This document shows, one piece after another, positions 1-64,000 of a stretch of 64,000 nucleotides of DNA. Location of the stretch: positions 147,622,001 through 147,686,000 of the forward strand of contig OZ024741.1 of NCBI GenBank assembly GCA_964016885.1. Direction: 5' to 3'. Made by a program: the position numbers and the translations under genes. Each line of letters starts with the position of its first letter. Position 1 is the first letter of the stretch. Source of the DNA: Eledone cirrhosa (lineage: Eukaryota). The notes beneath the pieces were generated by a model. That model did no database searches and was not told where the DNA came from. It saw nothing but the letters and a program-made list of their open reading frames with translations.

Positions 1-924
1 GAATCATTTTCATAGTTGTCTTCTTGCCTGCAAACAAACATAAGATTTTCTCCTAAATTTGTAAATTATTTCTGTGAAATTAACTCTGGATTTGCTAAGA
101 ATTATAGCTAGGTCTTTGTTTGTGTTTTTTCCAGCTCAGTGGAAATTTTGATTTGATTGACAATGTTCTGAGTACATTATTCAACACTATGCTTCATGAA
201 CATATTTATATAAATCAATGCCATTGCTTCACTTGAGTTATTTACCTTTAATCATTTGATTTTTTTAATCTCTATTTATGACTGTCTGTAACAATATTTC
301 AAACAAAAATATGCTGTCTTTGCATTTTAATTATAAAAGTAATTGAGAAGTATGAGAAGGTCAACAATTGTGAGGTGGAGGAAAAAGCTAATTAGGCCCA
401 CCCTAGTACTTTACTGGTTCTTTATTTTATTGACTCTGAAAGAATGAAAGACAACGTTGACTTCAATGGGGTTTCAAACCAGAATGTAAAATCTGTAACA
501 ACATACTGCAATGCATTTAATCTGATGTTCTAATAATTCTGCTAATCCACTATTCTTTTCAATTTAATAATACAAAAGGCAATATTTAACTACTGAAATA
601 TCATATTATTTGTCATGTAATGATAAGATTTCTGTCTAAGATGAATTTATATTTGAACAGTTTAAAAGATGTAGTTTTGGGTGGGATGAAAGACCATATC
701 AACCTATGGCTGGGCCCCTTGACTTTCAGCTATTTCACGTCTTTACATGTTTCAACACTATAATGTTTCACCACCACTACCACCACTACCACACATACAC
801 ACACAGCAAACAAATTGACTGCCTCATAGTTCTTGCAGGCCTCTAGTTGTTGTGTGGCCTCTAGGCTTCAGTCTAATCAGCCTTGTGAATAATTATATTC
901 CAACCCTGGTGAGGTGTTATTTAA

Positions 925-1188
925 CCCTTATGATACCAAACTGCCTAAATCTACACCTAGTTCTATTATACATTACTGTTTACTTTAAAGTGTTTATATT
1001 AATCTAAAAACCTTCCATCATGTTTTTTTTTTTTTTTGTTAGAACATTTATTTCATTGTGCTTCAGGCATTAGATTAAAATGAAAAAGTTAGTTATTGTA
1101 CCAAGTACCTCCAAATCCTTGATTATTTTCAAAATTATTTAAAATTCATGGGTATAAGTATTTCCTTGGAAATATAGTAAGGAAAGGG
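925..1188. mobile_element. piggyBac-like MITE (TTAA target); related copies near 27790-28049, 39615-39863, 39970-40643
   Basis: TTAA|CCCTT...AAGGG|TTAA termini; internal sequence recurs elsewhere in the window. Confidence 0.6.
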
Positions 1189-1327
1189 TTAAAAGCTTAA
1201 AATAGAACTGTCCAAAATATAGGTTTCTCAAGAAGTTCTTGCAATTTTGATATCTTATTGGAAAGAAAATGATCTCTGTTCAATCTTAGATGTTAATGAA
1301 AGTATGCTGATGACAATGGTGGTATAA

Positions 1328-1328
<1 letters not shown>

Positions 1329-1361
<33 letters not shown>

Positions 1362-1733
1362 TGGTGGTAGTGGTGGTGGTGGTGATGGTGGTAGGAGTAG
1401 GGTTGAGGATGGATGTGATGGTGGTGATGATAGTGGTGAGGATGGATGTGGTGGATGTAGTGGTAGTGGTGATTATGGTAGTAGTGGTATGGATGAGGAT
1501 GGTGGTGATGGTAGTGGTGAGGATAGAGGTGTTGGTGGTTGTGACAGTGTAGTTAATGATATTTCTCTATCACTGTAGTCACTGATATCATTGGAACTGG
1601 GTTGGAGTGGGGGTAGAGGGGATGCAAAAGCAAAACAAGAAAAAAAAAAGTGAAAGTAAGAGAGGGGTGGGTGAACAGATAAAAATGATGATCAGCACTA
1701 TTAACATGATGGTGATTGTGACAGTTTTAATGA

Positions 1734-1767
<34 letters not shown>

Positions 1768-2110
1768 GGTGGTGGCGGCGGCGGCGGTGGTGGTGGTGGT
1801 GGTTGTGGTGGGGGATGATGATGATTGTGACAGTGGTGGTGGTGGTGGTGGTGGTGGTGGTGGTGGTGGTGGTGGTGGTTGTGGTGGGGGATGATGATGA
1901 TTGTGACAGTGGTGATGATGATGGTGGTGGTGGTTGTGGTGGGGGATGATGATGATTGTGACAGTGGTGATGATGATGGTGGTGGTGGTTGTGGTGGTGG
2001 TGGTGGTGAAGATGGTGATGATGATGATGATGATGACGATGACGATGATGATGATGATGATGACGATGATGAAGAGGGGGAGGAGGAGGATGGTAGTTGT
2101 GGTGGTGGCA
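1329..2110. repeat. (TA)n followed by (GGT)n/(GAT)n low-complexity tract
   Basis: Directly visible; source of the poly-G/V/M/D ORFs. Confidence 0.95.
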
Positions 2111-2262
2111 ATGGTATTGATGTGGGGAAGGTGCTTTGCTTCTTAAGACTATTTACAGACCTCCACCATATGATGCTTCAATGGAAGTTTTATTAAGCTG
2201 AAGAAGTAATTCATTATTCAATCAGAAATCATGGATGAAAAATAGCTATGCATAGATACATA

Positions 2263-3345
<1,083 letters not shown>

Positions 3346-3354
3346 GTTGCGAAC

Positions 3355-3510
3355 AGAGTATGGTGAAATGGTTAGGGAGTTTGCTTCGCAATCATTTGGT
3401 CCCAAGTTCAATCTCACTGCATGACATCCTGGGCAAATGTTATTTACCACAGCCTTGGGTTTACCCATGACTTGTGATTGAAATTGGGTAGACAGAAACT
3501 GTTTGGAGCC
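3355..3510 (+). mobile_element. tRNA-derived SINE, diverged; related copies e.g. 4107-4253 (-), 17285-17430 (+), 22225-22378 (-), 25825-26160 (-)
   Basis: A-box-like tggtgaaatgg, B-box-like agttcaatctc, shared body ending gtagacagaaactg. Confidence 0.65.
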
Positions 3511-4490
3511 CATTGGATGAACTATACCTGTAATTCAAAGGACCAGCCATGTTACACACTGCATCATCCTGAATTTCCCTGGGAATTATGTAATAGGTGC
3601 ATGATCTGTGGAATGCTCGGTCACTTGCACATTTCAGGAACATGCTGTTCTGTTAGTTAAACAACTGGAACACTCATTATCAAAATCAACAGGTCCATTC
3701 CAATCCAATGTGTGTATGTGTGTATGTGTGTGTGTATGTATGTTTGTGTGTGTATGTGCATGCATATTAATCACACATATATCTAAATATATGTATATGT
3801 ATGTATATGTGTGTGTATATGTGCATGCACATTAATCATGCATGTATATCTCTATATATGTATATGTGTGTATGTGTGTGTGTATGTGCATGTACGTTAA
3901 TCACACATATCTATATGTATGTATATGTGTGCATATGTGTATGCACATGCACATTAATCCCACATATATCTATATATATATGTATATGTGTGTGTATATG
4001 CATGCATATTATTCACACATATATCTATATATATGTATATGTGTGTATATGCATGCTCATTAATCACACATATATCTATATATGTGTAAAAACAAAATGA
4101 TTTTCTGCAGTTTCTATCTTTAAATTCCACTCACAAGTCATTGGTCAACTCAAGGCTATAGTAGTAGACACATGTCCAAGGTACCATGCAGTCAGACTGA
4201 ACCTAGAACCATGTAATTGCAAAGTGAACTCTTTAACCACACAGCCATGCCTGCATTTAATATCTAGACAGGATATTTTTTATAAGCTATCTTATAAGTA
4301 ACATTGGCCCTGGTTCTATTAATCAAAATCACCTATTTTAAAAGGTTCCTATATAAATTTATATCTTTCAGTATAATTTCATATAAGAGCCATATGCTAA
4401 TTAACAAACTTAGTAATAAATTAATTTATAAGCAAGTATTACACCAAGAAAAATATAGACTTCGGCAAGAAAGGAGATTAGGAATTTATT

Positions 4491-4602
4491 GGCTTTAACA
4501 TATGTTTCCGGGTCTATTATAATAGTCTACATATGCTGACTACAATATATATTGTTCAATCATATGCAATACTTAATTATTTCTCACACATCTTCAGAAA
4601 CC
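4491..4602 (-). ncRNA. decayed hammerhead-like motif in an old PLE terminal repeat
   Basis: Minus strand ggttt-CTGAAGA...GAAA-catatg-TT-aaagcc; stem II no longer pairs; 20-bp direct repeat agtaataaattaatttataa at ~4412 and ~4757. Confidence 0.35.
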
Positions 4603-5840
4603 TTAAAATTGTTTGTGGTAGTGTCCTTGTAATATGCCGTAGAATTCAGGAATGAGATGTTCAATATAAAAATGGTATTTACATTCAAGACAATAAAATA
4701 GAACAAGAATAAATCAAGATAACAATAAAATAAAATACAGTAAGTTAGTGTGATAAGTAATAAATTAATTTATAATTTAAGTACATTCCCCCAAATTCTT
4801 GATTAATTAATTGAAATAATGTTTATTTCATAAGAAATATGGTCACAAGAGGATTAAATATAAAAATATATTATACAACTCTGTAAAGTAGCATAGTTAT
4901 GTATGTCTACAGAGTTACTTTTCTATAAACATGGAGAATATAAACTATTGTTAAGACTGCTTGCAATGTTATTTGCAGAAATAATTGTCTTAATGGCCAT
5001 ACCAAAAGCACAATGTATCCACATCTATAAAAATACTAAAAATAACTGAAACAATTTCTATATCTTCCCAATTTATTCCAATAGTGATTTTCTCACTTCC
5101 TTTTCTTTTTCTTTATCAATCTCTTCTTCTCTTAGTTTTCTTTTGAAACCTCTCCTTCTCACTCGTTATAATTTATTTCTTCCACCTCCTAAAATTATTT
5201 ACTCCTTTACTTTAAAAAATTATATGTAATTATTTCCTTTATTTATATTAGCTCAGTGACATTTCCAAAGACTGGGTCTTTGAATTCACATATTACTTCC
5301 CTGGCAACATAACATCAATTAATTCTCATACCCTAAATGTTTCTAAAATTCAAGTTAGTTTTCATAGTGTAAAATCAACAAATTTATGTGTTGTTTTCTT
5401 AGTCTATAAGTGCTGGAATATTCAGGAAAACCTTCCAATGTAATTAATGGCCATATATATCTGGAACTTTTGAAAGTTGCTTTATTATTGATTAAGTAAC
5501 ATTATGGAAATTACTGAGTTGGATGGTAATAGAAGATTATCAAATATTTTTTTCTTTTACAGCTTTTATTGACAAGAACCAATAAATGAGAGTCTGTTAT
5601 TAAGGTTCAAATAGAAATAGCTGTGATTCCTCACAGAGAAGTTAACATGCCCAGGAAGCTTTACTCAAGTAAATAACAATCAATAATATTTACTTCTGAG
5701 GAATACATTTTTATACATAAATATATGTCTGCAGGGTTGCTGAGGGTGTGCAAATGCTTATGTGCTTATGCATATTTGTGAATGTGTATTTATGATCATC
5801 ATCATCATCATCATTTTATGTCTGCATCTCCCTATATATA

Positions 5841-6552
5841 CTAGCTAAACTACCCGTCCTTTGGACGGTTCAAGTAGCTTTCGATGTAGCTCATTAAACT
5901 AAACAAAGTAAATTTGAATACATAGAAGAAAAACGTACTTTATGTAAACATGAAAACCTTAGGCACTATTCTGGCGAAATAATTAATATGTGAGCTCGGT
6001 GTCTTCTTTGACAACAGTAAAAACGCATCATGAAATAGAGAAGTGAAGTGAATAATAGACACTATTATGTACAAAGCATAATATGGTAAAAGTTATGACA
6101 TCACTTAATGTATTAACATCAAGCTTGAAACGATAAATTATACAATGTCAAACCTATAACTTAACTTAGTAATCTGTTAGAAATTGCTGGTTGTGAAATA
6201 TACAAAATGATATTGTTAGTCTCAAGGAAGCGTACCTTTTGTTTCAAGTACAGAGTAAATTAAAATCCGAATGAGCCGAATTACGAAAGATAATTCTTGT
6301 CTTACTTAAAGATAACTCTTGTCTTACTTAATCACGAAAATTCACACAAATAACCGAAACTTTTTTAATGTCTCCAAAGGCCCCAATATCGATTTTTGAA
6401 AGCCTTTGTAGATCATTTACAGGTTTTGTGCAAGGAGAAGCTCTGTAAAAAATTTCAAAGAAATCGCATGAATGGTTTAGAATATATGAGCCCTCATTAA
6501 AAATTGTCCACACACACACATACAGAAAACTTCGTCTTTATATATATACAGA
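5841..6552 (-). mobile_element. non-autonomous Helitron (712 bp)
   Basis: Minus strand A|TCTGTATATA... 5' end at 6552; hairpin ccgtcc-ttt-ggacgg (5854-5868) about 10 nt before CTAG|T at 5841; no TSD. Confidence 0.85.
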
Positions 6553-7375
6553 TATATACTGGAGTAACATATTAAGACCAGAAAGAAGAGGGGGCACATA
6601 GAACAGATGGTCATTGAGGAGGTCACAGAATGTGTCACTAAAGAACTTTGACAAACTAACCAATAATTAATAATCAAAATAAAATGAAAAAGTGAAAATC
6701 ATATAGCTGTCAACATGACCATCCCCAAATATAACAATATATATATACTGTATAACAACCACTCTGTGAAGTGGTTGTTATTAGAAAGGGCTTCCAACTA
6801 AAGAAAGATTACCAAATAAATGTTTGAAAATACCTTTCTGTTGTGTCAAAGACATGAGAACCTCCCTAGAGTTGGTGATCAACACAGCAAATGCACCCAG
6901 TAGACTCTGAAAGGGGTTGGTGACAGAAAGGGTAATCAGCCATAGAAAACCTGCCAAATAAAGGGTTGGGAGGCCTCTTCAGTCATGTGAAAGACATACA
7001 TTTATATATGTGTGTGTGTGTGTGTGATGTCTAGATACCTTTTGCTCCCACATTTTCCTTTTTGTTGGCACTGATCTCTGTTATTCCCATCAGACTTACT
7101 ATTTCTAATCCTAAACCAAACATTACATTTAGTTCCACTCTTCTACTTAACAAATCCATTCTTTCCATATGTTTCAACATCATAGAAATCTGAAATTCTT
7201 TAAAATTCCCTCAAAATTTATTGGTCTCACCCACCTAACCTTCTCACTGTCCAGCCATTCATTAATCCTTGTGCTACTACATTTCCAATGAAATACACTA
7301 CTTATTTGTTTCAGTTAATTGTCAAAATAATCAAGAGTTTAGAGAGGTTTAATAAGATAAATTTTTTTCATTATG

Positions 7376-7548
7376 CATTGGCAATATCGGTAGAGGGTTG
7401 CAGCAAAGAGTTACGGCCCTTTATGGTCAGAGTTCAAATGCCGCCGAGGTTAACTTTGCTTTCCATCCTTACAGAGTCGATAAAATAAAGTACCAGTAAT
7501 ACACTGGGACAATTGCTGGCCTTCTGCAAAAGTAGAAACAATTATTAT
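7376..7548 (+). mobile_element. tRNA-derived SINE with Meta/MESC-like core and (ATT)n tail
   Basis: gagttcaaat B-box, core ttgc(c)tt(t)catcctt-cggggtcgataaaataaagtaccag, tail gaaacaattattatt; about 12 copies in the window. Confidence 0.8.
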
Positions 7549-8454
7549 TCTAATGTTTAGAACAAAACTAAAAGAAAGGTTCTTACAGTTATGATGGAAA
7601 GTTTTGACAATCACTGAACCAGGTGTGATCTCAGACAGGTTGGCATCGAAATGGTTTAACAATACAGGCCATTAAAAGGGAATAAAGCATGAATAAATTA
7701 TCCTTTGACTTTTAAACATGTTTTCAGAATCCACTAGAAATTGATCCACCCACATTCTACAAAATATCTTAAGCCTTTCATCACCATATTTCTAATGAAA
7801 AACAGTGCCTATGATTTTCAAATCATTTTGCAAGTAATAATGAATTTGAATGGATTTAACAGTATATCTAACATACTGGTGTATGAAACAGAGCTTAACA
7901 AAGGTTTTTACGTAAAACAATGATGGAATGTTTTTAGATAAATATAATTACTTTCAAATAAGCAGCTTAGTATTATAGAAGCAGTAATGGTTTGTACATT
8001 TCACATCTTGTTAATGTGGTTTCATCCAGTAGAGCATGTTAAGAGTTAATGAAGGTAGAAGTGGCAATGCCCATGACCTTTGCAGGTATTTCCATATTGG
8101 TCACTGATACCGAAAATAACCATAAGGAATAACTACAGGGAAAACGTGCATAGGGTGCAAAATGGTGATGGATATAATTGAAATGATTATAATAGAGTGA
8201 AGCCTGGATTGAGTGCTACAAAACACTGTGACTTGAATAAGGTTGCAACACCACTGATGTAGTAGATATTAAAATTACATAATTCTGTTTTCTAATATCA
8301 CACACACACACCATACACACGTATACACACATAAATAAAACACACACAAACACAACACACACATACACTCACACACACAGACACACGCACTTTCACACAC
8401 ATACACTCATATACACACATACCCTCATACACACTCACACACACACACCACACA

Positions 8455-8510
<56 letters not shown>

Positions 8511-9444
8511 GTATAGAAAAGTAAATATTTTCCCTGAACAATTGTCTTTATTGTAAAAACGTCAAAAGAAAACACGTCATCAAGAATATTTTGGAAACTG
8601 GGATCTGAAGTTGTGCTTTAATGGAATTACAAATTCTACAAAATGAAACAAAAGATTTTTTAAATTTAATAACAGAAAGTTAAGAATTAGTAAGAGAAAT
8701 CTTTTTGAACAAAAGATCTATTAATAAAGTGATATTGTTCCATTTGAATGAAATAAATGGAAATTCCATTTCCCCATTGTCTGTTTGCCTCACCTCACTC
8801 CATCATTAATTCTATCCTCTGATAGTAGTAAACATCTACTGCAGATATTCAGTACATAAATATAGTCTACATCAAAGGTTCTCAATGAGGGGCAGCGTTT
8901 GGGAGCAAGGGGGCGTTAGGGGAGCGTGTGAAGCTTTGGGGGCGCTGGAAGCCCCTTTAGTTTTTTAGTTTGGTAAGTTTTATAAGTCATATTTGTACGT
9001 CTCTTAGACAGCCAGTGTGAATGCATTTGAAAGAAGAAAACGAAGAAAATAAATAAAAGAAGATTGTCAAAGAATTCCCTAGGGAGATAAAAAACGAAAG
9101 AAATCAAAGAAAATGAACATAAGGATGTCAACTTTGACAACTGTTACAAGAACAACAGAAACAAAAATGACAACAAAAAGAAGCAATGGTGATGAAACGT
9201 GTGGGTGTATACATACATACATACGAACATACACACACATGCATACGTACATACATACATACATACAAACATACACACACAGGCCTGTGTTAGTGTTTGA
9301 TGAGGTTGAGAACCTGGTCAGCTTTCAGCCAGAGGTGTGGTATTTAATATCTCCCTAGGTAATAAAATCTGGAGACAAAATGTTCTCCTTACCAAAAAAA
9401 AAAACATAAATATAAATGCATGTATATATACAAATGTATAAATG

Positions 9445-11725
9445 TGTAGTGACCTACATTCCACGGGCTCACATACATTCTCTGTGCGTGATTTGGCTCA
9501 GTTCAGCCAATCAGCGCCAGTAGAAGAGGATGTATCCCTACGCGCCCTGAGGAAGAAATTCCCCGCGAAGATTTGAAGAATCTCTCTCTTGTACCAGAAA
9601 CTTCGAGCCATCAACACGCATAATGTAACGGTGAAATATTGCACCCTAGCCTCGCCGGCTTAACGGCGCAATGGCACATTCCCTTTTGTAACCGCTTTTT
9701 ATCTGTAACTTCAACCATATAAGTTAACAAACATTGTTTGTACTACATAAAAAATAAACATACATTTCATCTCTAATTTCTGCTGTTGAAATCATTATTA
9801 TGTTACTCGTGTCTCAATAACTTCTGTAATCCATGCTGCTGGGATTGGCGACCTGACGGAGGGAATGTTGTAAATACAAAGATGGTAAATAGATCGAGGG
9901 ACCTTCCCTCACGTTTATGTCGACAAGATAATCCAACGAGGATACTATCACTTACCACACTGGCAACAACGACCCTTCATTCAACTACCCTGTTAAAGTG
10001 GCGACTATTCAACTTTCATACAGCTAAAGTGGCGACCACGACTAACCATCTTGCTAAAGTGGTGACTTATATTCAACAAAGAGAAACATTCCTTTCCTTT
10101 ATTGGTGACCGACGTAAGAATTTAACGCAGCCCTTCTTTTTTATTCAGTTGAACTTTTATTGCCACGTTGCCAACCTTTTAGCAACTTGCGAAAATACAA
10201 TATATTCCTTTCAAAGTTTTTTTTTTGAAGAATTGGCAGTATTTCAAAAAACTTTTCGCCACGAGGGAATTTCAAAATGGCTACCGACAGGTCCTGTCTA
10301 CAATCAACAACAACGACAGCAGCAGCGACAGCATTGTTTAACCACTGACCAAAACAGGGAATAGTGAGTGGCAGCTTCATAGCCTTACCGACGCAAACCA
10401 CCACACATCGGAAATTTCAAAACGGCTTGTAACTTTACCGACGCAACCACCATACCTTCTGTCTCGTTACCACAGGGACTCGAGAAATGGAGACAGTAGT
10501 TTTCTCACCATTATGGCGTCAGACGTGGCTGCCATGTTTGGTGACTGCTACTCTACAGAAGATTCTTTGACTTTGCTAAGGTGGCAGGACGGTAGAATGG
10601 CCACGAAAACTCACAAAAACACCATACATCTAACCCCTAACGGCATTAACAAACTTCTTTTTCAGTTTTCAGATAGAACTAGTGTCTGTACACTGGTGAT
10701 GTGTGAACTATTTGACTTTGAAAAACTTTGAACTTTTCATTGAGCAATTTCTCTGCTCCCTTAGATTGACTTTGAATTATCAGTTTGTTACATTCACATA
10801 TTTCTTTGTGGAATGCATTTACTTGTTTTGTGCTCTTTTGCTATTTGCTTGCTCATGGTTTTTGTTCATTCACATTCTTTGCTGTTTTACATGCCTGCAT
10901 ATGCACACATTTTTTTGTCACACACCAACATGTTGTTCTTGGTATATGTTCTTCAAACGTAATATTCTGTGAGTTCCTTTTCACCTGGTTGGGGTGCTGT
11001 CACATGCTAGCAGCTCACAGAGCTTAATTCACTGGATTCAAACAGGCACCGCAACACGAGAATACTAATTGCAGCTGAACTCAAACAGCTTCGCATCTCG
11101 TTGCATACTGATCGTCCATGACGGCCATCCGTCTTGTTGTTTTTGCCCGACTCGCTGGGAAAGCAACAAATTGAACTGGACTTGTCAGCATTTCGGCCAC
11201 TTCTGTGGATTCGCCCGAGTTATGGAATTTACACTGCAACCCACCTACAGATTAAACTTGCTTTTTTTTTTCTTTACAAAGCAACCAGCCATTTTTTCCT
11301 GGCTCCACAGCACATTCGACAATACATCTGGGGGGCCATCATTTTCTCGCCAGCACTGGTAAACTACCATAATAGCTTCGTTCACAGCTACTGATACAAC
11401 GCTTACCATTAACATTTAATGCAAGAACAGCAACTTCGCTCATGTCAGACTTTATCTGTTTTCTGGTAGGCCCTTGAGGGTCTCGTTTAAACTACAAAGC
11501 AGCTAGTCATTTGACAGCGGCTCAACACGGCCCGTCGCGCCTAATTTTTTTTGTTCTTGCATGAATCTTTCTGCTCAATTATTTTTTCACTGATGTGCTC
11601 TTTCAGCATTTGATCTTGCTGATTCAATAATATGTGGGTCCTTGGTTTCTTCGTTATCGATTTTCGGCTGAAAATCTGCTTTCATACAGCTAAAGTGGCG
11701 ACCACGACTAACCAACCTGCTAAAA
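9445..11725 (+). mobile_element. probable degenerate LTR-retrotransposon 5' region with several tRNA-Trp PBS-like motifs
   Basis: TGTAGT...ACTACA (9445-9747) and TGTTGTAA...TTACCACA (9866-9959) LTR-like termini; TGG(C/T)GAC motifs; ~45-bp direct repeat at 10013 and 11679; faint gag-like SPELW. Confidence 0.35.
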
Positions 11726-11756
11726 ATGCATAGCTATATACATACGTAAATGTATG

Positions 11757-11800
<44 letters not shown>

Positions 11801-11802
<2 letters not shown>

Positions 11803-11989
11803 AACGAGTGAGACCCCGACGGCTGAGCTCAAGCCGTTTCGACGGCTAATTCTGGACAGAATTAGCCGTCGAAACGGCTTGAGCTCAGCCGTCGGGGTCC
11901 CACTCGTTCCTATTACCCACTCTATTACCCTAAGTATTGAGTACTTTGGTGCGGTATGGTCCACCTGGTTCCTTACCACATTTCCTTCG

Positions 11990-11991
<2 letters not shown>
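11801..11991 (+). repeat. fold-back palindrome element in (TA)n, copy 1
   Basis: 54-bp arms 11801-11854 / 11857-11910 with one mismatch and a 2-nt loop, then an 80-nt tail; (TA)n on both sides. Confidence 0.9.
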
Positions 11992-12026
<35 letters not shown>

Positions 12027-12182
12027 CGAAACATAAGTCATTTGCATGAACTCATAATCCTTTATTTACTGGTATATATATTTCGATGATAGCCATTGAA
12101 TGGCTATCATCTCATCAGGCAGTTAGTCAGTTCTTAGATATGCGAGCTCTGGTGTTGATGGTATCAGAGCCTTGGGACATAT

Positions 12183-12259
<77 letters not shown>

Positions 12260-12287
12260 TATACATATATACATACATACATATATA

Positions 12288-12353
<66 letters not shown>

Positions 12354-12392
12354 AATCTACACACATACACACACACACACACACACACAGAG

Positions 12393-12434
<42 letters not shown>

Positions 12435-12733
12435 CAAGGGTAACCAATCTTAAAGAGAGAGATTGAGATAGGAGAGGAGAAGAGAGATTGGTGAATTAGT
12501 TAGAAGCCAAAGCGTAAAGGCATGTGCTCAATGTGCAATATGTAGTGGAAAGCAGCTAGGTGGCTGGGTTCATGCAGAGGTTAGGTGCACAGAGCTGGAA
12601 ATATTCATTAGTTAAGCAAAACAAGACCACAAATTTCACAAGTAAGACATTATTAAAAGATTGTCAACATAGTTTTAGTTTGATGTAAGGACTGTAGAGA
12701 ATAAGAATAATAATATTAATAATAATAATGTCC

Positions 12734-12852
12734 GTTTACAATTGTTTCGCTACTCCATATAATGTTTCTGGATCAAATGATTATATATCATTATTGATCT
12801 GGTTCAGTTGAAAATAATTAACATAGGTAAACATAGAGCAGCTCATCGGAAC
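12734..12852 (-). ncRNA. type I hammerhead ribozyme, U4C core, long stem II insertion
   Basis: gtt-CCGATGA-gctgctctatg...tatggagtagc-GAAA-caattg-TA-aac; the core is deleted in the plus-strand arm (~15030). Confidence 0.6.
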
Positions 12853-13499
12853 TTCAAAAGGAATATAAATTAAAATAAGTAAAGAATGTTACATGAATGT
12901 AATGTTCCATATATTGGTATTTCACTATGGTGTCCTGGGTATATCTATTGTCTGCCATAGTCGAGCAGTATTCTTCTGTCGAGGCTGCATTGTGTGAGAT
13001 CTGCCTATGGGTAACAAGATGGCCGCCAATGGACATATTTACCTTACTAATTAGAGGGTGGTTTCAGGGGAAGTAACTCCTCGAGAGATTAGAAATTGTG
13101 GGTAGTTTATAGTTAAGAAGTGCTAATTTTTAAATTTTTTAATTGAGAGACAATGTAAGGGAGGTAACTTATAATTATCTAAGTTAGCTATAACTATTTA
13201 ACTTATTAGCTATAAGTAAAAATGGGGCTAGATGACTATGTTGGATCAAATATTCTGTTGGCGAAGGAATTAGCCCTTCGATGTTGACAGCTAATAGTTA
13301 CCTCCGTTCTATCGTTAATCGGTAGAGGTCGTGATAGAGTTATATAGTATGCTTCGGTAAGACAGAGGTCACAAGAGTTTCTTCATCCATTGAACGGTTG
13401 GGCCCTAACCAAGATATCCCATGTTAGTGAGTGTTCAATGTTGGTTAATTTAAGGTTTTTAATGAACCTAGCTAGAGATGTCGAACATCTGTTGTTAGG

Positions 13500-14186
13500 G
13501 TCTCAGAAGGAAAAAGAGAGCGCGTTATAGCGTGCCTTAAAAGGGTTAGAGGTAGAGCCGATATAGGAGCTGGTATGCGAAGCAGTTTTAACTGTGCACC
13601 TATAAACTATATTGGGTGTCAGGCAATGTCCATTTAGTGGGCATGCGTTAGGGTGACGGCAGTTGCAGTTACTTCTGCGGTTAGTGAGAGTAGGGTTGTT
13701 TAAACTATGCGGTTGGTCCGTCCTAGAAGGATTAGATGGGGGAGGTGTGCTACTAGAGTAAGTATTGGTGTAGTGGCGTGGTGTATTTGATGGGGGGTGG
13801 TACCGCGGTGTGGGAGTTATACTGCCTTAGTTATGATGGTTACTGAATGCGATGTGGCTAGCTAGGGTAGGTGTTGTGGAGAATGATATTTTAATGTTGT
13901 TTTTATTAAAGAGTTTGTAATATCTATGGTTGGGGGGGATGTTTAGATAGGATAGAGAAGAAGCGTTTAGGGATATTAGTGGCTAGATTAGATGAGAATG
14001 GGGAGTTAAGCCAGGTGATATTTCTAGGCCTATTCCTTCTAGGGGTTCTAGTGGAGTTGGTAGGGGCCTTCATAGGGTTATTATTACCTGGGCATTTGTT
14101 ATTTGTCATCCCATTGCTCATTCCTATTCTAGGGTTGATTTTTAGTTTGCTACTTGGAGTGGGAAGTAGGCTACTGCCACCATTAA
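13500..14186 (-). pseudogene. PLE RT-thumb linker and GIY-YIG endonuclease fragment
   Basis: Minus translation NITWLNSPFS...CNCRHPNACPLNGHCLTPNIVYRCTV...SYIGSTSNPFKARYN, homologous to ORF 47588-48790. Confidence 0.85.
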
Positions 14187-15111
14187 TGAACAGTCCATTT
14201 ACTACATACCTAAATGCCATAACACAGCACTTCACTACAACCATAATAAACTTAACACTAGAACTAGAAATACCTTAGCATATAGCCAGATTCGCCGGAA
14301 TTTTAGCAGTAACAGCACCTATACAGGGAACCTTAATGGTGGCAGTGGCCTACTTCCCTCTCCAAGTAGCAAACTAACCCTTTTAAGGTACGCTATAACT
14401 CGCATTCTTTTTCCTTCCGAGACCCTAACAACAGATGTTCGACATCTCTAGCTAGGCTCATTAAAAACCTTAAATTAATCAACATTGAACACTCACTAAC
14501 ATGGGATATCTTGGTTAGGGCCCAACAGTTCAATGGACGAAGAAACTCTTGTGACCTCTGTCTTACCGAAGCATATTACATAACTCTATCACGACCTCTA
14601 CCGATTAACGATAGAACGGAGGTAACTATTAGCTGTCAACATCGAAGGGCTAATTCCTTCGCCAACAGGATATTTGACCCAACATAGTCATCTAGCCCCA
14701 TTTTTACTTATAGCTAATAAGTTAAATAGTTATAGCTAACTTAGATAATTATAAGTTATCTCCCTTACATTGTCTCTCAATTAAAAAATTTAAAAATTAG
14801 CACTTCTTAACTATAAACTACCCACAATTTCCAATTTCTCGAGGAGTTACTTCCCCTGAAACCACCCTCTAATTAGTAAGGTAAATATGTCCATTGGCGG
14901 CCATATTGTTACCCATAGGCAGATCTCACACAATGCAGCCAATGGCAGACAATAGTGAAATACCAATATATGGAACATTACATTCATGTAACGTTCTTTC
15001 TTTATTTTAATTTATATTCCTTTTGAAGTTCAATAATGATCTATAATCATTTGATCCAGAAACATTATATGGAGTAGCGAAACAATTGTAAACCGACATT
15101 ATTATTATTAC

Positions 15112-15490
15112 GGTGGATTGGCAGTATCGGTAGAGGGTCAGACACCATGCTTTGAAGCATAGAGTTACGTCCCTTTATGATCTGAGTTCAAATCCCGCCG
15201 AGGTTAACTTTGCCTTTCATCCTTACGGGGTCGATAAAATAAAGTACCAGTAATGCACTGGGTAATTGCTGGCCTTGTGCCAAAAAGTAGAAACAATTAT
15301 TATTGTGGATTGGCAGTATCAGTAGAGGGTCGGACGCCATGCTTTGACGCATAGAGTTACGGTCCTTGCCATTCTGAGTTCAAATCCCGCCGAGGTTAAC
15401 TTTGCCTTTCATCCTTTCGGGGTCGATAAAATAAAGTACCAGTAATGCACTGGGTAATTGCTGGCCTTGTGCCAAATGTAGAAACAATTA
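15112..15490 (+). mobile_element. two tandem Meta/MESC-core SINE copies (15112-15303, 15305-15490)
   Basis: Two ~190-bp near-identical units inserted in the (ATT)n of the PLE arm. Confidence 0.85.
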
Positions 15491-15599
15491 ATATTATTAT
15501 TCTTATTCTCTACATTCCTTACATCAAACTAAAACTATGTTGACAATCTTTTAATAATGTCTTCCTTGTGAAATGTGTGGTCTTGTTTTGCTTAACTAA

Positions 15600-15677
<78 letters not shown>

Positions 15678-15802
15678 CATATACATATACATACATACAT
15701 ACAAAAATGTACGTATTATATAGCTATGCATTTATACATTTGTATATATATACACGAATTTATATTTAAGTGTGTAAGAATATATATATATGTGTGTGTG
15801 TG

Positions 15803-15918
<116 letters not shown>

Positions 15919-16263
15919 ATATATATATATATATATATATAAGTACATATATTATACACACACACACACATACATATATATTTTCTTTTTTCAGTCTGGT
16001 CTACCATGTTTGAGCCCCCTGTTGGAGATAGATAGATAGATAAATAGATGTGTATCTAACACACACACACACACACGCATTTCTTACTCTCTCTGCCCCA
16101 CCCCCCTTTCTCTCTTTATATATATATATATATATATATGGCGTTGTTATTTGGTGTTGTTGAAAAGAGCAGTGGCCTTTGACCTGGCAATAAAAACTGG
16201 AGACAAAATTCTTTCTGTTCCAAAACCAAGGCACACACACACACACAAGTTTGTGTGTGTGTA

Positions 16264-16300
<37 letters not shown>

Positions 16301-17692
16301 CTATCTATGTATATATATAAGGGATACAGATATTGCTTTCTCAGTCACTAAGCTCCTCAATTCATTCCTTGCTACTAAATATTTTATTTTGCTACGAGGT
16401 ATATTATTTTGCAAGGTACTATTTTTCCCCCTGAGTTTGTGATTTCAGAGAAAGGTAAGAAATTCTTCATATTTTGCATCTTTTGTATTTTGACTTTACA
16501 GTTTCAATTGTCTATCCACTTAAAATATTACACCAGTGAATATAGAATTTAAAAAAAAAGAAGCTTTTTCGACTGAGATCAAATCTTTTTTTTTATTTCA
16601 AAAATATATAATTTGAAATTTGTTTTGGACTGAAACTTTTTTGTATTTAATTCGTACGAGTATTTTTGAAAGATTCTAAGATAAGTTGATTTGGCCCAGT
16701 AATCTACTGATATCAAAATCAGTAGTAAATAGAAAAATAGGGTAGGGGGCGTTTCGTGATTTCGAGGGACAAAAGGACGCGTTTTGGCTGAAATGGGTTG
16801 AGAACCTTTGGTCTACATCATTACATCAGTAGTATGATTTTTGTGTAATTTCTGAAAATGGATTGTGTAGTTTCTATAAATAGCGTTGGATGTGTCTAGA
16901 ATTTTTGAAAAAATTGTGTCAAGCGCATGACAACCTCTCTAGTGGGGGTGAGCTACAGGATAAACACACCCAGTCCACTCAGTAAAGTGGTTGGTGATAT
17001 GAAGGGCATCCAGTTATAGAAAACCTGCTAAACAATGAATTAGGTACAATCTTCAGCTGTATCAAAGGCATGACAACCTCCCTATTGCTGGTATCATGAT
17101 AAAAGGCATTCAGTAGAATGTGATAATATAAAAAAAGCAAGATGCTGGCCCCCAGCCCATCCAAGGGGTCAGTAGCTTCACTTGAGTATTGACCCAGTCT
17201 GTTAACAACCCCTCCAGCCATTGGTAGCAGGAAAAGTGGATATTAAAGGATGATGATGATATTCCATTAGAAATCAATGGACACAGGCATGGCCAAGTGG
17301 GTTAGAAGTTCACTTTGTAGTTATGAGGCCTTGGGTCCGATTCTGGCAACATGGACAAGTATTTTTACTGTAGCTTCAGATTAACTCAAGCCTTATGAGT
17401 GACATTGGGTAAAAAAAAAACTGTTTGGAAGATTAATATGTAATTTGCATACCTATGATTTAAATTTTAATGTCCTGTAACACATGAAACCACATTAGCA
17501 AGACATTCTTGAAAAGTATTAAACAACAATATGACTGCATCACAATATAATAAGTAACAATCAGTCCTCCACAATACAATAACTAACAATGACTCCCCCA
17601 CAATACAATAACTAGCAATCCCTTCCTCACATAATAACAGAAAAGTTGTGGCCTGGGGCAACTGGAAAATATATAAATCATTATTGTTGCTA

Positions 17693-17886
17693 GGTGGATT
17701 GGCAGTATCGGTAGAGGGTCGGATGCCATGCTTTCCAGCATAGTTACGTCCCTTTACGATCTGTGTTCAAATCCCGCCGAGGTTAACTTTGCCTGTCATC
17801 CTTACGGGGTCGATAAAATAAAGTACCAGTAATGTACTGGGTAATTGATGGCCTTGTGCCTAAAATAGAAACAATTATTATTATTA
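17693..17886 (+). mobile_element. Meta/MESC-core SINE, full length
   Basis: Near-identical to the 15112 copy. Confidence 0.85.
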
Positions 17887-18019
17887 TCTTCTCGACACCT
17901 AGAGCAAAAAAACTTACTGCATTCATTGATAAACCACAAAAATATACACACCAGATTATTCACCTCATGTACTTTACACAGCTACAAGTATAACATTTGC
18001 TTTATACATATGCACATTA

Positions 18020-18700
18020 AGGTAGGCAATGCGGTCAATGTAACTTCCAGTCTAGAGTTCTATAGAAGGTTAGTGGTAGGCAATTACGACGACACTCTCG
18101 GAGAGTTTCTGGATGTCAACAAAATTTAACTAACCAGTCTGTTACAGAGGATTTTCGAGCAGGAAACTATGGATAACTTCCAGAAATCCCTCACTTGGCA
18201 GTGCTACCAGGGAGCACTGCCAGTTGGAGATAAACTCTACAGGCATGGAAGTGTGGTCAGATGGACCTGAGCGCAGAATGCCTAAACCATTCTGCATGCA
18301 CTCGTCCAATGTCTGTACATTACTGACTTGTGGAGTTATGTAGAACAGCTGTTATCACATGTAGGATGGATCTAGCTATCAACCAAGTCCACAGTGAAGA
18401 TCACCCTGCCACCATTTTTAGACCAGGAAGAGCAGGCAGTTTTCCTCTGTTTGTTGGCGGTAACGAAAGAGGTTGTGTGGTGGACGAGGTTGAAAGTACT
18501 GAAGACAGATACTTTTCTCTTTGGCCAATCCCTCATCAATGTTTTCAAGTTTCACTTGGAAAGGAAGGTGGGGGTGGAGAGAGAAGTGCTGCTCCCCAGT
18601 ACATTTACTAAAAGATGGGTGAATGGACCTACTCCGAGTGTGCGCCTATAAGCAGGTTGATTTGAGAAGGAGAGGGTTGCCCTTCCCGAGTGCTCTCAGA
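18020..18700 (+). pseudogene. Tx1/L1-clade LINE 3' fragment (zf-RVT-like region)
   Basis: Translation across stops SLTWQCYQGALPVGDKLYRHG...TILHALVQC...LWSYVEQLL resembles the W..hg.LP / ET..H....C..W pattern of Tx1/L1 ORF2 C-termini. Confidence 0.6.
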
Positions 18701-18845
18701 GTATTGGGTAGTTCAGGATTAGTGGGGTACCTCAGTCTGTCTCTCTTAAGATCACCTTTTGTCAACTAATTCCATGAAAATCCTACTTTTACTTCCTTTG
18801 TTACTCTTTCAAATTGACCTTTATTGTTATTATTATTCAAATCCT

Positions 18846-19310
18846 ATTATTCAAAGGTTAACTTTGCCTTTCATCCTTACGGGGTCGATAAAATAAAGTA
18901 TCAGTAATACACTTGGATAATTGTTGGCCTTGTGCCAAAAGTAGAAACAATTGTTATTATTCAAATCCTGCCGAGTTCAAAACCTCCGAGCTCAGATCCT
19001 GCCGAGGTTAACGTTGCCTTTCATCCTTATGGGGTGAATAAAATAAAGTACCAGTCACGCACTGAGATCGTTTTAATCGACTTTCCCTTCCCCCAAAATT
19101 GCTGACCTTGTGCCTAAAGTAGTGACAATTGTTATTATTATTAGGACATAGAGTTATGGCCCTTTACGTTCTGAATTCAAATCCCGCCAAGGTTAGCTTT
19201 GCCTTTCATCCTTTTGGGATCAATAAAATAAGGTGTCAGTCAACTACCAGGGCCGATTTAACTGACTTTTGCCTACTATGGAAATTGCTGGCCTTGTACA
19301 TAAATTAGAA
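18846..19310 (+). mobile_element. cluster of three 5'-truncated Meta/MESC-core SINEs
   Basis: Three copies of the gcctttcatcctt core separated by attatt tails. Confidence 0.75.
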
Positions 19311-19319
19311 GCCATACTG

Positions 19320-20210
19320 CAGTAGTAGTGTTGGTGGTAGTGTCAGTAGTTGATGCTTCAGCCTGCTGTAGTAGTAGTTGTTGTTGTTGTTGTAGTAATA
19401 CTTATTGTTGTTGCATTAGTTGTTGTCGTTGTTGCGGTAGTTATTCTTATTGCTGTAGTAATATTGTTGTTGATGTTGTGTTGTAATTTCCCTTGAGATA
19501 AAAAAAAATTGTGATTAGGCTTGGCTATGGTGGCAGTGGCATTAGTAGTGGTGGTGGTGGTGGTGGTGGCGTTGGTATTAGTAGTGGTGTTGATGGTAGC
19601 AGAAGTGGTGGTGACATTGGTGGGGTTAGTGGTGGTGATGGTGGTGTTAGTGGTGGTGGGTCAGTGGCGTTAGTAGTGGTGTTGATGGTAGCAGAGGTGG
19701 TGTTCATGTTGGTGGGGATAGTGGTGGTGATGGTGGTGGTGGTAGTGGTGGTGGTGATGGTGGTGGTGTTAGTGGTGGTGGGTCAGTGGCGTTAGTAGTG
19801 GTGTTGATGGTAGCAGAGGTGGTGTTCACGTTGGTGGGGTTAGTGGTGGTGATGGTGGTGGTGGTGGTGTTGATGGTGGTGGTGGTGGTGGTGGTGGTGT
19901 TAGTGGTAGTGGTAGCGGTGGTAGTAATGTTGGTGTCAGTGGCGTTAGTAGTGGTGTTGATGGCAGCGGGAGTGGTTTAGGCATTGGAGGTGGTGGCATT
20001 AGTGGTAGTGTTGATGACAGTGGCAAGGCTGTTAAGGATTGTGGGGTGATGGGGTGGTGTCTGGTTATTATCAATGATAAAAATAGTGGTGGTAGTGGTT
20101 TTGTTAGTGATAATAATGGCGGTGGTTGTTGTCGTCATGACAGTGGTTATTTTCACAATAAAGATGGTGGTGAGGATTATAGGGACAATGATGTAAATGA
20201 TAATGATGAT
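19320..20210. repeat. (GTT)n/(GGT)n low-complexity tract with an internal ~120-bp duplication
   Basis: Directly visible. Confidence 0.9.
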
Positions 20211-20809
20211 GAATTCACAAAATCTATTTATTACAAGTTTGAAGGAAAAAAAAAGATTTATGTCAGTATTGTTTTCTCATTTTTCATTCTTTTCATTGAA
20301 ACATTGATATTATCACAGACACATGTCTTTACAAGCTATTTCGCACTATCTTTGACCTCCCATGAGGTGTTTTGTCTTTTCTCATTGTCCATTTTACCAC
20401 TACTATAATGACCTCTACACTTCTGAACTTGCTGGTTCCTCATTGCCACCACCACCATCACCAACATGACATCCTTTCCTGACCATACTTCTAATGAAAC
20501 CGACTCTATTTCAATTAATTAATGAAGAATTTTTAGGTATTTACTAAAATCATTGATTGTTTCATTTCATTGCTAAGATAGTAACTTAACATATGGTTCT
20601 TATACAAAATCATGTTGGAAGATTTTCGTTTAAATAGGAACCCTTTAAAATAGGTGGTTTTAGAAATACACTGTTTCAATTCATTAATTAAGAATTTTGA
20701 GGGATTTACTAGAATCATTAATTATTTCATTGGTAAGATAGTAATTTAACATATGGTTCTTATTAAAAAATTATGCTGGAAGGTTGTAATTTAAATAGAA
20801 ATCCTTTAA

Positions 20810-21369
20810 CCTTTTAGCATTTAAACCAGCCATATCCAGCCAGAATTCTGTCTCCTCTTTCTGTTCAAACCGGCTGTAACCGGCCACTCATACTGATGTT
20901 AAGGTATTGTTCTCAAAATAAATAATATTAAAATCTCGTAGATTCGATATTATGTGAGATAATTATGTGAAATACAGTGTTTACTGTGAAAATACAATAA
21001 TATATATGGAGGCACATGGCTTAGTGGTTAGAGCATTGGCCTTGCAATCGAAAGGTTGTGAGTTCAATTCTTAGACCGGGTGATGTGTTGTTTCCTTGAG
21101 CAAGACACTTTATTTCACATTGCTCCAGTTTACTCAGCTGTAGAATGAGATGAAAGGGACTGGGATCCCTAACATTCCACTGCAAAGTGGTCGTGGAGGT
21201 GCCACGGCAAAAAAGCACCCAGCATTCACTGTAAATGAGGTTGGTGTTAGGAAGGGCATCCAGCTGTAGAAATCAAGCCAGAATCAGTTCCTGTCCCACT
21301 CTTGCAAGCAGGAAAAAGCGGACGTAAAATGATGATGATGATGATGAAAGTAATGTAAAGGTTAAAGGG
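20810..21369. mobile_element. piggyBac-like MITE with a tRNA-SINE (21008-21346) inserted
   Basis: TTAA-flanked ccttttagcattta...aaaggg; the SINE has A/B boxes and an RTE-like (GAT)n tail. Confidence 0.7.
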
Positions 21370-21755
21370 TTAAAATGGGTGGTTTTGTTTCATAGAACCA
21401 GAGCTGGTTTTTTTATCCAAACATCATTCTAACCAGATACTTGTTTACGCTTGGAATAGAATGGACCTTAATTGGTTTTGATGGTGAGTGTTCCAGGTGT
21501 TTGATCAGTAGAACAGCCTGCTCCTGAAATTATAGTGTATGTGACTGAGTATTCCACAGGCACGTATTCTTAACATAATTCTCAGGGAGATTCAGCATGA
21601 CATGCTATGATTATGCAGTCCATCTTGTATTGAAGTGCATATGGCTGAGCATTCCAGATACACATGTACCCGTAACATAATTTTCAAAGAGATTCAGTAT
21701 GGTGCTCTGTGTGATAAGGCTGGCTGAGGGTTCCACAGACATATAATAACTTTAA

Positions 21756-22156
21756 CCCTTTAGCATTTAAACCGGCTGTACCCAGCCAGAATTCTCTAAC
21801 CTCCTTCTGTTCAAACTGGCGACTCATATTAATATTAAGGTATTGTTCTCAAAATAAATAACATCAAAATCTCATAGATTCGATATTATGTGAGATAAAG
21901 CCTTTTCTGTGAAAATACAATAGTAAATATAAAATAATTGTTTCTACTTTTGGCACAAGGCCAGCAATTATCCTAGTGTATTACTAGTACTTTATTTTAT
22001 CGACTCCGTAAGGATGAAAGGCAAAGTTAACCTCGGCGGGATTTGAACTCAGAATGGCAAGGGCAGTAACTCTATGCGTCAAAGCATGGCATCCGACCCT
22101 CTACCAATACTGCCAATCCAGTACCCTAAATATAAAATAATGTAAATGCTAAAGGG
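21756..22156. mobile_element. piggyBac-like MITE with a Meta-core SINE (21939-22126, -) inserted; other copies 23906-24137 and 28105-28319
   Basis: 14-bp TIR ccctttagcattta / taaatgctaaaggg with TTAA TSD; the SINE is flanked by a 15-bp TSD taaatataaaataat. Confidence 0.85.
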
Positions 22157-23262
22157 TTAATGTAATCCTTAGAGCGATTCAGTGTGACACAACCTGTGAC
22201 AACCCTTTAAATTATAGATACAGGCTATCCAACAGTTTCCATCTACCCGATCTCACTTACAATTCTTGTTTCAATTCCAGGACTTTGTAAATGACACTTA
22301 CCTAAGATGCCTCACAGAAGGATCAAACTCAGAATCTCGTGATTGTGAGGCAAACTTCTGAACCACTCAGCTATGCCTACATATATGGAAATGAAATGAA
22401 ACTGTTACAACAGAGAAATCTGGTCAAAAATTCAGTTTATCAAAAGGAGCTTACCTCACATTCTAGAGTAAGTAATGACATCAAGACAAATATTCTATTA
22501 AACAGGTTTTTATTTCTTTGTTATGATGTTTAGTTGTTTTTTTATTTTATTATTATTGCTAGCAATCATACATAACTTTTTGTTTGCTTTTAAATTTTAA
22601 TTCACTTTTCTGTCTCTTCCAAAATTTGAAAAATTGATTTCAACACACAAAAACCGATGACAGAAAATTTATGCTATGTTTGTGTATCTGTATATTCTAT
22701 TTATTTATTTATCTTTATTTATCTTTATTCATAATTATTGTAAAACTGTAAAAAAAAAAAAACTTTTTGAGGGAAAAATGAAAATATAGCCAAAAAAAAA
22801 AATTACTAACAAAATAATATCAACACCAAAGTAGATGTCAAAATAAGGAAAATGATAATCGACCAAAAATTGATTTTTGATAGATTAAAATATTTTTCCC
22901 CTGTTATTTACTTTATTTTTTATTTTCTTCCTTGTATATAGATCTCCAATGTTAACCCGAGATGCACAGTTGTGGATGTCTTTTTATGATTTTTTTGTCT
23001 TGTTATTACTGGAATGAATAATTAATATATCATGAGAGAGGAATAAATTTACTTGAAGATATTTATTCCACCTCCAAGACATCATTCCATATTCCCTTCA
23101 CCTCCACCCCACCCAACACATTCATCGATAATTTTTTCTTATTGATCAGTTTAAAAGCTTTTTAATTGATTGCTTCGAGGAGTTTATGGTGTAGATTCAA
23201 CACATTTCTCTCTCTCTCTCTCTCTCTTTATGTCCCTTTTTCTCTCTCTGTCTCTCTCTCTT

Positions 23263-23309
<47 letters not shown>

Positions 23310-24652
23310 TTCTTTCTCTGTCCCCTTCTCGCTCGCTTTCTTTCTACTTTAATGGTGAATTATCATGGCTGTCCCAAGGTTTAATGATGATATATATCTT
23401 CAAAAATAGACAAGTTGACTGAAATTTGAACATTTTCGGTTTTCAAAACTATTTTGACCTTCTAATGTGATGCTATAGCTGCAATACAAACAAACAAAAT
23501 TATAACACACACTTTCCTTTTTCCTCTTTCAATTTAGGCTATTTTATTGTCCCCTTTCTTTTTTTTTCTTTTCTTTTTTTCACAATACTCTTTGTTACAG
23601 TGAAAACACATGGCATAGGTGTTAGGTTGTTAAGCTCATAATCATAAGGCCTTGAGTTCAATTCTTGAACTGGGTGGTGCTTTGTACCTTGAGCTAGACA
23701 TTTCATATCATATTGCTTCAGTCAACTCAGGTAGGGAAAAATTATTACCAGCTGCAGCTGGGATGGAGGTGTGTTAACCATGTTATGGACTGGTGTCTCA
23801 TCGGAGGGTGGAATCTTATACTCTTAGCTACTTAACACCAATGAAACTGGGATAAACCCCAGAGTTATCAGTCTTGGGAGAAACTCTTTGTTGCATTAAC
23901 TTTAACCCTTTAGCATTTACATTATGCTATATTTACTATTATATTTACTATTATATTTCCATGGTAAAGTCTTTACCTCACATAATATCTCACACAATAT
24001 TGAATCTATGAGATTTTGATATTATTTATTTTGAGAATAATACCTTAACATCAGTATAAGTGGCCAGTTATGGCCAGTTTTAACAGAAAGAGTTGAGAGA
24101 ATTCTGGCCTGATACAGCCGGTTTAAATGCTAAGTGCATTTAACTCTTAATATCCTGTACCACATGAATCTACATTAAGAATCAAAACATCCTTGAAATG
24201 TACAAAACAGCACTATGACTGCACATATATTAAAAAATTAAGTCTTTACTTTAATAGTGTACATTTTTGCAATAATCTGTCCACTAGTAAATATGCTATG
24301 ATCATTCAAATTGAGTGACCCCATTTTTAAACATTTTTTACTAAATCGTTACCAGATGTTAGGAATTAATGTAAAACTACCAAAAAAATTTAAAGATAAC
24401 TATATTGAGAAAGAAGAGCAAGAATAAAAATAAAAATTACATGGCAAGGGGGATGTGGGGAGCAGGGTCTACATCTATATTTTTGATTTGTTTGTTTTGT
24501 TCTTTTTTACTAAAAAAAATTAAGAATCCATTTAGCTTTGTGAAACTGATCAACATTTATTATATTGATTGGTTTACTTTTCATTTTCCAATCCTCCAGA
24601 GACACCTTCAGATGTAATTATAGACCCCACTCCACTAAATTCCAAGAACATT

Positions 24653-25585
24653 ATAATAATAATTGTTTCTATTTTAGGCACAAGGCCAGCAATTACCCAG
24701 TACATTACTGGTACTTTATTTTATTGACCCTGTAAGGATGAAAGGCAAAGTTAACCTCGGCGGGATTTGAACTCAGGTCATAAAGGGACGTAACTCTATG
24801 CCTCAAAGCATGGTGTCCGACTCTCTACCGATACTGCCAGTCCACAAATAATGATTTCTACTTTTGGCACAAGGCCAGCAATTAACCAGTGCATTACTGG
24901 TACTTTATTGTATCGATCCCATAAGGATGAAAGGCAAAGTCAACCTTGGCAGGATTTGATTTCTAATTTAAGCACAAGGACAGCAATTTGTGCAAAGGTG
25001 CAAAGGGTAAAGTCGATTATATTGACCTTAGTGTTTTACTGTTTTATTTGTTTTTTTTTTTGGGGGGGGGGGGGGCTGGAAGGATCCAAGGCAAAGTTGA
25101 CTTTGGTGGAGAGTGAATTCAGAAGATAAACGGATATAACTAAATGACACAAAACATTTTTCCCGATGCTCAAATCATTCTGCCAACTGCCACTCAAGAA
25201 CATTATAATAATAATTGTTTCTACTTTTGGCACAAGGCCAGCAATTACACAATACATTACTGGTACTTTATTTTATCGACCCCGTAAGGATGAAAGGCAA
25301 AGTTAACCTCGGCGGGATTTGAACTCAGACCGTAAAGAGACGTATCTATGCTGGAAAGCATGGCGTCCGACTAATAATGGTTTCTAATTTAAGCACAGAG
25401 CCAACAATTTGTGGGAAGAAGAAAGTTGATTATATCAACCCCAGTATTTTACTTGTACTTAATTTTATCAACCCCAGAAGAAACGAAAGCAAAGTTAATC
25501 TCAAAGATTTGAACTCAGAAAGTAAAGAGCTGGGACAAATAGTGCTATGCATTTATCTCATGTTCTAATGACTCTGCCAATCCAC
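24653..25585 (-). mobile_element. cluster of about five nested or tandem Meta/MESC-core SINEs of different ages
   Basis: Repeated aattgtttcta...ggcacaaggccagcaatt ends; caagaacattataataat duplicated at ~24643 and ~25196. Confidence 0.75.
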
Positions 25586-26842
25586 TGTTTATAATAATAG
25601 GCTCATGATGGGTACAATGGAATGGAATGGGCCGCCATTGGTTTTGATGATGAATGTTCCATTTGTTCAATCAATGAAGCAGCCTGCTTGTGAAATTAAT
25701 GTGTAAGTGGCTAAGTATTCCATTGTGTACCCTTAACATAATTCTCAAGTGATTCAGTATAATAGAATATGTGGCAAGGCTGCACCTTTGAATTACAGGT
25801 TCAGTTCATCTAACGGGCTTCCAAACAGTTTCTGTCCATCAAATTTCACTTACAAGGCTTGGATTCATGCAAGGTTCTAGTAAAAACGCATACCTATGAT
25901 ACCATGCAGTGAGATCAAACCCTGAACCTTATAATTATGAACCAAACTTCTTAAACATTTAGCCATGCTTTGTCTACTAGGAACAGTAAAGACTTGATAT
26001 TGGAGTCCATTCAATGGGTTTCTGAACAATTTCCATTTACCAAATTTCCCTCACATGGCATGGGTCAATCTGAAGCTATGGTAAATGATACTTGCCCACA
26101 GTGGGATTAAACCTGGGATCTGATGATTGCAAAATGAATTACTTAATCAATCGGCCACTCTTACAGATGAGCTTAATAAAACATTATCAAAGACAAATAT
26201 CTTATTTTTATCTTATATCATCCTTTCCAGGTCAATAGATATAGTACCAATCTACAGATGATGGATTGATAGAATTGTTAAAGAGCCACATGAGACTTTT
26301 TGCAGTATCTGATCTGGTTCTATGTATTCTGTATTCAAATCCCCTCTCTGTCAGTCAGGAGTTGCAATGGAAGTAGAAACAAGCAACTTCAACAGCATCA
26401 AGTACACAACACTAACCAGAGATGGTAGAACACACATACAAGCTAAATATCAATGAAGGAAAGTATGGTATGGAAAGATTGAGCAACTAAACTTAACTAT
26501 TTTGATACCAAACCATCTTAAACTGCCCTTGATTTATGATATAAAACTGCTAATCCTAATTTTATTTTAGAAATTTTTAAGGTCTCCAACCCATCTGATA
26601 TTCTGAAGAGCACAGAAATGTATGTGGGATGTAAGCCCCCAGCCAATCTTAAACATCAGTAGCTCCACTTGAGTACTGATTTGGTCTGTGAAAAACTTTT
26701 CAACTCTTACTAGCAGGGAAGATGGACATTAAATGATGGTGATGATGATGAGCTTATTAATGACAAACTTAGTTATTTTATTGAATTCCTCTAAATTTTA
26801 GGGTTTTTTTCGAAAATAATTGAAACTCATAGGTAATATATT

Positions 26843-26999
26843 CAGGGCCGGATTTAGATTTGATGAGGCCCTAAGCTATTTGAGAGAATGGGGCCCTTTA
26901 TATGTCCAGATGTCCTATGTCAGCGTCAAATCGTTGCTGTTTTTTTGTGTGGGGGCCCTAAGTTATAGCTTGTTTAGCTTATACGTAAATCCTACTCTG
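26843..26999. mobile_element. hAT-type MITE (157 bp)
   Basis: Imperfect TIR cagggccggattta / taaatcctactctg; 8-bp TSD aatatatt (26835-26842, 27000-27007). Confidence 0.8.
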
Positions 27000-29710
27000 A
27001 ATATATTTCATTTAGAAATATGGTTAAGTGAAAGGGTTAAAGGAACCAATGCTGACAACATATTCATAAATAACTCAATACAAGAACTTTTATAACTTCA
27101 AAACCCATTCATTCTCCAATATCAGGACATTTGTCTTTTGTTTTGGAATGACCATTTTTATTCTTCTAAAGACTCCAAGGTAATGAATTTTTCAATTTAA
27201 TCACATAACTTGAATGTCAGCTGATCAACTTACCATCTGACGTAATTCAATTTACTTTACTGTTTGACCAGGGATTGACACTAGAGACAGGCTAGACTTG
27301 CAGAACCGGTGTTTAGTATTCAAAGCAAAATTTTCGCCAATCTCTCAAGTGAAAATTAATGTATCCTTCAAGTCGACATAATCAACTGATCGATTCTTTT
27401 GTTAAAAGTAGAAGTAATGGTTGGGTGATAAAGAATGGAAAACAGAGTTTCTAAGAAAGTCTTTCATGAAGTGTATCGATAAAAATGTGTGATATTTGAT
27501 TGATATGAATTTCTTATGATTATTTTAATGTCATCATACTGTAGAATTGTGGCAACCAAAGTTTATTTGGCTACAATATATAATTACTTAGTTTAATATA
27601 TATTTACTTAATTTAAACAATTAATTTAACTTTTTCATTATCATATTTCTAATAAAAGACACTACCTATAAGTGATTTCCCCCCACCCCTTCATGTTGTA
27701 ACCTAATAAAATGTGAAGTAGTAGGGTGAAATATTGTTTTGAATCTGCCAGGTAAAACAGAGGAATGTATCCTGATGAGGAGCATAAATTAAGCCTTTCA
27801 TTACCAAATCACCTGAAACAGCCCCTGGTTTTACAATACAAAACTTTGTTTACAAATGTTTGTATTTATCTAAAACCTTTAATAATAATTTTATGTAAGA
27901 ACCTTTTTTAAGTTATGTTTCAAACACCAGCTTGATAATGAGAAAATTAGTTATATTACTAAGTCACTCTAAATCCTTGATTATTTTCAAAATTATTTGA
28001 AAATTATAAGTAATGTTTTTCAATTGAAATTTGATAACAAAAGAGTTAATATGTTCATATTTATTTAAGAACCTTCCATCATAATTTCATGTAAGAACCT
28101 TTAACCCTTTAACATTTAAACCGGCCATACCCAGCCAGAATTCTCTCACATCTTTCTGTTTAAACTGTCCATAAACGGCCACTCATAGTGATTAAGGTAT
28201 TGCTCTCAAAACAACATCAAAATCTCATAGATTCAGTATTATGTGAGATAATTATGTAAGATAAAGCCTTTACCATAAAAATACAATAGAATATATAGAG
28301 TAATGTAAATGCTAAATGATTAAGTTAGGCTCTAAACACCAGCATAGTAATGAAAAGGTTTGTTGCATTACTAAATCCTTTCAAATTCTTGATTATTTTC
28401 AAAATTATTTACAAATTATACACAGTGTGTTAGAAAGAGTTAATGACTACAGTTGGATTTGAACTTACAACTATATAGTAAGTAGCTGACTGCTTTATAC
28501 TTCACAGTGACTCATTCACAGTAATCTCATTAATTACAATAATTTACACAATAGAACTTCATTGCTTATTCTGAAATAGCGTAGATGAATTAATTAGCAC
28601 ATTAGCACTTGAGTGTTAATTTGTTAAGTGATATATATATACCAATTTTAACAATATTACCTTTGCTTTATTAACCAAACTATTCACTGATTAACATATA
28701 TATATATATATATCATTAAGCTTTGTTTCTCTAGTTATTATCCAGAAATATTAACATTTAATAGTATTCTTATTGTAACTTATTATCATCATTAATTGCT
28801 GCAGTATCAATATCATCAGCACCACCACCATTAACTGCAGCAGCAGTGGCAGCATTAATCTCTGAAGAGGTCAAAGATCTAGTTAATCTTCAACTTGTAT
28901 GTCGATTGGTTAACTAGAGATATATGAATACAGAAGATTTCTTTGTAATGGATCAGATAACAGAATGGAAAATTCTATCTATTAACGTTTCATTGTCTGT
29001 CATGATAAACGTAGATTGTATTGAAAAAAAAAAGTCTTGTTGATTCTCCTAAACAATAGACAGTTGAGAAATGAGATCTAGACTCTTTTGTCTTCGACCA
29101 AATACAATCAATTAACTAAACGTTACAAGAAGAATATATCTACTTTATTAAAGCCAGAAAAAAGAAAAATCATATGATGTCAAACATAATTATGGTTTAC
29201 ACCATGCCAGATCAAATTTAATTGATTTACATTCAAGTAATTTCTACATTGCATATTGCAGAGTGGTTGGTATTATGTGAAATGCTAAGGCCTTTATTAT
29301 TGCTTCCTGACCACATAGGGTAGAGAAGACTCTTTAGTTTTATTGAGGACATGACAACCCCTCTAGTGCTAGTGCCATGATAAAATGTACCCAGTACACC
29401 CTGTAAAGTGGTTAATGATTGATAAAGGGAAAAAATATAAGGTAGAAAGAAATCTTTGGTCTTGTTAAGGATGTGACACCCTCTCTAGTCAAATTAATAC
29501 AAACATATGAAGTACAAACATTTTAACGATACTATTTTTAATAGGGTTTATAAGCCCATCAGTTATGTATTTCGTTGTTGCTGTTTGAATGATGTAGAAT
29601 TCTTTGGTTGAAACCACAAGAGTCAAAAATCAATTAAGAATATTTATCATTTTTCCAATTTACGGAAAAATAGGAAATTTGACATTTTTACATATCTATT
29701 TACTCAATAT

Positions 29711-29770
<60 letters not shown>

Positions 29771-29775
<5 letters not shown>

Positions 29776-30297
29776 AGTATTAATATTATAGTTATAATGT
29801 TAATGGTAGTAATTATACTGACTTACAGGTTGATCTGTTGCTCAATGCAATAGTGATCACGCAGAGCTGTTATACATTAACATTTGAATAACACCAAAGA
29901 TTAAAGCATTTTAAAACTGACAGCCGTTTCTACCTGTACAGAGCCACAGGTGTCATCGGAGTTTATTAAAATGCTTAATAGTAGTTAACATAGAAAAACA
30001 TTAAGAACATCTAATACATAAAATCACTTTACAAATGCAAAAGTTTCAAAAAATAGTTCAAAAACGGTGATGACAAAGAGGTATATATTATTGTGAGAGA
30101 AGTGTATGGCCTTTGGATGTGAAGTGAAGCGAAGTTAGTAAGTGTTGTTAGAGATAAAATACACAACAAAATAAGTGGTTTCGTTTAAATATAAAATTTA
30201 CTTCACTTCAATGAATAAAGGAAAATAGAATATGATTACTACAAATCACAAAGGTTGAAGATGTTTTTGTTCTTTTTTCGTTATGCTGAAATAGAGA
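29771..30297 (-). mobile_element. PLE 3' terminal repeat fragment ending in (TA)n
   Basis: Contains a hammerhead and abuts (TA)n at 29770; the right boundary is approximate. Confidence 0.55.
29904..29976 (-). ncRNA. type I hammerhead ribozyme, U4C core, GUC site
   Basis: aagcattttaataaact-CCGATGA-c-acctgt..acaggt-a-GAAA-cggctg-TC-agttttaaaatgctt; long stem I. Confidence 0.7.
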
Positions 30298-30580
30298 GTG
30301 GCAAGCTATCATTCGTTAATAGTATCAATAAGGTAATAATCAAAAGCCTAGTGACAAGGGAAGGTGACGTTTAATTTTAGTGATAGAAAATTCTCTCTGT
30401 CTCAGGATTTCAGGACAGCCTATTTATAATGATCTATGGTCTCTCGCTATCTTCTTCTTCTTTGGTACCGTTAAGCCTAGCATCCTAAGAATTTAAGTGT
30501 TTTCCTCTCAGTGGCGTCGAAGGTAAATTTTTATTGGCCATGTCAGTGAGAGGAACTGCGGGAACATTTCTTACGCTACA
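30298..30580 (-). repeat. 3' LTR of the Gypsy remnant
   Basis: Minus strand PPT ggcggggaactaa followed by TGTAGCG at 30580; TATA-like attataaata and ATTAAA inside; the left end is approximate. Confidence 0.55.
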
Positions 30581-30772
30581 TTAGTTCCCCGCCTAGATCG
30601 AAACGGGAGTAGCAATCGATAATTGAAAAGTTAGTGAAAGAGAGAACCAATGACTTCGGACCAAAAACTATAGAAAGAAAAAAAAAATAAAAGAAAATAA
30701 AATAACAACGTAAAATGATAAAATAAATAAATAATCAAATGAAAATTAACAAATTATAAATGAGATGAGGAA

Positions 30773-33650
30773 TGTTACTTGACATATTGGGCATAGCGAG
30801 ATGGTCAGTACACACGTCGACCGGATCTAGTGTTTGTTGTTGGCATAGAGTTTGGATTGCTGGTGGATGGGAGCACCGATGTTGGGTTAACTTGGTCTGA
30901 TGATGAGGGTTCATCCAAATCCATATGAGCTTTTTTTAGCTGACACTGACAGCATCCCTCTTTCCATTGATGTCAAAAATGCAATTCTAGGGTGTGCTTT
31001 TGAGTACTTGGTAGATACCTGAGTATAGTGGTTACAAAGGAGCTCTGATAGTGTCGTTTCTAACAAAACATATGTCAGATGGAACTTGAGTAGTGATGCT
31101 TTGAAGGCAAAGGGCAACGGATGGCAGGTTTGCCATGTAGGTCTACAGGTGATAGGTATAGTTCATTGGATGCCCGGGGTGTTGAGACTCAGGGGAAATC
31201 ATTTGCCTGGATAATACCAATGTCGTGCCATAAACCCGCTCAGCTGGCATAAAACCAAGTCCTTCTTTTACGGTGGAGTGAATTCCAAGAAGGATGAGGG
31301 GTAAGATCTCCAACCAGTTGCTGTTGTTGACATAGGCTCTGAGAGCCGATTTTAATTGCCGATTGAAACGTTCCAGCATACTGTTAGCTACAAGGTGATA
31401 AGCTGTTGTACGTGTTCAGCTACAGCCTAGGAGGTGTGTCAATTCTTTAAAAAGGTTTGATTCAAACTGGCAGCCTCTGTCCATTGTGATGGTAGGTGTG
31501 CCATAGCGCGAAATCCAATGCTGTACTAGTACCTTGACAATAGATTTGTTTATGGTGTCAGAAAGAGGAATGGCCTCAGGCCACTGGGAGAATCTGTCCA
31601 CACAGGTCAAAAGGTGAGTGCAACCCTGAGAAGGAGGCAGTGGTCCGACTATGTCGATGTGTACATGTTGGAAACGTGCATCTGGTGTTGCAAAGGTTGC
31701 CAGAGGAGTTCTGACATGATGGTGAATGTTTGCCTTCTGACACTGGACGCAATGTCTGGCCAATTCTCTGACATTCTTGTGCACACCAACCCAGACAAAC
31801 TGGGATGTTATTAATTTCAAGGTAGAGATGGCACCTGGATGCAATAAGTTGTGCAGCGCAGAAAAAAAACGAACGTCGATGCTGTAGAGGTACATAAGGG
31901 CGCGCGTGGCCCGTAGACACATCACACGAAATACCACCAGAAGTAAAAGATAGAGGGAGGAGTTTGAAAGAAAAGGAAGAAGGAAATGAAAAATTTCAGA
32001 GTTTGAGGAGCTCCCCATCCGTCTGTTGAAAAGCGGCAATGTCTCAGAGCCTGATGAAAAAGAGGTGTGCAGTGCACCCATGTGGGCACAAGGAAGAGTG
32101 TCGGCTGCAGAGTTGCCTGAACCCTTAATGTGGTGAATATCCGTAGTATACTGGGATATAAAATCCAGTTGATGCACTTCTCTAGGTGAGTGATAATCAG
32201 GCTTGGAATATAGAGCATATATGAGAGGTTATGGTCTGTGTAAATAGAAAACACAGTACCCTCTAACAAGTGCCGGAAATGTCTCACACTGAGGTACGCT
32301 TCCAAAAGTTCCTGACCAAATGAGCTGTACTTTGTTTCGGCTGGTTTGAGTCGCCTAGAGGAGAAAGAAATTGGCTGCCATACATCGTCTTCGCATTGTT
32401 GGAGGGCGCCACCGACCCCGACATCCGATGCATTGACGAACAGACAAAGCGGTGCATCAGGTTTGGGAGGAACCAACATTTTGGCCTCTGCTAAGACCCA
32501 CTTGACTCTAAAAAAACAGCCGCTTGTGCATCATCAAAAGCTGGTTCTTCCGTTTGCAGTGCCATAGGATGTCTGTTAGCGGCTGGAGAAACTCTGCACA
32601 GCGAGGAATGAACCGGTAGTAAAATATTTATGAGGCCAAGGAACTCACATACTTTCCTCGGGGACGTAGGAGTGGGAAAATCTAAAATAGACTTAACTTT
32701 GTCGTGGAGGAGGCGGATTCCTTGTTTGTCAATGTGGTGTCCCAGAAAATCAAGGGAAGAAACACTAAAAAGGCATTTGCCGGGGTTGATGATGACACCA
32801 AACTGAGAAAAACGCTTTCCTCTTCCCCATGAGATGTGCTGGCTACCAGCATATCATCAATATACGTGTAGACGAAGGGTAAACCACGTACTACTGTGTC
32901 AATAAAATGCTGGAAGATTGATGCAGCATTGCGTAAACCGAATGGCATTCTAAGAAACTCGAAGAGGCCGAAAGGAGTTGTAATAGCCGTTTTTGGAATG
33001 TCATCAGGTTCAATAGGAATTTGGTTGTATGCCCACACGAGGTCGATTTTTGAAAAGACACTAGCTCCATGTAGGGTAGCAGAGAAATCCTGTATGTGAT
33101 GTACCAGGTACTTATTAGGTTTTGTGCGTGTGTTAAGAAACCGATAGTCTCCACACGGTTGCCAGTCACCCACAGATTTCTTGGGAACCATGTGAAGGGG
33201 GAAGACCAACTGCTACTGGATGGATGAACAATACCCAGTTCCAGCATATGATCAAACTCTGCTTTAGCGATCTTAGCATGGTCAGGAGCGAATCGCCGTG
33301 GCTGAGAAGAAACCGGAGGGTACTCAGTTACGAGATGATGCATAACACTGTGGGTCACAAACTGACTGTTAAAAATTGGGCACAAGATATCAAGGTGCCT
33401 GTGCAGGATAGCGTCATATCTGCCGGACTGCACTGGATTAAAAAAAACAGGGCTGAGGGAGGGCGCCTTAGTGCTGAAACTGTGAACATTGAGGCCCATG
33501 GTGGAATCAATCAGTCTGTTGTGTTTAACATCCACCAGGAGACAGAAATTGTGTAAAAAAATCCACTCCTAGGATCGGAGTCGGCAACTTGGTGATGAAA
33601 AAACTCACTGGAAAACTCGACAGAGCCCAAGATCAAGATTTAAGGTCTTT
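30773..33650 (-). pseudogene. pol: Ty3/Gypsy pol remnant (protease C-half, RT, RNase H, integrase), frameshifted
   Basis: [46 protein letters not shown]; VNASDVGVGGAL, ELLEAYL; H..HPG..C.QC, HIDIVGPLP, MDRG.QFES, ERFNRQLK; terminal TRSGR. Confidence 0.92.
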
Positions 33651-33660
33651 TCTCATGGCC

Positions 33661-33833
33661 AGACAGTAACGGCGGCAACTACACCTGGCTCTTCCAAACC
33701 TAGCTGCTTGTTCCACATTAGTGACCGATCAACCAGTGTTCGTTTTCTGGTGGACACCAGAGCAGAGGTTAGCATCATACCATTATCTCTGATGCCAGAC
33801 AGTAGGAAACTCACAGCAGTCCTTCTCAAGGCG
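33661..33833 (+). pseudogene. N-terminal half of the same Gypsy protease, inverted
   Basis: Plus translation TVTAATTPGSSKPSCLFHISDRSTSVRFLVDTRAEVSIIP (degenerate LVDTGA). Confidence 0.8.
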
Positions 33834-34161
33834 GTGTTGTGGTGTTTTTGTCTTTGATATGCTATGAACCAGTAGCATATCAAAAACAAAAACACCACAC
33901 ATCTCAAACTATCTGAAGGAACATGTCAGAAAGTTATTATGCAACCACTCTGACATCTTCGAAATACATATAACAGAACTATGACATAAAAAGAAGACGT
34001 ACACATAAAACCGTCTCTCTTATTCATAATATTGAAACTCCGGTTGATACCTTACTGATAAAATCCCAAGGAATACAAATCGTAGAGTGCTTTATGTCTG
34101 TTTACAAAAAAAGTCAGCAGATTATATGATCAAACAATTTTCATTAATTGAATATTATATA

Positions 34162-35548
34162 TCATCATCATCATCATCATCAACGTTTAACGTCCGTGTT
34201 CCACGCTTGCATGGGTTTGAACGGGGGTTTTCCCACTTGAGGCAAGAGTGATTGTTTTGCTCGCATAGGACTGTCTGGCAGGTTTTCTACTGTTGGATGC
34301 CCTTCCTAACACCAACCACATTTACAGTGTGGGTCTGGGAGGTTTTTACCGTGTTGCCTACACGGCCACATTACAGCGTGGACTGTGTGTTTTTTTGTCG
34401 TGACACCTCCACGATCTCATTTGTTTCGGCCTGGATGGTGTGGCACCAACATAACTTTACATAGAAGGGGGCGGTGTGGATGGGGTGGAGGTGGGGGTGG
34501 TGGGACGGGGGTGTATTTTGTTAGAGATGCCTACTGACTGTAGTAGATTTTACTTTGTATTTAGGTAAGGCGGGTCTTCTCTATTACTGAGTACCGCCAA
34601 AGGTCTCGGTCCAGTGACATTGTCTTGGTATGGTGTAAGTGTGGGAGGTCGGAGTTTATCAGCTCGTCCCAGGTTTTTCTGGGTCTGCCTATTCCGTGGC
34701 TACCGTCTATCTTTATTGCCCTGCACTTTGTTATACAGCTATCGTCCTTCATGCGCATCACGTGACCATACCAACGTAGCCTTCTCTCGAGTAAACAACA
34801 TCTGATCCCTCTTATTTCTAATTTTTTCCTTAGTTCGTTTATGCTTTGTCGTTCACGTATATTACTATTACACATCCAGCGGAGCATGCAAGCTTCGTTT
34901 CTCTCTAGTCTGCGTATATCCTCTGCGCACAATGCCCAGGTCTCACTGCCATGCAACATTGCTGTTTGTATGCAGGCATCGTACAACCTGCCTTTCATTT
35001 TTAGGGAGAACCCTTTAGCGGCTAATAGTGGTATAAGCTCTCTGAACTTTTTCCACCCAGTTCTGACTCTAGCTACTGTACTTTCAGAGCACCCTCCCCC
35101 ACTGCTGATTTTGTCACCCAGGTAACGGAAGCTGTCCACTATTTCTATAGAACCCTCTGCGCAGTTGAAAGAGCTAGTATTTAGTGGGCACTTGCTGCTG
35201 CTTATTGCCCCAGAACACCGGCCACATGTAAAATCTATGTTCTTAGTTAGCTTACCTGTGATCCCACTACATCTTTTATGCACCCAAACTTTGCATTTGG
35301 GACACAAAATGGAATTTCTACCTACGCCTTTCCTACACTCTGCGCATGGCCACTTCCCAGAGGGGACCGCCGCCTTATTTTCTTTCTTACAAACTAGAAC
35401 TTTAGTCTTAGCCAGGTTAATTTTAAGGCCTTTTGATTCTAGGCCGTGCTTCCATGTTTGGAATTTCTTCTCTAGCTCGGCCATTGATTCAGCTATGAGC
35501 GTTAGATCATCTGCATATAGGAGTTCCCATGGGCAGCCGGTCTTGATA
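34162..35548 (-). mobile_element. RTE-clade LINE, 5'-truncated (RT C-half with inserted PHD-like Cys-rich segment; ORF 34561-35548)
   Basis: ELLYADDL, FRYLG, GSETW, RRLRWYGHV, GRPRKTW; 3' UTR and (GAT)n tail at 34162. Confidence 0.92.
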
Positions 35549-35654
35549 CTAACAGAAAATCGCACTCGGGCGGTTTTCTGCTAGCATGTGTAGTGTGCAT
35601 ATTGGTATTATACGCAAATATATATGCATATAGATATATGTAAATTGACAATAT

Positions 35655-36300
35655 CTTCTTCTTCGCCCACTTATTTCTGAGAGGGTCATGGGGGCAGAGT
35701 CCTTCTCAAACACTCCTTCCAGCAAGTCTGTCAGTAGCAAACATCTCTAACTGATCTAGCTGGATCCCAAAGCATGACCAGCCAAGCTCATGGATGTTAT
35801 CCAACTATCTTGCTCAGGGTCTCTTGCTGGTTGGTTTTGCCTGTAAAATGTGTTCAGCGATTCTTTAAGGAAACATTCTAACGACATGCTCATAATATCG
35901 GAGTTGTAATCTCTCAATTCGGAGAAGTAGCGGCTCTACCAGGAGTGACTCTCTGGTCTCTGAGTTATGCACTTTATCGAGTAATTTTACTCCAAAGACC
36001 CTTCGGAGGAATCCCATTTCTGCCACTTTTATTTGCAATTGTATTATTTTGGTCATTACTCAATATTCATGATCCTCGGTAAGAGTTGGCAGGAATAGCA
36101 GGAAGACAGTAAGTTTGGCTTTTACACTTACCCCCCTTCATCTGATTGCTGAATGCTGAGACTGGCGATTTACTGCATCAGCTTTTGCAATTCTTGCACT
36201 TAATTCAGCCTCCTGCATTGCATCACTCATGAACACGGCTCCAAGATACTTGAACTTCTCTAACTGCTTCAGTAGAACTCCATTCACATGTATATAAATT
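35655..36300 (-). pseudogene. RTE (Expander/Rex3-like) LINE 3' fragment
   Basis: QLEKFKYLG, AEMGFLRRV, EPLLLRIERLQLRYYEHVVRM; (GAA)n tail at 35655. Confidence 0.8.
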
Positions 36301-36499
36301 TGAGGGACTTCTATCCACCCGTCCATCACGCAATGTGTATGTGTGTTTGTGTGAATGTATGTGTGTGTAAAAGGAAGGAAAGGGATACACACATATATGT
36401 CTAACATAAAAACAGTGACACACACACGTGTCTCTAATTTAAGAACGCCGACAAACTCACGCGCGCGCACATACACACACTGTCCTATTACCACTCAAG

Positions 36500-37170
36500 A
36501 GCTTTGGCCCAGACAAACATCCCCTCAATTTTGGAACCGTCTGGGATGTCCTGAATTGATGGGAAAAGACTTGACAGTCTTATGCTGTGCTCCTGGGCCG
36601 TCACAGTTAGTGACTATTTTGCTTCTTCCCACATTCTGGATGCAGCGGTAAGGGCGAGAGCTACAGCATCCGCAGCTGAATGGGACAAAATCCTAAAATA
36701 CCGTGTTCTGTCAACTAACTACATTATCCAGCCTGTGGTGTTCGAGACGTTTGGGGGAGTCAGGCTACTGACAGTGAGGTCCTTATCTTCACTGGCGGCT
36801 CGCCAAACAGAAGTAACTGGTGATGCTCGTGAGGGCACTTGGTTGTTCCAGCACCTCAGCCTGGCCATCACCCCAGGTAACACTGCGAGCGTGCTGGCCT
36901 GCCTCAAACATTATTAGAGAGGTTTCCCAGTGCTCCTCGCTATATTGCTATCTTTTGCTCTGGTAGCGGCACGTTTTTTCGCCTGCATATTGTTCCGTGG
37001 CCTAAGATGTGTGTATTACCTGCTTGTGTATTTTTTCTCTTTCTTTTTTTCCTTTCCCTTTCCTTTGTATATATTATATTTGTTAGTGTTTTCGTTCTGT
37101 AACCATTATAGTAAATGAGTTTTAAAAAAAAAGAGTTAATAAATAAATAAAAAGATAATAAATAAATAAA
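36500..37170 (+). pseudogene. CRE-like non-LTR 3' fragment (restriction-like endonuclease domain)
   Basis: W.VTV.D..A.SH...AE..K..KY...PVVFETFG...TGD.RE...Q.LS.AI..GN.ASV, then a T-rich UTR and A-rich tail. Confidence 0.7.
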
Positions 37171-37685
37171 ACGTTATACTTGTTTTACCCTCCCATTTCC
37201 AATTTCACCGAACGCTGCTATCATGACTGTATGTGTGAAAGTATGTTTGTGTGAAAGTATGTATATTTGTGTGAATGTATGTGTATTTGTGTGAATTATG
37301 TCCGTGAGGGTGCATTTTTATAAGTTTGTGTTAGCGTGATTATAGTTATATACTCATATACATATAGATGTATGCGCACACTCATACGCGTCAGCGTGTA
37401 GAAAATCATAATCTCTCTATCTCTCTCATCACACACTCTCTCTTTCTATATATATGGTAGTTGAAGTGGTGGTGGTGGCGACGATATACCGGAAGTGCAA
37501 CTTTGAAAAGAAGTCAATTTTAAATTATTTATCTTTACGAAAAAAGGATTTATGTTTACGAAATTTAGTACATAAATTTTGTAATATTCATTCATTATTT
37601 ATTCAAAGTAATCCAACTTATTTTACTAACCGGATTAAAAGAAATAAACCGTACGCAGTCCCGCAGACCTTCCTTTATTATAGTT

Positions 37686-37716
<31 letters not shown>

Positions 37717-37720
<4 letters not shown>

Positions 37721-38264
37721 GAGCGGAACAGTATTCATCAAGCAATCTTTTAAATAAATTAAAAAACAATTTAAATATTCACCTGTTCTATTGCCGTTAC
37801 CGACGGTTTCACTAATCAAAAGATTTGAAATTCAGAGAATTTCCAAAGGAAACAATTAGATCTTCAGACAGCTATTTCCGTACCATAAGGGTATAAAGCC
37901 TCATAGTAAGATAATATATCGCTTCCTGCCCGTTGAATGGGGTCAGGCCGTTAAAGTGACCCAAACACAAAAATAGGCCATAAGTAAAAACGGGATATTA
38001 TAAACTTGTTGATCATGCCGCTAAAAATAGCAGCGCGATACAACGTTTTGTTCTCTACATATAGGAGAATAATTCTAAAAAGGTATGGATATTCCAACAG
38101 GCACTAAGTACCTACAGAAATATGCATGGTGTTTATAATAGTTGTGGTTCGATGGTACTAATTTGAGATACCAGAACTATAAAAATTGAGCGGAACAAGT
38201 AATCATCAAACAATCTTTTAAATAAATTAAAAAACGATTTAAATATTTACCTGTTCTATTGCCG

Positions 38265-38267
<3 letters not shown>
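37717..38267 (-). mobile_element. non-coding HHR-bearing element with ~80-bp terminal direct repeats (retrozyme-like), 468-nt unit
   Basis: Direct repeats 37720-37799 and 38187-38267; (TA)n on both sides; no ORF. Confidence 0.75.
37793..37872 (-). ncRNA. type I hammerhead ribozyme (GUA site)
   Basis: gctgt-CTGAAGA-t-ctaat...attag-t-GAAA-ccgtcgg-TA-acggc. Confidence 0.7.
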
Positions 38268-38314
<47 letters not shown>

Positions 38315-40055
38315 AGGGAGGCTGCAATAGAAGAAGACCAAGGTAAACTTGGGTGGAAATGGTGAGAGTTGACTATCTCAGATCACTAAAGCTCATGGAG
38401 GAGATGACAAAGGAATGCAATAAGTAGAGAGATGTTGTACTGAGAAGAACCCATCCAACCCATGCAAGCATGGAACAACAGACATAAAATGATTATGATT
38501 ATGATGATATATATATCATCATAATCGTCCACACTGTAAAGTGGTCGTGTAAGGATCACAATAAAAAGCAGCCAGTTCACACTGTAAAGTCGTTAGGTCA
38601 TGTCGCCAACATGACACAAAGTGCCTGGTCCATGCTGTGAAGTGGTCATGCAGGTGTCACAATAAAAATCACCCACCATACACTGTAAATGTCGTTAGCA
38701 TTAGGAAGGGCATCCAGCCATAGAAACCAAGCCCAAATCAGTTCTGTGTGACCAAAACACGGTCCCCCAACCTGATCTCTCACAAAGGGTCGGCCTGTCT
38801 AACCCATGCTAACGTGGAAAATGGACATTAAACGATGATGATTATGATGATTTATGTATATATATGTGTGTGTGTGTGTTGTGCATGTGTGTGTATGCAT
38901 GTGTGTATATGTGTGTATGTATCACATCATTGGAAATCAAGGTTCTTACAGCTGTCTTGAATTTGCTATTGTAATGAATTTATATCACAACTTCTATAAT
39001 CTGTGAATATTCCCTTGGAATTTGGCGACATAATCATATTTGGAATGGAAAAGAAAATGCCTATTAGTATTAATATATGTATATGTGTGTATCTGTGTGT
39101 TTGTGCATGTGTGTATGTGTGTGTGTTTGTGTGCTCATGTAGATTATATGAAATAGCTTTAAAATTACAGGTAACGTCTACACTTCACCTTAACACAATT
39201 ATTGGTCAACTTATAAAAAAAAACATTACCTAAATATCTATGGCAGGAAATGCTGAATAGGAGAAAGTGAGAGTTGATACCATTCTGCTTTCCATTAGCA
39301 GACAATTTATAAAATTATCATATTTCTTCCTTCTTTTATAAAGGAAGAAATTTGTAACTAGGAATTTGTAAGGGAAAAAATTGTAAGGTTGTGGGTTTTA
39401 TCCCAAGCAATGCATTATGTTTTTGAATAAGACACTTCATTTCCTGTTGCTCCATTCCACTCAGCTAAAAAAAGAGTACCAGCAGTAACTGGGGATTAAC
39501 CATGTGATTGATTGGTGACCTGTCCATGTCATGTGCTCTTAGTTGCTTAATATCAATGAAACTGGTGTAAGCTCAGACCTGATGAGCCTCTGGGTTTGAA
39601 ACAGACTTTAAATTAATCCTTGAGTTATCATGTTTCTAATGAAAGACACTGGCTATGATTTTTAATAATTTTGAATATAATCAAGAATTTGGAAAGATTT
39701 AGTCATATAATGAACTTTCTCTTTAAGTGTTTAGAACATAACAAAAGTTCTTACATAAAATTTCAATGGAAACCTTTTAGATAAATATAACCTCCTTTAA
39801 AATAAACAATTTTGTAACATAAAGCTAGGAGTCGTTTCAGGGTATTTGGTGTCAAAAGGGTTAAATTAATATTCTGAATTCAAATCTTTCATTAAAATAT
39901 GTGCTAAGCAAGCATCAGTATTAATTCCATCAACTATACCTCTCTCTACAGATCTGTGGCCTGTGATTAACCATTTTGATACCAAACTGCATGATCCCCA
40001 CCCCTCTACTATGTTTTTGTTTAAAATTGTTTATATTTATCTAAAAATCTTCCAT

Positions 40056-40301
40056 TGTAGAGCATTGTAGAGCATTGTCACAAGCTCGCAAAGACGAACT
40101 GTTGACGGAAGAGACTTTACTGCCGACTGGTTATTGAACTGGTCAGCAGTGAAGGCACTTTTGGTGAAGGGAGTAACACGACCTGGACTTTAGGGATAGA
40201 TTGCTCCTTCTTACTTTTTGTAAATGTTTGTCATGCAATAAACAACAGTTCAACAAATTACCATTTGTTGTCATTTTGTGTATAGCTTAACGGAAGCTAT
40301 A
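40056..40301 (+). mobile_element. solo LTR inserted in a piggyBac-like MITE
   Basis: TGTAG...CTATA ends, internal AATAAA, near-TSD ccat/tcat; interrupts the MITE motif cttccat|ca. Confidence 0.6.
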
Positions 40302-40959
40302 TCATCAGAATTTTAATGTCTATAATTTTGAAAATAATCATGAAATTTGAGGGATTTTTCATTATCAATGTTTTGTTATAAATTTGTGAATGTAATTATT
40401 GTCGTGTTTTATTTATTTATTTATTTTGTTCAAGATAATGTAATCAACTTTCCCCTCTCCCCAAAATAGCTGACCTCATGTTTATATGAGAAACAATTAT
40501 TAAGTTAATGTTTAGAACATAAGAAAGATTCCATATAAAATTATGATGGAGGGTTTTTAGATCGATACAAACACTTTAAAATAAACAGTTTTGTATCATA
40601 GAACCAGATATTATTTCAAGCAGTTCAGAATCAAAAGGGTTAATGAATTCAACCCCAAAATAATTTAGTTTACAATACAGAGTAATTCTTCCTTTCAATA
40701 AGTAAAGACAAACGAATTACTGAAGCCATAAACCATTCTGAAACTGACAGTAACACATCTGAACAATTAACAACACCCAAAGTTGGTTTTAGAATCTTAA
40801 GAGTCTTAGCATTTTATTGCCTATTTTCTTCCAATTTATTGCTAGTTAAAAACATTTCTCAGACAAGTTTAGAAAATCTCTATATAGAAATATAATACAC
40901 ATACACACACACACACATATATACATAGTAGGTGTGTAATTAAAATGCGTTTATGTGTG

Positions 40960-40993
<34 letters not shown>

Positions 40994-40995
<2 letters not shown>

Positions 40996-41182
40996 AACAA
41001 GTACGACCCCGACGGCTGAGCTCAAGCCGTTTCGACGGCTAATTCTGTACAGAATTAGCCGTCGAAACGGCTTGAGCTCAGCCGTCGGGGTCGTACTTGT
41101 TCCTATTACCCACTCTACTACCCTAAGTATTGAGTACTTTGGTGCGTTATGGTCCACCTGGTTCCTTACCACATTTCCTTCG

Positions 41183-41184
<2 letters not shown>
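40994..41184 (+). repeat. fold-back palindrome element in (TA)n, copy 2
   Basis: Perfect spacerless 110-bp palindrome 40994-41103 plus an 80-nt tail nearly identical to copy 1. Confidence 0.92.
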
Positions 41185-41247
<63 letters not shown>

Positions 41248-41288
41248 TAGATACATTTTAATTGTGTATATATATATATATATATATA

Positions 41289-41595
41289 GAAAAAGAGATG
41301 AAATCGAAAATGCAACTGGAGTCTTATTTTTTTTTTAAATATATATATATTTATTTGGTTCCTTTACCGGTTTCGCAGTTCCTCTGCTTTTCAAAAGGTG
41401 AGTTGAGATGGAGGGTCTGTGGTTTTTCTAGCAGAAGAACTGCGAAACCGGTAAAGGAACCAAATAAATATATATATTTAAAAAAAAAAAAAAAAATAAG
41501 ACTCCAGTTGCATTTTCGATTTCATCTCTTTTTCTTTATACTTTCACTCGTGTAGGACACCTCGGTTATTTTTTATTTTGTAAAAAAAACCTCAC

Positions 41596-41602
<7 letters not shown>
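41289..41602. mobile_element. inverted pair of PLE terminal repeats (same family as 42226-45690)
   Basis: Arms 41289-41382 / 41437-41533; matches 42226-42415. Confidence 0.85.
41361..41398 (-). ncRNA. minimal type I hammerhead with U3-A8 core
   Basis: cctt-TTGAAAA-gcag-aggaa-ctgc-GAAA-ccgg-TA-aagg; a diverged copy lies at ~42354-42392. Confidence 0.7.
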
Positions 41603-41671
<69 letters not shown>

Positions 41672-41991
41672 AAACATAAATTATCGAGATTCGCATTTCG
41701 GCCCACGAAATAACGAAAAACAACCTCCGAGATGTGTGGCAAGTGCTCAATGATTCAGATGAACCAGAGCTATAACAAACGTTGAAGGCCAAACACACTG
41801 AGACGATGGTTAAACAATCATTCGCATAGCCCAAAAAAAACGATCAAGTAATTCGGGTATTGAAAATTTACCCGGACCCCTGGAAGGTTGGTAAAATCCA
41901 GTATATGGGTTTCTGCGGCTCATAAATCAAGTACCGTCCGCTTACATAAATAATGTCAGGCTTCTGGTAAGATGATTGAACAAGGAAGCCA

Positions 41992-42077
<86 letters not shown>

Positions 42078-42130
42078 CACACACATACATTCATATTTGT
42101 ATATACATATATACATTCATATATATATAC

Positions 42131-42161
<31 letters not shown>

Positions 42162-42225
42162 AAGTAGGGGCATAATTAAAACGTGTTATGTGTGTGTGCA
42201 TATATATATTTATATATATATATAT

Positions 42226-45767
<3,542 letters not shown>

Positions 45768-45771
45768 TTAT

Positions 45772-46375
45772 TTATTAAAATAACAGATTAAAGTTTAAGC
45801 AAAGAATCGCTGCTTTCACCCTTAACGGGATCTTCTGAAACTAACAAAGTCAATCTGTAAACGCAGAACTGGATATTTCAAAAAACGTTGCATTTATGTG
45901 GTTTTGTCTTTGCGTGCTATTGTTCTCCACGCTCCACATATGACGTATTATCTTCGTTTTTTTCGTTCATTGCCAGAGAACGTCTCTATGCATCACCTAC
46001 GAGAACATTAGTCTACGACCTCTTTTATACCATAAACGTGGTTCTGTCTTTGCGCGTAATTGTTTTTCACCGCTCCTATTAATGACGTATTATATTCGTT
46101 TTTTCCCGTTCTTTGCCAGGGAACGTTTCCACGAACCAAAGTATCGTCTTCCTGTCTTCCTCCGGTTGCAACGTTTTTTTGAAATATCCAGTTCTGCGTT
46201 TACAGATTGACTTTGTTAGTTTCAGAAGATCCCGTTAAGGGTGAAAGCAGCGATTCTTTGCTTAAACTTTAATCTGTTATTTTAATAAATATTTGCTCTA
46301 CGGTTCTTATATATTTGATATATATTTATCCTTATCGAACCCTCTTTGGATTTTAGTCTTCAAATTTATTATTAT

Positions 46376-46380
<5 letters not shown>
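45772..46380. mobile_element. PLE terminal-repeat fragment with inverted 5' copy
   Basis: Arms 45772-45892 / 46167-46291; the body matches 54564-54957; HHR-like agttt-CAGAAGA-t-ccc..ggg-t-GAAA-gca..tgc-TT-aaact. Confidence 0.8.
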
Positions 46381-46473
<93 letters not shown>

Positions 46474-46627
46474 ATGTGTGTGTGTGTGTGTGTGTAGGAG
46501 GTGAGTTTTATTGTAGTACAATAAAGCAATGCAGATATCGGATAAGTAGCACTCAACAGTTTGTAGGACTGGAGTATAAAAAATATAAGATCAAAAGATG
46601 GTTAAAAGAGTTCCATGTATTTTATTA

Positions 46628-48790
46628 ACTAACATTATAAAAAATCTTAAATTCAAGCGAAACCCTTACAGAGGACAAGAGCACCTTGTAAATCTCAAGA
46701 ATACGATTTTAAACCTAAATTCCTCAAAAAATGTTTTAGTACACTCCGACAAAACCAATAATTTATATGGTATATCTAAGGATAACTATTACAACCTTAT
46801 CCTTAAAGAACTTAGGAAGAAATATCGCAAAACTAACCATGATAATTTAGAATCCATAAACTTTGAAGCTTCTGAGATTATGTCAAAACTTGGCATCGAA
46901 AAAAAGACCGAACCATTTCTCCCAAGAACTCCGAGGATAAATCTCAAGGATCACAAAAACAACTTTCGTACTGAACTACCTGTTAGACTAATCACCCCCT
47001 CTAAATCAGATCTGGGGGTTGTTAGCAAAGCCATCTTGAATAGAATTATCCCACAGGTTCGTTCTAATTGCTCTACTTCTAACTTAAATTTATGGTTTGG
47101 TACTTCTGAAGTAATTGGCTGGTTCAACAAATTGAATAAGAAAAACAAACAAAAATGTATTCAATTTGATATTGCCAGCTACTATTCTTCTATTTCGCCC
47201 ACACTTCTCAACAATGCTCTATCTTTCGCTTATAAATATTCAGACATCACCACAGATGAACTTCACATCATTCTCACCGCACGTAAAACCATCTTAGAAT
47301 TCAACAATGAATACTGGACCAGAGCTGATACCTCCAACAACTTTGACATTACAATGGGTGCATCCGATTCATCCCAATTGACAGATTTAATTGGTATCTT
47401 TATTTTGAACTCTTTGAATCGGAAAATTCCTCAACTTCGCGGTGGAATTTATCGGGACGATGGACTTTTCACTATCTGAAATTGCAACATAGTTAACCTT
47501 AATATTATTAAGAACAATATACGTGATTTCTTTAACCAACATAACTTAAAAATTGAATTTGATAACAACATCAAACTAGCTAACTTCTTGGATATATCTC
47601 TTAATCTTGACACTGGCCTATATTACCCTTACCATAAAAACAATGAGAATCTAAATTATGTTAATTTTAAATATAACCACCCCACTAACATTAAAAATGC
47701 TATAGTTAGTAATATTGGAAAAAGAATATCAAACCTATCATCTAATAAAAACATCTTTGAATCTAACGCCAATTACTATAATAACGCGCTTTCTAAAGCC
47801 GGTTATCCTGATAAAATCAAATACAGTAAAGAAACCAATCCTAGAAGATCTTACAGTAAAATAATTAATCATGATCATTCCAATAACTTTAATAAAAGAC
47901 CTAGATACAAAAATATATTCTGGTATAATGCTCCTTTCTCCATCTCTATTAATAATAATATTCCTAAATTATTCTTTAGTGCCTTAAATAAATGCTTCCC
48001 TCCCTCACATATCTATAGTAAAATATTTAACAAACATACTATAAAATTTTCCTCTTCGACCTCCTCCAACATCTCCAACATTATCTCTAAACACAACAAT
48101 AAAATACTAAATACTAAATTTCTTCCTTCCAACACTGAATATCATAGTAATAGCAATAGTACTCCCGACGTCATTGTTAACTCTAGGCTAATTTCTGCAA
48201 ACCCAAATACGACGTCAAACGCAACTTCGTTAAATGTTCTTAATCCCAATCTAAATCAAGAAACTATTATTCCTATCGTAAATAACTTCTCCAATCCAAT
48301 TCCTCCTATAGATAACACTAGGTCACTTGTTAATAACTCTGTTAATTTCTCTAATCGCAATTGTAATTGCCCTGTTAAAAATAAATGTCCTCTCAACAAC
48401 CATTGTCTTGAAAAAAACTTAATCTATGAATGTAAAGTTATAACTGACACCAATTCCTTTACCTATTTTGGCTCCACTTCCACCTCCTTTAAAGCTCGTC
48501 TTTATAATCATCATTCGTCTTTTAAATACCAACTTAAAAGAACCAACACGGCACTCTCAGAACACATATGGTCCTTGAAAGACAAAAATATTAACTATAA
48601 CATCTCTTGGAGGAAAGTTTGTTCTGCCTCTCCATACTTGAATGCCTCTCTATCCAAAACATGTAATCTCTGTTTATGTGAGAAATTTACCATTATATCT
48701 AATTTAGATTCTATAATAAATAGACGCACTGACTTATTTTCTCTCTGCTTGCATACATTCCACAGAACATTCCATAAAGTATACAGCTAA
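46628..48790 (+). pseudogene. PLE reverse transcriptase + GIY-YIG endonuclease with a single in-frame TGA at 47477
   Basis: HSDKTNN, LKDHK, QFDIASYY, ITMGAS, YRDDG, FLDI, CNC.....CPL...C, IYEC...YFGST, FKARLYNH, CNLCLCEK; ORFs 46598 and 47588 share a frame. Confidence 0.9.
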
Positions 48791-48830
48791 TATCTAATAC
48801 TTTACCAATTTAAAATCCTTTTTCTCAAAA

Positions 48831-48892
<62 letters not shown>

Positions 48893-50072
48893 CTTTAAAA
48901 ATATACCCATCTTTCTACCTTATTTCAATGTTATTTATTATACATTATATAATACTAGTTACTCATTCTATATCATTCTTATTTATCACTTCCCTTTCTT
49001 CCTTTTTTCCTTTTTCTTTTAATTTCTAACCTCTAATCTGTACCTTTTCTTCCTAAATACTTCTCAATTCTCATTATTACTCACCACAATATATCCACTC
49101 TTCCTTCTTCCATCATATCACTGGCCATAAAACTTACTATTACCCTTTTAAATACTTTATAGTATCACCTTTAAAAATCCTTCGTAAACATAAACATTTT
49201 TTTTTACGTTAGATTATTCATCCTCAATTCATTATTGTTTTCTCCCTTTCATGCTCGTCTAACTTTTACATATTACACATCACAATACACAAAAACAAAC
49301 TTAAACCTTAACTAATCTCCTTTATTACATTATATTATTACCATTAGAAAATACTTCATAAACATACATATTCTGATGTTAGAGTCTTTTCTTCCTTAAA
49401 CACTATCTCCTTCTTTGCTTTCTGCGCTCATTTGTAAACAAACTATTTACATATATTACACATACATATTACATTACATAAAAACAAACTTAAACACTAA
49501 CTAATTCCTCTAAATTCATAATTCATCCACTCTTCTACTTCTTTTCACATTATATCTTTAATAACATTAATATTTTTATTTTAATAATACATATCAACAA
49601 TTTCTTTCCATCGCACATATTATTAAACCCTTCAATATTCAAACCTTAATTTAATATTATTCTTAATACATATTAACAATTTCTTTTCATCGCACATATT
49701 ATTAAACCCTTCAATATACAAACCTTAATTTAACATTATTCTTAATTTTCTCTCTTCATTAATTTTCAAGTTCTTTTAATTTATATATTATCTTCCAACG
49801 GCTTTTTAACCTCTCTCTGTAAAACAATATATTTTTCACAGTTATAAAGGCTATCTCTCTCTTTCTATCACCCATCTCTCCTCCTATCTCATCCTGCCTT
49901 ACTATACTCCTCCCCCTCCATTCTTTACTCTCATCTCCTCCTCCTTTTCATCCTTTCCAACCCCCCTCATTTTTTTTCCCAATATCACACATCAATCTTA
50001 AACTAATTTTCATATGTTGATTTAAAACTGCACTATTCACAAGTGTTTTTTAACCTTCATATCATGTCTCCC

Positions 50073-50143
50073 TATTTTATCTGACGAAAACGCAAATGTC
50101 ATCGCATGATGATATTTGTTTTTGAAATGCGCATAATAAAATA
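50073..50143 (+). ncRNA. type I hammerhead ribozyme with palindromic stem III
   Basis: tattttat-CTGACGA-aaacgcaaatgtcatc.gcat.gatgatatttgttttt-GAAA-tgcgca-TA-ataaaata; 8-bp stem I. Confidence 0.85.
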
Positions 50144-50171
50144 CATGGAACTCTTTTAACCATCTTTTGAT

Positions 50172-50240
<69 letters not shown>

Positions 50241-50244
<4 letters not shown>

Positions 50245-50435
50245 AAGGAAGTGTGGTAAGGAAACTGGTGGACCATAACGCACCAGAGTACTTGTTACTT
50301 AGAGTAGTAGAGTGGGTAATAGGAAAAGAGTCAGGACCCCGACGTCTGAGCTCTGGCCGTTTCGATAGCTAGATCTGAACGCAGACCTAGCTGTCGAAAT
50401 GGCCGGAGCTCAGCCATCGGAGTCCTGACTCTTTT

Positions 50436-50437
<2 letters not shown>
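50241..50437 (-). repeat. fold-back palindrome element in (TA)n, copy 3 (diverged, opposite orientation)
   Basis: Arms within 50322-50437; tail 50241-50321 homologous to copies 1 and 2. Confidence 0.85.
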
Positions 50438-50501
<64 letters not shown>

Positions 50502-50618
50502 TTGAAGTTTCCGTTGAAAATTGAAAAAGTCATAGGAGTGAAGAGTGCTCTATGTAAGTACCAGAGCAAAATTTAATGTATAATAAACAATACAATATAA
50601 TTACCTCATTACCAGAGG

Positions 50619-50668
<50 letters not shown>

Positions 50669-50672
<4 letters not shown>

Positions 50673-51640
50673 AATGATTTTAGTGCAACTAATTAGAGAA
50701 AGGGTCAAATTAGATGAGATGCAGTTTGGTTTTGTGCCTGGGAAAAATACAACAGATACCCTCTTCTTAGTGAGAGAACTACAAGAGAGGTTCTTAGAGA
50801 AGAGTAAGCCACTATACTTACCTTTTGTTGACCTAGAGAAGGCCTTTGATAGGGTACTCCGATCTGTCATCTGGTGGTCCCTAAGGAAACTAGGTGTTGA
50901 GGAATGGCTTGTGAGGACAGTGCAAACTTTGTACAGAGGTACTGTCAGTAAAGTCAGAGTAGGAATGGAGTTTAGTGAGGAATTCCAGATACAAGTAGGA
51001 GTACATCAAGGTTCGGTCCTCAGCCTGTTCTTGTTCATTATAGTCCTCCAAGCCATAATAGAGGAGTGTAAGACTGGCTGCCCATGGGAACTTCTCTATG
51101 CTGACGATCTGGTTCTTATAGCAGAATCAGTAGAGGAGCTAGAGAATAAATTCTGGTTATGGAAACAGCAGCTGGAGTCAAGAGGACTGAAAGTGAATCA
51201 AGCTAAGACAAAAGTGTTGATAAGTAGAAAAGAGGACAAAACTCTGATTCCATCAGGGAAATGGCCATGTTCAATATGTAGAAAAGGAGCTAGCATAAAT
51301 TCTATAAAATGTACACAATGCAGATCTTGGGTACACAAGAGATGTAGTGGGATAGCAGGCAAACTAACAGGTAGGGAAAACTATGTATGCAGTAGATGCA
51401 CAGGGAAATTTGACAGTAGAAGTCGCATTGATAGACACATTGTTCAAATGCAGGTGGGTTCTATGGAAGTTGTTGATAGCTTCCGGTACCTAGGTGATCA
51501 GATTAGCATGGGAGGGGGAGGGTGTTCCGAGGCCATAGTATCTAGAATAAGGACGGGTTGGAAGAAGTTTAGGGAGCTGCTTCCTCTGTTGACAAAGAAG
51601 GGTTTCTCCCTGCATACGAAAGGCTGGTTTTATGATGCTA
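50669..51640 (+). pseudogene. RTE-clade LINE RT fragment (related to the 34561 family)
   Basis: QFGFVPGK, FVDLEKAFDRV, GVHQGSVLS, LLYADDL, FRYLG. Confidence 0.92.
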
Positions 51641-51825
51641 ATACTATCTATTGGTTGCAACTCCAGGTAGAAGGACCAATGTGAAATAAAGTGTCTTGCC
51701 CAAGGGCATAACGCCTCTCCCGGTCCGTAAATCAAACTCACAACCTCATGATGGTGAATCCAATTCTCTAACCACTTAGCCACGCGCCTTCACTATACGA
51801 GTATATACATATATACATGCGCGCG

Positions 51826-51914
<89 letters not shown>

Positions 51915-51916
51915 GT

Positions 51917-52205
51917 GGAGGCACGTGGCCTAGTGGTAAGGGTGTTGGACTTACACTCATAATGTTGTGGGTTTGATTCCTGGGTTGTGTGTTGTGTTCT
52001 TGAACAAAACACTTTATTTCACATTGCTCCAGTATACTCAGCTGAAAATGAGTACCAGCATTAGCTGGGGCTTTAACTCTGCGATGGACTGGAGTCCTGT
52101 CCAGGAAGGGGGGCGGAGTCTTGTAATCTCAGTCTCCTCACGCCATGAAACGAGGATAAACACCAGCCAAATGAGCCTTCTGTCTTAAGACAGATTTTAG
52201 ACTTT
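51917..52205 (+). mobile_element. tRNA-derived SINE (related to 21008, 23608-23880, 39385-39610 and 51680-51790 (-))
   Basis: A-box tggcctagtgg, B-box ggtttgattcc, body acactttatttcacattgctcc. Confidence 0.75.
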
Positions 52206-52391
52206 TTTTAAGATATATATGTGTGTGTATTATATATATAATACACACAGAGAATTCTGTGTCTAAAATTACGAGAGTAGAGAATACCACAATTGTTTTA
52301 TATATTTAATCTGAATCATATGTAAGATATAAAAAGTTTTTCATATGATATAAACATTTTTTCATATACAGACCGTACCAATAACTATTTC

Positions 52392-52478
52392 ATCTCTCGG
52401 ACAGATTAGAGATTTAATCTGTTTCGCCCTGAAAATTGTTTGTAACAGATAATCCCTAGACTTTCGTCAGCGAGAGAT
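52392..52478 (-). ncRNA. type I hammerhead ribozyme (GUC site)
   Basis: atctctcg-CTGACGA-aa-gtct...gggc-GAAA-cagatta.aatctc.taatctg-TC-cgagagat. Confidence 0.78.
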
Positions 52479-52937
52479 AAGATCAAATGAAAACAAAATA
52501 CATTTAACTACAATTCACGGGAATGAATAGAATAATACACCTCGTGCGTTGGGCGTTATACGTGGTGTGAGTGGGTATGCTAGAAATAATAGCCTTATTA
52601 CACTCAACTTATAAGCTCACCTAGTTAGGGAGCCGAAATACAAATAAAATACAGAGTAACTAACTCATATTGATACCCTGCAATTAACAAGCTCAAAGTA
52701 TAAATACTGAGCGTTATATAAAAAGATTTATATCTTACGTATGATTCAGATTAAATATATAAAACAATTGTGGTATTCTCTACCCTCGTAATTTTAGATA
52801 CAGAATTCTCTGTGTTTATTTCTACATATATTATTATATAGCATACCCACTCACACCACGTATAACGTCCAACGCACGAGGTGTATTATTCATTCCCGTG
52901 AATTGTAGTTAAATGTGTTTTGTTTTCATTTGATCTT

Positions 52938-53026
52938 ATCTCTCGCTGACGAAAGCCTAGGGATTATCTGTTACAAACACAATTTTCAGGGCGAAACAGA
53001 TTAAATTTCTAATCTATCCGAGAGAT
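52938..53026 (+). ncRNA. second copy of the same hammerhead (G-to-A change in stem III next to the cleavage site)
   Basis: atctctcg-CTGACGA-aa-gcct...gggc-GAAA-cagatta..taatcta-TC-cgagagat. Confidence 0.7.
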
Positions 53027-53270
53027 GAAATAGTTATTGGTACGGTCTGTATATGAAACAATTTTTATATCTTATGAACATTTTTTTATATCTTACATAT
53101 GATTCAGATTAAATATATAAAATAATTTTGGTATTCTCTACCCTCGTAATTTTAGACACAAAATTCTTTGTGTTTATTTCTACATATATTATTATATAAT
53201 ACTCAGTATTTATACTTTGAGCTTGTTAATTGCAGGGTATTAATATGAGTTAATAACTCTGTATTTTATT

Positions 53271-53313
<43 letters not shown>

Positions 53314-53489
53314 TAGACCACCCCTGACCGTTGGGTCATGTTCACTTCAAAATGATTTTTAAATAATTAAAATATACACAGACATATATATAATGTGAAA
53401 TGAAACTGGAAGGCCCATATATATATATATATGTGTGTGTGTATGTATATATTTAAATATGTGTGTTTGTATACATAAATATATATGTA

Positions 53490-53545
<56 letters not shown>

Positions 53546-53633
53546 GGTGTCTGTGATCTATATACACTGGTCATAGATACACACACATACATATACACAC
53601 ACACACTCACATATATATATATATATATATAAA

Positions 53634-54045
53634 TATATATACAATATTAAATAAATGGCAACTATATTTATAAAACCATATTTATTTCATTATATATATT
53701 TCAGGGATATCATATTAACAATATGCTATGCCTTCCTCAGACAAAATACAATATAAACAGTTTTATAGATAAATATATTTGACATACCGTAACAACATCG
53801 ACTTGTATTTGAAAAGTTGATTTGGCAGTGAAAAAATTGTACACAGAGAGAAAGAAAGAGAGAAAAAAAAAAAAGGAAAGAAAGACAGAAATATATATAA
53901 TGAAATAAATATGGTTTTATAAATATAGTTTCCATTTATTTAATATTGTAAATATACTCCAAATAATTGTCGAGTGCTTTTATATCAGTTATAAATATTT
54001 ACTAGTGGTAACCCAACAATTTAAATATAACTTTCCATATAAATA
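53634..54045. mobile_element. PLE terminal-repeat inverted pair
   Basis: Arms 53634-53702 / 53888-53956, tail to ~54045, flanked by (TA)n. Confidence 0.75.
53683..53748 (-). ncRNA. type I hammerhead ribozyme
   Basis: tattttgt-CTGAGGA-agg...catatt.gtt.aatatg...cct-GAAA-tatata-TA-atgaaata. Confidence 0.75.
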
Positions 54046-54110
54046 TATATATATATATTATAAATGTAAACATGTAAGTATGTTTTTGAAACGGTGCGCA
54101 AGTTTGAAAA

Positions 54111-54287
54111 TTAGAAATTAGAAATTATAAGCTTTCACCGTATTTTAGACTAAAGAAATTTCTAGCCTGATGGTGGGGTTTATAACGGCAACACTCATCT
54201 TTTTCCATTTCTCCGAGGGTTATAAACCCCACCATCAGGCTAGAAATTTCTTTAGTCTAAAATACGGTGAAAGCTTATAATTTCTAA

Positions 54288-54294
<7 letters not shown>
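54111..54294. repeat. ~76-bp perfect inverted repeat with ~32-nt spacer abutting (TA)n; probable PLE-end fold-back
   Basis: ttagaaattagaaattataagc...gtttataac and its reverse complement; only a degenerate HHR trace (aaGATGA...gccgt/acggt-GAAA). Confidence 0.75.
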
Positions 54295-54328
<34 letters not shown>

Positions 54329-54333
<5 letters not shown>

Positions 54334-54957
54334 ATAATAATAAAATTGAAGACTAAAATCCAAAACATATTTATATGTGCGTGGTTTTGTATACCTATCG
54401 TAAGGTTTTGCGTATGCTTGTGTATGTACGTATCTGTTTGCGTGTATGTATTTATTTGTTTCTATTACTTCTGTATTGTATTTATTTACTTTGTTCTTAA
54501 CTCTGTAGCGGAGATTCATTCGGTCTCCTAGTTAGAATTTTAGTCTACAACTTCCGCTATACCATTTACGTGGTTTTGTCTTTGCGTGCTATTGTTCTCC
54601 ACGCTCCACATATGACTTATTATCTTCGTTTTTTCGTTCATTGCCAGAGAACGTCTCTATGCACCACTTAGAGAACATTAGTCTACGACCTCTTTTATAC
54701 CATAAGCGTGGTTCTGTCTTTGCGCGTAATTGTTTTTCCCCGCTCCTATTAATGACGTATTATTCGTTTTTTCCCGTTCTTTGCCAGCGAACGTCACCAT
54801 GAACCAAAGTATCGTCTTCCTGTCTTCCTCCGGTTGCAACGTTTTTTGAAATATCCAGTTCTGCGTTTACAGATTGACTTTGTTAGTTTCAGAAGATCCC
54901 GTTAAGGGTGAAAGCAGCGATTCTTTGCTTAAACTTTAATCTGTTATATTAATAAAT
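54329..54957 (+). mobile_element. PLE terminal repeat (family of 45772-46380) with a short inverted 5' tail copy
   Basis: 54564-54957 is nearly identical to 45891-46291; 54329-54365 is the reverse complement of ~46345-46381. Confidence 0.8.
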
Positions 54958-55508
54958 ATATATATATATATATATACAACACCACCACCAGCTCTCTCAC
55001 TCTCTATTCTATTCTCCTTCTCTGTCTCCCTCTCTCTCTATGTTTCTCTTTCAATCTATTCTCTCACAACCACTATCTCTTTCTCTCTCTGTTTATGAAG
55101 GTGTGGGTATGGTGTGGTGTGCGGTGGCCGGAAGCTGGGGATTGCTCGACCGGAAGAGTGCTTGACCGGAAGGGTGCTTGGCCGGAAGGGTGCTCGACCG
55201 GAAGGACCAGCAGGTCGGCCTCTTTCTCTGGCGGTGATCTGGAACGTGGTGGACGCGAGTTTTGCAGCTCCGAGTTAACGAGTTGGATTGGACGCACGTG
55301 GAAGAGGAGAAACCAGCCATGGGATTTAGCAGCGACTATGAAAAGTGGTAAGTGAAGTAGCTTTTTCTAACCACAAGCTATTTCGGCACTGGAAACTGAG
55401 ATCTGATCAAAGAAAAAAAAAAAAAAACTTTCTCGAAAATAAAGCTACTGGAAAAACAGAGAGGAGTCTGTCATTTTTTTGATTACGTACCACAAGACAA
55501 ATTAGGAT

Positions 55509-56270
55509 ATGGCGATGAGACTACGGACAAGCGAAGCGATTAGGGCATTTACCGGTGAAGGCGATGTTGTCGCTTGGTTGCGAAAAGTCCGGCTGGTCGA
55601 AAGCTTACAGAAGATAGAAGATGTGGCTGGCCTCACGGCACTGTACCTCGAGGGGGACGCGTTGGTGCTCTTCCTTGAAATGGATGAACACAGCCAAAGG
55701 GATGCGCAAAAGATTGAGAGGCGCATGATGGAAGCGTTCGCGGAGGGACCGTTAGCCGCTTTTGCTAAGCTGGCAAGAATTAGATGGAACGGTGAACGCG
55801 TTGACATTTTCGCAGCGGAAATACGGCGATTGGTCATGTTGGCTGGATATCAGGTGGAATGCGAACGCACGGTGCGGTTGGCGTTCATAAATGGATTTCC
55901 AGACGACATAGCGGTGAAACTACAGCAAGTCCCGAGTTACAAAGAAATGGAGATGCGTGCACTGGTGGAGCAAGCCCGCATCATAGCAGAAGATTCCAAG
56001 AAGAGTGTCGCAGCGATAGCAACTACAGAGGCCCAAGACAGCTGGCAGCGAAATGGTGAAAGGGAGGCAACCACGGCACGCGGTCGCCCGCGAATGTTTA
56101 AAGGTTGCTGTTTTAGGTGCCAGGGCCCGCACATGGCGAGAGACTGTAGAGAGTCAAGGCCGGAAATAATATGCTACCGGTGTAAGCGACGAGGCCACAT
56201 TGCTACTAACTGCGACCAGGGAAACGATCCAAGGGGAACTACTGCGCCAGTAGTTTCCCCTTACGAGTAG
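55509..56270 (+). CDS. gag: Gag with two CCHC-type zinc knuckles
   Basis: 253-aa open ORF; CFRCQGPHMARDC and CYRCKRRGHIATNC. Confidence 0.9.
   Translation: MAMRLRTSEAIRAFTGEGDVVAWLRKVRLVESLQKIEDVAGLTALYLEGDALVLFLEMDEHSQRDAQKIERRMMEAFAEGPLAAFAKLARIRWNGERVDIFAAEIRRLVMLAGYQVECERTVRLAFINGFPDDIAVKLQQVPSYKEMEMRALVEQARIIAEDSKKSVAAIATTEAQDSWQRNGEREATTARGRPRMFKGCCFRCQGPHMARDCRESRPEIICYRCKRRGHIATNCDQGNDPRGTTAPVVSPYE
56219..56260 (+). promoter_or_regulatory. -1 ribosomal frameshift signal (G_GGA_AAC plus hairpin)
   Basis: Heptamer 56219-56225 in the gag frame; stem ggggaactactg-cgc-cagtagtttcccc 7 nt downstream; the -1 frame is open into ALVDTGC. Confidence 0.8.
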
Positions 56271-59056
56271 AGGCGCTGCCCGTGTTGGAAGTCTTCGTGA
56301 GGGGAAAGCCACAGCGAGCCCTCGTGGACACGGGCTGTACGACGACAGTGGTGACCGCGGGGGTGGGTGGCGCAGAGGTGGAGAGGGAAGAGCAGCGTAA
56401 GGGCAGTCGACGGTAGGAAAATTGAATGCAGAGGTCGCAGCGAGGTGGAGATGGCGGTACGGGGAAGGAAAATAAGGCTCTCTGCCATCGTAGTCGACAA
56501 TGTGGTGGATGGGATCGGCGTGGTTATGGGCATGGACGCAATTGGCCGTCTAGGAGGCGTCACAGTGAACAACGTCGGTGTGTCGTTTGGCGGCGCAGCA
56601 TCGGTATGCGCTGTGAGTACGCGACAGGAGAACCAGAAGGCCCGCGAGGAGAAATACCCCGCTTACACTGTGCAGGACAAAGACTTCAAGGCCGTGTTCG
56701 ATGGGTAGCGATGGGTTGTTGAGTGGTACTGGAAGGGAGAACCACCAACACTGAAGACCTAAGTGGGCTGCTATCAACACACATTGAAGGGAGACATTAG
56801 GGGCGAGTTCGAGCGAGAGGTAGAGAGCTGGATTGAGGAGGGCATACTGCTGCCCTGGAAAGAGGAGGTGAAGTGCAGAGTATTGCCGTTAATGGCAGTG
56901 GCGCAACCCACGAAGAACAAGGTGAGGCCGGTACTGGACTTTCGGGACCTGAACGAGCACGTGTCATGCCACACCGGTGGCGTGGTCACGGATGTCTGTG
57001 GAGTGGAGACGCATGACGGGGGGTTCCGCAATCGTAGATCTAAGGTCGGCATACTTGCAATTGCATATAGATGAGAAGCTCTGGCAGTATCAGCTGGTCA
57101 GGTATAAGGGCCGGACATATTGCCTGACCAGGCTCGGTTTCGGGCAGAGCTCCGCACCAAAGATCAAGGCGGCGGTCATCAAGACTATTCTGGGAAAGGC
57201 CGACAAGATGAAGAGGGCCACTAATTCCTACATTGACGACATCCTAGTGGACGAGTCTGTAGTGTCGGCGGCGGAGGTCATAGCCATTTACAGGGGTATG
57301 GACTGGCTGCGAGGCCGTCAGAAGCGTTGGAGGGAGGAGCCGCGCTGGGACTTAGGCTACGGCGAGACAGGACGGGCGTCTTAGTATTCCAGAGGGGAAA
57401 TGAAGTTCCAGACCTGGGCCCAAGTATGAGTAGGCAGGAGCTTTTCTCGGTGTGTGGAAAGTTGGTGCGTCACTACCCGATTGCTGGGTGGCTCCGGACG
57501 GCATGCAGCTATGTCAAGAGACGAGCAGGAGGGGTGACTTGGAGTGACAGAGTGGGAGAGAGGACGGTGGCCATGATGCAGGAGAGGGTCAAGGCCGACG
57601 ACACAGTGCGGGGACGCTGGTATGTTCCCAAATCGCAGAGCGGGACCGTATGGTGCGATGCCAGCAGCATAGCGCTGGGTGTCACGTTGGAGTTAGGAGG
57701 TGCTGAGATCAAGGATGCAGCCTGGCTTAGGAAGAAGGACGACTGCAACCACATCAATGTGGCCGAGCTGGAGACGGTGTTGAGAGGGGTGAACCTCGCC
57801 CTGAGGTGGGGACTGCGTACCATCAAGACACGCACCGACTCGGCTACTGTACTCGGATGGGTGAGATCAGTGCTCACCAGTGAGAAGAGAGTGCGAACGA
57901 GAGATGCAGCGGAGATGCTGATAAAGCGCCGCCCGGGAACTTTAGGAGAGCTGGCCACCGAGTTCGAATTGAGGCTGAGCATAATTTTCGTGCCCTCAGA
58001 GAAAAATAGGGCGGACGTCTTAACCAGAGTGAAGAAAGCCTGGATGGAAGCGCCGGAGGAGGTAGAAGAGGAGATAGCTGCCGTGTGTCGGCTGACCGAG
58101 TCGGATATGAAAGGGTTGCATAACATGCACCGCATGGGAGTGGATAGGACTCTGTTCCTAGCCAGGAGAATCGACTCGGAAGTTAACAGACACAGTGTTC
58201 AAAGGGTGGTTAGAGGCTGCGTCCGATGTCAGTCCATTGATCCCGCCCCGGGTGTGCACGAAACAGGAAGTCTCCCGGTGGATCGCGACTGGAAGTGATT
58301 GGCGGTGGATGTAACACACTACCGACAGGGAACGTACCTCTTGATGGTCGACTGTGGACCGAGACGGATGGCGATATGGAGGGAGATGAAGACTGGAACG
58401 GCCGAGGAAATCATGCGGACGTTGAGAGAGGTGTTCTTGGAGCGGGGCTCTGTGGACGAACTGCTGATGGACAACAGCGCAGCATTCCGCTCGGAGGCGC
58501 TGAGGGAGATGCTCGATGGATGGAAGGTGGACCGTTTCTTCAGAGCAGCGTACAGGCCGAGCGGAATGGAATGGTGGAGCGACACCACCGGACGATCAAA
58601 GCAATGGCGGAGCGGGGCCACATCTCACCAATGGAAGCGGTGTTCTGGTACAACATGTCCCCTCGGGTGGGACAGGTTGAGGAATCGGTGCCACACAGAG
58701 CAGTATTCAGATACGAGTGGCGGCACCCGTGCACGCCACCACAACGGCCAGTGGGGAGAGAGAATGCATTCGTGCAGGTGGGCGAAGAAGTCTGGGTTAA
58801 TCCCCCAGATGCACGTTGCACATCTCAATGGGGAAGGGGAACGGTGCCGGCCGTAAATTCCCAGAACAATGTGTCCGTGGACGGAGTACCACGTCATGTC
58901 CTGGATGTCCGTAGAATTACTGTGTCAACGGACTCCGAGGAGGAGGAAACCCAAAGTGCTGCCCCAACACTGCGGAGATCGCAAAGAAGTCGCAAACCAC
59001 CAACCTGGACAGCAGACTTTCAAATGCAGAAGGACGAGGGGGAAATTGATCCTTGA
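56219..59056 (+). pseudogene. pol: Gypsy pol (PR-RT-RH-IN), disrupted by several frameshifts and stops
   Basis: ALVDTGC; VRPVLDFRDLN; VDLRSAYLQ; YIDDIL; VWCDASS; AVDVTH, MDNSAAF, NGMVER. Confidence 0.92.
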
Positions 59057-59534
59057 GATCAGGGTGGCGTGTGGGTATGGTGTGGTGTGCGGTGGCCGGA
59101 AGCTGGGGAGTGCTCGACCGGAAGAGTGCTTGACCGGAAGGGTGCTTGGCCGGAAGGGTGTTCGACCGGAAGGAAAAGCAGGTCGGCCTCTCTCTGGCGG
59201 TGATCTGGAACGTGGTGGACGCGAGTTTTGCAGCTCCGAGTTAACGAGTTGCATTGGACGCACGTGGAAGAGGAGAAACCAGCCATGGGATTTAGCGGCG
59301 CCTATGAAAAGCGGTAAGTGAGATAGCTTTTTCTAACCACAGAAGGTACCCCGAAAACCCCATATCTTGTGAACCTGTGCTTCGATTTACATGAAACTTG
59401 TTTTATTCCATTTGTATTCCCATTTCAGGGGCAACTTCCTTTCAAAGTATTTTCCCATTATGTGCCCTTTTGACTGTATTACATTACAGACAAGCAAGCA
59501 AGCAAGCAAGTAAGCACATACTTTTAGTAATATA

Positions 59535-59715
59535 CTAGACTACCCGTGACCCGTTGGGTCATGTTCACTTAAAAATAATTTTTAAATAATTAAAATATAC
59601 ACAAAATGTATATAATGTAAAATGACATTGGAAAGCCAATATATATATATACGTGTATGTGTGTGTGTATATGTACGTGTGTGTATATGTATGTGTATAT
59701 GTACGTGTATATGTA
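59535..59715 (-). mobile_element. 3' end of a second Helitron of the 53313 family
   Basis: CTAG at 59535; hairpin tgaccc-gtt-gggtca (59547-59561); about 110 bp homologous to 53313-53420. Confidence 0.75.
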
Positions 59716-59747
59716 CTTCGTATTATTAATTTTTCTTAATATTAATC

Positions 59748-59795
59748 AACATTTGAAAAGATGGCTTTTGCAGACCCATCGAAACCGGTCATTTT
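59748..59795 (+). ncRNA. type I hammerhead with U3-A8 core (GUC site)
   Basis: aacat-TTGAAAA-gatgg-cttttgcagac-ccatc-GAAA-ccgg-TC-atttt; stem I has one mismatch. Confidence 0.65.
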
Positions 59796-59964
59796 TTATA
59801 CCCTTTATTATTTCCTTACCTTATAAAATTATGTTTTTTCACAAAAAAGTATTCTGTCTCTTATATATTCCATGTGCCATTACCAACCTCAATTTTCTCT
59901 ATAACCTTCGTTTTGTGTAGAAAATTACACTTTTCATATATACTAACCTACGCAAATCCGGAAA

Positions 59965-61236
59965 ATGGCACTGGAACAAGACAACACAACTTCAAACTCC
60001 AATATAAATGAGGAAATCCTGAAAATCCTAAAAGAGATAAATGGAAAACTCACCATTCTGACAAAAAAACAGGATATACCCCAAACCACCACACCGACTG
60101 ACAACCAAATTTATTTAAACGTTCAAAACGTATGCAACTCCATCGAAAAACTTATGAATACCAACACAGAACAAACGACATTGCTCCATATCAAAAACCA
60201 AATGGGACACCTCTGGAAAAAACATCTAAAAACCAGAAAATTTACTTTCTGGAATATGATAAAAAACCTCAACAAAGCTGGAATTTACCAAAAATGGATT
60301 AACTCAACACCGATAGTTTTACCACGTAAATTCCAAATAAAGCATATTACAAACGAACCTGAACCAGAAAGAAAACTCCGTGAACAAATGTCACTCAACA
60401 GGATAAACATGGAAATAGAACTCCTAAAATTAAGGGCCACCTCAAACAAGCAAGAGTATAAGGATACTGATAAAAATATGGAGGAAGAATGCACTAAAAA
60501 GGCCGAGGGAATAACCCTACAAAATTTAATCAAATCGTGGAAACAGGACTGCGAGAATGCAGAAACTATTTCCCTTAAACGGTGGGAAAAATCCGAAAAC
60601 TGGTTCCTCAAATATGAAGAAGACTTTAAAAGGACGCACCAAACAGGTAACCCCTTTATAAAGCATTTGAACATAACAAGAACTACAACAGACACATTTA
60701 CACCACCAAACCCAACACACACTAACCACAGGCACATCCCCCACCAACACAAACCAAATACGGCCAACTACACCAAAAGAAACACACCCAACCACCACAA
60801 CACAGGTTTCCGTAGAAATGCCCCCTACATAAACCAACGACGAAATAACATAGATCCAACTCACAACACACACACCACATTCCTCAGAAGAAATTCACCC
60901 AGACCACTTGAAATCACAACAGAACTTACCCACAACCACACCAGACATCACCCTCAATCCAACAAAAGACAACCCCCCAACCTCAACACTCTGTACCACA
61001 GAAATAACGCACCCAGACCACATGAACCAACAACAGAACCCTTGCTCATCAACAACCACAACACATACCACCCCCACCATCACATTCACCCTCATGAAAC
61101 AAGAAGCTACAGACCCACACGCAACAGACCAACAAAATATAATCACACACAAAACTACATTCCTTTTTTAGGGAAAAGCCTGAAATCCCAGGATACTCGA
61201 TGCCCCCCCCCCCCCCTCAGGAGAAACCAAAAATAA
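59965..61236 (+). CDS. PLE ORF1, 423 aa: coiled-coil-like N half, His/Asn/Arg/Pro-rich disordered C half
   Basis: Long ATG-started ORF with heptad-like EEILKILKEINGKL and NMEIELLKLRA segments, directly upstream of the RT ORF. Confidence 0.75.
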   Translation: MALEQDNTTSNSNINEEILKILKEINGKLTILTKKQDIPQTTTPTDNQIYLNVQNVCNSIEKLMNTNTEQTTLLHIKNQMGHLWKKHLKTRKFTFWNMIKNLNKAGIYQKWINSTPIVLPRKFQIKHITNEPEPERKLREQMSLNRINMEIELLKLRATSNKQEYKDTDKNMEEECTKKAEGITLQNLIKSWKQDCENAETISLKRWEKSENWFLKYEEDFKRTHQTGNPFIKHLNITRTTTDTFTPPNPTHTNHRHIPHQHKPNTANYTKRNTPNHHNTGFRRNAPYINQRRNNIDPTHNTHTTFLRRNSPRPLEITTELTHNHTRHHPQSNKRQPPNLNTLYHRNNAPRPHEPTTEPLLINNHNTYHPHHHIHPHETRSYRPTRNRPTKYNHTQNYIPFLGKSLKSQDTRCPPPPLRRNQK

Positions 61237-63482
61237 TCAACCTCTCAAAGACACCTCTAACCAACACACAAATCAACATTTTAAGTAAGGGCCTGAAATT
61301 TACACCTACACCACGTAAACCAAACTTCCCCGAAATGAAGGATGACATCATGGAATACTGCCGAAAGCTGCGATTAACGGAATTCTTCCACAACGACACC
61401 AACACTGAAGACGAATCACTGGTTAGAAATAAAAGCAATTTCTGCCCACAAAATGGAAGAAATAAAGCACTGGACACGTACTGCGAACACATCACCAACT
61501 TTCCCTATGAAAAAATTACAAATAAACACACGAAATCAAACCTATCTACACACGAATGGGAAGAATTATTCACACTTAGAAACAACCCTGAGATAACTAT
61601 CAAAGAAGCCGATAAAGGCAGTACTGTTGTCATTATGAATACGGACTACTATAGGACCCTCGCACTTAACATTTTAGAAAACAACACATACTATGAAAAA
61701 ACAGAAAACTACAAACACACCAAAACAATGGGGAACCTTTTGACCTTACTGAATAAATACCGCAACAGCTTAACCACAAAAGAGTTTAACTATATAAGCC
61801 ACTTCAAATGCAATACAAGCTCTTTTTACGGCTTACCGAAACTCCACAAATGTAAACCCATAAACGATGCATGTGACACCTCAACCAACAATTACATTGA
61901 ACTAACACCACCAGAAGACCTAAAACTCAGGCCAATTATAGCAGGCCCTACATGTGAAACCCACAGACTTAGCAACTTTCTGGACATCCTACTGAAACCC
62001 TTTCTACAACATATACAGAGCTACATACGAGATGACCTTGACATGCTGAAACACCTCCCTAAAACAGTAAGTGCAAATACAATTCTTGTCTCCTTTGACG
62101 TAATAAACCTCTACACAAACATACCTCACAGCTATGGAATAACAGCAGTCCAATACTGGCTTAACACACACCCATCAGAAATACCGACACGCATCAACAC
62201 AGATTTTATCACTGACGGACTCCGCTTTATCCTACAAAATAACTACTTCACATTCAATGGTTCAACATACAGACAAGTATCAGGTACGGCAATGGGCACG
62301 AAAGTAGCACCCACATATGCCAACCTAGTCATGGGATTCCATGAACAACAAATATACAGTCAGTCCCTTCTCTTATTTGGAGACTCTTTCCACACACACC
62401 TCAAAGCCAATTGGAAAAGATATCTAGACGACTGCTTTATCCTATGGCAAGAAGACATGAACTCACTTACTACGTTTAAAAACATGATAAACAACATAGA
62501 TAATAACATACAATTCACAATGGAATCCAATCCTAAGGAATTAGCCTTCTTGGATATTCTCATCTCTGTAATAGACGGGAAATTAGATACAGATATATTC
62601 TATAAACCCACAGATTCCAAGCAATACCTCTTTTTCACATCAAGTCACCCAAAACATACAAAACTTAACATTCCTTACAATTTGGCCAAACGTATATGTA
62701 CCATAGTATCAGATCCATCTAAACGGGAGCAAAGACTAAAGGAACTAAAAGACACCCTTATCTTAAGAGCCTTTCCACTTGAAATAATCAACAATGGAAT
62801 AGACAGGGAAAAACACCTAAATCCCCATCAACTTAACAATCCAAAACAGAAAACCACACTCAACACCCTGCCATATGTATCCACTTTCAACCCCAGAAAT
62901 ACCGAAATGTTTGATCACCTACAGAAAAACCTCCCCATCCTACTTAAAGATGTAAAAATGAAGTCTATTCTTGAAACACACAAGATCCTTAAAAGTAAAG
63001 GACAACCCAAATCACTTAAACGCATTCTCACTGGACCAAATATACCCAAACCAATCCTCAACCCTACAGTTACCAAATGTGGTAGAACAAACTGTGGAAC
63101 GTGCCTCTACCTCACTGAAGGACAAACATTTACATTCAAAGATGGCCAAACATTTACAGTAAAAAACAATTTCACCTGCAACTCGGAGAACTTGATTTAC
63201 GCAATAACTTGCGGTGGGTGCAAACACAACTACATAGGACAGACGGGCACCTCATTACGCAAAAGAATGACCATCCACCGCCAACAAATCCGGGACGCTA
63301 ACACAAGAAAAATCCCCTTGAGCAGCCATATTGCGAACTGCGCAGGAATGACACTACCCAACTTTAAAATCTTCCCCTTCTACAAGTGCTCAGATTCGTT
63401 CACACAGCAACAAAGAATAAACAAAGAAAATCTATTCCTTAACAAATTTAAACCAAAACTAAACGGGTTATCACCCCAATAG
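61200..63482 (+). CDS. PLE reverse transcriptase - GIY-YIG endonuclease (760 aa, open)
   Basis: LSKGLKFTPTP, ADKGS, FYGLPKLHK, LRPII, SFDVINLYTNIP, GTAMGT, RYLDD, FLDI, CGRTNCGTC linker, LIYAITC..C..YIGQT, R...H. Confidence 0.95.
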   Translation: MPPPPPQEKPKIINLSKTPLTNTQINILSKGLKFTPTPRKPNFPEMKDDIMEYCRKLRLTEFFHNDTNTEDESLVRNKSNFCPQNGRNKALDTYCEHITNFPYEKITNKHTKSNLSTHEWEELFTLRNNPEITIKEADKGSTVVIMNTDYYRTLALNILENNTYYEKTENYKHTKTMGNLLTLLNKYRNSLTTKEFNYISHFKCNTSSFYGLPKLHKCKPINDACDTSTNNYIELTPPEDLKLRPIIAGPTCETHRLSNFLDILLKPFLQHIQSYIRDDLDMLKHLPKTVSANTILVSFDVINLYTNIPHSYGITAVQYWLNTHPSEIPTRINTDFITDGLRFILQNNYFTFNGSTYRQVSGTAMGTKVAPTYANLVMGFHEQQIYSQSLLLFGDSFHTHLKANWKRYLDDCFILWQEDMNSLTTFKNMINNIDNNIQFTMESNPKELAFLDILISVIDGKLDTDIFYKPTDSKQYLFFTSSHPKHTKLNIPYNLAKRICTIVSDPSKREQRLKELKDTLILRAFPLEIINNGIDREKHLNPHQLNNPKQKTTLNTLPYVSTFNPRNTEMFDHLQKNLPILLKDVKMKSILETHKILKSKGQPKSLKRILTGPNIPKPILNPTVTKCGRTNCGTCLYLTEGQTFTFKDGQTFTVKNNFTCNSENLIYAITCGGCKHNYIGQTGTSLRKRMTIHRQQIRDANTRKIPLSSHIANCAGMTLPNFKIFPFYKCSDSFTQQQRINKENLFLNKFKPKLNGLSPQ

Positions 63483-64000
63483 AATTGTCATAAAATATAA
63501 ACACACATACGCACGGAGTGACAGATATATGTGTTTGTATGTGTGCATGTATATAATTATCACTACTATTAAAGACCAGAGACCAATTCTGTAGAATCAG
63601 GTTTATTCGTTGACAGATCATGCCTTTGTGTGACCAACACATCCATGTTAAACCCTGCACGTGCACACACATATATCTATATATATATGCGCACACAGAA
63701 TTCACCACTGTCGGTTGCGGCGCCCAATCTACATGAAGAACTCAATGTGATCAGAATGACTTGTATTTTAATTTCACTGTCCCAACTTCTTATATTATGG
63801 AAAAAATATGTGTCTGTATGTATATATATATATATATTTGGAGGCCATTTCTCTGTGTGTGGGTGTATGTATGTGTATATATGTGTGTGTGTGTATGTGT
63901 GTGCATGTGGATGTATGTATTGTGTATGCGTGTGTGTGTGTGTGTGTATGTATGTGTGTATCTGGATGTATGCGTATGTGTATATATATATATATATATG

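What the first reader, a model, noticed from the sequence alone, without database searches (positions are those of the whole stretch)
46584..50177. Inverted 5' cap of a PLE equals the post-cleavage fragment of its own hammerhead
The 44 bp at the 5' junction (46584-46627) is the reverse complement of 50134-50177, running from the UA cleavage dinucleotide (50134-50135) to the element end. The boundary within 2 nt of the predicted cut suggests the short 3' cleavage product stays in the RNP and is copied from the opposite target strand. That would be a DNA-level footprint of in vivo ribozyme activity.
Basis: partly seen in the sequence, partly recalled or inferred. Interest (0 to 1): 0.7.

Follow-up and report, generated by a model that had tools for sequence, protein, structure and literature searches.

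The report
Penelope inversions rarely mark ribozyme cut
This mirrored end is the usual inverted, shortened second copy of a very abundant Penelope-type jumping gene, and its stop beside the ribozyme's predicted cut is likely chance; but in the same family tiny hairpin insertions recur exactly at that predicted cut, which likely means the self-cutting RNA sometimes acts in the living animal.

Summary
The 45-nt inverted repeat and the hammerhead motif are real. A 3-nt microhomology places the junction anywhere in 50134-50137, which includes the predicted cut. But the inverted piece is 135 nt (46493-46627), not 44: it carries the family's ~90-nt 'tail'. This is the known PLE layout, here in a Hydra-like family with 12,899 end matches. 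Of 100 unbiased arms, 22 begin at 50009-50015, an initiator-like site 124 nt upstream of the cut, often after an extra G (likely cap-derived). One true arm begins at the cut, and 0 of 42 tailed arms lie within 2 nt. So most template RNA is likely capped and uncut. However, tiny perfect fold-backs with their apex exactly on the cut recur independently: 10 of 15 perfect ones, then 4 of 5 in a second subfamily. Other 2-nt apices have 0-2 each. That is a likely minor footprint of in vivo cleavage. The scan noted single such hairpins before, in this genome and others.

The parts
46380..46496 (.). Left target microsatellite, (TA)n then (TG)n; no target-site duplication can be read
   Evidence: sequence
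46493..46627 (-). Inverted 5'-truncated second copy (135 nt): last 45 nt of the pLTR plus tail
   Evidence: 133/135 identical to L045, L043 and L035
46493..46582 (-). ~90-nt tail, present at this end only; outer end is the family's long end
   Evidence: 42 of 100 sampled arms carry it
46625..46627 (.). 3-nt microhomology at the inversion junction (element positions 50134-50137 are all possible)
   Evidence: 27 of 28 parsed copies have TTA at this ORF position
46625..48790 (+). 5'-truncated single ORF (RT then GIY-YIG-type endonuclease), about 80 N-terminal codons missing; copy-specific stop at 47477-47479
   Evidence: Leu codon in 14 of 14 other copies covering the site; 153 homologs, best 44% identity
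46748..46756 (+). DKT motif (Hydra-clade form of DKG)
   Evidence: definition in PMC8557442
48362..48388 (+). CxCx5C linker motif (Hydra clade)
48419..48754 (+). GIY-YIG-like endonuclease (LIY...YFG) with CxxC-x-x-E and CxH motifs, no CCHH seen
   Evidence: 2 of 37 homologs hit Pfam GIY-YIG weakly, best E 0.003
48791..50177 (+). 3' UTR ending in the pseudo-LTR
   Evidence: found upstream of the ORF in tandem copies such as L043, L045, L059
50009..50014 (+). Initiator-like site; inferred capped RNA start at 50012 and the family's main 5'-end hotspot
   Evidence: 22 of 100 arms; extra G in 14 of 28 junction loci; initiator consensus recalled, not from a call
50073..50143 (+). Type I hammerhead ribozyme motif with palindromic stem III (predicted to need a dimer)
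50135..50136 (+). Predicted self-cleavage site (after AUA)
   Evidence: apex of recurrent tiny fold-backs
50174..50178 (+). Short 3' end of the family, joined to (TA)n through shared TA letters
50175..50241 (.). Right target microsatellite (TA)n
   Evidence: sequence

Best explanation
The feature is the known inverted, 5'-truncated, tail-bearing second copy of a Penelope-like retroelement, and its inner end likely falls beside the hammerhead cut by chance. Inferred steps: the element's endonuclease likely nicked both strands of a (TA)n/(TG)n microsatellite. One cDNA likely started at the short end (~50174) and ran 3.5 kb through the intact ribozyme into the ORF. A second likely started ~90 nt further 3' (the tail end) and stopped after 135 nt. 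The two were likely joined through the 3-nt TTA microhomology. Across the family the usual template is likely capped, uncut RNA starting at 50012. A small minority (about 14-20 detectable tiny fold-backs among ~12,900 ends) was likely copied from ribozyme-cut RNA.
For: Shown: 135-nt extent with tail at one end only. TTA microhomology. The long arm contains the whole ribozyme. 5' ends of 100 unbiased arms: 43 upstream of 49990, 22 at 50009-50015 (1.8 expected, p 5e-17), 19 at 50016-50080, 11 at 50081-50133, 2 at 50134-50138 (one is L253, whose junction is 50145) and 3 at 50139-50148. Junction counts around the cut are flat. Extra G before 50012: 41 of the first 100 of 5,377 matches, and 14 of 28 junction loci, 8 of them not supplied by the partner arm (read by eye), against 7 of 32 at other junctions (p=0.03 and 0.06). 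Literature: inverted 5'-truncated copy and one-sided tail are typical of PLEs (PMC8557442, PMC3846280, passages). A purified Poseidon protein cuts and extends both strands and starts at two internal sites that define the tail; ribozyme mutants do not change insertion; no RNA-seq reads ended at the cut (PMC11167929, main text). Untemplated 5' G is attributed to cap copying for L1/SVA (PMC3287187, passages).
Against: The junction interval does include the exact cut, which a short cap would do only about 3% of the time (4 of 133 positions; not corrected for the many insertions a reader scans). The family has a recurrent class of fold-backs at the cut, so cut templates probably exist. One asymmetric copy (L345) joins a tailed arm starting exactly at 50136 to an arm starting at 50012 with an extra G. 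The G excess is only modestly significant. The twin-cDNA model is inferred from structure and was not tested.
Confidence: 0.72

Rival explanations
1. One reading: this cap was copied from the ribozyme's 3' cleavage product held in the same (probably dimeric) particle, while the long arm was copied from a second, uncut RNA.
For: The junction is compatible with 50136. Tiny fold-backs at the cut recur: 10 of 15 perfect 2-nt-apex fold-backs, p=1e-4, and 4 of 5 in a second subfamily, p=0.007. Stem III is palindromic and folds as a dimer. The Poseidon protein is predicted to be a dimer (PMC11167929). L345 looks like a cut/uncut pair.
Against: No excess among tailed arms: 0 of 42 and 1 of 28. In a deeper sample 10 tailed arms are compatible with 50136, against about 10 expected from neighbouring positions (my scaling by 2.4). 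The cap is 135 nt, not the 44-nt piece the model was built on. The long arm needs an uncut template.
Confidence: 0.17
2. The inversion arose by fold-back or self-priming of one cDNA, or by copying of an antisense transcript, at self-complementary spots. The recurrence at 50136 would then reflect a polymerase pause at the ribozyme's helical junction, not a cut.
For: Palindromic junctions were interpreted as self-priming in PMC3846280 (passages). The 8-nt stem III palindrome is the commonest apex near the cut: 25 of 32 events. 8 events cluster at 50141-50143.
Against: In this copy the arms differ by 3.4 kb, which a simple fold-back cannot give. Nine other 2-nt self-complementary apices have 0-2 events each, so microhomology alone does not explain 14 at the cut.
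Confidence: 0.08
3. The short cap is what remains after a later deletion or recombination of a longer inverted arm.
For: Copies show many internal deletions.
Against: Both outer ends are the family's two canonical ends in microsatellite, and short caps with 0-4 nt microhomology are common in closely similar copies.
Confidence: 0.03

Closest known systems
Inverted 5'-truncated copy plus one-sided tail of endonuclease-bearing PLEs (Penelope, Poseidon, Neptune, Naiad; PMC8557442, PMC3846280, PMC2377424, passages read)
   Same: Head-to-head inverted truncated copy at the 5' end, tail at one end only, partial tandems forming a pLTR, microsatellite target, microhomology junction.
   Different: The tail is ~90 nt, not 30-40 nt. 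A sharp 5'-end hotspot with an extra G and a recurrent fold-back class at the ribozyme cut are not described in the passages I read.
Hydra clade of C-terminal-endonuclease PLEs (Craig et al. 2021, PMC8557442)
   Same: DKT, CxCx5C, CxxC and CxH around E/N, no CCHH, canonical hammerhead, (TA)n insertion; the clade is reported from molluscs.
   Different: RWI in place of RWK; unit about 3.8 kb (clade generally <3 kb) with an Asn-rich insert; no tree was built.
Poseidon PAc of Anolis (Frangieh et al. 2024, PMC11167929)
   Same: Two internal start sites define the tail; uncut RNA is the main template.
   Different: They found no reads ending at the ribozyme cut; here a minor DNA class points to cut templates.
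L1/SVA 5' inversions and cap-derived untemplated G (G: PMC3287187 passages; twin priming recalled)
   Same: Two cDNAs joined by microhomology; extra G at the RNA's 5' end.
   Different: In PLEs both arms start near the same RNA 3' region and face head-to-head; different RT and endonuclease class.

Membership tests
Endonuclease-bearing Penelope-like element | Single ORF with RT and C-terminal GIY-YIG endonuclease | tested here: met
   One frame with DDG core, DKT, LIY..YFG. Pfam finds nothing in the window pieces at E 0.001 and no RT or GIY-YIG family at E 5; 2 of 37 homologs hit RVT_1 and 2 of 37 GIY-YIG, weakly.
Endonuclease-bearing Penelope-like element | Pseudo-LTR from partial tandems, inverted 5'-truncated copy, one-sided tail | tested here: met
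Endonuclease-bearing Penelope-like element | RT groups with PLE/telomerase RTs in a tree | not tested
   No reference PLE proteins on hand; the PDB profile search found no relative.
Hydra clade PLE | DKT, CxCx5C linker, CxxC and CxH, no CCHH | tested here: met
   window motifs at 46748, 48362, 48662, 48746; 109, 84, 106 and 105 of 120 homologs share them
Hydra clade PLE | N-terminal RWK motif | tested here: inconclusive
   RWI in family copies; RWK/RWR in 92 of 120 homologs
Hydra clade PLE | Insertion into (TA)n | tested here: met
Hydra clade PLE | Generally under 3 kb | tested here: not met
   about 3.8 kb from start codon to short end; a tendency in PMC8557442, not a strict criterion
Type I hammerhead ribozyme | CUGANGA, GAAA, UH core with three helices; palindromic short helix III | tested here: met
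   motif scan and monomer/dimer folding; not matched by Rfam models
Type I hammerhead ribozyme | Self-cleavage 3' of H17 | not testable with these tools
   only indirect DNA evidence
   0 of 42; 1 of 28

The most novel reading that the evidence does not exclude
The insertions of this family record two RNA 5' ends in DNA. The main one is a capped start at 50012, marked by an extra G, so most transposing RNA carries an uncut hammerhead. The rare one is exactly at the hammerhead cut, seen as recurrent independent 175-nt perfect hairpins. That would be genomic evidence that a PLE hammerhead cleaves in the germline and that the cut 3' product can be retrotransposed. The window's cap could be one such product paired with an uncut RNA.
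Probability: 0.55. Interest if true: 0.68.

Novelty: new member of a known kind. Interest (0 to 1): 0.48.

Why it matters
What hammerheads do in Penelope-like elements is an open question. They cut poorly in vitro (PMC4209133), are dispensable for insertion in vitro, and no cut ends were seen in RNA-seq (PMC11167929). A family with about 12,900 ends lets the question be read from DNA. The result is that cutting does not set the inverted caps, that the main template likely starts at a capped promoter site, and that a small class likely starts at the cut. This gives two exact coordinates to test by 5'-end RNA mapping. The single junction in the window is ordinary.

Tried and rejected
Selenocysteine at the in-frame TGA (47477): rejected, 14 of 14 other copies have a Leu codon. 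The idea that the many 'TATA' hits were copies starting at the cut inside (TA)n: of 14 such loci read, 12 were point variants of the intact ribozyme and 2 were junctions. Rfam found no hammerhead. Pfam found nothing on the window protein, and the PDB profile search nothing. RNA evidence: no RNA holder listed. Four contig sets of unknown type from one study did not span the window junction. In three of them, loose ends before 50011/50012 were the best-supported upstream group, but 119 rows were not shown, so I do not count this. One search used a wrong variant position and gave a false peak at 50146; one search is the corrected run. mis-chained palindromic arms; one search replaces it. Stem I complementarity as the source of the perfect fold-backs at the cut: considered and rejected by reasoning, since deletions between stem I repeats give asymmetric products. 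The Terminon paper (PMC5850863) was not available, so its hammerhead findings are unseen. Supplements of PMC11167929 held as text had none of my three terms; its figure S2 and the supplements of the other papers were not seen and may bear on novelty. A sequence look-up in earlier scan notes returned nothing.

Full report
Observation. The inverted repeat is real: 46583-46627 against 50134-50178, 45 nt, 100%, BLASTN E 1e-16. A type I hammerhead motif lies at 50073-50143 with core CUGACGA (50081), GAAA (50124-50127), a palindromic helix III and the predicted cut at 50135/50136. It folds with open helix III as a monomer and with extended helix III as a dimer, the architecture described for animal PLE hammerheads (PMC4209133, abstract to discussion read). 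Rfam models do not detect it.

Two corrections. First, the ORF itself has TTA just before 46628 in 27 of 28 other parsed copies (30 loci fetched: one is the window, one was not parsed). The junction therefore has 3 nt of microhomology and may lie at 50134-50137, which includes the exact cut. Second, the inverted piece is 135 nt (46493-46627), 133/135 identical to three longer copies. The extra ~90 nt is the tail that follows the short end in tandem copies and leads on to the start codon. So the family has a short end (~50174-50177, joined to (TA)n) and a long end ~90 nt further on. A cut 3' product would not be a 44-nt RNA.

The element. [quoted passage not shown] There are 153 homologs, mostly ~700 aa; the best is 44% identical and comes from the octopod Argonauta hians. 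Motifs DKT, CxCx5C, CxxC..E and CxH, and (TA)n targets match the Hydra clade as defined in PMC8557442 (passages). RWK is RWI here, the unit is longer than usual, and no tree was built. A 16-nt anchor just 3' of the cut has 12,899 exact matches in G000 against 5 for the control. An inverted 5'-truncated copy and a one-sided tail are described as typical (PMC8557442; PMC3846280; PMC2377424; passages).

Test 1, unbiased copies. I took the first 100 of the 12,899 anchors and mapped each arm's 5' end: 43 upstream of 49990, 22 at 50009-50015, 19 at 50016-50080, 11 at 50081-50133, 2 at 50134-50138 and 3 at 50139-50148. One of the two near the cut (L253) is a chance extension of a junction at 50145 (same locus as L097). 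That leaves 1, against 1.3 expected. Of 42 tailed arms, 0 lie within 2 nt of the cut and 7 at 50010-50012.

Test 2, junction density around the cut. One search gave 1,237 anchors diverging at 50129, of which 100 were listed. I read 30 supplied loci, fetched 40 regions that looked like junctions or indels, reused 3 loci, and left unfetched the hits that looked like point variants. After dropping point variants, small indels, duplications and four collinear deletions (L103, L111, L128, L130), 51 junction arms remained. Of these, 3 are compatible with 50136 (range 1-12 per position over 50131-50148), and 1 of 28 tailed arms. The upstream control (50106-50123; 100 of 4,664 hits listed, 52 loci read) gave 20 junctions by eye. 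Rates are 0.0026 and 0.0020 per nt per end, p=0.45. A deeper sample limited to arms ending at 50134-50136 (from the first 100 of 278 hits) gave 10 tailed arms compatible with 50136, about what neighbouring positions predict by my scaling. In addition, the 3.5-kb arm here runs through the whole ribozyme, so its template was uncut.

What the family does record. The hotspot at 50012 (22 seen, 1.8 expected) sits on an initiator-like TTCATA (consensus recalled). Among 5,377 matches with a non-reference base before it, the first 100 have G 41, T 44, A 15 (counted by eye). In 30 loci read, 2 were point variants and 14 of 28 junctions had G, 8 not supplied by the partner arm; one locus has it on both arms. 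Other junctions have G in 7 of 32 non-C cases (p=0.03 for 14/28, 0.06 for 41/100). Untemplated 5' G is attributed to copying of the cap in L1 and SVA (PMC3287187, passages), and the Penelope promoter lies in the pLTR (PMC2377424). I infer a capped, uncut template. This agrees with PMC11167929 (main text read), where ribozyme mutants did not change insertion and no reads ended at the cut.

Result against my first reading. Locus L079 and scan note e1-9552508 led me to count tiny fold-backs in which both arms end near the cut. One search found 71 and listed 50, about 42 of this family. Ten are perfect hairpins whose apex is the first two bases after the cut. The four other 2-nt self-complementary apices in range have 1, 0, 2 and 2 (p=1e-4), and 8 more events have both arms within 1 nt of the cut. 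All 10 have different flanks, one tailed and one tail-less arm, and belong to several subfamilies. A second subfamily, all 16 matches listed and 10 of this family, gave 4 at the cut and 1 elsewhere (p=0.007), plus 3 with one arm starting at 50136 (flanks read for 3). Controls 5' of the cut: of 32 events, all listed, 25 turn on the 8-nt helix III palindrome, 2 at 50134, 1 at 50131 and 0 at 50133 and 50129. There were 0 at 50113 and 50114 among 50 listed of 93. So microhomology drives many fold-backs, but the 2-nt apex at the cut is several-fold over-represented. The simplest reading is a rare template with its 5' end at the cut. A polymerase pause at the helical junction is the alternative. The uneven contig distribution of the first 10 is unexplained.

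Mechanism. Shown: layout, ends, microhomology, distributions. Inferred: nicking of both strands in a microsatellite, two cDNAs from the two internal start sites, joining by microhomology, mostly from capped uncut RNA and rarely from cut RNA. For the window copy I put about 0.17 on a cut template.

Novelty. The structure is known. My searches of the held library turned up no paper reporting a cap-type G or cut-site fold-backs in PLE insertions. I read only the passages named above, most subscription papers and one relevant paper were not available, and supplements were largely unseen. The scan's own notes mention single cut-site hairpins in this genome and in a shark, and starts at an upstream RNA end in another genome; these are unchecked leads, not support. 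Verdict: the flagged junction is ordinary; the family-level signal is a modest, testable lead. Interest 0.48.

Noticed in passing
window 52240-53000: A second, unrelated hammerhead-bearing inverted pair (CUGACGA at 52470 on minus and 52946 on plus; arms 92-98% complementary), probably another PLE family's head-to-head insertion.
   Followed up: no
window 48059-48349: Asn-rich (24% N) in-frame stretch between RT and endonuclease, like the N-rich inserts described for Adineta Penelopes in PMC3846280.
   Followed up: partly
window 45769-46291: Perfect 117-nt inverted repeat with a 289-nt spacer next to (TA)n.
   Followed up: no
window 50319-50440: GC-rich 59-nt hairpin flanked by (TA)n just downstream of the element.
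   Followed up: no
window 43958-45527 (minus) and 50587-51684 (plus): Fragments of another PLE-type RT (DKG motif) and a non-LTR RT frame (labels from recalled motifs).
   Followed up: no
G000 C8-C19 (L323-L331): 9 of the 10 perfect fold-backs at the cut lie on smaller contigs C8-C19 and only 1 on C1-C7, although flanks differ; unexplained. The replicate set lies on C1, C2, C12 and C22.
   Followed up: partly
L354; L103: A head-to-tail tandem whose second unit starts exactly at 50136, and a 14-nt deletion ending at 50136 (excluded from counts).
   Followed up: no
G000 C2:47113576-47122335 (L037-L041, L051): Tandem array of ORF-internal segments of this family with a period of about 1.7-1.8 kb.
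   Followed up: no
G000: The ribozyme-core 16-mer has 25,556 matches, twice the end anchor; the extra copies seen are sibling subfamilies, many as ~240-nt head-to-head pairs turning at 50012.
   Followed up: partly

Follow-up and report, generated by a model that had tools for sequence, protein, structure and literature searches.

The element at positions 52228 to 53275 of the window, by which we mean the whole 64,000-nt stretch of Eledone cirrhosa contig OZ024741.1 analyzed here, belongs to a dispersed family of non-coding units of ~480 to 495 nt with a type I hammerhead ribozyme inside. Copies are inserted into (TA)n microsatellites as head-to-head partial tandems, and we consider it quite probable that the family is a nonautonomous Penelope-like element (PLE), in other words a non-LTR retrozyme, whose copies are made in trans by a PLE protein of the Hydra clade.

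Anatomy of the window copy

Self-BLAST and block mapping reproduced the four sense blocks (Y, X, Z, and W) of a preliminary description of this DNA, and the duplicated blocks proved 91 to 95% alike. That description had placed the element at 52244 to 53275; its right end stands, but the left start lies ~16 nt further left, at 52228. Arm 1 (52228 to 52722, minus strand) is one whole unit, Z-W-Y-X, composed of Z (52638 to 52719, an internal copy of the tail), W (52581 to 52639, immediately 3′ of the tail end), Y (52340 to 52580), and X (52228 to 52332). It is 5′ truncated at the inversion junction, and its terminus, inside TA/TG-rich DNA, is the tail-less (X) end. Arm 2 (52727 to 53275, plus strand) reads X|Y-X-Z, with a first copy of X at 52728 to 52835, Y at 52841 to 53085, a second copy of X at 53086 to 53193, and Z at 53194 to 53275; this last block is the terminal 82-nt tail, so that the arm terminates at the tail (Z) end. 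The (TA)n target microsatellite occupies 53274 to 53311. Multiple template switches had been proposed, and two are visible in the sequence: the head-to-head inversion junction (52715 to 52727), which has short AT microhomology, and a skip from X to Y on the plus strand at a TATTATT microhomology (52835 to 52841), where Z-W (~141 nt) is absent. This skip is private to the window locus (1/202 loci). The element has a GC content of 29.5%, and the longest ATG ORF on either strand is 19 amino acids (aa), in keeping with the earlier statement that it has no coding capacity. The blocks of this copy were covered by two contig sets of unrecorded kind, which revealed neither RNA ends nor a parent element.

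A cyclic block order recurs across the genome

One 18-mer taken from Z has 317 exact occurrences in the 3.0-Gb genome (reversed control, 0 occurrences); allowing for divergence, we estimate about a thousand copies in total. Each DNA search gave 1,503 to 2,122 first-look candidates, of which the best 40 were scored each time, and 202 distinct loci were mapped after removal of same-place repeats and segmental duplicates. Because the majority of these loci were selected by score against parts of the unit, end pairing was recounted in a less biased subset of 89 loci, those containing the first 100 exact matches to this 18-mer.

Across 161 loci, the block after W was Y in 112 of 113 cases, and the block before it was Z in 102 of 113, the other 11 being truncated. 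Since both adjacencies recur across loci, the cyclic order Y-X-Z-W is real, as the preliminary description had deduced from the two strands of this single copy. Two observations were named there that would have spoken for another origin: a Z-W-Y adjacency exclusive to the window locus, which is not what the census gave, and W-Y preceded elsewhere by a PLE ORF with no tandem copies, whereas none of the 202 loci has a co-oriented PLE ORF upstream. The idea of a non-coding, hammerhead-bearing, retrozyme-like family is supported.

The family comprises at least three subfamilies. Between two of them, Z is the most conserved block (93%), the helix III side of the hammerhead is 90% identical, and the 5′ part of X and the middle of Y fall to 72% and 66%, respectively. 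Divergence is ~4 to 5% among repeats of one insertion versus ~16% between loci. In many copies (for example, L018, 2175 to 2265), a hydrophobic frame of 29 codons starts with an ATG where X meets Z and runs through Z into W; in the window copy this ATG reads ACG or ATA.

The hammerhead is conserved in its core and long in helix III

The minus arm holds an intact type I hammerhead (52390 to 52480), with C3 at 52470, G12 at 52425, and GUC cleavage predicted after 52400. It was the only match to a type I descriptor in the 64-kb window, whereas 100 dinucleotide shuffles of the window gave 0 matches on both strands; an Rfam search of the window returned nothing at the gathering score. Helix I has 8 to 10 bp, helix II is weak, and helix III has 8 bp with a 6-nt loop. 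The plus-strand hammerhead (52936 to 53028; C3 at 52946) is decayed and failed the descriptor: AUC replaces GUC (53016), which breaks the 15.2-16.2 pair. The looped 8-bp stem III of the preliminary description is confirmed, but its GUC site exists only in the minus copy. With the minus hammerhead as its sole intact one, the window copy is probably dead; a copy with a single sound hammerhead would be unable to release a monomer by itself.

Among 51 copies, every core position of the hammerhead was kept in 44 to 51, and N7 was variable (C in 19, G in 29, U in 3). Variation at N7 only implies selection on catalysis across sublineages. In 43 core-intact copies among 65, helix II is 3 to 4 bp with a loop of ~29 nt, and A9 is followed by extra bases (2 in 24 copies, 3 in 19). 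The weak helix II and the extra core bases count against cleavage as a monomer, which appears doubtful. In these 43 copies the hammerhead fold lies a median of 3.9 kcal/mol above the minimum free energy (MFE) structure (6.3 kcal/mol in the window copy). We considered whether loop II is a built-in off-switch that pairs with helix III and rejected this idea, as shuffled loops gave an equal gap (3.9 versus 3.5 kcal/mol shuffled; 22/43 copies exceed their own shuffled mean). The 8-bp helix III sets the unit apart from non-LTR retrozymes, most metazoan type I hammerheads having a helix III of 1 to 2 bp; long helices are described as typical of fungal and protist PLE hammerheads (PMC4209133). In the sister families introduced below, the base of helix III is retained, its interior differs, and helix I is fully different (by eye).

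Circular and linear templates

A circular RNA template is plausible, with the balance close to even, and the same cyclic order would arise from a short partial-tandem linear transcript. The long tandem array that had also been put forward as the template finds no support in these loci: an arm contains at most two complete hammerheads, a state found in 4/202 loci (2/89 in the 18-mer subset), L055 among the loci with two, and never in the window copy, and arrays stay below two full units. A serious contender, which we slightly disfavor, is PLE mobilization from a template that is always a linear, uncut partial-tandem transcript of a few master loci, with no circle; the hammerhead would then only trim or be gated by protein. 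No arm with three hammerheads exists in the 202 loci, and a dimer query matched nothing longer than itself among the best 40 of 2,122 candidates. The weak helix II and extra core bases point the same way. In vitro, the anole Poseidon element uses unprocessed RNA and hammerhead mutants still insert (PMC11167929), and 8/9 Xenopus dimers are reported as uncleaved (bioRxiv 10.64898/2026.07.22.740005).

Other data fit a linear template less well. The median arm length is 404 nt, but 67/186 arms exceed 500 nt net of SINE sequence even though sources with two hammerheads are rare, and several subfamilies each make arms of more than one unit; if copying were linear and truncating, with nothing else at work, such arms should wear away. 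Within an arm, tandem units diverge by a median of 4.1% (n = 21), much as opposite arms do (4.6%; n = 46), compared to ~16% for other loci, and the restriction of core variation to N7 implies selection on catalysis. In addition, there is an excess of 5′ ends immediately 3′ of the cleavage site (18 ends in 18 nt versus 6.8 expected); however, this interval was chosen post hoc, a denser 6-nt interval is located inside Z, and the excess may come from RT stalling at helix I instead. Ends exactly at the cleavage site were not significantly enriched (5 versus 2.2 expected; P = 0.07). The monomer folds modestly better than its shuffles (z = −2.9).

Insertions pair one tail end with one tail-less end

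Sense 3′ ends fall at two fixed positions, the X end and the Z end, and are followed by (TA)n: (TA)4 stands after 83/91 Z ends and 51/69 X ends, and 165/174 Z ends without W enter TA/TG repeats. Head-to-head pairs were found at 134/202 loci (59/89 in the 18-mer subset). Pairing of the ends was strict. The 134 two-arm loci comprised 101 X/Z, 1 X/X, and 0 Z/Z pairs, with one or both ends unclassified in the other 32, and the recount on the 59 pairs of the 18-mer subset gave 45 X/Z, 0 X/X, 0 Z/Z, and 14 unclassified. PLEs are described as having this layout, in which a partial tandem is joined to an inverted truncated copy and a tail stands at one end (PMC8557442, PMC3846280), and Frangieh et al. 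(2024, PMC11167929) showed that two RT start sites delimit the tail. Because the family matches this layout, we identify Z as the tail. It measures 82 nt in the unit and 79 to 90 nt, hairpin to hairpin, across the families that share its hairpins. As a positive control, the autonomous family C of the same genome has the same two ends and a ~60-nt tail. Insertion in both orientations, as reported in the preliminary description, was observed, and the layout is the ordinary inverted-plus-tail signature of PLEs.

The inverted arm could instead arise if a single cDNA or an antisense template primed itself or folded back, as in the model of PMC3846280, and some near-palindromic junctions whose arms start almost together (L008, L204, L212, and L219) have the expected appearance. 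Nevertheless, we judge this origin unlikely: the tail-less arm is the longer one in 19/54 pairs and the tail arm consists of Z alone in 15/79, so often neither arm contains the other and fold-back on one cDNA fails. Moreover, one arm can derive from a wholly different PLE family. Two separately primed cDNAs remain our preferred source of the two arms.

A likely Hydra-type mobilizer: paired hairpins and chimeras

Both ends of the unit lie directly 5′ of a GCTC…GAGC hairpin. On the minus strand of the window copy, hairpin 1 (52691 to 52712) follows the X end directly, where the tail starts, and hairpin 2 (52615 to 52633) lies 5 to 6 nt beyond the tail end on its 3′ side. Both ends are followed by GCTC in three subfamilies of the unit, in the autonomous family B32, and in two sister families (S1 and S3), against a chance background of about 0.0017 per end for a motif that was noticed after the fact; in families A and C it was absent at the single end visible. 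As the GCTC/GAGC stem is invariant, it offers no covariation.

In B32, two ends (4 and 4 among 20 loci) bound a tail of ~90 nt, and GCTC with a GAGC partner lies within a few bases of each, although hairpin 1 does not form in the MFE structure. Natural copies combine RWR, DKT, CNCRNRVDC, and CxxC motifs with a C-terminal GIY-YIG and (TA)n insertion. Set beside the Hydra features given in section 11 of PMC8557442 (RWK-type motif, DKT, CxCX5C, and C-terminal GIY-YIG), these motifs place B32 as a putative Hydra-clade PLE.

A search for hairpin 2 with a different continuation gave 285 matches (control, 0), and 30 fetched loci fell into three further families (S1, S2, and S3) without BLAST similarity to the unit. 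Because these families were retrieved via hairpin 2, only hairpin 1 counts as independent in them; it is present in S1 and S3, and in S2 just its 3′ half was seen. S1, the largest, has a period of ~515 nt and, in most copies, a hammerhead ~180 nt downstream. The S1 hammerhead (L370 to L397) is a canonical-looking type I with a 5-bp helix III, and two are present in L387. S2 (L369, L383, L384, L394, and L205) and S3 (L372 and L398) are likewise non-coding, measure ~500 nt, and share the hairpin signal. Since the motif pair marks both ends in a PLE with Hydra motifs and in sister units, a Hydra-type enzyme is reasonably likely to be the mobilizer. Hairpin 2 is a likely RT docking signal.

An autonomous parent with a similar pLTR was absent from the 202 loci, and an ORF-bearing copy was found neither with a query from the third subfamily nor among 89 motif-picked loci. 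Block-level matches to the unit were likewise absent from families A (30 loci), C (30 loci), and B32 (20 loci); pLTR similarity consists of the short end motifs common to B32, in a sample of three PLE families of many. The preliminary description had called the unit a second, unrelated retrozyme-like family, which is true of its sequence but not of its end signals: these are common to B32, two non-coding copies of which lie in the window.

Direct joins to PLEs were also observed. Two same-strand, TA-free chimeras unite the unit with a CxCX5C-type PLE ORF (L032, with B32, and L303). In head-to-head chimeras, again without a TA run at the join, the unit is paired with a Hydra-like EN (L024), relatives of family A (L055 and, through a SINE, L039), family C (L122), or an unassigned hammerhead-bearing end (L003). 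Because the head-to-head joins include non-Hydra PLEs (L055, L039, and L122), the chimeras single out no clade; insertions of two families suggest cross-family co-insertion or template jumps. Movement of a SINE-like element by an APE-type LINE (e.g., RTE), or satellite or foldback amplification at the DNA level, is very improbable and already largely refuted, for although RTE-type LINE fragments and an abundant SINE occur in the window and flanks, the unit itself ends in neither poly(A) nor a simple repeat and has no terminal inverted repeats or long arrays. Moreover, asymmetry of the tail and a pair of internal start sites are characteristic of PLEs, and the shared motifs and chimeras indicate PLEs.

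We propose that a source copy with two hammerheads would be transcribed and that its RNA would, with roughly equal probability, be used uncut or be cleaved into a monomer that is then circularized by ligation. A PLE protein, putatively of Hydra type, would dock on both GCTC…GAGC hairpins and cut both strands of a (TA)n site. Reverse transcription would be primed twice, with one start at the tail end and the other at the tail-less end, which lies 82 nt upstream, and the two 5′-truncated cDNAs would be joined by microhomology.

A SINE hot spot at the tail start

Block V, found at the tail start of some copies, is a ~185-nt tRNA-type SINE that is abundant elsewhere and has an ATTAT target; we take it to have an RTE partner and a Nin/Deu-type core. 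Its membership in a longer unit was rejected, since it is truncated differently at each of the two junctions in a single array, which marks it as an independent SINE. In the 89-locus sample, the SINE occupied 36/89 resolved junctions, 35 in antisense (26 further junctions were truncated too early for scoring), and the hot spot corresponds to the 5′ base of hairpin 1 in other copies. In the flanks, by comparison, this SINE was present at 30/1,773 ATTAT sites. The site is used even where the X side is replaced by other DNA; this, together with the differing truncations between array junctions, indicates that the Z side sets it. We also rejected the idea that hot-spot SINEs lack target duplications (18/42 have at least 10 nt, versus 46/106). 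One reading of the hot spot is a PLE nick at the tail boundary, and the other is a strong site preference of the SINE's own endonuclease. The SINE also re-inserts into its own target duplication, forming tandem runs (L064, L072, L079, L084, L087, and L327) with up to about 14 partial copies in L072.

Taken to its furthest, the model would make the paired hairpins a Hydra docking code, used by at least four unrelated-looking families of ~500-nt hammerhead circles in this one genome, with a dimeric enzyme using each site of a single circular RNA once per insertion and the SINE exploiting the tail-start nick. We regard this full version as tentative and, as a whole, rather unlikely.

Comparison with known systems

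The unit falls under the sequence-level definition of a non-LTR retrozyme and appears to work like a nonautonomous PLE. With retrozymes (Cervera and de la Pena 2020, PMC7229834; Li, Clavereau and Pollet 2026, bioRxiv 10.64898/2026.07.22.740005) it shares a type I hammerhead in a short, non-coding repeat of <45% GC, and at least two consecutive complete hammerheads occur in the family (4/202 loci), though not in the window copy. With nonautonomous PLEs it shares an inverted 5′-truncated copy, a tail at one end, and an AT-rich or microsatellite target. Like the non-LTR retrozymes of PMC7229834, it is a short low-GC repeat without LTR, PBS, or PPT, and PLEs co-occur. Animal retrozymes have been proposed as nonautonomous PLE derivatives, and the retrozyme-PLE link in general is already in print. 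In contrast to those retrozymes, which form dimers to 60- to 300-mers, the unit forms dispersed partial tandems of less than two units with inverted arms, and it allows a candidate mobilizer clade and cis signals to be named.

EN+ Hydra-clade PLEs (Craig et al. 2021, PMC8557442), whose architecture is also treated by Arkhipova et al. 2013 (PMC3846280), resemble the unit in their partial tandem with an inverted 5′-truncated copy, in the tail that one end may carry, in the (TA)n target, and in the hammerhead within the repeat, and Hydra-type B32 additionally has both end motifs. The unit differs from the clade in lacking an ORF, in its 82-nt tail versus the 30 to 40 bp described in PMC8557442, and in the absence of pLTR-wide similarity to the autonomous families examined (A, C, and B32). 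In Poseidon PAc of Anolis (PMC11167929), the tail likewise lies between two internal sites where the RT starts, extension takes place on both target strands, targets are AT rich, and the protein is predicted to be dimeric. Unlike in the unit, however, PAc starts lie in an AC-rich stem-loop inside the ORF and are used without strand preference, whereas the unit uses each site once per insertion, 5′ of a GCTC hairpin. Chlamys MRC1-type elements are also described as non-coding PLE derivatives with pLTRs and head-to-tail copies (PMC8557442), but they are green algal, belong to an N-terminal-EN clade, have no canonical hammerhead, and resemble their partners at the 3′ end, where the unit shares short motifs only.

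In the open-access literature searched, we found no description of this family, the paired hairpins, a counted strict end pairing, or the SINE hot spot; repeat databases such as Repbase and Dfam and the supplements of PMC8557442 may contain these families. Ribozymes are absent from the main text of an Octopus repeat annotation (PMC13282606). Two questions are open in the literature: which RT moves animal retrozymes, and how PLEs select two starts and build insertions with a tail and an inverted copy. For these, the family offers a candidate clade for the enzyme, an RNA signal made of two hairpins, and a strict rule of one site per end on a template of ~490 nt. Tools for RNA-templated insertion would also benefit from so small a template for an RT related to telomerase. 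Should the hairpins prove irrelevant, the family would be an ordinary PLE-derived repeat with an unusual hammerhead.

Other elements in the window

The two B32 copies in the window are non-coding, head-to-head pLTR insertions (45769 to 46381 and about 54311 to 54959), each of which meets (TA)n with a tail on one side and without it on the other; they possibly correspond to the other retrozyme-like family of the preliminary description. Their hammerhead core reads CAGAAGA instead of CTGAAGA. A further Hydra-type PLE ORF (46589 to 48790, plus strand) has DKT, CxCX5C, and one internal stop and is 43% identical to B32 over part of the RT.

Family A (59947 to 63482 in the window) is represented by an autonomous, very young PLE (59712 to 63482, plus strand) with an RT, a GIY-YIG domain, and a CX4CxxC linker. 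It has 147 scored copies at 98% protein identity, of 24,042 candidates. The ORF of the window copy is split at 61143 to 61236, and the 3′ pLTR lies beyond the window (L091, about 2630 to 2850) and has a minimal hammerhead. CTGANGA…GAAA motifs resembling minimal PLE hammerheads occur at 9547, 12118 (minus strand), 27772, and 39579 and fail the long-helix descriptor.

The window also contains fragments of RTE/CR1-type LINEs with a PHD-like finger and two decayed fragments of Ty3/Gypsy-type LTR elements (34561 to 35580 and 50587 to 51684; 31416 to 33568; 55506 to 59056). Finally, perfect palindromic insertions between (TA)n runs were seen at 54110 to 54295 (77-bp arms) and in L131, L208, L353, and L373; such small palindromic insertions near these elements may be stub-sized PLE ends.
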